Shown here piece after piece: positions 1 through 64,000 of a DNA stretch of 64,000 bases (positions within the stretch are counted from its first letter, which is position 1; each line of letters begins with the position of its first letter). Source of the stretch: Tubulanus polymorphus (taxonomy: Eukaryota; Animalia; Nemertea); contig NC_134030.1 of assembly GCF_964204645.1 (NCBI RefSeq), positions 19,738,210 through 19,802,209 of the forward strand, written 5' to 3'. A program made the position numbers and the translations under genes. The notes beneath the pieces are model-generated. The model saw only the letters and a program-made list of their open reading frames with translations, had not been told where the DNA came from and searched no databases.

Positions 1-444
1 AGTCTAAGCTATGACTATGTAACCGGCCCCAGGGGCGGATCGAAGGGGGCCTAAGCCTAATTCGAAATTTTCTCCTTGAATCCAGGAATGATTGATCATT
101 AAGGAAAGGTTGTGGGGATATTTTTCTCATGATAGGCACCTATCCAATTCTGCCTGCAACATTCCCCACTACAGACATTGTCCTGACCCTGTTTGAAGCC
201 TGAATGAGCACATCCTCCAGAGACATCTTGGATGACAAAAAAGGTTTGCGAATCATCAAAATTCAGCAAAATAATGGGACCCTCAACGAAAATTACGCTT
301 TCGCAAATTTTGATATTTTTTTTTTACATCACTTGTTTATTTTCTGATAAAAATACAGTTCATGGTCAAAATACAAGAGAGATCATTTACACGCTGAAAA
401 TAATAAACTCTTTTACTAGGGCTCGAGTTTAAAGCAAGTCCATA

Positions 445-630
445 AGTGGACAGGATCCAGTTCCACAATTATATGGGTCCAGGATCCAGTTCCACTATTG
501 TGTGGGTTTTTAATTTGACACTGGAACCAGTTCCACAGTAAGTGTGGGTTTAATATAATTCTGAACCCAGTTTCACAGTTGTGTGGGTTTAATTTGACTC
601 TGAACCCTGTTTCAATTCGACACAGCCCAG
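445..630. repeat. ~39-40 bp minisatellite family D (GGATCCAGTTCCACAGTTGTGTGGGTTTAATTTGACTCT)
   Basis: Tandem copies; the same family recurs elsewhere in the window. Confidence 0.8.
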
Positions 631-1919
631 CTAAATTCAATCAAGTTATTCACAAAGTTGACATCAATTTCGAAACATCAATAAATTAATACATTCACTC
701 TCACAGAATACCGGTCGACGATTAACAAATTATATAGCGCAATAATTTAAGGAAATCAAAGTTGATGAAACGGTATAAACCCAAAAGACAAACAAGTTTG
801 AAAGCTTTCGTTGAGCTAAAGTTCATTTCAATATTGAGACGATACAGGCGCAGATCCAAGGGAATTTATGAGACTAGTACAAGTCCATCAGATCGTTTTA
901 GTGCCTTTTTTCATATCGTCTATAAAAATTGGTGCATTTCTGCCAGTGCTGGAATAGAGTTGATATTCCCTTTTTGGATGACGAAGTGCCTTTCGAGATG
1001 ACAAGATCTGCAAAATTGGCTTCAGGGTCCGACCGTGCAAGCCTAATCATCATCTTTTGGAAAGCCTATTGACTATATCCTTGCAGTAATCTCAAGGAAT
1101 ACAGTGCAGTATTCCTACAGATGACTATCACTAGGATATAGTTGAAATGTTGAGATAAACTAATCTGTTTAATTGAATCTTATGAGAAAAAAACCCAGAA
1201 ATTTTTGCCAAATTTGATGAATTGTGCAGTTTTTACTATATATATTATCAGGCAGACCGCTTCAGGTAAGATCTAATATTGCAAGGACCCTGTAGCACAG
1301 ACCTGGATCGACAGTTATGTTTTCAGATTCGACAAACTCATCAGAAAATGAAATAATTTTCACGCTAAACAAAAGAACACGAAATTTATGTTCTGTTTTG
1401 ATTCTTCGTTTGTTAACTACCGGACTGAAGTCTTCTATCGACCAGTTTTATACAGGAAAATGCAAAATATTTCAATTTAAAAAGCGTAAACTTTTAAGTA
1501 GACGGTTAACACTATAAATATTGTCAACGTAACACAAGCTACAAGTTTACAATACTCGGGGGGCCAGAGTTTCATGGTAGGTGAACTGAAAACTGTGGTC
1601 CTCATTGGAAACATGAAGCAACTAATCAAAATTACAGTTACATGTTTTTGTGAAACGTGGCCCCCTTGCTCAAAAGTTGGCGTCAGTTAAGCAGTCGATA
1701 GCGACATCCACTGGTTAACTTCGACCGACTTTTTTTAACACACGGCGCACTTCACCATCAAGCGACAATAATCTACGCGTTACAATGACGACTAAAAATT
1801 GAAAACTTTGGAAGAAAAGAGTTCGATATTCAGATATCTAGAACAATCAGCCACGCATTCAAGCACAAACATTCAAACATACAAGTGGTTAGGTTTTATT
1901 TAGACTGTTGATTCCAATA

Positions 1920-2088
1920 CAGCGGAACCTCGTTACAGCGAACTTCACCGGACCAGAAAATATGTTCGTTATAACCGACCGATGGTTTGTTATGAAATTA
2001 ATTAAATTCACTTACTCGGGACAAAATTCTATATTCGTTTTATCCGATGAATCGTCGTATTTGAGTTCGTAGTAACGCGGTTCCATTG
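1920..2088. mobile_element. Tc1/mariner-pogo-like MITE
   Basis: TA|CAGCGGAACCTCGTTAC...GTAACGCGGTTCCATTG|TA. Confidence 0.6.
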
Positions 2089-2151
2089 TAGTTTGAATTT
2101 CGTTTCCGGGAATGATAAAGTATCAGAGAACTAATACAGGTATCTATCTAT

Positions 2152-2571
2152 CTGCAGCCGGGATCCTACACTTTGAAATTGTATCCACATTCTTCTAGGT
2201 CATCAGCGCTTCACATTATGTGTTCAGTATTTGACCAGGGACATTTTTAATTGAAAATGAACTAATAACACCAGATATTTTAACAGTGTACTTTCAATTA
2301 CTGATCGTCCACACTTCACATGTGTTCAGTGCTTCACCCGAGACATTTTTAATTGAAAATGAACTACAAACATCAGACATTAGACATTTTATCAGCACAC
2401 TTTCAAAAACTGATCGTCCACACTTTACATGTGTTCAGTGCTTCACCCGAGACATTTTCTATTGAGAATGAACTATAAACACCAAGCATTTTCACAGTGC
2501 TCTTTCAAAAACTGATCATCCACACTTCAACTGACAATGCTGAATGTGTGAAGGGTGGTTCCAGGCTGCAG
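2152..2571. repeat. ~109-bp satellite family C bounded by inverted termini
   Basis: Units ...TTTCAAAAACTGATCGTCCACACTTCACATGTGTTCAGTGCTTCACC... between ctgcagccgggatcc and ggttccaggctgcag. Confidence 0.75.
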
Positions 2572-2659
2572 TTTGATACTTGACACTGAAACTCTGAAAT
2601 AGTTCAAAGAAGAATTGGTCCTTTTGAACCAGAGTTACTTAAAGAATTATTGTCCCAAG

Positions 2660-3089
2660 TCCAGTTGCACAGTCGTGACTTCTTCGATCCAAAAGTGGTC
2701 TTCAATCTTCTTAACCCTTTCAGCGCTGACTAATTAATACCCCATAGTGCTGGAGATAATTTGAAAATTCTAAAAAATTTCACCCTAGTGCGTTGAATAA
2801 CGGGAATACCACTATAGTGCGTCTACACCGCGGCGCGGTGTATCGTTAGTTACTAGTATTTCACTATGTTTGACACGTGCTGCCATTTTTCAAGAGATAA
2901 TTACTAATTACATCAATACACCACAATGCGGTGTACTAGCAAAATCCATCACTGATTTATACACCGAACTGCAGTGTAGACGCACTGAAAGGGTTAAAAC
3001 TGGTCTTAAAATTGTTAGATTAGCTATAATAGAACTAAGTTGGTCTTAGACTGGTCTTAAATCTAAGCGATGACCATGCAACCGGCCCC
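2660..3089. mobile_element. Host MITE (family B; termini like GGCCGGTTGCA...TGCAACCGGCCCC) interrupted by family A
   Basis: Ends ccagttgcacagtc and gaccatgcaaccggcccc. Related copies at 1-30, ~39985-40110 (uninterrupted, inverted) and ~40780-40856. Confidence 0.6.
2715..2993. mobile_element. piggyBac-like MITE (~280 bp, family A), nested in another MITE
   Basis: TTAA|CCCTTTCAG...CTGAAAGGG|TTAA, with internal ACACCGC-N3-GCGGTGT palindromes. Confidence 0.8.
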
Positions 3090-3449
3090 TGTGTAGCCTA
3101 GTTTAATTCCTACCCCCCCCCCCTTTTCAACTCCAAGGCTCAGTTAATCTTAACACAATCTATCCATTCCGAAAATCTGTGACCAGCCATCGTACCGGTA
3201 TCGGAAACAGGTGCTCTGTCAGTACTATTGGTAACCTCTTCTACCTTGAGCCAACTGCTAATAAATGCACCACGCACAGCATTCGCTCATTTAACAACAT
3301 AATCAGCAAATTTAGACCAGATTCACGCACCTAGGGGCACAGTTTCTCAATGAGATTTTCATACATCAATGTGTATTAACAGTATCACTACACGTATAAT
3401 ATTCAGTTCCACAGTTGTGAGTTAACTTTCATTTCATTTTCATCAGTTC

Positions 3450-4090
3450 ATATTCAATTACTTATACTAGTCAAAATCAGTTCATTTTCGATTACTTGAA
3501 CTCTACAGTCAAAATCAGTTCATTTTCAATTACTTGAATTCTACAGTCAAAATCAGTTCATTTTCGATTACTTGAATTCTACAGTCAAAATCAGTTCATT
3601 TTCAATTACTTGAATTCTACAGTCAAAATCAGTTCATTTTCAATTACTTGAATTCTACAGTCAAAATCAGTTCATTTTCGATTACTTGAATTCTACAGTC
3701 AAAATCAGTTCATTTTCAATTACTTGAATTCTACAGTCAAAATCAGTTCATTTTCGATTACTTGAATTCTACAGTCAAAATCAGTTCATTTTCAATTACT
3801 TGAATTCTACAGTCAAAATCAGTTCATTTTCAACTACTTGAATTCTACAGTCAGAATCTGTTCATTTTCAATTACTCTAGTCAAAATCAGTTCATTTTCA
3901 ATTACTTGAATTCTACAGTCAAAATCAGTTCATTTTCAATTACTTGAATTCTACTGTCAAAATCAGTTCATTTTCAATTACTTGAATTCTACTGTCAAAA
4001 TCAGTTCATTTTCAATTACTTTAACTCTACATTCAGAATCAGTTCGTTTTCAATTACTTTAACTCTTAATTAGGTCATTTTCAATTAGAA
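3450..4090. repeat. 38-bp tandem repeat downstream of the HYOU1 stop
   Basis: AGTCAAAATCAGTTCATTTTCAATTACTTGAATTCTAC, about 15 copies. Confidence 0.95.
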
Positions 4091-4439
4091 ATTTAATTCA
4101 CACCTGTGAAACTTTACATCCCATCAAACAACCAGTAACTGAATCCCGACATATACATCAAATTATTGAAGAAGATCAAAACTGAAATTGCCCGTCATAA
4201 TTCATTTATCCATAATTCTTTTCATTCATACAATAATGCATACTTAACACAAAGATTACACGCAAAATGCCGACATAGGTCAACCCCACCCCGCCCTTCT
4301 CTCTCTCCTCTCTCTCTCTGCCATAAGTTCTGATATTAGTTTTGAATTCTGGTGAAGATGAAAGAGGTGACGACGATGAAAGTCTACGATGATGATGATG
4401 AGGATTAAGTGTATGAGGAATTCCTAATGTATTTCTATG

Positions 4440-7400
4440 TTATAAGTCTCCCGCGTCGTGAGTAACTGTTTCTGGTTTCTCGGTCCCGGGAGCCTCAGTC
4501 GTCGGGGCCTCGGTCGCTGGGGTCTCGGTTGGTTCATCGGTTTTCGTTGATTCTGAAAATTACAAATATTCTAAATTTTACGAAACCATTCCAAACCCGA
4601 CACAAATAATTACTAAAAACTCAGCGAGGGAGGAACGTGGCAGTGTCTCAAATACCATCAGCTTAGAAATCCCTCTGAGGGAAGTGGCAGAATCTCACGA
4701 TGTCATCAGGTTCAAATCCCTGCGAGGGAGGAACGTGGCAGAGTCTCACGATGTCATCAGGTTCGAATCCCTGTGAGGGAGGAACGTGGCAGAGTCTCAC
4801 GATGTCATCAGGTTCAAATCCCTGCGAGGGAGGAACGTGGCAGAGTCTCACGATGTCATCAGGTTCGAATCCCTGTGAGGGAGGAATGTGGCAGAGTCTC
4901 GCGATGTCATCAGGTTTAAATCTCTGCGAGGGAGGAATGTGGCAGAGTCTCACGATGTCATCAGGTTCAAATCCCTGTGAGGGAGGAACGTGGCAGAGTC
5001 TCACGATGTCATCAGGTTCGAATCCCTGCGAGGGAGGAATGTGGCAGAGTCTCACGATGTCATTAAGTTTGAACTCAAGCCTAGAAAAGATGTATCAAGA
5101 TCGCGATCATGATTTTACCTTTATCCGTAGAACTGGTTTCAGATTTATCTAACTGAAGCGGTTCAGAAGGTTCTTCCTTTTTAGTTTCCTCAGTTTCGCG
5201 TTTCTGTTTCGGTTTTCTGTATTTCGGCTTTTCGTCCGTTGTTTTATCCGAATCAGTTTTCACATCTTCCGGCTTTTTCTTCGCCTCTTCTTCTAGAAAC
5301 AACGCGAAACCAAAAACAAATATTATAAATTTTCGCTTCTCGAAAAAGGATGAAATCGATAAATCAAAAGTTTGTCGATTTTTAACTCAGTTTTGATATC
5401 TCATCTTAAAACGAAGTCATGCTTAGATTTATGGAAAACGTAATCACAAACAAAATACCCCTCGCCCATAATAAATACATGTAACATTAAAGTGAAGAAA
5501 ATATCTAGAAATTCAAAACATCAAAGAGAAAATCAAGCGAGAATTCGATTTAGTGTTTCTTGAAATCTTATTTTTTCGATATTCCCAAGTTAAAAGTGCA
5601 TCATCATATTTTGAAGACGGCTGCAAAGCTGAAAATGCATATTTCGAAGATTGCTCCAATAAGTTGAAAATGCATATTCTGAAGGCTGAAAATGCATCTT
5701 TTAAAGCTTGTTCCAAAAAGTTGAAAAGTATTGCCCGGATTCCTGGATCATGCAACTTACTACTTAAATCGTACCGCACACCAAAACTGATTGAAGTGCA
5801 GGCAGCGCTGTTTACAAAACAAATTTTTTATCAAATGATATGCCATTTCAAGAACTAGTTTTATACAGAAGGCTGGTGACCAATTTGACTCGGGTACCCC
5901 TTTCTCAAGATTCCCAAAAAGCTACAATAAAAACAGTGGTTCTGACCTGATCCATGATCGATATGTCTGATTTGGATATTGTCGGAGCCACCCACCCGTA
6001 TCGGAAACACATATCACAACACATAACCCTATCTCTGAAACATCACTTTGCAATTGACGAAAAAGTTCAACTCTTGAATCAATTTAGCACATTCAGCAGT
6101 GCATCTACACTGCAGTGCAATGTATAGTGGACTAGTAGACCGCATCATGATGCATTGATGTTATTAGTTTTTATCTCTATTAAGGCTAGCAGCACCTGTC
6201 AAACAGAGTGAAATGTAAGTAACTAACGGTACACCGCACCGCGGTGTAGCCGCACTACAGCCGTTTGCATACTATTCAATGCACTGGGGTGAAATCTTAA
6301 AAATTTCCATCACTTTCAGGCAATGAGTGGGCTAACATCTTCATGGATTCAGATTCAGAATACACCCCTTCATAGATTCAGATTCAGAATACACCCCTTC
6401 ATGGATTCAGATTCAGAATACACCCCTTCATGGATTCAGATTCAGAATACACCCCTTCATGGATTCAGATTCAGAATACACCCCTTCATGGATTCAGATT
6501 CAGAATACGTCCCTTCATGGATTCAGATTCAGAATACGCCCCTTGATGGATTCAGATTCAGAATACACCCCGGAGCTATTGCATTCTTCAACGAAACTAC
6601 GAAACCATTTCGTAAAAAGCGCCGCCTGCTTTTGAAGCGATGAATTATTTACCGACACGGCATTGACCTGTTATAGAACCCGCGCTACGGATCGAATACT
6701 CGTACGAAAAAAAAAAAAAAAAAAAAAAACAGTCGACCATTTCACCGCGTTGAACAAAAAAATCCCACGCAGGCGCGGATCCAGCCTACCGCTGTTAACG
6801 CTTGAGCCGCTCTCGTGGATTCTTAAGATCGATTTTTTTTGAGGCATCGAACACCAGAGCGTAGATCTTACTTTCAAAAAAATGCATGTACGAAACTAGG
6901 TTCTCTTAGTTCTATATACTATTTGACTTTGCTATTCGATTGAACGGAATTGGCTCGACGGAAACGTTCGGATTTCGAAATTTTTCGACCTCCATGTGGA
7001 AGTGGAAAAGTTGCAATGAAGGACCCCACTCCCGATTTATGGTGCTGCGATAATGTCTTAACGCTTTTAGTGCGGCGTATACATCAGTGATAGACTTTGC
7101 TAGTGCACCGCATCGCGGTGTATTAATGTTATCAATAATTAGTTTCTATCGCTATTAAAAGATGGCAGCACCTGTCAAACGCAGTTGAATATCAGTAACT
7201 AACGATACGACGGGACGCGGTGTAGCCGCACTAAAGCGGTACGCCCGGCGGAATCCAAAATCATCTCCCGCACTTTCTCGGCTATCAATTGGTCAGCATT
7301 GAAAGGGTTAAAGCGGTATTTAGCGTAAGAGGCTGGATCCACCCCTCAATCAGTTCCCGACGACGAACTCGCCTTTCCTCCGCGGTTTTCGCGATCGCTT

Positions 7401-10400
7401 CACGTTCGCCGAATCTTTCGTATCGCGCGACCGTTTTCGATCGCGCAATTTCTCGCGCGCGTTCGATTTCATTTTCTCCCGTTGCTCGGAGACGTATTTT
7501 TTCAATTCGTCGGCGCGTCTTTTTTCGTCCAGTTGTTTTTGTTTTTCGATGGCCGCGCGTCGCGCGACGCGCAGTTTGATTTCCTGCGTGAACCACGAAT
7601 GTTTTTCGCGCAGCAAGTTCGCGTGGTACTCGATGTGGTTTTTAACCAACACGGGGGTTTTATAACAAGCCGTAGCGTTTTGCTCTTTGCTCATTTTGCG
7701 AAGCCAAACCTGAAGAAATGACAAACAAAACCAACATAGATTGATTACACACAGCTACAAATCAAACGAATGTGGATGTAGTTCCACAGTTGTGTCGGTT
7801 TACCGCAACTGTGGATCCAGTTTCACAGTTGCATGGGGTTTGATAAAACTGTGGATCCAGTTCCACAGTTGAGCGAGTTTGATTATAATGTGGATGCAGT
7901 TCCACAGTTGTGCACGTTTAATTTGACAGCGGATCCAGTTCCACAGTTGAGTGGGTTTAATTCTACTGTGGATCTAGTTCCACAGTTGAGTGAGTTTAAT
8001 TATACTGTGGATCTAGTTCCACAGTTGTGTAGGTTTAATTTGACTGCGGATCCAGTTCCACAGTTGAGCGGGTTTAATTCTACTGTGAATCTAGCTCCAC
8101 AGTTGTACGGGGTTTGATAAGACTGTGGATCCTGTTCCACAGTTGCGTACGTTTAATGTAGCTGTGGATCCAGTTCCACAGTTGTGAGGGTTTAATATAA
8201 CTATGGATCCAGCTCCGCAATTGTGTGGATTTATTTGATTGTGGATCCAGTTCCACAGTTATGCGGGTCTAATCTGACATTGAACCCAGTTTCACAGTTG
8301 CGTGGGTTCATTGTGACTCTGAACCCAGTTTGACAGTTGTGTGGGTTCAATGTCACTGTGAACCCAGCTCCAAACATACTGACTGTGGACCCAGTTCAAC
8401 AGTTGAGAGCGTTTAATGTGAATCCGAATCAAGTTTCACAGTTGTGAGGATTTGATTCGGCTAGCAAGTGCATGTAGTATTAAGTGCATAGATGGATGAA
8501 TAAATACAGAGTGTTTTTCTGAAAAATTTTCTGTAATTTTCAACTCAATAGAACAGAGACAAGCAGAATACACACAAACAACAAGGACATTACATTGAGA
8601 TTACAGACATATTTGCGCAAACGAGTTCAACCTTAAATCAGTTCAAGTGGCTAATATTGACTTCAACTAATTTTCCGATGAGGACTCTGTGATCTACTGT
8701 GGCTATCGAGGATTCCAGTTGTGACAATAAGGATCTACCAGGTGTCGCTAGTGTGCAGTAGGACATCAACTACTGTGCTAAGAGGATTCCACTTGTGGCA
8801 AGTGAGGATCCACCAGGTGTCGCTAGTGCGCAGTAGGACGTCAACTACTACTGTAACAATACAGAATTCCATTTGTGACAAGTGAAGATCCAAAATTGCC
8901 TCACATATGAACCCAGATGTCAATATGAATTTAGGTATCTAAAGACATCATTTGCCATGATTTTTTTGGATAAAAAACCAAAAACAAAATCATAATTTCA
9001 AAACGACCAAGTCCAATAAATTTGAAATAACTGCTAGGCACGCCATCTGGTGGCGTCAGTGCTAACCGATGCAGGCACGTAGTCCCCATTCTAAACTCGT
9101 TTGCGTTCCCGTTAACGCATATCAACGAATTACCAGTAGAAGTAGTTTTATTATCGGTATTATCACCGCCAGCGGTCGAGTTGTCGTTCTTCGTCGTCGT
9201 CGTTTTCTCATCCGGTTTCGGTTTCGGTTTGTAAATCTTCGCCTTGTTGACGAGATATTTGATTTCGCGGTCCAACGCCGTGTACTTGATGGCGATGTCC
9301 TCGACGCGGAGAACCGGATTTTTCGTTATCGACGTCGCCTTCTGTTCTTTCGACGTCTTGTTCAACCACTCCTAAACACATTTTTCGAAACATTTTTTTC
9401 AACCGTTTCCTCAAAATGACTATAAGGACACGTTTAACCCTTTCCACGGATCTACACCACAGTGCCGAGTATAAATGGGTGATGGACTTAACTAGTTCAC
9501 CGCATTGCAGTGTATTGACCTAATTAGTCATTACTTTTTATCTTTCTTCTCTTTAGCAAGATGGTAGCATCTGCCTAACTCAGTAAAATATCAGAAATTA
9601 AGGATACGCCGCACTGTGGTGTAGACGCACTAAAGCGGTTGCTCGTTATACAACCATTTGGATCTCAGGCCGGGGAATGTGAGAAGACTTTTGAAAGAGC
9701 AAAAAGGAACAAAAAGGGCGTACTAATAAAAAGGGCAAGGAAGCGCAATGCAAAAATGGAGGTCTGGAAAATTTTGAAATCTGAATTGATTTTAAAACAA
9801 TTTCCTGGCATTTCAAAAAAAAAAATTGCCTCAAAAGAAATTGCAATTTTTCAAGTAATGAGTTAATGGTAATTTTTGCTTTTTGGAACGGGCTCCTGGT
9901 ATTTCTACTGATGGTAGTGTCTCCACCACGATTGAGGGTATTTCTAAGTCAGTAGTATTTCAATAGGAAAATATTCTGATTTTGAGAGTAGTTCGATATT
10001 TTTGGGAGTAGTTGAGCTTTTAATAAATAAGTAACTAAATGGTTGTGTTAATCAAGTGCGGGTAAGAAGGGCAGTTGTTACGCATATAGGGCAAGCGGTA
10101 TGTATCGAATGTAAAATCTTTTTTGAGGCTAGGTTGATCAAGTCATATAATTCAAATTTGGAAAAGAACCCATGTGACTAACATTCAACGAACTGCTAGT
10201 CACGCCATCTGGTGGTCGGATAGCTCACTAAGCCCATTCGAAGTGAAGAAAACTAAGAAACACCCAAATTCAAAAATAATCGGATAAAAATCGAAGAAAT
10301 AGACGCCCGATCGGAACGTACCCACGTATCGTTGATCAGCTTCGACAGAACGTTCACTTCGACCTCGGTGAAAATCGGCTCGTCTTTCGTCAAGTTGCGG

Positions 10401-13400
10401 ATGCTCGTCAGGAAGAACTCCGATTGGTTGAGCATGCTGCGCAACGCCTCGACCGCTTTCGGCCGACCGTCGAGTTCTTTCACGCGATAGAACACGTCCT
10501 TCGTCGCTTCTTTCAACTCTTTCAGTTTGTCTTCGTAAGCCTGGAAACAAGACGCAACTAGATCAATATGTAATCGCGTATACGCGCAGAACGCTCGGTG
10601 GAAATGTTTGACAAAATGGTTTCTAGAATTTTCAGTCCGAATTCAATAGCAGGAACAAGAATAAGGAAGATGGTGAGGGAGGTTGAAATATAATGATACA
10701 GCGCTGCCAACCTCTGAATGGTGCTATCAGTAACAAATCAGTTTTTTTCAGTAACATTTCATTGAAATATGAAAGAAAATTATCAAATTAATCAGTAATC
10801 AACAGTAAGATCATCAGTAACATCTTTCATATTTCTGTTCAAATTAATCAGTTATCAAAAGTAAGACCCTCATAAACATCTTTCATATTTCTGTTCAAAT
10901 TAATCAGTAATCAACAGTAAGACCATCAGTAACATCTTTCATATTTCTGTTCAAATCAATCAGTAATCAACAGTAAGACCCTCAGTAACATCTTTCATAT
11001 TTCTGTTCAAATTAATCAGTAATCAACAGTAAGACCCTCAATAACATCTTTCTTATTTTTGTTCAAATTAATCAGTAATCAACAGTAAGACCATCAGTAA
11101 CATCATTCATATTTCTGTTCAAATTAATCAGTAATCAACAGTAAGACCCTCAGTAACATCTTTCATATTTCTGTTCAAATCAATCAGTAATCAACAGTAA
11201 GACCGACCCTCAGTAACATCTTTCTTATTTTTGTTCAAATTAATCAGTAATCAACAGTAAGACCATCAGTAACATCATTCATATTTCTGTTCAAATTAAT
11301 CAGTAATCGACAGTTAGACCCTCAGTAACATCTTTCCTATTTTTGTTCAAATTAATCAGTAATCAACAGTAAGACCCTCAGTAACATCTTTCCTATTTTT
11401 GTTCAAATTAATCAGTAATCAACAGTAACCCCCTCAGTAACATCTTTCATATTTCTGTTCAAATCAATCAGTAATCAACAGTAAGTTTTTTCTTCGTCAT
11501 TGTAGGTTTTTACTTCAAACCAGACGAGAAAATGAAGACAACCAAAGACTAGCTGATGTACGCACTAGTCGACTATTCAACGGAGAAATGAAACGAACCT
11601 TCGCGGGAGTGTCATCCTCAGTTTCGTACTGCCAATCGGACGCCGTGTTTAATAATTCGAACAACTTCGTTCGTTCGTCTTCGGTCGAACATTTCTCATA
11701 CTGAGGCTGATACAGTTTGTCCTTCGTATCGAATATGTACGATTCCAGTTCGTTTTTGACTTTCTCCAGTAGGCGGCGTTCGTCGTCATGTTTTTTCATT
11801 TCAGCAATTCTGAAAATTCATAAAATATTTTTGCTTGGCAAACGATGAAGTCAGAACTGTTCAACTGTTCGTGTAGACAAATCTAACCCACACAACTGTG
11901 GAACTGGATTCAGAGTCAAATTAAACTCACACAACTGTGGAACTGGATCCAGAGCCAAATTAAACTCACACAACTGTGGAACTGGATCCAGAGTCAAATT
12001 AAACCCACACAACTGTGGAACTGGATCCAGAGTCAAATTAAACTCACACAACTGTGTAACTGGATCCAGAGTCAAATTAAACCCACACAACTGTGGAACT
12101 TGATTTAGAGTTAAATTTAACCCACACAACTGTCATTCAGAGATTCAGAGTCAAATTAAACCTACACAACTGTGGAACTGGATCCATAGTCAAATTAAAC
12201 CCACACAACTGTGGAACTGGATCCAGAGTCAAATTAAACCCACACAACTGTGGAACTTGTTTTAGAGTTAAATCTAACCCACACAACTGTCATTCAGAGA
12301 CAGAGTCACACCTGCACAACTGTGGAACTTGATCCAGAAACTACTCAAACCCTAATAACCGTGGAAATGGTCTTGTCCTGGTAAGCGAGCGTTGAATTTA
12401 CCTGGTTTTAAATGCAGTCGTCCTCTCAGCAGATGGATCAGTGATATCTACGATTTGAGATTCTACTTTGATGTCTTCTCTCAAAATAACCGGTTTCGGT
12501 TTTTCTGGTTCTTTCTTTTCCGTCTATGGAAGAAAAATCGCAGAATAAAGTGAGGCCGAGGTTCATGAGCGTAGGCCGAGATACGAGATATCCCAATGGT
12601 AGCAATATACGAAATACATCGTACGAGATATCTCGAAGTAACAATCTGATCAGGACTGGAAATATGAGATATCTCAGAAGTAGTAATGGTAGATACCGGT
12701 ATATCATAGTAGAGATATCTCAAAGTAATTATGATTGACATTTATATAGCGCAGGTATCCTAACCAGAGTGAGTTCAGATGCGCTCCAAATTTGGTATTT
12801 TTACCCCCTGGCCTATAACTCTATTCAATGTATCAGGCATCTCTCCCTGGGGAGAAGTAACATCCGAGCAGCTATTAGGTGCTCAGGAGCCATTAATCAG
12901 ACCAGGTACCTATTTACTCCTGGGTGGAGAGAGGCAATGTAGTGTATCGTGCGAGGACACTATGGTAATGTATCGGGTTCGAATCCACGACCTGGCTTCC
13001 CCAATGTTCAACACTCTAACCGCTCACTCAAGTAAAATCCGAGCAGCTACAAGGCGCTCAGGAATCATCTATGGGGCCAGTTACCTATTTACTCCTGGGT
13101 GGAGAGAGGCAATGAGGATAAGTGTCTTGTCCGAGGACACTTAGAGTCGAACACTCGCCAACTCCGCTCGTTCAAGTAATAATTGTGGAAGAACTGATAA
13201 TTTGAGATATCTAAGGAGAGATACCGGTAGTAGCAATGATAGTTGAACTGGAAATATGTAATATCTCGTAGTAGAGATATCTCATACAACTATAACTGGA
13301 AGTACAAACAGTTACAAGGGGGACAGACCCAATACTAAGAGATAGCAGTTGAAAGAATTATGAATTAAAAGGTTTTCTCAAAAGTGGACTCACAGTATCG

Positions 13401-16400
13401 TTCTTTGTCGATTCGGTCTTGTTTTTATCATCTGTCGATTCGGTTTTCTTTTCGTCTTTCTTTTCATCTTTTTTCTCGTCTTTTTTCTCATCCGGTTTCT
13501 GTTCTTTTTTGCCCTCTTTCGATTCTTCTTTCTTCTCTTTGTCCGCGTCTTTCGTTTCGTCAGTTTTCTTCGCGTCATCTTTTTTTGTCGTTTCCTAAAG
13601 AAAGATTTCCACGTATTATTTCTAGACAAACTGAACTTTCTGGCACGTTCATCCTGCGCGGGATTTGAACCTGATGACATCCTAAAACTCTGCCACGTTC
13701 CTCCCTGGCAGGGATTTGAACCTAATGACATCGTGAGACTCTGCCACATTCCTCCCTTGCGGGGATTTGAACCTGATGACATCGTGAGACTCTGCCACGT
13801 TCCTCCCTGGCGGGGATTTGAACCTGATGACATCGTGAGACTCTGCCACGTACCTCCCTCGCAGGGATTTGAACCTTTTCATATTGAACGTTTTGTTCCC
13901 ACCTGACGAAGTCACACGTACTTCTGTTTCAACTTACTTTATCCTTCGTTTCCTCCTCTTTTTTATCTTCTTTCTCATCAACCGTCACTTTTTCATCTTC
14001 GTCCTTTTTACCGCCGCTGAAGAAATTACTGATCGTGCTGCCCAATTCTGAAACAAATCAACAAACGCAAAACAATGATGACGAACCAACCGATCATGAT
14101 ATTTCGGGGTCAAAATCTGCGGCTAGAAAATCCGTTTATCGGCGGGAAAATATGGTAATGTACATGTATAGCGGCATATTTTGCGGGTCCTTTGATAAAG
14201 TTTAGATTTGAGAGCCTAAAAATACAGTTCGAAGTTCAATCGAAAATAACTTTTTGTCAATTTTGTCAATGTAAGGCTGAGTGCTTGTCACGCTACCTGG
14301 CGCGATAACTGGTGTTGCAGCTAACCCAATGACATAAATAAATCAAGTTCCATAGTAAGTATTATATTATACCATGGTTGATGCCTTTTAATTGCAACCT
14401 ATAGGACGCTGACCGGTCGTTGGTATCTTCAAGAAACTTACTCGATAGCGTAGATTCCTCTTTCGTGTCTTCGGCCGACGGAGCCTTTTCGAAAACCGAT
14501 TCCACTTTATCCAAATGCAACAAACCGCTTTCGTCCATACGGAAATGAGCCTTCACGCCCTTCGCTTCGGTGGTGGCGCCGTGCGTGTCGTGGGCGTCGG
14601 CAACTCCGGTGAGTGACACCTTCTTCAAATTCAACGCCCCCAGCATCCTAGAAATGCGACCGCTTTATTATAGCGCGTGACAACGCTGTCGATTCGAGGG
14701 AACACTTTCAAAAGGGTTTTAGAAAGATTGATAGTGTCCATAACAAATCTCATTTAGTGACTTTCAAAGACTTTTTGACTCCGATCAAAGGACTTATATA
14801 TAATACTTAAACCAGGAATCCTGAACCTGCAGGCATTTCTATAATCTTGCCAGTTTGATTTCTTGTTTCAGGGCATCCTCGCTTATCAGGGTTTGATTGC
14901 CTCCCGCAGAAGCTCCCGCCAGCACAAACCCTGACCATAGACCCTTCATTGGGCTATAGGTTGCTATTCAGCGGCCACCAGTCCACATATCTGGCCAATC
15001 AGATGCGTTATTTGGATTGACCGAATCTGCCGGAGAAAAACAACGTATCTGATTGGCTAACTACGTAAGACTGGTGACCGCTTAGCAGCAACCAGTCCAC
15101 CCAAGAAAATCTTGGGCAGCATAATGGACCGATGCATGGTCTGCGGTCAGGGGCTTGTATTAAACAACGTATCTGAAAGGTTTGTGTTGGTACGAGCTTC
15201 GGCGGGCGGCAATCAAACCCTGGCAAGCGAGGATGAACTGTAACAAGAGATCAAGAAATAAACACCGAACGACATGACGCCACTTACTTGCGCGCTTCTT
15301 CGTCCAGAAACGTAAGGTCGCCGTAGTTAACTTCGAATGAGAAATCTTTCGTGTGTTTGTTGAACGTCATCACTTTCTTCTGCGGGAACGGATTCATCGT
15401 ACCGAACAGCGTACGCTTGACGAGCTTCGTCGATTCTTTGCCCGATTCGTCCACTTTCGTTCGTTCGAATTCCACCTAAATTTCGCGAATAATACGAATA
15501 CGAAAGTGAGCGATCGATTGAACACGAAGAGCACCTACCAATCCCGTACCCTCCCATTCCGTTCCCCTCCCCCTTTCCCTCTCTCCAAACTAGGATTCAA
15601 ACTATTCAGATATTAGACATTTTATCAGCACACTTTCAAAAACTGATCGTCCACACTTCACATGTGTTCAGTGCTTCATCTGAGATATTTTCAATTGAAA
15701 ATGAACTACAAACACCAGATATTAGACATTTTATCAGCACACTTTCAAAAACTGATCATCCACACTTCACATGTGTTCAGTGCTTCATCTGAGATATTTT
15801 CAATTGAAAATGAACTACAAACACCAGATATTAGACATTTTATCAGCGCACTTTCAAAAACTGATCGTCCACACTTCACATGTGTTCAGTGCTTCACCTG
15901 AGACATTTCTAATTGAAAATGAACTACAAACACCAGATATTAGACATTTTATCAGCACACTTTCAAAAACTGATCGTCCAACTAGGATTCAAACCGGTAT
16001 TAGCTGCGATCACACGGAGATAATTTGGCCCCCCGAGTTAAAATTTGGCCCATTTTTTAATCAGAGAGCGCTTTCACATGTAAACCACTCACTCGATACT
16101 GACAACAATGCTTAAACAAAGCGAAGTGAGTCATTTCCAGAACCAGCTAGAAGTAACACGCTATGATTTGGGCCTGGTCGAACGTTAGTGGACAGGGTTA
16201 ACAGGTGCATGGTGTGATCACTTCACGTGTGTTCAGCGATCTAAGACATTCTAATTTTTAATAAGCTACAAACACCAGGTATTCTATCAGCACACTTTCA
16301 AAAACTGATCGTCCACACTTCACATGTGTTCAGGACTTCATCTGAGACATTTTTAATTGAAAATGAACTACAAACACCAGATATTAGACATTTTATCAGA

Positions 16401-19400
16401 ACACTTTCAAAAACTGATCGTCCACACTTCACATGTGTTCAGTGCTTCACCTGAGACATTTTTAATCGAAAATGAACTACAAACACCAGATATTAGACAT
16501 TTTATCAGCACACTTTCAAAAACTGATCATCCACACTTCACATGTGTTCAGGACTTCATCTGAGACATTTTCAATTGAAAATAAATGACGAATACCAGAC
16601 ATTAGACATTGCATCAGAACACTTTTGAAAAGTGATTGTATACACTACAATAGTGAATTTGGTGGTTCCAGGTAGCTCAAAATTGGTTAGAGATGACTCA
16701 GTTGAGTTGTCAACTACAATTGTGTTGGTATCTTGGTATTTTTTGACCAGTTAACTCTAACCAACTTTTGAGAAACAGGCCCAAGATTTATGTACACCTG
16801 CATTACAACAAAGAGTGTATTGCTTACAAATTTTACAGTGTGTGAACTCTTTATTTGACGAAAAAGTAATTTTCGTGACGTCTTATTTTCACCAAGTTTT
16901 GCATGCAGAATAAAATCTATTTTTAGCAGAAATTCTAATACCGGGGTAATGTGAGTTTCAAAAATGCTAACTATAGGAAAATTTACGAATTCGAACCTGA
17001 TAGCATCGCGAAACTCTGACACAGTCCGCCGTCGCGGGGAACCTGGTGTCACCGCGAGACGGAACAACTTATCCTTTTAAAGCATCATTACAATCAAAAC
17101 AATGAAAAAGCAAAAAAAAACTGGTGGTTTGATAGACTTCGTACGTATTGGTTTTTACCCCAGGGAAAAACTGTCATTTGAAATTCTTATTAATTAAAGG
17201 ATCAGATTGATGATCTCAGGATTTTTCACATTTTTCAGATCCTTACAATTAGCTATACCCGTATTTCACATCTGATCTGGACAGATTGAAAAAAAATTTC
17301 TAAAACCTAAAAAACAGCTTGTACATTAATTCTGAGCTCGACGGTATAAGGAATAAAAAAGATTGCGTAAATATTTTGACCGGACATTTTTGAATTTTTC
17401 AAACATTTTCATGATTTCTTGCAGATTTTTCATGTTTTTTTTTTTTCACTTTTCAAGCGAACATCGATTCCAAATCAATTTAACCCCTGATTATGTTAGG
17501 GGGAATAAGCTAAATATTGCTTTGAAAACCTCGATCACACGCAGCCTATAAAACCACCAGTCCGATACACGACGCCTTCTGCACCGAGAATCAAAAAACA
17601 AACGAAATTTATAAAATTCGAAAATAAAAAAACGAGCGTGACCAACCTGCGTTAATTGGCTAATAAACGAAACCTAATTAAAAACAGCAATTCAGAATCG
17701 TTAAAATAGTTCCTTTGAAATCACCAACACAGTGCTTCGTTTAACCCTTGCAGTTCATCTACACCACAGTGCGGTGTATAAATTGGTGCTGAACTTTGCT
17801 AATACACTGCATCACGGTAAATTGATGTTATTTTTGGGTAATTTTAATCTCTATTGGAACTTGGTTCTCATGACTGTGCGACCGGGTTCATACACAGCTG
17901 TAAAACCGGGTTCTCACAACTGTAGAACCGGGGTTCACACAGCGGTAAAACCGGGTTCTCACAACTGTAGAACCAGGTTACACCGTCGTCGAACTGCATG
18001 AGACTAGCAAATATCCACACCCAAAAGCAGATTTAATATTCTTCGCAATCAGGTCGCCATTTTTTCAGTCTCAGCTTTTCTCACCTGAATAGGGAATATA
18101 TTGCCGTCCTTGACTCCGAATCGCAAAACCTTGAAGCCCTTACTGAGGTATGCGGCTTGGTAAACGGCGCCCATCACTGCCGCTTCATCGGTATTTATAC
18201 TTTTACCGAGTTCCGTCCTAGAATGACGAGAAAAATGAGTTCATTTTACCGCGCGTCAAATACAGGCGCCGGCCGCGTGAAAAGGGTTAAAATCGACAAA
18301 ACTTACTTTCCGGTGGTTTCGATTAGGATATCTCGAACTTTAGGCATCCTCGTCACTCCGCCCATCAGTATTACTTCTTTTATTTCGATCTACGCAAGAA
18401 AACACGGAAAAACTTGTACATTTTTAGGACGCGGACTAGAGAATCATATGCCGTGATGTGGGTATTCTTGGAGCCACCCACTAGCGAAAGGAATGGCTCC
18501 TAATGCTATAATATGCATATTGTTTGAGGCACTTAACGAAGAGGGATTGTTCCTGATGACATAATGATTTTCTTATTCTTGGAGCCATCCACTAGTGAAA
18601 AGAATGGTTCTTCACGCCATAATATACATAATTTGTGAGGCATTATATATGATGTTCTAATATTTGGAGCCAACCACAAGAGAAATGGATGGTTCCTGAT
18701 GCAATAATATGCATATTTTTAGGCACTTATCAAGGAAGCATTGTTTCCAATGACATTAAGATTTTCTTATTCTAGGAGCCACCCGCTAGAGAAAGGGATG
18801 GTTTCCAATGCCATAATTTGCATAATATTTGCATATTCGCTTAAGAAAGGGATGACTCCTAATGACATGATGTTCTCATTCTATGAGGCACATTGCCTTA
18901 CAATTGCGAAAGTCAGAGTCATTTGAGTCATCGCTGAAGTCAGATAAGACTTACCCACGTCATGTGCGACATTTTCAAAGCGTCTTCGATCGGTTTTTTA
19001 ATGCGCCCGAACAGATCGCTGGTCATCTCTTCGAATTCGGCACGCGTTACTTTGGCCTTGAAATCTTTGTCGTCCAACAAACTTTCAACCTAAAACAGAT
19101 TCATAACAGTAGTAGATTAACCCTTTCCGTGCTGACTAATTAATACCCTAAGTGCTCGGGAAAATTTTAAAATTTGGGAAAATTCCACCCTAGTGTGTGG
19201 AATAATGGGAATACCACTATAGTGTATCTACACCGTGGTGCGGTGTATCAATAGGTACTAATATTTCACTATTTTGACGGGTGATGTCATCTTTGTATAG
19301 AGATAAAAACTAAAAACTAATTACATTAATACACCACAGTGCGGTGTACTAGCAAAATCCATTACCGATTCATACACCGCACTGCGGTGTAGACGCACTG

Positions 19401-22400
19401 AAAGGGTTAATATTCAAATTTCGAAAAGTACCAAAGAGATACCAGCAACACCAGATGGCGCAATAATACACCGAGTTATTCAAAGCGAAAATTTTCTCGA
19501 TTTTTTAGGCTTCCAAATCCGAAAATTATCTAACGAGTCATCGGATAGATATAAGATTCACATTCTCGCGACGCTCAGTGAATGGTCTTGATTTAATAGA
19601 TTCAATGAAAATCGATTTACATGTGAGAAAAGTCGATTGGAATATAATCGAAACGTAGAAGAAATTGAGGCGCGGTATCCCAGTGCCACTAGCAACGCTG
19701 GCGGGTTATGGCCAAACCTCACTTCCCTTAGTAGCTTCGCAGGTATATCATCGCAATAAACTAATTGCAACTGGTAGTTAACGTACTACTTACTACGCGA
19801 AAGTGACACCTAGTGGATCCTCACTTGCCACAAGCGAAACAGAAATATAGTTACCTGAGCGTAGTGATCGGCGTTAGCGCTGAGAACCTTCATCACTCGT
19901 CCGGCCTCTTTAAACAGTTTGGCCATCGCGCGCGCGTTCTTCGTCACGTCGTTTTTCGTTTTTTTCTGTTCGTTGAATAATTTGGCGAGATGGTCGCGCA
20001 ATCTGAGCTGCCACTCGACACCGCCGAGCGTCTGGTCGAACCTTAAATAAAAAAAAAACAAAATCAAATACATCAATAATCTAACTGTCACTCTCTATCT
20101 GTTCTCAGTGCTTTACCTGAGATATTCTTAATTGAAAATGAACTACAAACACCAGACATTAGACATTTTATCAGCTCACTTTCAAAAACTGATCGTCCAC
20201 ACTTCACATGTGTTCAGTGTTTCACCTGAGACATTTCTAATTGAAAATGAACTACAAACACCAGATATTAGACATTTTATCAGCAAACTTTCAAAAACTG
20301 ATCGTCCACACTTCACATGTGTTCAGTACTTCACCTAAGACTTTTCTAATTGAAAATGAACTACAAACACCAGATATTAGACATTTTATCAGCACACTTT
20401 CAAAAACTGATCGTCCACACTTCACATGTGTTCAGTGCTTCACCTGAGACATTTTTAATCGAAAATGAACTACAAACACCAGACATTAGACATTTTATCA
20501 GCACACTTTAAAAAACTGATCGTCCACACTTCACATGTGTTCAGTGCTTCACCTGAGACATTTCTAATCGAAAATGAACTTCAAACACCAGATATTATAC
20601 ATTTTATCAGCACACTTTCGAAAACTGATCGTCCACACTTCACATGTGTTCAGTGCTTCACCTGAGACATTTCTAATCGAAAATGAACTACAAACACCAG
20701 ATATCAGACATTTTATCAGCACACTTTCAGAAACTGTTCATACACACTTTACATTCACATTGGGTAGGCCCAAATTTCTGGACGGGTTCAGATTGCAGAT
20801 TGTAGTAAAATGATATATTCTTACATACCCAACCCCTAACACCGTCACTTGCGGATTATTTTCTGCGAATCCACGATCTTTCATTTTAACGACTTGATAA
20901 CCTAAAATACGAAAATGAAATATCGAATTTGATATCTATTTCAACTTTTGTCAAATTCGTACCTGCTCCCACCCTACATGGCTCCCTACTAACTAACGAT
21001 TAAAAAGTTTAGCGAGTCACCACGAATCTCTCGGTACTTACTGACAATAGTAGCCGACATGCTCGTCGAACCCATATCGACGAACATGTAATGCTGTTTC
21101 GTCGCGTTGAACTCCTTACGTCGGAAAACGCCGTAATTCAACGCGACCGCCGAATTGTCGTTCATCAACTGCAGCACGTTCAAACCGACCAGTTCGCCGG
21201 CTCGTAACATCGCGCGGCGTTCCGCCTGGTTGAAATACACCGGCACCGTGATCACGGCGTCTTGAATCTTTTGTTCTGAAACGCGAGCGAGAGAGAAAAT
21301 AAAATAATCGCGGCCAAAATTTGCGACGTTCATAGATATCGTTCTAAGCCTTCCGCTACACTGAAGTGCGGTGTATTAATCGCTGGTGACTTTGCTGATA
21401 CACCGCATCGCAATGTATCGATGTAATTATTAATTAGTTATTTATCTCTGACTATTGAAAGATGGCAGCACCGTTGAAACGTTGTGAAATATTAGTTACT
21501 AGCAATACACCGCACTGCAATGTAAACAGAATATAGCCGTGTGCCCGTTATTCAACGCAATGGGGTGGAATCTTCTTATCATCAAATTATCTTCTTATTA
21601 TCAGATTATCAAATTATTTCCAAAGCCTTTTCGGGTGTTATTTAGTCAGCCCTGAAAGGGTTTAAAAGGTTGCGAGCCTATGATCCAATAGACGTCACCA
21701 TTCTTCTTTCATCGCAATCGGGGGAAAGCCGAATGTTTACTTAAGAAAATCATAGATTTTGTCAAATTGATTGAAACTATATCTTATCTCAGCATAAGCC
21801 TGTATGAAAATTTATGCATCTTCTATCTTCCACATTACGATGTGTTTATTCACAAATTCTTACCCGCAAATGTTTCGGCCAAGTGCTTCGCGTTTTCTAG
21901 AATCATAGCTATCAGTTCTTCGGGAGCATAGATCGTCGACCTAATCGAAATATGAAATGAACAAAAATAACTGAATAGTCCATGTACCAAAGCGGAGTCT
22001 CAAGATGCCATCAGGATCAGGAATAGGATCGAATCCCCACAAGGGAGGAACACGAGCCTCGTGATGCCAACATGCAAGGTCCATACAGATCAGTATTCCA
22101 GGATATGAGTAGTTTTTGAAGCAGTTTTCAAGTTGAGGAAATTTCAAATTTTGAGTAAGTGTCTACATCACTTTCATATCTCAATTACAGCAGACTCCTC
22201 CTAAATCGGATTATCTTATTCAATGGTTTTGTAACCAAATGTTTAGCCTATACACCACTAAACTTGGTTTCTAATTTCGTAACCGCCTAATTGGGGGAAA
22301 AAATAATCCTGGTCCCAACTCTTATCGATTTAGGCGTAGTTCACTGTACAACTAACAAACTAGATAAATAATTGGGACAATCCCTATTTTAAGATAAAAA

Positions 22401-25400
22401 AAACAAACAAGATAAAATTTATAATCGCCAATTTCTCAAAATTGAAGGACTTTTGAACATTGTGCTCAAATTGAAGGAGTTTCAAGAAGCTTAAAAAGTA
22501 TTTTCCGTTTAGAAGGAGTTTCTAAGGGATCAAGAAGTCATAGGGACCCTGTCACGTCCTATTTGCAGGATGATCTAATCGACTTACTCGTCTTGTTGAA
22601 ATACAACCGTGCCGGTTTGCGGATCCTCTTTCAGGTCGTAGTACGGGAATCGTTGCTGGAACTGTTTCACGTGCGGATTGTCGAGTTTCTTCCCGAGGAC
22701 GGACAGCAAAAACCAGTACGCGTGCTTCGGCGACTTCGCGATCTACGAAATATTCGAAAGACGTGAAAGTCGGGACCGACGCCGCGCGACAAACGCAGTT
22801 ATTTGTAGCGCAAGGACTTGTCACAATTGATAGTGAATGATTAAAATCAGTATCCATGACCGACCCCGGAATCCCGGTACGATAAAAAAACAAGGGTCAT
22901 CTTCGGAATGATGATTAGTTGCGTCTATTGTTTTTTATGATATCACTTTAAAACCCTTTCAGTGCTGACTAATTAATAACCTCTAGTGCTGGAGATAATT
23001 TGAAAATTTTGAAAAATTCCACCCTAGTGTGTTGAATAACGGGAATACCACTATAGTGCGTCTACACCGCGGCGCGGTGTATCGTTAGTTACTAGTATTT
23101 CACTTTATTTGACAGGTGCTGCCATCTTTCAATAGAGATAATTACTAATTACTTATTACACCAATACACCGCAGTGCGGTGTACTAGCAAAATCCATCAC
23201 TGATTCATACACCGCACTGCGACTGTAGATGCACTGAAAGGGTTAATGAAGTACCGAAACATATATTCCTTTTTTACAATACATACCACTGGTATCGCGC
23301 TTTCTCCTATTTCTCTCTCTCCGTCTTTGATCGATAAAACGGTCGGCGTTTTACGCTTGCTTTCCCTGCAAAAATTCATCGAACAGCGAAATAAAATCGA
23401 GTGTTTGCCTAGCTCGAGAAAATCCCGTTCTCGTGCGGTCGTTCAACTTCTTAAAATCATGACCCGCACTACATAAAGACTGTGCCTGTTTTATAGACCA
23501 GTTTCAATTTGAACCCTCGGGGGGGGGGGGGGCTGGTTTTATAGACCAGTTTTAACTTGGGCTGGTTTTATAGACCAGTTTTAACTTGAACCCTACAGGG
23601 GCTGGTTTTATAGACCAGTTTTAACTTGAATCCTACAGGGGCTGGTTTTATAGACCAGTTTTAACTTAAACCCTGCCGGGGCTGGTTTTAAAGACCAGTT
23701 TTAACTTGGGCTGGTTTATAGACTAGTTTTAAGTTGAACCCTGCAGGGGCTGCTTTTATGGACCAGTTTTTAACTTGAACCCTGCAGGGGCTGGTTTTAT
23801 AGACCAGTTTTAACGTTAATCCTGCAGGGGCTGGTTTTTAAGAACCAGTTTTAAAAATCCTGCAAAGGCTGGTTTTATGGGCTGATTTCGTGCACCAGCT
23901 TAACCCAAACCCCGAGAACTGGTTTAAAGACCAATTTCAACTTAATCCAAGATTTAAAAGACAAAACCCATGAATACAAAATTTGGATCTAGCTTTGAAA
24001 CTGACCTGTTTAATACCACTTCCATTGGTACACCGGGCTACAAAAAAAAATATCGAAAACATTTAAATCGCTTATCTAGTAATCATCGAAAAATTCTAGC
24101 TAAATATTTCAAGTGTTATGAATCGAATATGAAAGAACTGCAAACTGTGAAATCAGTTCTTGTTCGCTTGTTTTACAACTCACCTTCACAATCGCGATTT
24201 TCATAAATTCACCTCCAAAATCTATAGAAATCACGGCTAAACCGTCTGAAAATAGAAAACGTACATTTTCATAAGGGGATCTGAATAGTAGCAAGCCAAG
24301 GAGCCCTATTTTCTGGAGAAGGGTCTATATAGATCCAATCATTAGGCAATTTATGAGGTCATACGGGGATTAATGAAGGCAACCATCTTTTCTGGAAGTG
24401 TCTGAGGAAATTTGATGATGTCATAGGGGGATTTATGGTGGCAGACATCTTTTACGTAGCCCAAGGCTTTATACAGAGATGCTAGGGCCAAAGTACCAAA
24501 ATTCCGGAATTTAGAACGGGCGTTTTTGCATCGCCGGAGATGCAGTGTCACGATCGGCATCTTTCATCTGAAAATACGACGGCAGGCATTCGTTGTGCTT
24601 CACATCCCTCGCTGCCTTCTTATGCCGCGCCTTTTTCCCGCCACTACCGTATTTGACCTGGTCTTTACAAACGACACAGTAAAGCAGTATACCGCTGTCA
24701 ATTGCCTTTATATCGGCCGACTCCCGACTGACAATCTTTCCGTGCGTGCTCATTTTGCAGACCGTCCCGCAAAAAGAAAGTTACAAAGCTGCGTGCCTCA
24801 GGACATAGCACGCGTGTGGTAATAATTAAGATGATATTTATTAAATATTATCTTAATTATTACCACGTGCATCTTCACATTGTTGGCCGTTAGCGGGACG
24901 ATGTATAACGGCGCGTAAAGATAATTGACTTTTAATTGGAAATGGCGTCACAACAGTGGCGCTCCGCCTACGCACGCACAGATACAACAACAAGCACACA
25001 TATATACATTGTATCAGAACGTCCTCGGAAACGGAGACCAAGATAAAATAACACAGAAGCGACGACGAGTACAAGCAAACAAACGCTTTTACGGTCCGTG
25101 CCATTACTGGTCGCCGCGAGGAATTCTCACCAAATTTCCGGAATTGACATCGGCGATCCTAAATTTCCGGAATTCCGGATATTTCCGGAAAACTAGCATC
25201 TCTGTTTATAGAGCAAAACGCTAGGAGGCGAATTGCTGATGTCATTTAAGGGGAATGTTGAAGCAGCGAAACACTTTTCTGGAAAGATCAAATCACCTTT
25301 GATGTGATGTGGTAGAGTGGGATTTATGAAGGAAATCATGCGTCTGGAAGAGTCTGTAGAAATAGGTAATTCAATAAGAGGGGGATATTAAAAAAGCTTT

Positions 25401-25525
25401 CAGACAAATTGAAAGACTAGATTACTGCATTTTTTGTTTTTCTTACCGACAAGTTGTGATAAGGACACAAACAGTACGAACAATCCAATCGCTGCGCACT
25501 TAATCTTCTGTTTGCAAGTCGCCAT
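4440..25525 (-). CDS. HYOU1: Hypoxia up-regulated protein 1 (GRP170/ORP150), ER-lumenal Hsp70/Hsp110-family chaperone and nucleotide exchange factor; ~1036 aa, 22 coding exons
   Basis: Coding exons, all GT-AG and phase-consistent: 25525-25447 (signal peptide [26 protein letters not shown]), 24245-24184 ([21 protein letters not shown]), 24037-24006 ([10 protein letters not shown]), 23365-23287, 22742-22588, 21940-21864, 21275-21042 ([17 protein letters not shown]...FVDMGSTS), 20901-20829, 20041-19855, 19089-18955, 18389-18307 ([11 protein letters not shown]), 18217-18085 ([11 protein letters not shown]), 15475-15288, 14647-14442, 14047-13938, 13594-13394 (KKDE-rich insertion), 12523-12402, 11809-11599 (KNELESYIF), 10540-10322, 9371-9134, 5292-5119, 4552-4440 (ends HDAGDL*). 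Sum is 3111 nt. The motifs are characteristic of HYOU1. Confidence 0.96.
4622..5070. repeat. 51-bp minisatellite family E
   Basis: GTCATCAGGTTCAAATCCCTGCGAGGGAGGAACGTGGCAGAGTCTCACGAT, about 8 copies. Also at 13650-13880 (reverse) and 58820-59215. Confidence 0.95.
6340..6570. repeat. 29-bp tandem repeat
   Basis: TTCATGGATTCAGATTCAGAATACACCCC, about 8 copies. Confidence 0.95.
7042..7307. mobile_element. piggyBac-like MITE family A (diverged), nested in a GGATCC-TIR element 6770-7347
   Basis: TTAA flanks at 7038-7041 and 7308-7311. Outer TIRs are caggcgcggatccagcct and aggctggatccacccct. Confidence 0.65.
7350..7709 (-). CDS. HYOU1: Duplicated alternative HYOU1 exon ('21b'), paralog of exon 9134-9371; mutually exclusive (GC donor at 7373/7372) or alternative terminal exon
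   Basis: Acceptor ttttgtttgtcatttcttcag|GTT is phase 0, as for exon 9371. [21 protein letters not shown] matches [21 protein letters not shown] at 13/21 residues. The frame is open for 119 codons to TGA at 7352-7350. There is a candidate phase-1 donor AAG|gcgagt. Confidence 0.72.
   Translation of the reverse strand, partial: VWLRKMSKEQNATACYKTPVLVKNHIEYHANLLREKHSWFTQEIKLRVARRAAIEKQKQLDEKRRADELKKYVSEQREKMKSNAREKLRDRKRSRDTKDSANVKRSRKPRRKGEFVVGN
7770..8460. repeat. Minisatellite family D array
   Basis: About 17 diverged ~39-bp units. Confidence 0.9.
10770..11485. repeat. 56-bp tandem repeat, preceded by a hAT-like terminus CAGCGCTGCCAAC at ~10699
   Basis: AAATTAATCAGTAATCAACAGTAAGACCCTCAGTAACATCTTTCATATTTCTGTTC, about 12 copies. 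Confidence 0.9.
11880..12365. repeat. Minisatellite family D array (reverse)
   Basis: CACAACTGTGGAACTGGATCCAGAGTCAAATTAAACCCA units. Confidence 0.9.
12725..13170 (-). mobile_element. tRNA-derived SINE plus partial tandem copy
   Basis: On the minus strand: A-box-like TGAGCGGTTAGAG, B-box GGATTCGAACCC, central GTGTCCTC..GCACGATACAC...GCCTCTCTCCACCCAGGAGTAAATAGGTA, and an L2/CR1-like tail GCGCTATATAAAT. Confidence 0.65.
14874..15235. mobile_element. TIR element (MITE)
   Basis: CATCCTCGCTTATCAGGGTTTGATTGCC...GGCAATCAAACCCTGGCAAGCGAGGATG. The same terminus recurs at ~34810-34828. Confidence 0.6.
15610..16670. repeat. Family C 109-bp arrays interrupted by a ~240-bp insertion (related copy at ~63540-63760)
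   Basis: Tandem units at 15610-15980 and 16220-16650. Confidence 0.85.
17120..17561. mobile_element. TIR element
   Basis: Imperfect inverted termini ACTGGTGGTTTGATAGAC...GCCTATAAAACCACCAGT. Confidence 0.45.
18455..18890. repeat. Degenerate tandem repeat (TTCTTGGAGCCA.CC.CTAG.GAAA)
   Basis: About 4 diverged units. Confidence 0.6.
19121..19406. mobile_element. piggyBac-like MITE family A
   Basis: TTAA TSD, CCCTTT/AAAGGG TIRs, near-identical to 2715-2993. Confidence 0.8.
20100..20750. repeat. Family C 109-bp array (~6 units)
   Basis: Near-identical tandem units. Other arrays at ~35945-36085, ~41305-41570 (reverse) and ~58030-58360. Confidence 0.9.
22954..23242. mobile_element. piggyBac-like MITE family A
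   Basis: CCCTTTCAGTGC...GCACTGAAAGGG|TTAA. Confidence 0.8.
23490..23940. repeat. ~40-bp tandem repeat (GGGGCTGGTTTTATAGACCAGTTTTAACTTGAACCCTGCA)
   Basis: Visible tandem units. Confidence 0.85.
24474..25204 (-). mobile_element. Non-autonomous DNA transposon (hAT-like) with a transposase N-terminal zinc-finger remnant
   Basis: Perfect 12-bp TIRs CAGAGATGCTAG/CTAGCATCTCTG, a 6-bp direct flank TTTATA on both sides, subterminal TTCCGGAA repeats, and an internal [24 protein letters not shown]...KH. Confidence 0.7.
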
Positions 25526-25699
25526 GGTTACTGGCTCTCTCGTATCTGAAACTGATGGAAGAAAAAAGTTATTCTACGAAAATCGAAATGTCAAAGTCAC
25601 ACGAGGAGTGTTGATACCGTGAGAGGTTAGGTGGACGTAAATTCTATATTTAACATTTTATTTAACACTTAGGGATGGGCTGTGTGATTATCAACTGAT

Positions 25700-26620
25700 T
25701 AAAAGACCTATTGCGTAAACTATAGTCCAGTTAGTCCTACTGTACTAAACAAACTAGGCCTATATGGTTACTGACTAAACCACAGACCAGTTACTGAATA
25801 AACTCAAGTCTGGACCCAGTTCCACAGTCGTGAGTTAAGATTTGACTTAAAACATCGAAAATGAACTAATTTTAACTCAGAGTTAGGCCTAACTCTAATT
25901 CACAACTGAGGAACTGGGTCCTGGTTACTGACTTAACCACAGTCCAGTTACTGACTTAACTGCAGTCCAGTTACTGACTAAACCATAGCCCAGGTTACTG
26001 ACTTAAATCCAAGTCCGTTTATACCGACTACTGGTAGGCCTAACTGACTAAACCAGTCGCCCAGTTACTGACTAAATTGCAGTCTAATTACTGACTAAAC
26101 AATCGTCCAGGTTACTGATCCTATCCCAGCTACTGACAGCAGACTGATCAATAACTAAACCACAGTCCGGTTAGCCTACTGACTAAACCATGGAGTCCAG
26201 TTCGGCTATTGACTAAACTTGGACAGTTACTGACTAAACCATAGCCCAGGTTACTAACTCAAGTCTGTAGTCTGGTTACTGATTTAACTACAGTCCAGTT
26301 ACTGACTAAACTGCAGTCCAGTTACTGACTAAATTGCAGTCCAGTTACTGACTAACCCATAGCCCAGGTTACTGACTTAAATCCAAGTTCGTTTATACTG
26401 ACTACTTAGGCCTAACTGACTAAACCAGTCGCCCAGTTACTGACTAAATTGTAGTCCAATTACTGACTTAACCGTCGCCCAGGTTACTGATCCTATCCCA
26501 GCTACTGACCGCAGACTGATCAATAACTAAACCACAGCGCAGTTGGGCTATTGACTAAACTTGGACAGTTACTGACTAAACCATAGCCCAGTTTACTGAC
26601 GTAAAATCCCAGTCCTCTTA
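25700..26620. repeat. ~21-23 bp degenerate tandem array (CAGTTACTGACTAAAC) with a higher-order duplication, HYOU1 intron 1
   Basis: Many units; block ~25960-26250 is repeated at ~26330-26600. Confidence 0.85.
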
Positions 26621-26976
26621 CAACCAACAGTCCAGAACTAGTATCACTCTTAAGGCCTAGTAAGAAATGAACCACTTTTATCTCACTCCACCTCTCGAAG
26701 TACAGTTCACGCACAGGTAGGATCTGACAAAATGTTTGACTCGGGGCCCATATCCCCTATTCCTAACATGTAATTTTTTGTACTTAGCCTTAGGATGATA
26801 GTGGGGTCAAAAATTGTCGGTGTCGGGGCCCTTTGAGTTCAGGAAAAAAATTAAATGACCGTCAAATCAGAGGAACCAATAACGTGATATGGTCCACGGA
26901 CGGGTGCTAGCTAGGGCTAGGCTAGGCCATTCAAATTCGACAAAATAGCACTAAAAATAAACATCTCTGAACTTAC

Positions 26977-27070
26977 CAGCGTTGAGTGTGCCTTTACTGT
27001 GGATAAATACGTGAAAATAAGTGAAAACCGGGTGAAATACAACGTGCAATTCACTGACAGACCGGCACAA
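26977..27070 (-). other. HYOU1: Probable non-coding first exon of HYOU1
   Basis: Strong donor CTG|gtaagt at 26977, no ATG, directly downstream of a CCAAT/ACGT-containing promoter. The next exon has a good acceptor at 25545. The 5' end is approximate. Confidence 0.6.
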
Positions 27071-27094
27071 TAGTGTTAGAGTGTGTGTCGATTA

Positions 27095-27142
27095 CTGATT
27101 GGTTTAGTCGGGAACATTGACGTGTATCAAATACTTCCGGGT
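27095..27142 (-). promoter_or_regulatory. HYOU1 proximal promoter: CCAAT box, UPRE-like TGACGTG, ETS-like CCGGAAGT
   Basis: ATTGG at 27098-27102, TGACGTG at 27118-27124, ACTTCCGG at ~27133-27140. Further CCAAT, ACGTG and CCACG motifs lie at 26876-26898. This fits an ER-stress (ATF6/XBP1) target. Confidence 0.5.
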
Positions 27143-29577
27143 TAGAGCATCGTCGGCTCGAATCCGTCGATTAAACTCCCGATTGCGCCGCTTCTAGACC
27201 AGCTACAGCCTCGAAACCCCGCCTGTATCTAAAATTTATTACCCTGCGTCGATTGAAAATGTTTTTAAATGTTTTACTGATCTAATTAGACTCGAATTTT
27301 GCCTGAAAACAAGTTTTTTTCTGACCAGAAAACTGGGGAGTGTGCTCCACACGACCTTGAACTAAAGCCGGTACCATTAGTAGTCCTAAATACCGACCGA
27401 AACTTATCTTTTGTCTCGGAAGCACGGGAGCACGACGCTTGGTTTCACAGGCTCGTAGGCCTACATGTGATAAATTTTGCCATCATTTTTGGCAGTCTTT
27501 CTAATCGTCTGCGGTACTATAATTAGATCTGTTTAATCAGACAGCAAAAATGTAGGCCCTAAATCGAAAAACTAATTCCTTCTGGATAAAGTTGATTAAT
27601 TATTCAAACTCAGTCGGTTATGTGCCAAAAGTTTTGGATTTTCTCGGACAGTCCAGCTCTAGAACAATTACCGTACTCATCGTGGAAACAGCATGTTAAG
27701 CGGCCTTTGATTTGGATTGTGTGAATACAAATGTCTCCTTTAAGATGAAGTTACGGTATTCAAGTTGTACGATCATCGTACAGAGCTATGAAAGCTCTTA
27801 AGTTAGAACGCTAGGTGAAAATCGAAATAGTCAACTCATTGGTCAAATCCGTCCTGTTATACAACTTCCCTAATATGGTCCTTTGAAAAATCAAGATAAG
27901 CTCTGTACTCATTTGTACGGCGAACACCACCCAACGTTATGAACTCAAAGCGGTTACGTTGCACATCTGCTCCAAAATTTTTGGTACAACTTTTAAGGCG
28001 CACCGGATCGGTCAGTCGTCCAAGATACATTTAAATGATTTCCAATCGAAGAAATTGGTTTTCAAACAAAATGTTAAAAAAGCATAGCCAGTATGTACAG
28101 AACTGTAGGCGGGGCTCCACACTTTTTGGCCAAGTCATGATTTTTTAAACATCATTAAAATCCAAAAACGAGAATATTACGCATATAAACTTTGCCCATC
28201 AAGTGTTTATTAGATTCACTAATTTTAGCTGCTCCTCGAGTGTTAGTAACAGGCACTAGCTGCTCCTCGAGTGTTTATAACAGGTATTAGCCTGTGTTTG
28301 TAGAAATCCTCCACCGTGTTGAAGAAATCCACCGTTGGGCGGTAACTCGCTGCTGCTGGCTCCACAACTTCTCATCTGGACGTCTGCAGTTTTCATCATC
28401 ATCATCTCATCCTATGAACGTGGTTCTACGGACTTAAGAAACTACGATTCCTTGCCCACACCTTGACAAGTCCAGAATTCTGCCAAAACCTGTCTGATTC
28501 ATTATAGTCCTCATGCCTTACAACATTAGATTATCTCACCAACTCATCCAGTTTGGATTTAAAAACTATTATGAAGATATCGAATCAATCTTCATCTTAA
28601 AGGAGACTTTTGTATTCACATAAGAGAGGGAGTTAATTGTAAATTGTTTAGTTTATGGCAACTTTTTCACCGTTGTGTAGAATTCAGTGGTTCATGTGAT
28701 AGCGATTTAATTAAGGTCCTATCGTAAAAATAGAGTAGAGTTTGATAAATGAGGATATATGAACATTAGTAAATTGTCCTAGTTTATAGTTTATACGTCC
28801 ACTACATTACGTAATTCCTTAAGCACGTGATCTGGCATTTTCTATAATTGTTGTATGTGATTCACGTTAAAACCTTTCAATCGTTTCATGAAGTTTTTAG
28901 CAACAATCAAAGGTTAATTCAAATGAAGCCCACCTTCTACCATGAGTTTTCTTCGAATAAATAATATTACTTTTATCGCTTGTGGTGACTCTTTCTCATA
29001 TTCGAGAAGTTTGAATTGGTAAGTGGTGGTCATTGATGGACAATTCATAAATTTGCAATGGTGAATCACTTTAGTCTGACACAAAACGCGGTATATCGTT
29101 CTCGTATTCGAGAAGTTTGAATTGGTCAGTGTTGGTCAATCTATGAACTTATTAAAGAAATTTGTGGTTTGAATAGAACCACGATCAGTGATTGGCTGAC
29201 TTGGCCAACTTGTCACACCCCGCGCAATCTAAAATGACTTGATATATTATGGCTACTGACTAGCTTTATCTCCCGATAGCTGTCATCATAAAGCAATTCT
29301 GTTGTTTTAGTAGCAATAAAAAGCGATTAAGATCTTAATAGATCCCGGAAAAGTGGATGTATTAGGATCGTAGCTATATCGGCATGTCTCAATTGGGTTG
29401 AAGTCGGGAAACCGAGATCCACACGCGTAAAACAAACAAACCCATAAATTCCCATAAAAGGTTGCCATTTCTGTAACGAAAGGATCGTAACCTGTTGCAC
29501 ATGACAATCCGACACTCCTTTCGGGAATTCTAACGCCTATGGTGGAATCCTTTTATAGGAGGAATATCATTTCATTT

Positions 29578-29797
29578 CAGGGGCGGATCCAAGCTACGGT
29601 ATATTCCACCGTATTCCGGAATATAGTCAGAAAAAATGTGATTAACATATTCTTTAGAAGAACATTATCTGAATACCCCAGATACAAGGAGAAAGAGTTA
29701 TTTTTCAAAATTTTCCTGGGGAGACCCTCGACCCCCTTTTAATGAACTTTACAAGTGCAATGCGTGCTACTTCATTGAACCGCTGGATTCGCCCTTG
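29578..29797. mobile_element. AGGGGCGGATCC-type MITE
   Basis: CAGGGGCGGATCCA...TGGATTCGCCCTTG. Similar termini at 30, 845 and 6770. Confidence 0.5.
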
Positions 29798-32471
29798 CAT
29801 CTTTCTTAACATTTTCGTTGAATTAACTCAGGCCCTGAATTTTGCTGAAGAAACCTATGCTACGAAGTGGAAATCTAAATCATTTGGAGAGTTGCAGTTG
29901 CAGCCGCCGGTCACTGGTCTCGCCGATCCAGGGTTCAAACCCTGGTGGCAACAGAGTTTCTTGGTCGAAGGTTCTTCTCTCGACTCTCCCCAGTGGGAAA
30001 AAGAAACATCGAACTCGCTTATAATTCCCTGCGTGGCGCTTAGTGGGTTGAGGGTGTTAAAAAAAAATCTGAATCATTTATCGTTTGTTTTATTCCGCGT
30101 GATTTTTTTTTCCAACACCGCGAAATAAACGCTTTAGAACGAAATATTCCACGCTGGATTGTAATGAAAGCAAAGTTTTCCTCGCCTACGAAAAATCTTG
30201 CGAGCCCATTACGATAGAAGCTAAAAAGTACTCCCTCGTAATAATCTCATCTGTCTATCGGGATCCTCCGACGCGAACTCGAAAATAAAAATCTTTCGAA
30301 AATAGAAATCGGCAAAATATTGGCGCGATGTCCTGCACGAAATGAATCTATTATTTCTATGATTCTTCGTAGCGACAGCGCGCGGAGCAGGACTTGGCTA
30401 TAACCGTTTTCATTATAGAATCTACACAGAAAGCCTACTGTATATTCAGTACTGGTATCGGGACACGTTATGTTCGGATTGGAGAATATTCGTTTAGATA
30501 GCGGTTAAAAGTGGATCTCTTTAACTGTCAAACAAGTTTTCGTTGTTCTACGGAGCGACCGCGCACAGCGTGCCGTTCTATGAAAGAAAATCAGTATTAA
30601 ATGTCTTTTAAATGTCTTTGCATTTATAAAACCATAAAACCGCTTCGTGCAGAGGTGATCGAACGCATTTGTTTTGTGTCAGTCTTGAAGGATGTACGTA
30701 TGTTGCTCCTAAGGAATATGGTTATCGTGTAATCGTTGGATTAGCGTGCTTATCATTGTCGGATGATTCATTCGAAAGGTAAAACAGCACAAAAAAATCG
30801 ATTACCATTTTATATTCAAAACGAAGTAATTGAATTAATGATCATAAAATCGGATAGTTTGGCCGGTTGGTCCGCGGCTTTCCGGCGTGTTTCACGAGAA
30901 AGTTCAAAGATTCTCAAACCACTTTTCATTTATGGTACGTTATTTATGGAGGCGGCCATCCATCACTTGTCACGGGCGGATCCAAATGGACTAAAGCAGC
31001 CCCTTATTTTTTTGTCAAGATAACATTTTCAAAACCTGGCCAAGAAAGTAACACATACAGTGGCAAATTATTGCCATTTGTTTTGCTGTAAAATCACTGA
31101 TGCTCTAAAAATCATCTTTTTTTCGAATTATTTTTGGTAAGGGTCCAAACCCCCCTCCCCTTTAAGGGCTTCATACTGTCGCGTATCACGCAACAAGGCT
31201 TTAGATATTGCCCCCCCCCCCCTTAAAATCAAATGCTAGTAAACAATCAATTCGATATCGTACGGGAAACTAATGGAGGCAGCCGTCTGGAAAGGCTCTA
31301 CTAATGAATAACTAATACGATTATGTGAAACAAAAATTGATGATGTCACAGGGGCATTTCTAGTGGCAGACATCTTTTAAGAAAGGCCTGGATATATGGG
31401 TATTTAGATCACATCAGTAACTAATCGTGATTAGGTGGCAAAGGGTAGCTATATTTTATAGAATATCTTTGAGACTGCTACAGGATACCCATATAGACCT
31501 ATCATTTTATTTGCTTTATGTTGGCCAGATACCAAGCTATACTTGATTTCAGATTGTAACGAATTAACTAACGTCAATTAACGTGACGTCGCTGAAAATG
31601 ACATCGACAAAGATTGGAATCTAACGCTTCCTAACGTCATACCTATTCCGATTAAAATGTTGCAAATATTTCACTAGCGATTTCAGGGTAAAATTGACGT
31701 AATCAAAAGGAAGAAAAACAGATAAAAGCTCGAGTCATTTAAAATCAAGCCACGCGTGAAAACGTGTTCTGTTTGATGTGGCTGAATCGATCCTTTGTAA
31801 AACGGACTTCAAAAGCATGATTTCCCAGGAATCCTATTTCGCCGTTTCCCACGAGTGAAATAAACCGAACTATAAATCTGCTATTGTGGCAATGAGCGCT
31901 TTATTTTATGAGAGGTTGATTTCGCGAGTTTTTATGAACTAAAAAACCTTCCAATTTTATTGTAGAAAAGCCAACTCTGAGAATGAAAACTGAAGTCCGA
32001 AATACCTCATGTTTCCTAGTCCATTCCGTTTCAGCTAGTCTATTCGACTTATAACCTTGTTTCTCCTAATCGGTCGGGCCACTTTTTGGTAACTGCAAAA
32101 AGATATGTCATTTTCATTCTTCAGCCCAACACATAACCGAGACGCAGTGAAACATATTTCTGTTTCCTGTTACCGTGTTTCCCCGCGTTGGGCTTTATTG
32201 TGGGTTTTATCGCCACAGCACGGACTCTGAGCGTTTCATCAATGGTTACCTTTCAACGGCAATACAGTAATAGTAAACTGCGCCAGACATTTAGACAACT
32301 TCAATCAACATTCACAATTACATTCGCTGATGAGAGCGAATCTAACTAAATTGATGTATATATCAATGAGCGAGACGTATTAATTAGTTAAAACGGAATA
32401 CATTAAAACGTATTTCAAATATTGTCAGTATTCGGAATATAGGGAGTATGAGTGTTGATGGAGGAGAGGTA

Positions 32472-32485
32472 GTTGTCATGGTATC
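32472..32485 (+). promoter_or_regulatory. RFX X-box-like motif upstream of the probable 5' UTR exon (~32500-32595) of the J-domain gene
   Basis: GTTGTCATGGTATC resembles GTTGCCATGGCAAC. It is followed by a CG-rich start region and a donor TAG|gtacgg at 32595. Confidence 0.35.
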
Positions 32486-33411
32486 GAGGGCTGTGTAGTG
32501 TTTTCAGATACGCGCACGCGCGTAGCCCGAGGAAGCCACGGTTGTATCACGGTGTTTGCTATGTCCTTGAGCGACGAGCTTTTTTATTGCTCTAGGTACG
32601 GTTACATCATCCGTTCGAAAAGAAACTCAGCTAATTCGCCCGAGCATCTAACTACAATTGTCGTTTTTTGATTTGTCCTTTTCTGAATATTGTCATAGCC
32701 CCCTCCCAGTTCGTGTCCGTTGCGGTGGATGACGTTCAAGGGAGACCCAATACGCACCAAAATAGGTTAGCATCATCACCAGATGGTGTACATACATACA
32801 AAACTTTCATACATACTTAGACAATACTTTCCAAAATGTATCAAAAATTGTGTAGTTTATTGCACACGAAATACATATTTGTATTTACATTGTATATAAC
32901 CTAGTATGTTTTTTTTCTCTTGAATATATGTAAATGTATATTTGTAAACAAAATTTTGTTCTCTCAACCACCATGGGGATGATAGAAGACTAATGAAATT
33001 ATCGAACCTTATTTCATCTATTACACTTTAAGGAGGCTATAAATCGGAATTGAAATCGATCCCAGTGATGGCCAATTATTTTGACCGGGGTCTGGTTTCA
33101 GATTAGTCAAATGAATTGAAAATGAATTGAGTTAGCCCCCGGTTAAGGCTATACCAGTCTATAAAACTAGGCCCCGGGGTATACTATGTAAGCTGCGTAT
33201 TGAAACAATCACGTAAGCTTTTATCCTAAAGATTTACAATATGTTTTCAATATGTCCATTGCTCGTGAGAGTAAAAACCGCCATACGGAAAACAATCCGT
33301 TATTTCATATACATTTTTAAACCCAATCTTTTCATTACATTTCAGCTCACAGAATTACGTGTAATACGGTATTATAAAACGTGTAGTTGTTTTCGTGATA
33401 ATAACCGCAGA

Positions 33412-36400
33412 ATGACCGTCATGAAGGACCATTATAAAACCCTGGGAATACAAAAGGGCGCCTCCGAGGAAGAGATCAAGAAAGCGTATCGTCAATTGGC
33501 CAGGGTCTATCACCCGGATAAAAACGACGCGCCGGACGCCGAGGAACGATTCAAACAAATAGGTGGCGCTTATGAGGTGCTGAAATGTAAAGAACGTCGA
33601 GACGTATATAATTGGGATTTCGATCGGGAGAAGGAGCGCCACCAGGCGGGTGAGAGGAGTACTAATAAATCGGGTGATTCGAAAAATGGCCGGTATCGCA
33701 CGTCGTCGTTCGCGAACTTTGCGTCATCGACGCAGCGGACTGGTTCCGCACGGGGTGGCGAGCGGACGGGTTCCGGCCCGGCCGACGGGAAAAAACCGCC
33801 GAAATCCAAATCGACCGACCGAAAAAATGGCGGAAAAAACCGACGCCGGTTTTCGTACGCGTTCGAGAAGAATAACGCGAAATTCACGTTTTCCTACGAG
33901 GAGAACGCGAACGATTCGTCGCCGGACGAAGAGATTAAAACTAACCAGAAAAATAAATCGAAAAGTGCTGCGGGTGATTCTCCCTGGAAGCGGCGTTACA
34001 GCTTTAACAAACCGTCGTACACGGGACGCCCTCTATGGGAAGACGAAGAAACTGGATTACCCCCCGGTAGCGATACAAACGGCGGTTTCGAGTTCAATTT
34101 CGGGTTTCGGTTTTTCATGGACGGTAAACAGGGTTTCGCGTTCAGTCCCGGAGCTGATTTGCCCGGGTTCTCGTTCGACGACTATTCGGACGACGAACCG
34201 GACGTGGATCGCGTCGAGCGGGAGAGGAGGGAATCGAACCAACAGAAAGCCGACCAGTTCGCTCAGCACAACGGCGGGGAGTCGATCTGGTACGACTGGA
34301 GCAGACCTTTCTTCGACACCGGAGAAGATCTGGGTAAATATATAAAATAGCATGGTTGATACTAATATGGTATAGGCAATGGTTTGGTGGTGGTTAATCC
34401 ACCAGGTGACGCTAGTGTACAGGAGGACAACAACTACAACGGCAATAGAGGATTCCACCAGGTGTCGCGAATGCGCAGTAGGCCAAACTACTGCGACAAA
34501 CGTATATTCACCCGTCACGGGATTCGAACCCACTACGCTAAAGCTGTTCGCCGAACCCCTTGACCTCACGAGTCGTTGGAGTCGTTACTAGCCGACCAGA
34601 ATCCGGTCGTACCAATCACAGTGGTTGTAACAAACGACTTTAGGCTTCTGTTGGTTTTCCCGTTAAATAGACCAATCAGCGAACGTTTTACTGAACCAGG
34701 AAGTATTTCGCAAATCGATATATGACGTCATGCGCAACAGCGCCAGTAATGAAATCACGCTTCGTGAGGCCAGGGGGCTGGTGGAAGCGAGTTCGGGAGT
34801 GATAGCGGACCCCTGGCAAGCGAGGATGCGGCAAACGCTAAATAGAAAAAAGACTTATATATTCTTTGGCTCGTTTGCTAATATTTGGATCCGGGAGTCT
34901 GAAAATTTATAAGGAACTTTTTTGGTCTGTGAAACTGTTGTTCTTAAAATAGGTCTTTGAGTATTTTCTTATCTTTTCTTTGAATAATCGTAGATTGGAA
35001 AGATTCGGAGATTCTGATGACCTGTACGTACTGCGGTCGGCAGATGAAATCCGAAATGATGGTAAGCGTTTCTTATAATGGGCTTTCTGCATCGGTGTGC
35101 AAAATGGAAATCTAGACAATTGAAACAAAAGCGAAAGCATATTTAAAAATCCCTTTATACAGAAATACCGTTAAATTATGCCCTTTATTTTAGTATCAAC
35201 TTAATTAACATTCTATGTTTGTTTGCACGATTTTTGAATTTAAAACCCTCGGTTGTTTTACAAAATATGAAAAATGCTTGCAGGGCCAGATTTTATGAAA
35301 ATGTTTAAGTTTAAAACTGTTAAGTTTGAATCGTTGCCGTCATTTAAAAAAACATGAAGTAATTAACAGCATTTACACCAAATTTTGAGTTAAACGTTTT
35401 CGTAAAACCGGACCCAGAAATAAAGATGAAAGGAGAAAATCTTTTTGAAAAAAATGTTTTATTTGAAATTAATCACAGATTTTTCCCTATTTTTTGGTAT
35501 AAAGCAAATTCAATGACTTTATCTGTTTTGCCGGAAATGAGAATGTCATACCGATCGTCTTTTCTTCCAGTTGAAGCACGAACCGCGCTGTCGCCGGTTT
35601 TCCACCGGCTCGATCGATTTCGAAATGCCGCGACGGTCGTCCGGGGTTCGACGCCAGGAACACGAAGATTTCATCAATTTGATGCGACAATGCCGCAAAA
35701 CACCGCCGAACAACAACGAGAAAAATGCCAGAAAATCCGCAAACGCCAACAACAATCCGTCTCAAACATTCTCAACTAGTTCATTGAACTCAGGTAATTC
35801 GGTATTTCACTTAATGCATGTAGCGTTCTGTTGTCTACACCCTCTTGGCATTCGATACTTACAGCATTTTACAAATGTTTAGTCGTTCAACAGATTTATA
35901 AACTGCTTTAAGCTTTAGTATTCAGATTTATGTTCATGACTTCTTGTGAACTGCAAACACCAGACATGAGACACTTTATTAGATACTTTCAAAAACTTCA
36001 CACTTCACAGGTGTCCAGTACATCACCTGGTACATTTTTAATTGGGAATGAACTCAAAACACCAGACATAAGACATTTTATCAGAATTCAAGGATTTAAA
36101 ATTCAAAAGTTATTGTTAGGGCCTATAATTAGAATCGCTATATCGGTTTTTCTTTGCATAGGTAAGTGCACTGTTTCGGGTTTCTGCCCTCCCCCCCTTA
36201 AAAAAACATATAATTCAAATGCTGTACGGCCCTGGAAACAAAGAAAGTCTAGAACGAATGTTGCACTGTAAACATTTCTATCCATCTGGTGGGATAGTTG
36301 ATGGCACTATAGCTGGTGGTGATATTTTATCAGAATATAAGGATTTAAAATCTGAATGGGCACTTCGTCATTTTTCGTGGATTATACCCGTTAATTCATT

Positions 36401-39400
36401 GTCGTCGTATTTAATTGTTTGTTCCAATAGATTTGATCATGTGTCAGTACTGCTACCGCAAATTCAACGTTAAAGTCGCCGGTAAACACATCCAGTTCTG
36501 TCAACGCAAAATGAAAGAGAACGGTCGCCCGATGAACCCGCTCGGTAAAACCGCCGAGGCTCGTGATTACTGCAGTAAGAACTACACGGCCAGAGAGGTA
36601 ATTCCACACGCAATTCACCTCTCGCAGCCTCTGCGTACAATGTCTCAAATATCGAAAAAAAATATATTATGAAGAAATACTTAGGGGGTAGTTGCGTTCG
36701 TTTCTTTTCAATTCTGTTAGCCATTCAAAAATGAGATAGATAGTGTCATCGTTGAGTTGAAACGTGAAATACTCTCATAATTTCCCCTAATGGTTGTAGG
36801 TATTTTCTTCAATTGAAATACACGGACAGTCTCACTTATCACGATTGATAGAACACTAAATCCGTGTTGACGCGATGTAGAGAGAATCCCACAATGATAA
36901 TAAAAAGTCCGAAAATGTAACTTCGAGATAGTTTCGACTATATCCTAATAGTCATCTTCAGGAATAATTCCTGAAGATGACTATTAGGACATAGTCGATA
37001 CGTTGAATAAACTACTAAGCTCAAAGTAACTCGAAGCCACTCGCTATTCATAGTCGGTTTCGTTCACCCTTGAAGAATTGTGGCTACGGGCCTGAAATCT
37101 TAATCGAATTTGATCAAAATTTCAATCATTATTTTTCAATTCCAGTACGCTAAAACCATACCTAAACCGGGTTCCGCTAAAAGCCGCCATCACCGCAATA
37201 AGAACAGCCAACCGAATATCGACGACATGGAAGGCGATGAGGGCCAAAATGGCGCCGCCGGTAGCGAATACGGACCGACAGAGGCGCCAAATAACATCAA
37301 CCAATCAGGTGATGAATATTCTAATCATTATCACGATGAGACAAATGATAGAAGTGAAGAGGAGATATTTTTTCCGCCGATAAATACGAGTTGGTTTTTT
37401 ATGGGTAAGAGTGTGTGCAGCGCTCTATACGCACGTGCCCGGTTTTATCGACTATAGAAGGACTATGGAGTCAGAGTATAGAGGGGGTAATTACAAAGTT
37501 ATCTTAAACAATGGCGGCCTATTTAACCGGCCCGACTATCTCGGCGGTAGATTGAACAATAGACTCTAGAACGAACGTTTTAGAATTCATGATTGAATAT
37601 ACAAATTATGAGTAGTTGTAATATGCACTTATATATTACTTATATTTGTATGTACCAAAGTGTCTCTGACGATAAACATATATCTGTTGCTATTATTTTG
37701 CAAATGACGACCTTCTCATTCTCAATAACTTCAACGATTCAGTGAAGCTATGATTAGTTGCTTATTGACGGCCATCTCATTCTCAATGACTTCTAAGATT
37801 TAGTGAAATGATGGCACATTCTCTCTTTGTGGGGGGGGGGGTCTATAAAACCAGGCACTGCTGTGTTAACGGCTGTGGCTCGCTCCCCGTAATGCTTTAT
37901 TTATTATGAATATCTACGTTAACTTAGGTACATGTATAGTGATAATATATTTTTAACGAGGAACTAATCCTTGGCTTAAACGGTAACTTTTCAACAAGAA
38001 TACAAGAGTGGACCAGCGTTCAATTTCGAGATAGTTAGGCCCTCATAATGTATAACACATGACCAGCCCCGAACTAAATGCGGTTTGAGGGTTCACGTAA
38101 AAAATCTTTAGCCAGAACTTCGATTCTTATAAAACTATTTATAGGCCGTTTGGAGGAATTTTTGGGTTGAACTTAGAAGAGTTTTGTTTAGACTAGACCT
38201 TCAGAAGTAAATGAGAATACACCATTAACCCGAAGCCCCGAGCCTACGAGGATTGTTTAGACATAAGTTCTTCTCGCGAATGTGTTATCCGCAGTGTATA
38301 TTTGTGTTTAGCTTTATGTCGTTCAGATCTTGGTTTCCCGGGAACTTGTAGAGTTATCAGACTTATAACTCCTAGTTTATAGGTTCTTGCCCTATAATCG
38401 TAGTGTTCATTCAACTTCACGACTGGACCGCGCGGTCTTTGAAGTTGTTACCCGTACACTAGCTGTAAGCAGCCAACAGGACTCGAACCCGCTCGTTACT
38501 GTGAGCTACGAGCAATCATCGCATTGCCCTTAGCGAATGCAACAGCATCCCAACTGATCCCGCTGAGCCACTAAAAAGCTTTTCGAAATGTTCTTGTCTA
38601 CTATTCGAGCTATTAAACCGGTAGCATATAACGCGAATATTTATCTGAAGATATTAAATGTTTGTTAGTGGCAACGTATTCGCTTGATAATCAAATATAC
38701 TACTATAAGGCTATAGCGGCCAGTAGCGGTGAACATTCGCTTCTAATACGAGAGACTATTAACCTTTAGTAAACATATCAGAGTCTCTTAGCTTTCCTTA
38801 TGTGAAAGGTGTTTAATTGCGTTCCCGCCGATGAAGAGTACGGCTGGACAAGTGCTTCCGCTTCCAGATGGCGTTACTGGCAGTCGGTTTAACGTCAAAG
38901 CCGAAATAAGTTCTTTTCGAATTCAAAAAAGTGATAGATCGTTGTCAGGAAATTGACGGTGTTTCTTGCCCTTATTCTATTAAATAGATGGCGCTGCGCA
39001 GCCTACTAGGACCGGTCTCTACCCGACCAGAACGAGAAAGACATCGATCGGCAGCAACCCGGGCTCTAGGCTGTTTTCAACTCGAACGAAACCGACACAA
39101 ATTGAGTAAGTTAAAAAAATTTGCTTCAGCAAAAAAAGTCAGGTTGTAAATTGTCAATATCCGAGGCAGCGTAAACCCGCGAAACGGGCAGTTACCTGTC
39201 AAATACTCTGTAAAGGCCTATAGCAAAATCCTTGTCAGTCGCACATGCAGGATTCTACATTGAATGGATGTAACAATGATGTTTGCATAAACGGCAATCG
39301 ATTCCTAAATTTCAGGGGGCGCCCCTGCTACCCGGTGATGCCCTAGAGTATTTATATCCAAATAGAAACTATCAGGGACTTGGTGATCTATGATCAGATG

Positions 39401-39636
39401 ATCTATGGATTAGAAAGAGCATAACAACTTGGAATTATTTGTTTTTTTTTTCTGCTTCCAGCGTCAACGCCCAGCCATTCGCTTCCTGTCGACGCGCCAG
39501 CGACGGTAATCCCGTATTCAGTGGCGCCGCCTGTCAGCACTGCGTAAACCAATATGGCGGCAACGTAGCGCGTTTCGCTTGTAGTTGCGGTCTGAAAAAA
39601 TCCGTTAACATCGATCCGAACGACAACCTACTATAG
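33412..39636 (+). CDS. J-domain (DnaJ/Hsp40 class C) protein with two C2HC zinc fingers and a C-terminal Cys cluster (ZC2HC1-like)
   Basis: Exons: 33412-34333 (KDHYKTLG...KAYRQLARVYHPDKN...FKQIGGAYEVL), 34994-35061 (CTYCGRQMKSEMM), 35571-35793 (LKHEPRC...RRQEHEDFINLMRQCRK), 36431-36597 (CQYCYRKFNVKVAGKHIQFC), 37146-37308 or 37404, probable ~38988-39106, 39462-39636 (CQHCVNQYGGNVARFACSCGLKK). Phases are consistent up to 37146. The junction into the last two exons is unresolved. Confidence 0.8.
36108..36319 (+). repeat. ~210-bp dispersed repeat, inverted copy at 40447-40647
   Basis: Near-identical reverse-complement sequence. Confidence 0.8.
36925..37012. ncRNA. Head-to-head pair of minimal hammerhead-ribozyme-like motifs (Penelope-type repeat)
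   Basis: CTGAAGA-T-GACTAT-N6-ATAGTC-GA(A/T)AC on both strands. Degenerate copies at ~1070-1160 and ~41695-41750. Confidence 0.45.
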
Positions 39637-42239
39637 ATATAGGTCGTAGCGCCGTCTATCGGCTTAAAAGTTCTGCATTTAGTTATTGTTTTATACGCAT
39701 TGTGTTGTAGCGCCTATCGATCTTGCAGGTGTGTTCTGATTTTTAAGGCGTAGACGCCATATTGGATGGCTAAAACCTCGGGGTAGTCAAATGATTACTC
39801 CAGGCTACGAGCAATCATCTCAATGCTCGTAGCTCCAAGGCAAAACCAACATGTTTACTTGATACTCGAATTGGTTCTCGGTATCGACTCAGTGAAATAG
39901 TGTTGGCCACGGTTTTATCCAAATTATTCAATAGCCTTTTTAAACAAAAAAAAGAAGATATTTCCCTTTTCCTAAACCCGGTTCCGGAGTCATGGCTTAG
40001 ACTTGAGACCTGTCTAAAACCAACTTAGTTCTATTGCCAATCTAACAACTTAAGACCAGATCTAAGATTTAAGACCAATTTTGGACTTAGGTCTCGACTA
40101 TGGAACTGAGTCGAATAGATTGTTATTTTTGCAATTTATATGAAGTAACAGTTTATGTAAAATTACGTATGTGAGCAAAAGGATGTAACATCAATAATTG
40201 TGGTTTGTTAAGGCTTGGAGTAATCAGACTGATTACTCCAAGGTTAAGGCGTCGGTCTATACATCGTAACCGCTTTTTATATGTGCTACGTTTTCAAAAT
40301 AGAATTTTCAGCAGATTTTGTAAATTTTGTAAAAGTGTTTTCAAATTCAATCAAAATTGACTGTGATACGTATTTTATCAGAAATATTGTATGCTCGCGC
40401 ACTTCGCATTTAGATATGTATTGTTAGGTCGACTTTTAACGAGCTTCCACCAGCTATAGTGCCATCAACTATCCCACCAGATGACGCACCGGTGAAACAC
40501 GTTCTAGACTTTCTTTGTTTCCAGGGCCGTACAGCATTTGAATTATTTTTTGTGGGGGGGGGGGGGGGCAGAGACCCGAAACAGGGCACTTACCTATGCA
40601 AAGAAAAGCCGATATAGCGATTCTACTTATAGGCCCTAACAATAACTGCCAATAACGAGAATCTCGGTCCAAGTGAAGGGTTCTATATTTCATTTTATAT
40701 TGATAGAACAGTAATATTTTCAAGAAGGGCTCTTTTCCAAAATTGCCCCTCCCGATAGACCCCTGCTTTACGGCCCTCTGTTGCAGTCGTGGCATAAGTC
40801 CAAAACTTAAGACTTAAGAGGTCTTAAGTCTGAGCTATGGCTATGCAACCGGCCCTGGTTTCAATTTGAACTGTGATCATTTTGTTTTCATGTTGCGAAC
40901 TGTTTTTATATAATTCACTTTTCCTAAGGTGGCTTTCTTCTTATCGGGTCTATAACCATGGATACTATAAGACTGGATTAACTGATAATCTTTCTTTACC
41001 AAAGAAAACTGAGGAACATATAGAATATATGTATTCGTCAACGATAACTATTAATCTTATAATCTGTTTAATCCGTTAATCGTTTTGGATTTACTTATCT
41101 CATACGCGTTATGTAGATAATCTGATTAGATTTCCCTAAAGAACCAACTTCATAAAAACAGCAACAGTGTCAATCTACAACAGGGCATTACGGAAGCCTA
41201 GGATCAATTCAAGTGCTGATAAAAATATTTTTGTCAAATGTCTGCTTTTTGTAGTTTATCCTTGATAATTGAATATGTCTTTTTAACCCAGGGGAGCCAG
41301 AACATCAGTTTTTGTGAAAGTGTGCTGATAAATGTCTAATGTCTGGTGTTTGTAGTTCATTTTCAATTAAAAATGTCTCAGATGAAGTACTGAACACATG
41401 TGAAGTGTGGACGATCAGTTTTTTGAAAGTGTGCTGATATAGATGTCTAATGTCTGGTGTTTGTAGTTCATTTTCAATCAAAAATGTCCCAGGTGAAGTT
41501 CTGAATGCATTTGAAGTGTGGACAATCAGTTTTGAAAGTGTGCTGACAAAACTTACTTCATTTTCAATTCTGAATTTTAGATAATTTGTGTTTTAAAGTA
41601 CTCGATTGACCATAGATAAAACACTATTAGAGTTGTGACGATAGCGAGAATTCCACAATGATAGCGCGAGAAAGACAAAGTCCGAAAATGTTTTCAGTAT
41701 TCCTGAAGTGGACTATTAAAATATAGTCAAAACGCTTCGATTAAACTACTAACGCAGAAAACTTTTTTGGACTTTTTCTTTCGGTTATCATATTGCGGAA
41801 TTCTCACTTTATACATAAAATGGATATTTTGGTTCCGTTTCGTGTAAACAATTTTCCATCCAGCCTGATCGGGGTTAGGTGCACGTACTCTACTAAAATA
41901 ATGGAATTCATATTTTCTGAAAAACATCGCTATCCAAACAATGGCGATGACCTTAGATTTGTCTGCGCGCTATCCATTCAGAATTAGATGTTTGCCCCCG
42001 GGCGCGAACTAATTAGGTCATTACATTCCTAATTAACTCCATTAATGCATCAATCTTCCTAATAAAACGTTTGTCGGGGGTCAGATATTGATCTTAATCG
42101 TTTTCTCGCCTCAAACACATAACTTTCAATTCACGCAAGGCAAACATTCTAATCGGACAATGGGCGACTGGGTCCGAGCGCCGGGTAATTCCGATCTGTG
42201 ATTACGGATCAAACTTCCTAATCAGGTCACACACACACA

Positions 42240-42449
42240 CACACGTATCGGGCGGATGGGCTCAGAGTTAAAACGCCGACGCTTCGGGACGGTCCAGTCA
42301 CAATCATATACAACATCAACACTGGCAACACGCGAGACGTTTCGTTCCTGCATCGTCAAATGTTCAACCCGATAGAATTCCAGGAAAACCCTTTCGTCAA
42401 AGCCCGTTTGATACGGAATTTTTATTATTGTTCATTTGCTTTATGAAAG
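42240..42449 (+). other. Candidate non-coding first exon of the TALE gene
   Basis: Strong donor AAG|gtaaga at 42449, downstream of a TAAT/Sox-motif-rich region. A matching acceptor lies at 47124. The start is approximate. Confidence 0.35.
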
Positions 42450-45400
42450 GTAAGACGATTTTGATTTACTTGTTATCTTTGGCTCTAAATTCCACAGTGG
42501 TGTCAGTTGGTTTGATTTAACTCTGAATCCAGTTCCACGGTTATGTTGGTTTAATTTGACTCCGGACTCAGTTCTAGACTTGTGCTAGGTTAATTCAACT
42601 CTGAATCAAGTCCCACTTGGTAAATTTGACACTGGACCAAGTTCCACAGTTGTGTAGGTTTAACCTAACTCTTAATCCAGAATTTTTATTAAGATCTTCA
42701 GTTGTTAAACGTGGTGTTTAAGTTATTTTTGATTATCATAGAGTAAAAAACCTCATGCCTTACAAAATCGAACACGGGGTAGAACTCTATACCAAATGAA
42801 ACCCCAGCAAAAGCCACACTTTATGGGAGGATTATGTTATGTTTGCAAAGATTGTGCTTTTCACTTATGATGTTGGATATTGCGTATGAAATATATTTTC
42901 TGATCCGCCAGTAAATAGAAACGTCGAAGTTGAAGAGTGTTATATTTCCGTCCAAACTTGTAAAAACTAAGGCATCAGAAATGTATAAGCCAGATTTTGC
43001 AGATTTTTTAAAGTTAAAAGACACGTTACAAAAATATTTTTACGTTAATATATACATGTATGATAGTTTTTTTTTCTGTTTTTCAATTAGTATTTCATTT
43101 GTGTATGAAATAAAATTGTCTGATTCACACGAAAATAAGAAAAGTGCTTTCAATATTCGGTCTAACAACTTTTGATTCCTCTGAAACATTTCGACCCAAA
43201 ACTCGCTCCAAACCAGTTGATCGTTCAATAATGCGCTATAAAACCGTGTTTGACCCGAGAAGGGTCAGGGGGAATAAAGCCGAATGCTTTTTTTTCTATA
43301 CACCTTGGGGAATCGATAATTATCAAAGTCCTCAAAAACTCTAGGACCCTTCGTTGACTCTTTTAAAGCCTCTCGCTAGTGTCATATCCGGTTGTCTAAA
43401 TTGACAGAGCGCCTTTTTCCGAGTATCGCCGTTTCACGTTTCTCATTGTGCAAATGTATTATTTCCAACAAAAGGCCTTTTCAATTCTCGCATCGACTAG
43501 GTCGTAGGGTCGACTCTATTCAAGATGTTGATAATTTGACATTTTGTCTATTTCCATTTCGACTCTCGGGAGCGTGTACGTCTCTGTTTGATAGTGGTTT
43601 TTATCGATGGGAGTGGGTACCTGAATAGTTCTTGTTGTATTGCGTGGTTTAAGGGCCGCTGGCTGATCTACACTTACGGAATTTGATCATCGTAATAACA
43701 AAACAACGCGAGTTTGAATTGGCAAAGGATGGTTTGAACAGGCCTCATCCGAGTTATATAACTAATTGGATGATACGGGGAAGGCAAGCTGAGTGTTGGT
43801 TATATAATACGATAACGAAAACGTTTCTTCAAGTAAAAGGTAACATATATTTCTTGATGTTTATCGCGGAATAACAGCGTGTTGCATGCACGATTGGGCG
43901 CGCGTTCTGGTATCCATGGTTTTAACATTTTTACAATCGCATGCTCCCTATACAACTTCTTGATTCCACTCCATCTAAACGGTAAATGCTTTTAAATGTG
44001 CTTGAAACCACTTTAATTATTTGAGCAAAATGTCAGAAACTACTCAAAAACTCATACCAAGGAACGCAGGCAATTAGATACTTAAGAAGTTAAACATTGG
44101 CCTACGCCTAAATCGGTAAAGTTGGAACCAGGATCTTAATGTTGCCCAATTTTAAGCGGGTATCGAATACCAAGTTTAGGTAGAGTTAAGGGATAAATAT
44201 TTGTTTACCAAATAACCGAATTACCGTTTTACCAAAGATAAACAGGACCGATTTAAGATGAGTATACAGCAATAGGGATATGTGATGCAGACGCTTCCAC
44301 GAAATTTGAAATTTCTCCTTCAAAACTCCTTATATCCAGGAATGACCATGTGGAGATCCTGAATCTGATTCCTTGTCCGAAGCGAAGTTCCTCGCATAGC
44401 GGGCTCCATATTCAATGCAGCAAGTAACTACTGGTGGGACTATACATAGGGCCAAATTGGGTTTTCGTATCTAGTCGGCTAGTGGTCGGGACTAATAACC
44501 GAATGCGCTTGATTTTTGAACTATTTCCGGAATATAGTTCCGACTAACGGACATTCGGTTTCGTTTAGTTCGACTATAGTCGACTAACTCAGATAACCGA
44601 AGGTGGCCTAGGGTGCTACTATTTTGCTCAATCATTTGGGTTCGATTTGGTTAAATTCCTAAATGAATTGAATATCTAAAAGATTTGTTTCCATAGTAGA
44701 ACTCATTTAATTCAGATTCTCCGGATTTTAACCAAATTCGGATGAAATATTCGGTCCATTTAACCTAGAACCGGGTTGGTAAACTATTATTCATAATTCA
44801 GATTGTGTTGATTCGAAGAAATCCGGACAGTCCCTACAGTCATCCGAATAAATCAAATTAGTTCTACCAATGGACGTATAAACTAGTTCATACGTCCATG
44901 TTCTACCGTAATTGATTCGTGTACAATAGATCCGAGATTTTTGAACACGTGTTTTCCAAAATTATTTTCGATAAAAGGATATGTATATAAGTTGCGAGTT
45001 GAAAAATGAATTGTGGGACAAAAACGACTTTTTCTAATTATTTTCAAACGGAACATTTTCAATCGATTCAGTTCCACACCCGGTATTGCTGTAACGATAC
45101 CCGATATCTGATTCAAAAAGGAATTTGTGTGGTTCCCCGAATGCAAATTATAAATTTGCTGGCATCGACAATTTCTGGTTTTCGGTAATGACCTTTCTAT
45201 TCCCTAGAATGTCTCTGGACAGGCATACTAGGGAATAATCGAGACTTAGAAAACGGCCGTCGGGCCAAGCGGGCGTCCTAGAGTCCTAGGCTCTTCAAGA
45301 ACGGGTCCCTCGAACCTTGTTGAAAATTCAGACCGGCCGTGCGTCGAAAATTCCGGTACCTAACGATAACATTTTAATAAACATGTCATCAAAACATGCC

Positions 45401-47187
45401 CGTCGGCACGGCGTGGCGTGGCACGGGATTCGAACCCTCGGGCCAGCCGGAACGCGCGCGCCAAACTGCACCGTAACGTGCTGCCATCTACGGTCGGACG
45501 CGCCGATTACGATTACCGTGTCAACACGTGAAGGAATTCTCATCTCAGGTGAAACAAGTTCTATTCGTAGGATTTATAACCGATTAATCGTCACCTATCA
45601 ATCATCAGTGATATCTCAAATAGTCTATCGTTGATTTGATAGTACTTACAGCAGCTGTTATATCAGATAATATCTCAAATATCAACTTTGAAACGGAGCT
45701 GTGTTTAGTCTGCGCGAACTACATTCAAAACTCTTACTATATGAGAGTAGTAATTACTCTGTTTACGCCTCATTTACTTCAAGTAATCAAAAAACTCTCA
45801 AAATCAGAATAATTTCTAGTTCATTGTCAATTAAACTACAGTTTTTGGTGTAAAATTATTCATGTTGCATTCTCCTTTTGGTAGGCAGGATTTGAGCGGA
45901 ACGACGACTGACGACACGACAACATCCCTTTAGAGACTAAGCCACGGCCCAAAGCCTCCCTGCCATGACCGAGTGCGCCACAGGGACTTGACACAACAGG
46001 GGCGTTGGAAGCAATTTTTGATTGCTGCGACCAAATGCCGATTTTGGACAGGTTCTAAATATTGCCGCGGCGAATTTACTGAATTTCTTCGAAAATGTGA
46101 TATTCAAAGAAAAAAAAACGTCATTCAGTAAATTATTGTAGCCACGGCTTTCACTGCTGCAGTTGCTGCACTTTCAACGCTGCTGCATTCCCAACGCCAC
46201 TGCACAAAACGATTTTGACCCCAGTATCCTAGTTAATATATCTAAAAAAGGACTTTTTATGATACTGGGGTCAAAATCCTTTTGTGTCAAAGTCCCAGGT
46301 TTCCCTCAGAAAACTAGTGGCACCGTTCAGATTGCGCGTTGTATAATCGCTGGGCAAAATTTACAGTTGACTATAGCTGAAAAAATCCGGGCTAAAATTG
46401 GATATCTGATTGGTTGATAATGACATCATATTTTAAGCTGCGCATGTAGCTGTGTGCTCGGTCTAGTGTGGCAGGGTTTCCTACCTGCTGGGGGATGATG
46501 TTGTTTTTGGTGCAAACTATCGATCCAAGAGGAGCTTGAGATATCAAGAATGGGAATTTGACAAATATTCTACGAAAAACCTTGGAAACTTAAAGGGGGA
46601 ATTCGGATAATGCTTTTGACCAGGTGTTTCTTTATCAATGAAAAACGAATGAATTATCGCATTTTAAACCTAGAAATTTATCTGATTCACTCGGGGAATT
46701 TTGTTTTATAACATCAGGCAAAACTTGGGTAATTTCTAAATTTACCTGGAAATTAAGCGACCAGCTTGACGGGGTTCCTTTAGCCCGTAAAATACCCTAA
46801 CATTCTGGGATTCCTTTGTTCAGGGCAGAAATACCCTAAAATTCTGCCTTTGACACCTACCTCAGGCCCCTAAAATACCCCTAAAATTCTGGGATTCCTT
46901 TGTTCAGGGAAGAAATACCCTAAAATTCTGCCTTTGACACCTACCTCAGGCCCCTAAAATACCCCTAAAATTCTGGAAATCATGAATGTGATGCTTTGTA
47001 AAACATCATTATTGCAGGCTGCTATATTCGTTTGAATTGTCTTAAAGTTACTAGCTCAATTCAGGCTGATATTTTCCAGAGAAAAAACCGTAAACGCGAA
47101 TATTTTATTTCTTTCAATTTCAGTCGAAGTTCCATCATTCCGAGGAAAAGCGAGTAACAAAATCAGACGCGTGGATATTGTTAAACG

Positions 47188-50100
47188 ATGTCGGTTGATT
47201 CATCAGCGGGCAGCGCTAGCGCCCCCGGTGGCCAACTGGAGAGATACAAACTGAAGACCAGCGGCGCATCCGGTGCCCGACCGGGGAATTATAGCGAGAA
47301 GTATCAACCGAATATTGGCGGTGGCGCTCCTATCGGCAAAATGCAGAACTATAGAATAAACGGTGGTGGAATCGAGAACTACAAGATGAACAGTGGTGCC
47401 CCTTGTGGTGGAATGGATAACTACAAGTTTAACAGCGGTGCCTCCGATGGTAAAATGGTGAACTACAAGCTCTACGGTGGCGTTCCTGGTGGCAGAATGG
47501 AGAACTATAAGCTGAACGGTGGCGCCCCCGAAGATGAAATCGTTAAGTATAAAACGAACAATATTAGCGACGCCCCTAGAGGCGGCCCAGAGAACTATCG
47601 ATTGAACAACAGCGGCGCCCGTGGTGGCGGACCGGAGAACAACAGGACGTATCAATCGATGTTGAATGATATGAGAGCGAGGGAGGACGGCTATGACTCT
47701 GATCGCGGTAATCAGAAAACGACGATGAAAAAGCCTTCCATCAAGAAAGAACAATACAGATCAAGCACCTCCGAGGTAGGCAACACGTTTTTATATCAGG
47801 GTTCCTCGATTCATTAACCCTTTCAGTGCTGACTAATCAATACCCTATAGTGCTGGAGATAATTTGAAAATTCTAAAAAATTCCACCCTAGTGTGTTGAA
47901 CAACGGGAATACCACTATAGTGCGTCTACACTGCGGTGCGATGTATCGTTAGTTTCTAGGATTTCACTATGTTTGACATGTGCTGCAATTTTTCAAGAGA
48001 GATAATTACTAATTTGCATAATACACCACAGTGCAGTGTACTAGCAAAATCGATCACTGATTTATACACCGCACTGAAAGGGTTAAAAAACTCAACAGAA
48101 AATTATTCATAAAGTGCCTGAAACTCTTGACTTTTAAAATTCTTATAAGCAATACGAAATTGGTGTCTAGTCTATAGTTGTACACAGTAGACTATACCTA
48201 AATTGGTTCATTTACAACCTCCAGGATTTCTTCTATACAAAATAGGTGGTTTTTTGAATCAGAAACCAACTACAGGTAGTGTAAAGGATAAAGACTTTGC
48301 TTACAAAGTATCCATGCTCTTGTGCGATTAAAAATGGCTGCCTTTTAAGATGGCCCCCTACAACATCCTTATTTCATTTATTTTACTGAATTGCCAAAGT
48401 TTTCGCCTAGATTAACTATATTTCACTGAGGTCCTTTGAAGACCATTATCGCCGCCTGGCAGCTATATTGATTCCAATTTTTTTCTCAGGATATATTTCG
48501 TTCGCGCGTCAACACGCCATCTCCGCCGACGACCGACGACGCGGGCGATGATCTGTGCGATTTCATGGCGCCGCTGTCTCCGACGGCGTTTCTCGGCTCC
48601 GACGAACGTCTGCAAAACGACCTCCTGGAGGAGATCTGCTCCGACATCGGCATCAAAGACACGATGGACCTCGACTTGTACGACGTGTCGCGCGACACCG
48701 TACTGCCAAGCGACGACCCCGTTTACGGACACGGCGACTTCCAGCCGTTCAACGCCGCCGACTACAACCAGCAGACGGACGCGAGCGGCGCCCCCTACGG
48801 CGGAACGAAGGACGACGACGAATATTTCCGCGCTCCAGAAGAAGTCTTTCGAGGCGTGGCGACCGATTACGAGATCTACGGTTCAAATCGTCGTTACGAA
48901 ACCGGTCTCGACAAGAACGCGAAAACGGGGCAACAATCGCAGCAGCAGTTGCCCGGCAACGGGTACCGAGCCCCGGAGTCACCGGGCCCGTTACAAAACG
49001 ATGGTTACGTTGCGGATCAGTTCGCAAATGGTTTCGCAAATTTCAAACCGGTTTGCGCCTCGCCTCGTCGACAGTTGTATCCGGGTTCGACGAATAACAG
49101 CCAGTACGGGCAGCAGACGACTAAATGTTTCTCGCACCCAGCAGCAGAGGGCGCCGCGAGAAAATTCGACGGTAACTTTCACAATTTACGGGTGCCGTCT
49201 CCGTCGTCGGCCGCGGTGGCGCCGTCGAATAAGTCGCCGAAACACGTGACGTTTTCGCAGGATTACGAAAAAGGCGACGAAAAACCGTACGATTCGGGGA
49301 AACCCGCGGCAGCGTCGTCGACGACGACGGATAGTTTGCAACAATTGGAATCGTTGACGGCGCGTATTTCGGCGGCGGACGATCGGTCGAAGAGTCCGTC
49401 GACGAGGCTCGCCGATAAATTCTCGCCAGCGCCGAGTCCGTTAGCTTTACCCGAAAACGGAGCGTCCGTGTCGAGTCCGTCGACGTCGGATCAGGAAAAC
49501 CGGCCTCCGTCCGTTTCGATCATCGAACCGCCCTGTCGCGACGAGAAACAGACGGTGGCGCCACCGTCTGCGTCGTCGTCGGGTGGCGGCTGGAATCCGT
49601 TACATTCGATCAAACTCGAGCCGATCGAAAATATACAGAACTCGGTGAAAGCCTCGATGCATCGGTCGATGAGTAATCAGCATCATCGACAAAACTCGGC
49701 TGCAGCTGCCGCGTCAAATATCAACAACAATGGTTTTGATAACACACAGGATGGATTTATTAATCCGGGTACGCAGTTTAGCGCTAACCCGTCGTGCGCG
49801 CAGTTTAATGGTACGCCGCAACAGTTCACGTTTCGAGTCCCGCAGCACGCGGAGTTCGCGTCGCCGCAACACGCGACTGTCAATCGCGTTCCGAAACTCG
49901 AAACGAACGCGCTGTCGTCTTGTAGTTTCGGACAGCAGGGTCGTTTCGTCGGACAGCAGCACCACGGGGCGTCGCAGTTCACGCAGTCGTACGCGGCAGC
50001 ACCGCCGGTGTGCGACGACTGGCAGGGTATGCGCGATTACAACCCGAAAATACGCAAAGCCGGCGCGTCTGAGTCGAGCAGTCCGGTGAAACAGCACCCG

Positions 50101-53100
50101 AAAAAACAGGTGTGCCGTCGGCCCGGGTACGAGGGGGGATATCAGCAGCCGCACGCGGCGTATTTGAATAGCAACGCAGACGGCTGCGCGGACAGCACGC
50201 GTAACTACGGTACCTCCGCGCGCGGTTCACCGGAACCGTGGAAACAAATGTACAATCACACGAACGTGATGGACGCGCAGAAACTGCAATGGCGTTCGAC
50301 CAATCAGCAGCGAGCGGCTGATAGTTACACGGGATATCCGATGGGTCACTCGTTCCAACAACAACAGCATCGGTATCAACCGCCGGTTCCGACCGGTTAC
50401 GATTGTCCCGACGCTGCCGTGGCGGGCGGCGCCGGTTTCAACAATGGCAGCTGTCACGCGTCTGCTCGTCAGTCGTCGTACGCTCGGCAACCGGCGACGC
50501 CGATGATTTACAACCCGGGCGCGAACGCGTTCCAACCGGTCGAACCGGTTTACGGCGTTAAACCGGGCGGATTCACAACCAGCACGCCGCAGATGAATCG
50601 AATCCGACCGCAGATATATCCTCAGAATCATCAGCAGCAGATGCAGCATCAACAACAGATGCAGCAGGCGTCGCTGGATTTCAATCAGAATCAAACTCAA
50701 ACTGACGAATTCAAAGCAAATGTGAACAATTCGACGAAAACGTTCGACGGCGCGCCCTATTGCGCCGATCAGTCGCTAACGCGTAGCAGCATACCGGATA
50801 TGACGACGTCGACCGGCGGCGCCACCTACGGCTCTGCGGCAGACGCGTCGGCGTTCCCGATACCGGCCGGCGGTATGACGCCGCAGCAGACGATGCTGCA
50901 CCAGCTCGTTACGTCCGATCGTTCGAAGGCGTTCCGTTCGCACCCGTTGTTCCCGTTGCTGCGCGATTTGATCATCGCCGACATGAACTTCAACACGCCG
51001 TCGTTCCCCGTGCGTTTGATACTGAATTTGCCGTCGGATTTCAATCGTCTGCTGCAGAACTTCCTGCAACGCAACAAACCGGTGTCGAACCCGTGCAGCG
51101 ACGCCGTCGAGGGCGTCATACTCGACGCGTTGAAGTTCGCTCATCAATCGCTCATGGGTAAGTTAGATTTTGTAACGGTGATAATAACAAATATAGCTGC
51201 AAAGCAGCGATAACGGGTTTTTTTGCTCCTTTCACATCGCGATCAGAGGGAAAAGTTGGAAATCTGGAAAATTCAGGGATTCGGAAAAATCGGGGGGAAA
51301 ACTGAATTTAACAAATTCAAACAAAAAATCTCGGAAAAACAATTGACAACACATTTTTTTTTTTTCAATCTACGCAATTCATGAAAAATAAATTTATTAC
51401 AACCACAAAATTCCTAAGGGGAATTATTTCGTTACAACACGGAAAAATCAGGGAGTTTTTAAATGACCACTTTGTCATAGATATTCAGGGAACATCACAG
51501 CTATTATTTTATAGGATATATGAACACTTGTTGGTTCGATAAATAATAATCGGGCCAGTTGCTCAAAAGTTGGTTACAGTTAACCAGTGGATAGTTGACA
51601 TAGTGACAATTGAAATATCATATGTTGCTATGGTATTTATCCGCCGGTTATCTTTAACCAACTTTTGAGCAACTGGCCCCAGGAGAATAACAATAGTGTT
51701 TCAGCAAAGTAGCAGAAAGCCCGAATGATATTTATTTCATCAGTTACTGAAATACATGATGTGTGTACGATAGTTATCTGTATTACTTGTTATTTTTCCT
51801 GACACAGAGAAAATTCAATCGAAGAAGAAAGAACTGGACGACCAGCCGGGACCGAAACCGACGAGCGTCATTGAAGATTTCTGCGAACGATTTGACCGCG
51901 CTGTCAGAAATTCCTTACAACAGGTTTGTATATATATATATATATATCATCCACTGTAGTTCCATAGAGCAATGGAAATGTGGTCCTTGATTCTTAAAAA
52001 CAATTCAAAACGGAATACGATTTTCAAGGTGCTTGAGTCTCCTTAAGTTTGAGCGAAATGCCCAAAACTCCTTTGAAACTGCTTAGGGGTCATTCATTTA
52101 TTACGTACGCATAGAATTTGAATTTTTCAACCCCCATCCCCCTCTGTACGCAAAGTCGGCCATTTATTCATATACATTAAGCATTACAGTACGCAATTGC
52201 ACTGACCCCTCCCCCTCCCCTAATGCGTACGTAATAAATGAATGACCCCTTAATTTTGAGAAATAGGCCTAGCTTTTAACAGGTCAGCCATTTACCTGGA
52301 TATCAGGAAAAAAGTCGGGGGATTTGCTTTTCTTCTAAGATGTCAGGGAATAATAAAAGGGAAATGGGAATCTGGAATTAAGTGATTACAGTTTCCGTCT
52401 ATGTCTTAGGTTTTTCACTGTTAAGTGTTTGGATTCTTAGCAGATCAAGTCATGGAAAACAACATGCATGTCAGGGGATAGCCAGGGAAAAAGCTAGTCA
52501 TACAAAAGCGGCCACCACCCTGTTTAAGCAAAGATTTGGCCAGGCATTTAGGGAAAGTATTTCGGGTCATATAGTAAACGGTTGTTTTCATTATTTTTCT
52601 AGCCCGATGCGGGAGGACCGATGACATCATCGCCATCGTGTGGAATGCAGAATAACAATTTCAGGTCGGCGTCGGCGGGAGGATTGTTGAAGAGGTTTGA
52701 GGCGCCAGGCGGCGACGCGGCCAGCGTTAAGAGTAGAGATAGTTCGAGCACCGCGACCACATCCGGTCGCAAACACGCCGTACTGCCTAAAGAGGTAAAT
52801 AAATATAATTGATTGTCGGATAACTAAATCCTGCACTAACTGACAATCGAGGATAACACTTATGGCAAGTGAGGATCCACCAGGTGTAGCTAGTGTGCTG
52901 TAGGATATCAACTACTGCGGCCATAGTGTTTTCACTTGTGACAAGTGAGGATCCACCAGGTGTCACTAGTGCGCATTAGGCCATCAACTACTGCAGCAAT
53001 AGAGGATTCCACTTGTGGCAAGTGAGGATCCACCAGGTGTCACTATTGCGGAGTAGGACATCAACTACTGCAGCAATTGAGGATTCCACTTTTTACAAGT

Positions 53101-54093
53101 CATTGAGGATCCACCAGGTGTCGTATGTGTGCAGTAGGACATCAATACTACGGCAATATTGTTTTCACTTGTGACAAGTGAGGATCCACCAGGTGTCGCT
53201 AGTGTGCAGTAGGCCATCAACTACTGTGGCAATAGAGGATTCCACCTGTGACAAGTGAAAATGCACCAGATGTCGCTAGTAGTTATTCAGTCTTCCGCTA
53301 TTCAGTGCCTTCTAGGATTTCAATTAGAATTGTATCAACTATATTTTGAGTGAATTAACAAATTTCGAGTAGAAAAGTGAAACATTTTGATGATACTTGG
53401 ATTTTGGGAGACTTTAAAGTCGTAAATGGGAAATGAATCTCGATATCATTACGGTGGGGCTGATTGTGTTTCATGTTTCGTTTGTAGGCGGTTCAGATAA
53501 TGTTGCAGTGGTTGAAGGAACACCGCGTGAATCCGTATCCGAACGACGACGAGAAGGAAATGTTGATTCATCGCACGAAGTTGACCATATCGCAAATCAA
53601 CTACTGGTTCACGAACGCGCGTCGACGAATACTGCCGAAATGGGCGGCGATGGAAAATCAAGGAGTTGACCCGATTATGGCCAGGTACGACCCAGTTACT
53701 CATTCGTGCGGGTTTAATTTGACTGAATCCAGTTTCACTGTTGTGTGGGTTTAATTTGATTCTGGATCCAGTTTTACAGTTTTGTGGGATTAATTTGAAC
53801 TCTGTATCCAGTTCCACAGTTGTGTGGGTTTAATTTGAACTCTGTATCCAGTTCCACAGTTGTGTGGGTTTAATTTGAACTCTGTATCCAGTTCCACAGT
53901 TGTGTGGGTTTAATTTGAACTCTGTATCCAGCTCCACAGTTGTGTGGGTTTAATTTGAACTCTGTATCCAGTTCCACACTTGTGTGGGTTTAATTTGAAC
54001 TCTGTATCCAGTTCCACAGTTGTGTGGGTTTAATTTGATAGTGAACCCTGTGCCACAGTTGATTTGACACGTTTATTTCTGTGTTGTAGATGA
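47188..54093 (+). CDS. Divergent TALE-class homeodomain transcription factor with MEINOX(MEIS/PKNOX-N)-like domain, ~1254 aa
   Basis: Exons 47188-47775, 48490-51157, 51808-51923, 52603-52794, 53488-53684, 54090-54093; all GT-AG, phases consistent, 3765 nt, with an in-frame stop upstream of ATG 47188. Homeodomain RKHAVLPKE|[52 protein letters not shown] has the TALE PYP loop. [12 protein letters not shown] resembles MEIS box A. AATAAA at ~55586. Confidence 0.9.
47818..48082. mobile_element. piggyBac-like MITE family A
   Basis: TTAA TSD and TIRs as in the other copies. Confidence 0.8.
51552..51680. mobile_element. Short palindromic MITE
   Basis: GGGCCAGTTGCTCAAAAGTTGGTTA...TAACCAACTTTTGAGCAACTGGCCC. 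Degenerate relatives at ~1665-1750 and ~16670-16782. Confidence 0.65.
52086..52249. mobile_element. PIF/Harbinger (Tourist-like) MITE
   Basis: TTA TSD and a perfect ~26-bp TIR GGGGTCATTCATTTATTACGTACGCA. Confidence 0.75.
52850..53285. repeat. ~77-bp minisatellite family F containing CCACCAGGTGTCGCTA
   Basis: Tandem units. The same family occurs at 8690-8900 and 34390-34500. Confidence 0.85.
53690..54060. repeat. Minisatellite family D array filling the last TALE intron
   Basis: 40-bp near-identical units. A further array lies at ~42490-42680. Confidence 0.9.
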
Positions 54094-56669
54094 GAGAGCT
54101 GCTGTTGTTGTTGAGTTATAACTGCTGAACTCTGATGACGTGTGTAAGGTGCTCTGATCAGTCAATTGTGCTAGGATGCGTCTGCTGCTGAGCTCTGCGT
54201 GACCTTCAAAACCAGATCGCAATTGCCAAATTCTATACCATATGCCAAAATACAGTAAGAACGCCCAACTGCTGTGTTAGAATTCTCAAAGGACATATTA
54301 AGCGTTTTGTAAAAATCTTTGTTGTTGGCCGTTTATAAAGACAGTCTTTGTAGGGCGGGCTGAAGATCAATTTTGTGATGCAGTAGGGAGATTGGTGGAG
54401 GGGGCCATCTTTTCCCTGGAATTAATGGGTCGATTAGGTGATGTTACGGAGGGGGTAATGTGAAATTTTGTGATAGATTTTTTGGCGTCTGTGTTGATAT
54501 CCAAGGGACAGCTTTTGAGTCAACAAACTTTTCTCTGATAGAATAACAATTTGACATCTATTTCATAGTGGTTTTAGTGTCGGGATCTTAAAAGGCTGCC
54601 ATCTATTCCCTACGCAGTTCTTAGATCGGTGATGATGTTATATCTAAGGATTCATAAATGCTGTCTATTCTCGAAGTGCCTAGACCAAATTACTAGAGGA
54701 CGATGGTGATGTCATGAGGGGATTTTGAATAGATGAAAATGTCTTCCAATAACGTACCGAATCTGTGATATGTTTGGGCCGGGGGCGGGTCTGGATGGTT
54801 GATTGACGCCTCCTGCATTTCAACGTTTATCATCCTTTTTCGACGGTTGTAATTTTGATACATGAAAATATACAAGATTTTTCTGCTCGCTCTCGTCTAT
54901 ATTGTCGGTTTAGTACCGTTTTGTAAGTTAATTATAAACACAATTTTCTACGTATTTTTGAAAAGCTTTTTTTTTTCGAAAATTTTTATCGCAATCCCGT
55001 ATCACGCAGAGTATATATTGTAAATATGTTTATGTCGTTTTTACAATTTTCAGCGAGTAAAAATAAACTCCGCCTTTCTATGCAAATATCATACAGAAAC
55101 GCCAACTATCGTCGAGATAGCTTATTGTTAAGTTTGCTCCTTTTCGTTGGTACCCAATTCTGATTTTAAAAAGTGCTTGCTTATTACTTTTTCGATATTG
55201 GATTAGCCCCTCCGCTCAGTACAGTACACAAATTTACTTATACGTTTCATTCTACTCCACTTTGAACGGATGTTTTGTAAACCGCCTACTTAGATTTCCC
55301 CAAGGCCTATTCAAGACTCCTCACGCATAATGAAAAAATGCATGAACTTCTTTTTGTATATTGTTAAATAATATTGTTCAATTTTTTGTACAGTTAAAAA
55401 AATCTATTCTAGTCTTTTCTATGCATGCTTAGATATGATGTACATATGTAAATATGGTGTATACATCGAGGTTTTAAACCTGCTTTTTCAAGGTCGTGCG
55501 GTGTATTGATTTTTTCGATACAAGCAGATGCGACTTTTTTGTGTAGATTTTAACCGTTAGAAGTGATCAGTATTGAAGTTATACAATAAACTGAATTTTA
55601 AATGATTTCATGAATTCTTACGCTGTGGTTTTCGTGAAGGTTTTTTGGACCCATTGAAAGGTCTTTTGGTTTCGAAGCAGTCCAGGGTTCAGTTCCACTG
55701 TTTAGAGTCAACTTGAGTTGAAATAAATTCTCAATCTTACCCAGAACCATATCCTACACTTCTTGTTCACCAGCAATATTAAGGCTTGTAATGAGAAAGG
55801 TGCAGAATTTCTGTGAAACCTAATTGACCTCTGATGGTGAATGAGTCTGAATCATTTTAGTTGACTTCGATGTACCGGTACCCAAGCTCCTAGAGGGCTA
55901 TCGTATTCAATGATTATCAACAATTCCCAATTTAATTGGGCACAATGACCCAGTTATTTTCGACAGATTGCCAGTTCAAGGCCTGTTAACCTGTACTGTG
56001 ATTGTCAGAAGTATCTGAAAATGTTTTTTTATTGTCCCCTGATTGTCAGCAACAGTCACTGAAAATAGCTCACTATCTCCTGATTGTCTTAGGAAATGGT
56101 TAAACTCCCCTGATGGTCAACAGCAACAGTTTCTTCTGTCCCCTGTCATGAAAGGTTGCCTCTGAAAATGGTTTCCTGCCTCTGATTGTCAGCAACAGTC
56201 CAAAAAATGGATGACTTTGCCCTGATTGTCAGGAAAAATCCTGAGAACTACAGAATAAAATATATATACTTTTACTACAAAATTAAAATTCAACTTTATT
56301 TCGAAAACCATACCTTTACTTAAGTACATTTATTTTTTGCATAGGTCGTTGAGTACAAGTATTTGTGATATGGCGATAGACTTTAATACTAATTGTATTT
56401 ATACGATTAAGTTTAAAAGTAAACAGTTGAAATAATTTGTAAAATAAAGTTAAGTTAGGCGGCATTAAAAATTTAATGCGAGAATTATGTCTCAGAAAGC
56501 CCTTTCTGCATCCCTAATCACATGTACACGTAATATGCACGAATATCGGGAAAATTATCCAGGATATTCTCATTCCAGTAATCCAGCTATTCCAGTGAGT
56601 ATTCAACAAAGTTGCGGGTAGCCGATGAACCCTCGTGAAACGTAAGACGAAATAGACAACGTCGTTTAA

Positions 56670-56950
56670 CCCTTTCAGTGCGTCTAAACCGCAGTGCGGT
56701 GTATGAATCGGTGATAGATTTTGCTAGTACACTGCACTGCGGTGTATTGATGTAAATAGTAATTATCTCTCTTGAAAAATGGCAGCACCTGTCTAACATA
56801 ATGAAATACTAGTAACTAATGATACACCGCACCGCAGTGTAGACGCACTATAGTGGTATTCCCATTATTCAACACACTAGGGTGGAATTTTTTTAAATTT
56901 TCAAATTATCTCTAGCACTATAGGGTATTGACTACTCGGCACTGAAAGGG
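56670..56950. mobile_element. piggyBac-like MITE family A (opposite orientation), in the NEMP 3' UTR region
   Basis: TTAA TSD and TIRs. Additional degenerate copies at ~6085-6335, ~9438-9640, ~17743-17850, ~21350-21660 and ~57230-57470. Confidence 0.8.
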
Positions 56951-56979
56951 TTAAAATTCGTTCTCGTCATCTACGCGGG

Positions 56980-59900
56980 TCAAGAAGTGTTCAACGTGAA
57001 GTCGACTTCGTCCTCGTTGTCGAGATCGAGGTCGCGCGAGATCTCGCCGTTCATCGCGTCCGAGTCGTACGCCTCGACCTCGTCGCGAGTCACGTGTAAA
57101 TCACCGCTGACAAATTTAGCGAATCTGTGAAAAAAAAAACTTATTAAAAATATGACGAATGAGGCATCTGCTGAATACATTTCAGGCCCCCTTTTCATTG
57201 GCGAGGTAACATTTTTACAGCCTGGCTTTAGCCTTTCAGTGCATCTACAATGTATAAATCGGTGATGGACTTAGCTAGTAAATCGCATCGATGTTATTAT
57301 TAACTAGGTTTTATCTGTAATGAGAGGGCAGCACCTGTCAAACACAAGTTAAATACTAGTAACTAACGATACATCGCACCGCGGTGTAGGCGCGTAGTTA
57401 TTCAACACACTGGAGTGGAACTTTTAAAATTTTCAAATTATCCCTAGCACTTTAGGGTATTACTTAGTCAGGCTGCACAAATCATTGTCAATCTATTAGT
57501 TTTTAAATGATTCCAGACCAGATGATCAAAGTTTCTTGGGAGAGGACGACAAAACCGACCATGAAAGGGTATACTATTGGATTACGTATGTGATGTCATA
57601 GGGGAATTCATGGATCAGCCACCTATTCCGGAAAGAGGCAGTCAATATATTTTACCTGGAAGGTGAATCGAGCCTGCTAACAGTACGCCACGTGTCGCAT
57701 TGCGGACTACGACAATACTGTCGTAACTCTTCGAGCGCTTTCCGCGTCTCCGCGCGACCTTCGAGATAATACTCCTCGCCGGTTAACAAGCGTCGACTCT
57801 TCGGAAATCTCATCGCCCTAAAAAAACAAAACAATGTTCCATTCCAATACGTGTAGATGGTAAGTTGATAATTAAGACCGTGGAATCTCACTGAGGATTA
57901 CCGGTAGATACTCTGGTCTGGGAATGATCTATATGTATCGACAGTATAGGTAAATGTCTGAACGAACCCTCAAGATACTTAATATATTATCCCCAATTTA
58001 TGATCATCCACAGTTTAGTACTTTACCCAACATATCTTTTAAATTGAAAATGAACTACAAACACCAGACATTAAACATTTTATCAGCACACTTTCAAAAA
58101 CTGATCGTCCACACTTCACATGTGTTCAGTGCTTCACCTGAGACATTTCTATTTGAAAATGAACTAATAACACCAGATATTAGACATTTTATCAGCACAC
58201 TTTCAAAAACTGATCGTCCACACTTCACATGTGTTCAGTGATTCACTCGTGACATTTTAATTGAAAATGAACAACAAACACCAGATATTAGACTGATTGT
58301 CTACACTTCACATGTGTTTAGGACCGAGGGATATTTCTTATTGAAAATGAACTAACAATAATTGATCATGTCTAAAAGGGTACAGGGTACAGGCTGCATG
58401 AAATATACGGGAAAAATACGAACCATTTTTGACGTATCCAATTGAAGACTCCGCGAGGCGAATTATAAACTAAGACCGCCGTTACGACCACGCAAACGGC
58501 GACGTGTTTCACTTGTATTCCGTTATAAATCAGAGTCAGCGAGAAAATCTGTACGAACCACATCAGAATCGTCAACGTTCGCTCGTTGTCGATCGGGCCG
58601 CGCCAGTAGAGAAACGCGAAACTGAACACGGCGGCCGAAACGACGTACGTGATCGCGTAGATCAGATAGTTGTCGACGACCCAGCCGAGTCCGTGTATGT
58701 AAATATACATCGGTATCGAGAAAAACGTCGACACGCCTCCGACGTACAGCGCCACCAGTAAACCAACGGATTTCTGTAAGAATGAAGGACAAATAACCAG
58801 TCGTTATTTCGCATATCATTATGTGATCAGGTTAAAATCCCTGCGAAGGAGGAAAGTGGCAGAGTCTGACGATGTCATCAGGTTCAAATCCCAGCAAGGC
58901 AGGAACGTGGCAGAGTTTCGCGATGTCATCAGCTTTAAATCCCAGCGAGGGAGGAACGCAGCAGAGTCTCACGATGTCATCAGGTTTCAAATCCCTGCCA
59001 GGGAGGAACGTGACAGAGTCTCACAATGTCATCAGGTTCAACTCCCTGCGAGGGAGGAATGTGGCAGAGTCTCACGATGTCATCAGGTTCAACTCCCTGT
59101 GAGGGAGGAACGTGGCAGAGTCTCACGATGTCATCAGGTTCAACTCCCTGCGAGGAAGGAATGTGGCAGTCTCACGATGTCATCAGGTTCGAATCCCTGC
59201 CAGGGAGGAACGTGGTTGAGTATCGCAATCTAGGTAACACTGACCTTTGGAATAAAACGACTCATGACGTACAAGAGAATCAATATTGATGCGATTATAC
59301 CGATACCGATACCAGTGCTGTAGTAAAACAACGCGTTCCTGAAAAACACCGAGAAAGTTTTTTAATCCGTGGTTTTTTAACTACAATCATTTTCTAGATG
59401 AATCGTAATTCCGCACAATTTCGATCGACGAACCTTGAAAGTTTCGCCGCGGAGAAAAAGAGCACGAAACCGACGGCGACCATAGCGATAAACATCGGTT
59501 CTAATCCTGCAACACGCAAAATAACATTAACCCTTTACAGCCTTACATCGACAATCATAGCACTGATAGTTCCAGTCAACCCCTGATAAACCCGTTTTAA
59601 CCCATTAGCACTCAGAAATTTTGCCATGTAGTGTATATTACTCCTTCGAAATTTCAAGGGAAATTTATCACAGCTTTTTTCCAGTTGATTGTCATGTTTT
59701 GTCTTTTTTTTAGTTAATAGTCAAGGCTTTTATATATGATATAAGATTTGATAAGTTGGGCCATCAAAATTATGTCCTTATGCCCCCCCGAAATTCATCC
59801 AGACTTACTTGGATATAAGTGAGCGCTCGGATCTGTCGTGTTCCTACCCCAAATACTCAGAAATCCCAAAAAGGAAGATTTTTGATTGCAGTACAGAATA

Positions 59901-61812
59901 AACTAATGGGTAAGCTGAGGGGTTTGACCCCCGATGAAACAGTTTTTGTGTAGCAAATGAAAGAAGTGTCCGGCGGAGTGAAGGCTAATAGAATGGGTAA
60001 AGGGGTAACGGGGATTGGGAGGTCTGCAGATCAAAGTAAAAATTCAGAATGCGGAGAAGCAATTTTTCGTATTTCAAATTTTTGAGGTAGCAAATAGCCC
60101 ACTAGCCCCCTGCTCGGCGATCCATATGCAGAATTAGGCCATTTTTGATTACTTGGGAGTAAGGCCGCGCCTCGCTGCCTCCGCTCAGTGATGCATACTA
60201 TCTGCATGGTTCCCACAGTTATACGAATTCAAAATTCCCAAGTTTTTTCCCAAGTATTTCATGAGTGATTTTTCAATTTTCCCAAATGGAAATGTACATG
60301 TCATATCGTCATGCTACAGTCTACATTTTAGTGGTGACTGGTTGATGAAGGTGATTTTCAAGGGAAATCGCTGAAGAAATTTGCACTTGGCAAATGCGAT
60401 ATGTAAAATGTAACTGAATTTCCCAAATATTTCCCCGATTTGAGGAAAATTTCTCACTCAAATTCCCAAATATTTCCAAACCGCAAATTATCATTTCCAA
60501 ATTCCCGAGTTTTTCCCAATTTCCCTGTTCCGTGATCAATTACGTACTGGTTGATTGTAGAGTTATTTCATACGTAGATTCACTGGATACGATCACGTAG
60601 TTCGCGTCGAATGCGTCCAAACCGACGCCATTCCGAACGAACGGATCGACGACCGTTCGCACTCCGGGGATTTTCCTCCACAATCCGATCCAACTGGTCG
60701 TGTCGTTCATGTACTTATCGTAAACCTCGCTCGCCGACGGCGCTTTGTACAGTTTCAGCGGCGCGTCGGTTTTCTGCGTCAGTTTTAGCTGAAAAATAGA
60801 TTTGACTTTGTCGAATTCACGTTTTTTTTAACGTATCTGACAAGACTGTGACATTTTGAGATTGAGCCATACATCTCCCTATGACATTATCAAATTGCCT
60901 TTTATTCTATGAAAACCATCCCTGAAAAGATGGCTGCCTTCGTAAATCTCCCTATGACATCATCGTATTGCCTTTTATTCGACAAAAACCATCCCCGAAA
61001 AGATGGCTGCCTTCGTAGATCTCCCTATGACATCATCGAATTGCCTTTTATTCGACGAAAACCATCCCTGAAAAGATGGCTGCCTTTGTAGATCTACCTA
61101 TGACATCATCGAATTTCCTTTTATTCGACGAAAACCATCCCTGAAAAGATGGCTGCCTTCGTAAATCTCCCTATGACATCATCGAATTGCCTTTTATTCG
61201 ACAAAAACCATCCCTGAAAAGATGGCTGCCTTCGTAAATCTCCCTATGACATCATCAACGTATGGCTACCTCCATTACCCTATGACATCATCAAATTGCC
61301 TATCATTCGACATAAACCTCCATGAAAAGATGGCCGTTTCCGGATAAATCTCACTATGAACTCATCATATTACTTTTTATTAATCAACATCCCCGAAAAG
61401 ATGGCTGGCTACCTCCATGGAATTACGGTCAAACTAACTAGCTTACCACGACTCTTTTCCAGATTGTCAGGTAAGACGCCGGCGTCCCGGCGTAACAATA
61501 GAATTCTAGCTTCTTCGAATTCATGCCCGTCTTTTCTACGTTTATCGACCGTTTACCGATTTCTTCCATTCGTCGGATTACTGCAGACAGAAAAATGAAA
61601 AAAAAAAATTAATTCGGGCTAAGAAAGCGGGAAGAACGCGATAAAACATCTCTGTTTAAAAAATCTACCCAGTCGGAACGAATCTTACAAAATTTGCCGC
61701 CTTGAAACGTTTCATCGCATTCGTTCGAGGCGTCAACTGAACTAAACAACACGACAAAATTCAAAAATAGCCGCAAAATTTGTTTTTCGTCGATTTTCAT
61801 GGGCGCCGCCAT
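56980..61812 (-). CDS. NEMP1: Nuclear envelope integral membrane protein (NEMP/TMEM194 family), 440 aa, 8 exons
   Basis: Exons 61812-61689 (signal peptide), 61580-61447 (FYCY...IWKRV), 60788-60548, 59506-59434, 59338-59245 ([32 protein letters not shown]), 58773-58424 (transmembrane helices, [11 protein letters not shown]), 57817-57656 ([31 protein letters not shown]), 57124-56980 ([13 protein letters not shown]). 1323 nt, phases consistent. Confidence 0.93.
58820..59215. repeat. 51-bp minisatellite family E filling a NEMP intron
   Basis: Same unit as 4622-5070. Confidence 0.9.
60875..61420. repeat. ~71-bp tandem repeat (CTCCCTATGACATCATC...GAAAAGATGGCTGCC)
   Basis: Tandem units. Reverse degenerate relatives at ~24330-24460, ~25230-25380, ~31260-31390, ~54560-54750 and ~57590-57640. 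Confidence 0.85.
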
Positions 61813-61899
61813 TTTCGAATACGGATTCGGAATCGTTGCCGGACACCGGACCTCGAGCGCCGGAGTAGTTTTAATCGTAGGTGAGACGGGGCGATGTTT

Positions 61900-62350
61900 G
61901 AGGCGTCATTAGTACGAGCATCCGATTTTTGCGATCGATTTCGTGAACGATTTGCTCCGATCGTACGATCGAAGCGAATGTTCTTAAAAATGACGATGGA
62001 TTTGGCTAATCACATGACATAAATATGGCGACGTTGAGGAAAAAAATGTATGGTTTTGAACTACCCGGTGCCGCCATCTTGGAAATCAAATCGCCAAATC
62101 GCTCGCCGAGCGAGTTGGTCGATTTCAAAAATCGATCGGAAAATCGTGTTCGTAAAAACGCCGATCGTGAAATCGATCGCAAAAATCGGTGCTCGTAAAT
62201 GCGTTCCTACGATCGATCGCAAAAATCGGATGCTCGTAAAAACGCCTTTGTTCACCAGATCGACAACGGCGTTTTTATTTGAGCAACTCGTATCAAATCG
62301 CTTCATCCATCGATCACTATTAATAATCGTGGCAAAAATCGAAACGCCTT
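61900..62350. mobile_element. TIR element (Harbinger-like) in the NEMP promoter region
   Basis: TACGAGCATCCGATTTTTGCGATCGAT near 61912 and its inverted copies ATCGATCGCAAAAATCGG(A)TGCTCGTAAA at ~62172-62245. Confidence 0.5.
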
Positions 62351-62354
62351 AAAT

Positions 62355-62830
62355 AATTCAATTCAATTCAATATATTTTTATTGTCCTTTGAGTAATATG
62401 AAATACAAGTCAGGTTTGTTTTTACAATAAAGATGAGAAAAGGGTAAAATACAAATTTATAGGAAATCATTCTAAAACGCAGTTGAAAAATATGAATAAA
62501 CATTTAAAAAAAAGATAACCGTAACAGTGGTCGATTATTTACATACGTTGTTCGAAGCCCAACGCGATGAATTTTGCGAGGGCTTTGGTTAGTTTAGGGG
62601 AACACCTAATAATTTTGAATTTTTCCGAATTGATCTCATTTTCATGAAGAGGCTAATACTTTTTAAATTCCATCAAAAGGTCTTTCCTGAGCTCCTGTAA
62701 CTTTGCACATTCAAGTAGAAAATGTAGCTCATCTTCTATTACAGCTTAATTGACCCCAGTATCCTTACGCCTAATTGTTATATAGTTACCTAGCCGTCGT
62801 TCCGGAAACAAAGGAAACTTTACAATCATT
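62355..62830 (-). mobile_element. 5'-truncated non-LTR retrotransposon 3' end
   Basis: Minus-strand remnant VIEDELHFLLECAKLQELRKDL resembles the C-terminal His/Cys motif of LINE ORF2. It is followed by AATAAA and a (TTGAA)n tail. Confidence 0.6.
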
Positions 62831-63079
62831 ATGATTGTTATGATCCTGGCCAGTTACCAAAATTGACGAATTAACACTTCCTCAATATCTGTTATCATAT
62901 ATAATGTAAATAAATGATGTGCTCTGTCTAAAAATATGCAGCTCTGTAGAAATTGTATGAAAAAGACTGCACTTTCGCAGAAAAGTTGCTTTCACCGAGA
63001 TTGTTTATATTCCAGTTATTACCGTTAACTACAAGTAAGTTCCTTCCCGCTATAGTCATAAGACACAACATCCACTGAC

Positions 63080-63410
63080 AGCACAGCTAAGGGAATTCCC
63101 CTAGGTGTCCCTCTCCTCGTCACAGCTGTGAAGGGAATTCCCCAAGGTGTCCCTCTCGTCGTCACAGCTGTGAAGGGAATTCCCCTAGGTGTCCCTCTCG
63201 TCGTAACAGCTGTGAAGGGAATTCCCCTAGGTGTCCCTCTCGTCGTCACAGCTGTGAAGGGAATTCCGGTGTCACTCTCCTCATCACAGCTGTGAAGGGA
63301 ATTCCCCTAAGTGTCCCTCTCACTGCAGCAGCAAGGAATCTCACTAGGTGTCGCCCTCACTACATCGGTCAGGAATGCCACTATAGGTGTCGCCCTCACT
63401 ACAGCTAGGT
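63080..63410. repeat. 42-bp tandem repeat
   Basis: CACAGCTGTGAAGGGAATTCCCCTAGGTGTCCCTCTCGTCGT, about 6 copies. Confidence 0.9.
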
Positions 63411-64000
63411 GAGTATATTAATTTCTGGGAATAAAAAACGATATTAAATTTAAGAATTAAATTAACCAACTGTGCAGTGTTGATCGCGCTATAGGGGAGT
63501 TTCGAGGCTATGATAAGACTGGTGATATGGTGTACTAATAAACCACGACGAATGGATCAGGCCCGATCCAAATTTTACCCGTGCCTAATTAGAGAGCGCG
63601 CTGACACGCGAACCACTCACTCGATACTAAACAATGCTTTAAAACGAAGCGATGTAAATCATTTTCAGAACGAGTTGAAACGCAATCATTTGACCCGCGC
63701 TAAATTTGGCTCGGGCCTGGTCCGACGTTGGTCCCCGACCAAACATGCACGGACCTACTTGGCACCCGTGGTCGCGGCTTAATTTAAATTATGACTGAAA
63801 TGCGCTTTCATTAATGTGTGATTACAATATCAAGATTAGATGCTTTAAGATAGAGATCGAATATCAAGTTTGAAAACAACATTTTATACAGAATTTATAA
63901 GATCAAAAGCAAAGTTTTTTTTACTAGAAATGTTAGAACAAAAAGACACGACGTTTCGGATTCTATCAGGTGGTGTATGTACGAAAATATTCTCTGTTTT

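Follow-up and report, generated by a model that had tools for sequence, protein, structure and literature searches.

A candidate mutually exclusive exon in the HYOU1/GRP170 gene of Tubulanus polymorphus that may replace a conserved tail helix with a charged, basic one

In a 64,000-nucleotide stretch of the Tubulanus polymorphus genome (the window: contig NC_134030.1 of assembly GCF_964204645.1, positions 19,738,210 to 19,802,209), we found that an intron of the HYOU1/GRP170 gene harbors a second exon-like unit (exon B) located downstream of the exon that it resembles (exon A). Exon B is probably a lineage-restricted and rarely used mutually exclusive exon (MXE), whose exclusivity would be enforced by the reading frame and whose use would give a 1,069-aa isoform with both the NEF core and the C-terminal motif. 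An earlier sequence-only reading had proposed either a mutually exclusive or an alternative-terminal exon at this place: the internal exon with its GC donor is supported by sequence statistics rather than by RNA, while the terminal version is disfavored.

Table 1. Features of the HYOU1/GRP170 locus, with positions given in the window
Feature	Positions	Strand	Description
HYOU1/GRP170 coding span	4441..25525	(-)	22 exons, 1,036 aa with exon A; in-frame closed exon model
Upstream constitutive exon	10322..10540	(-)	Phase-0 GT donor at 10322/10321; would feed A or B
Exon A	9134..9371	(-)	238 nt (3n+1), phase 0 in, phase 1 out
Acceptor of B	7710..7760	(-)	Branch-point-like motifs, 76% pyrimidine tract, CAG; phase 0
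Candidate exon B	7373..7709	(-)	337 nt (3n+1), 112 codons; single copy in genome
GC donor of B	7367..7375	(-)	AAG/GCGAGT, phase 1 as in exon A donor
In-frame TGA	7350..7352	(-)	21 nt past GC donor; CGA in another allele
Downstream constitutive exon	5119..5292	(-)	Phase-1 acceptor common to A and B
Last coding exon	4441..4552	(-)	Ends HDAGDL-stop

The product of the modeled gene has a hydrophobic N-terminus, as judged by eye, and a C-terminal end (HDAGDL) that differs from the standard xDEL. When searched exon by exon, the gene was found to encode an Hsp70-type nucleotide-binding domain (NBD), a helix bundle and an extended C-terminus: one exon matches Pfam HSP70 (E=4e-20), exon 11809-11599 corresponds to the helix bundle of Sse1 and the nearest cluster of exon 10540-10322 is HYOU1_C. 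It resembles the GRP170/HYOU1/Lhs1 proteins in its Hsp70-type NBD, acidic insertion, Sse1-like bundle, extended C-terminus and retention-like end (PMC4290550, PMC4753570). The part of the protein that matches the Sse1 bundle, which contacts Hsp70 in Sse1 structures, precedes the region encoded by A or B (PMC4753570). The gene and exon B are each single copy in the genome at both the protein and the DNA level, so that a second HYOU1 copy as the source of B could be discarded, as could a mobile origin of B.

Exon A, the default exon, encodes two helices with a conserved 11-residue motif, followed by KPKPKP and a disordered linker rich in T, N and D, and contains three N-glycosylation sequons. 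Its splice sites are weak, with an acceptor of 40% pyrimidine and a donor that is weak too. In the RNA-like run X4, exon A is covered at a depth of about 53 and is joined to the upstream exon within a contig (joint 9370-10321, with CT..AC ends). The related animal locus L003 carries exon A with identical phases.

The unit within the intron was confirmed with the coordinates, phases and lengths that had been claimed for it, including a phase-0 acceptor before 7709, a frame open for 119 codons from 7709 to the TGA at 7352-7350 and a phase-1 GC donor at 7373 that, in the computed exon model, leads to an in-frame 1,069-aa isoform. Using splice matrices built from the 21 introns of HYOU1 only, the acceptor of B scores 10.7 (real acceptors of the gene: 0.1-11.8), with one intronic site as high, and its GC donor scores 8.3 when position +2 is ignored (real donors: 0.5-9.2), a value that none of the GT/GC sites at the 17,044 intronic positions of HYOU1 attains. 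Across the 17 kb of intron, no unused site ranks above this donor, the acceptor comes second, and the two bracket B precisely and in phase. No variant falls on the GC donor bases among the variants listed; another donor candidate for B at 7369 was rejected, being weak and in phase 2. Including both A and B, as the sequence-only reading rightly stated, or neither of them, shifts the frame, since both lengths are 3n+1. In the 22-exon model, the computed products are of 1,036 aa with A, 1,069 aa with B and its GC donor and 981 aa with B as terminal exon, while early stops give 957 aa when both are included and 872 aa when both are skipped; these stops precede a junction by 287 and 141 nt, respectively.

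An open frame is by itself of modest weight, since 82 of 3,000 dinucleotide shuffles of B are open too. Coding-versus-intron scores reach 65.4 bits for B and 69.2 bits for A, the best among 372 intron windows being 3.9 bits, and the frame advantage of B is 51 bits (shuffles: mean -9, sd 22, maximum 62.7). The coding signal does not continue past the GC donor: the 60 nt from the donor onward score -5.5. Plus-strand frames across B are also open; an antisense gene over B was rejected, since real exons here are likewise open on the plus strand and the best frame of B is the HYOU1 frame.

The resemblance between A and B that had been reported (13 of 21 residues identical) proved significant (BLASTP E=5e-7; none of 20,000 shuffles reached the score), over codons 1-21 only of the 112 in B, and the global alignment of A and B scores 3% of self. 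A shared hydrophobic register had been said to extend over about 45 residues: beyond the homologous codons 1-21, it is borderline in codons 22-45 (p=0.06) and absent thereafter. Residues W2, L3 and K5 of B are conserved with A. Different codons are used at 9 of the 13 residues common to both exons, and silent sites are saturated (pS 0.91, pN 0.34), an excess to which selection on A and the manner in which B was found both contribute in part.

Exon B contains 36 K/R, 15 D/E, one sequon and one Cys. Following the 21 homologous codons, a single-sequence model predicts an 87-residue charged helix (residues 19-105) that is net basic, in which 41 of the 87 residues are charged and 25 opposite-charge pairs occur, with K/R clusters at its end. 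The coiled coil that had been suggested for this segment did not survive scrutiny, as no heptad pattern was found and no more than 10 of 25 a/d positions are hydrophobic; the predicted segment looks more like a charged single helix (SAH-like). The conserved 11-residue helix of exon A, which is its most conserved motif, is absent from B: exon B replaces this helix and does not merely modulate it.

The two exons share several properties with tandem-duplicated MXEs (PMC3228551, PMC5740500): they are neighboring homologous internal exons of equal phases with GT-AG and GC-AG sites, their lengths are not divisible by three so that using both or neither is frameshifting, and one is the default exon (A) and the other probably the restricted one (B). 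Compatible splice sites, matching phases and homology (local only) were all found, but length similarity was not, B being 33 aa longer than A, where a difference of at most 20 aa is the default threshold for MXE prediction and not a biological definition (PMC3228551). Unlike in ordinary MXEs, the homology is confined to 21 of 112 codons and B would supplant a conserved helix, not vary it; this candidate pair is intermediate between MXEs of the ordinary type and the subset (roughly 5%) that lacks similarity. The distance from the donor of A to the acceptor of B is 1,424 nt and no docking-selector RNA pairs were evident, the inverted repeats listed lying mostly within a minisatellite with no long pair bracketing A. 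Neither a steric nor an RNA-structure basis for exclusivity was found at A/B, and the route through frameshift and nonsense-mediated decay (NMD) is available.

No contig of run X4 covers positions 7358-7709, which include B, and no B joint appears among the joints listed; contigs drop rare forms, and the ordinary 9134-5292 joint is likewise missing from this run. An X4 contig does cover 5119-5261, its other 589 letters falling elsewhere. No homologue of B was found among 1.84 billion representatives, nor in a length-limited protein homologue search, in Atlas features or in Pfam; Foldseek with the B model was blank, and exon B was not found at locus L003. Since the length-limited search was blank for exon A and the upstream exon too, close relatives are poorly sampled in it and the blanks for A, the upstream exon and B say little; a fold search with exon A returned weak bacterial rows only. 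The best reading is that B is lineage-restricted.

The missing RNA contigs over B and the missing homologues would also agree with B being a former working alternative exon that recently fell silent, a history that would fit with its donor being GC instead of GT (a GT donor may have decayed) and with a density of allelic changes in its 3' 88 nt similar to that in the flanking intron. We consider this young pseudo-exon unlikely: the frame, both splice sites and the coding composition of B are intact in the alleles seen, the allelic changes listed within B are mostly silent (three of four, the fourth being K>R; p=0.07-0.12), and death would have to be very recent, because the deep silent divergence from A reflects long selection on B. 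Exon B might instead be an alternative last exon that ends at the TGA, giving an isoform lacking the C-terminal motif that could be secreted. This would agree with the open frame up to this TGA, with an X4 contig at 7164-7357 (depth 8.8) that could be a 3' UTR and with the recognized existence of homologous alternative last exons (PMC3228551). Yet, the TGA is probably not a selected stop, since another allele has CGA (variant 7352 A>G, in runs X1, X2 and X4), which lengthens the frame to 129 codons, and low-depth patches similar to that contig exist elsewhere in the intron. In addition, the coding signal ends at the GC donor, a near-perfect donor in the right phase would need a coincidence, and no AATAAA/ATTAAA hexamer is present in 7372-5293, between B and the next exon. 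A terminal exon is quite improbable, and the altered ER retention or secretion that had been proposed is disfavored along with it, the GC-donor isoform ending in HDAGDL too.

An equally improbable alternative is that B belongs to a short transcript made from an internal promoter, or from a leader spliced to 7709, and starting at an ATG at codon 6: with the last two exons, it would encode about 200 aa without a signal peptide, the basic clusters of which could act in the cytosol or nucleus. The in-frame Met is missing in A, and K/R clusters such as those of B would be less expected in the ER lumen than in a protein of the nucleus or cytosol. There is also a parallel in Fes1L, which gained nuclear targeting through a spliced tail (PMC4831876). 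Against such a start, the conserved W2, L3 and K5 lie upstream of the Met, the acceptor phase of B fits the upstream HYOU1 donor and B contains an N-glycosylation sequon. It is hardly to be expected, finally, that B is a poison cassette, which would shift the frame when included after A and lead to decay, thereby tuning HYOU1 levels. Such decay would account for the missing B contigs, and the A+B stop does fall at about 7662, well before the next junction; still, a cassette of this kind needs no protein-level conservation, whereas the phase-0 frame of B is open, coding-like and silent-biased throughout.

We therefore favor the mutually exclusive internal exon. Exon A was probably duplicated in tandem long ago in this lineage; in the copy, selection at the protein level would have preserved the acceptor and the first 21 codons while the remainder was remodeled. 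Exon B would now be a regulated internal exon that replaces A in some tissue, stage or condition, through splicing from 10322 to 7709 and from 7373 to 5292. Exclusivity would arise via NMD and not via steric hindrance (1.4-kb intron), and the weak splice sites of A together with the GC donor of B may provide for a regulated switch. GC donors are closer to the consensus and enriched in alternative splicing (PMC2490688), and mutually exclusive pairs usually consist of a default exon and a partner of low and restricted use (PMC5740500). The predicted 1,069-aa product would retain the putative signal peptide, the NBD, the beta-sandwich, the Sse1-like helix bundle and the C-terminal motif and, with core domains and motif intact, should therefore still act in the ER as a nucleotide exchange factor for BiP. 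It would lose the conserved last helix and the glycosylated linker and gain a long charged helix that is net basic. Within the ER lumen, this would most likely affect how clients are held or partners bound, or else the spacing of the acidic tail, and not retention.

Yeast Fes1S/Fes1L is likewise an Hsp70 exchange factor with a C-terminal tail switched by alternative splicing, its exchange activity being unchanged by the switch (PMC4831876). Fes1 is, however, a cytosolic Armadillo-type factor, whereas HYOU1 here is ER-luminal, and the Fes1 switch opposes intronic polyadenylation to splicing and alters location, whereas here an internal exon is duplicated and the C-terminus is kept. We found no report in the open literature of a duplicated alternative exon in the GRP170 tail; splice isoforms reviewed for Hsp70 cofactors concern Hsp105, HspBP1 and Bag1, Grp170 not being among them (PMC4290550, PMC4753570). 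More speculatively, there is some chance, if a rather small one, that a GRP170 isoform specific to this lineage and subject to regulation carries, in place of the conserved tail helix of the family, an 87-residue basic helical rod that has its own role (such as holding secretory clients that are acidic or bind mineral in a single tissue), or that an internal start gives a signal-less nuclear or cytosolic protein derived from this chaperone tail.

The reach of this finding is limited to one lineage and to a candidate exon, exon duplication itself being common. Exon B is a duplicated exon that has diverged past the limits of standard MXE predictors and that ends in a GC donor, and annotation would therefore miss it. 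The extended C-terminal helical region is one of the two chaperoning regions of GRP170 (PMC4290550), and no natural GRP170 isoform exchanging part of it is described in the literature that we found. If expressed, exon B would be a natural swap experiment, in which the exchange core and the C-terminus are unchanged and the tail is different, and the role of the GRP170 tail would become directly testable.

The window belongs to an animal genome of 268 Mb in 77 contigs; searches and structure predictions were done exon by exon, joined full-length models being used only for length counts. Since one exon of the host gene matched Pfam HSP70 (E=4e-20), exon 11809-11599 matched residues 566-615 of yeast Sse1 and the nearest cluster to exon 10540-10322 carries HYOU1_C, the gene's sequence identifies it as HYOU1/GRP170, which two exon searches found as a single copy in the genome.

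Features of the HYOU1 locus (window positions)
Feature	Positions	Strand	Remarks
HYOU1/GRP170 gene	25525-4441	minus	22 exons, closes in frame, 1036 aa
Exon upstream of A	10540-10322	minus	
Exon A (default)	9371-9134	minus	238 nt
Exon B (candidate)	7709-7373	minus	337 nt, in A's downstream intron
In-frame TGA past B's donor	7352-7350	minus	
Exon downstream of B	5292-5119	minus	
Last coding exon	4552-4441	minus	
CCACCAGRTGGCG	9041-9053, 10203-10215, 19448-19460		and six more
75-bp repeat	8694-8849		
39-bp minisatellite	7771-8372, 11874-12336, 486-611		
MITE-like element copies	about 9450-9625, 7100-7250, 6130-6280, 23050-23240, 2810-2990		

Preceded by a CAG, exon B begins in phase 0 at 7709 and has a frame open for 119 codons, exactly as the sequence-only reading had stated. 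That reading had also taken B for a duplicate of A, and this was borne out by identical phases and an alignment at E=5e-7, whose score was attained by 0 of 20,000 shuffles. Within the window, no stretch other than A itself matches A as well as B does (score 69; next 37), and B is single copy in the genome. From the register of about 45 aa proposed earlier, codons 1-21 stood firm (13 identities) while codons 22-45 proved only borderline (p=0.06), and homology was absent past codon 45. Different codons at 9 of the 13 shared residues, together with a pS of 0.91 against a pN of 0.34, point to an old duplication under protein-level constraint, selection on A and ascertainment also contributing to the pS/pN signal. 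Among the allelic variants listed, four fall inside B, three silent and one K>R, a pattern not significant alone (p=0.07-0.12).

The open frame by itself is weak evidence that B is an exon, since 2.7% of its dinucleotide shuffles are open too; four other lines are stronger, two of them the codon comparison with A and the allelic variants given above. A three-periodic coding model trained on the other exons, scored in bits over intron background, gave 65.4 for B and 69.2 for A (372 intron windows: mean -85, best 3.9), and the homologous and non-homologous halves of B each scored as coding. Using splice-site matrices built from HYOU1's own 21 introns, with position +2 ignored for the GC donor, we found that the donor AAG/GCGAGT scores 8.3, exceeding all GT/GC sites among 17,044 intronic positions, and that the acceptor scores 10.7, a value reached by one intronic site. 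The two best unused splice signals flank a homologous, coding-like segment in the same phases as A. GC donors typically sit in a context close to the consensus and are overrepresented in alternative splicing (PMC2490688). B is a real feature, and probably a functional alternative exon that is seldom used.

An alternative-terminal exon had been suggested as well, and the isoform lengths computed for the two outcomes (1069 aa when the GC donor is used, 981 aa when translation ends at the TGA) were correct. The terminal form, lacking the retention motif, is unlikely: in an allele present in three of the runs CGA replaces the TGA, extending the frame to 129 codons, no AATAAA or ATTAAA was found between B and the next exon (this animal's poly(A) signals may differ), and the coding signal stops at the GC donor (score -5.5 for the 60 nt from 7373 onward). 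By its sequence, B thus appears to be an internal exon.

Two samples provided four contig-level runs, which were compared over 5100-10600. Three (X1-X3) behave as DNA; the fourth, X4, not recorded as RNA, is read as RNA, because one of its contigs (depth 53) links 10321 directly with 9370, the skipped stretch having CT..AC ends, showing exon A spliced in. The search for B junctions proposed by the sequence-only reading revealed, in these contigs, A's inclusion and no X4 contig over 7358-7709. This absence does not refute B, since contigs drop rare forms, only part of the joints are listed and the ordinary 9134-5292 joint is likewise unseen among them; B is a minor form at most in this sample.

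The X4 contig of exon A also extends 324 nt beyond the weak donor CTG/GTAATT (9134 to 8810, minus), which may be a retained intron or a case of intronic polyadenylation; a frame read through the donor would end near 8934 (1008 aa, without the C-terminal motif) but scores as non-coding, at -45 bits. Another X4 contig, on the downstream exon, ends exactly 31 nt before the acceptor, leaving 5262-5292 without any contig, which could reflect an assembly-graph fork or a filter.

Homologue searches found no homologue of B among kin that are poorly sampled, as a length-limited search with exon A and its neighbour exon was blank too. The HYOU1 locus L003, on a metagenome contig of a related animal, has an exon A of 44% identity and the same phases, a following intron of 600 nt and no B-like sequence. 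The A-to-B duplication appears lineage-restricted, since B is similar to exon A of this species but not to that of L003; an 11-residue motif common to both A exons is the part missing from B. The L003 protein ends PDEL after two short last exons; the C-terminus in the window (4441-4461, minus) reads HDAGDL, with no standard xDEL retention signal. An exon 3' of the L003 gene (L003:6335-6631) presumably resembles the beginning of a kinase of the MRCK/DMPK type.

Both exons are 3n+1 in length and, as anticipated, including both causes a frameshift: with A and B joined the protein ends at 957 aa, and with neither exon it ends at 872 aa. As to what might enforce the choice, steric exclusion is ruled out because the A-to-B intron, at 1424 nt, is too long, and no long pairing bracketing A was found. 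Decay could do so, since in the wrong combinations stops fall 287 and 141 nt ahead of a junction, and decay is one listed mechanism of exon exclusivity (PMC5740500). Exon A is flanked by weak sites (acceptor 4.1, donor 3.1), exon B by a strong acceptor and a GC donor, plausibly a regulated pair. In phase, splice sites and local homology the two resemble tandem-duplicated mutually exclusive exons, whereas B exceeds their usual length limit (PMC3228551). We propose from these sequence features that B would work like such an exon; a search of open papers found no report of one in HYOU1.

The motif CCACCAGRTGGCG, which we take to resemble the CTCF core, occurs nine times with at most one mismatch (0.06 expected). 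Two exact copies follow the donors at 10322 and 9134 at a distance of 80-110 nt, and at least one further copy lies within the 75-bp repeat. The partly palindromic 39-bp minisatellite reaches to about 60 nt from B's acceptor, on the upstream side, recurs in other introns and has very high copy in X1-X4. A MITE-like element, short, dispersed and bounded by terminal inverted repeats, recurs in the introns of HYOU1, with copies on either side of A and B.

Predicted alone, A forms helices 2-11 and 23-46 and then a disordered linker; B, in a tentative single-sequence prediction, forms a short helix and then a single helix over 19-105. Instead of the coiled coil first proposed, a charged single helix fits this stretch better: of its 87 residues 41 are charged, with 25 pairs of opposite charge at i+3/i+4, and it shows no heptad. 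K/R against D/E counts are 36 vs 15 in B and 16 vs 11 in A; B has one sequon (A three) and one Cys. Extrapolating from the Sse1 match of exon 11809-11599, A and B start past the bundle of helices by which Sse1 touches Hsp70 in their complexes (PMC4753570). Nucleotide exchange should therefore be kept when one exon takes the place of the other, as it is in the yeast isoforms Fes1S and Fes1L (PMC4831876). In GRP170, the C-terminal helical region is itself active as a chaperone (PMC4290550). Replacing A by B may alter how clients are held or partners bound in the ER lumen.
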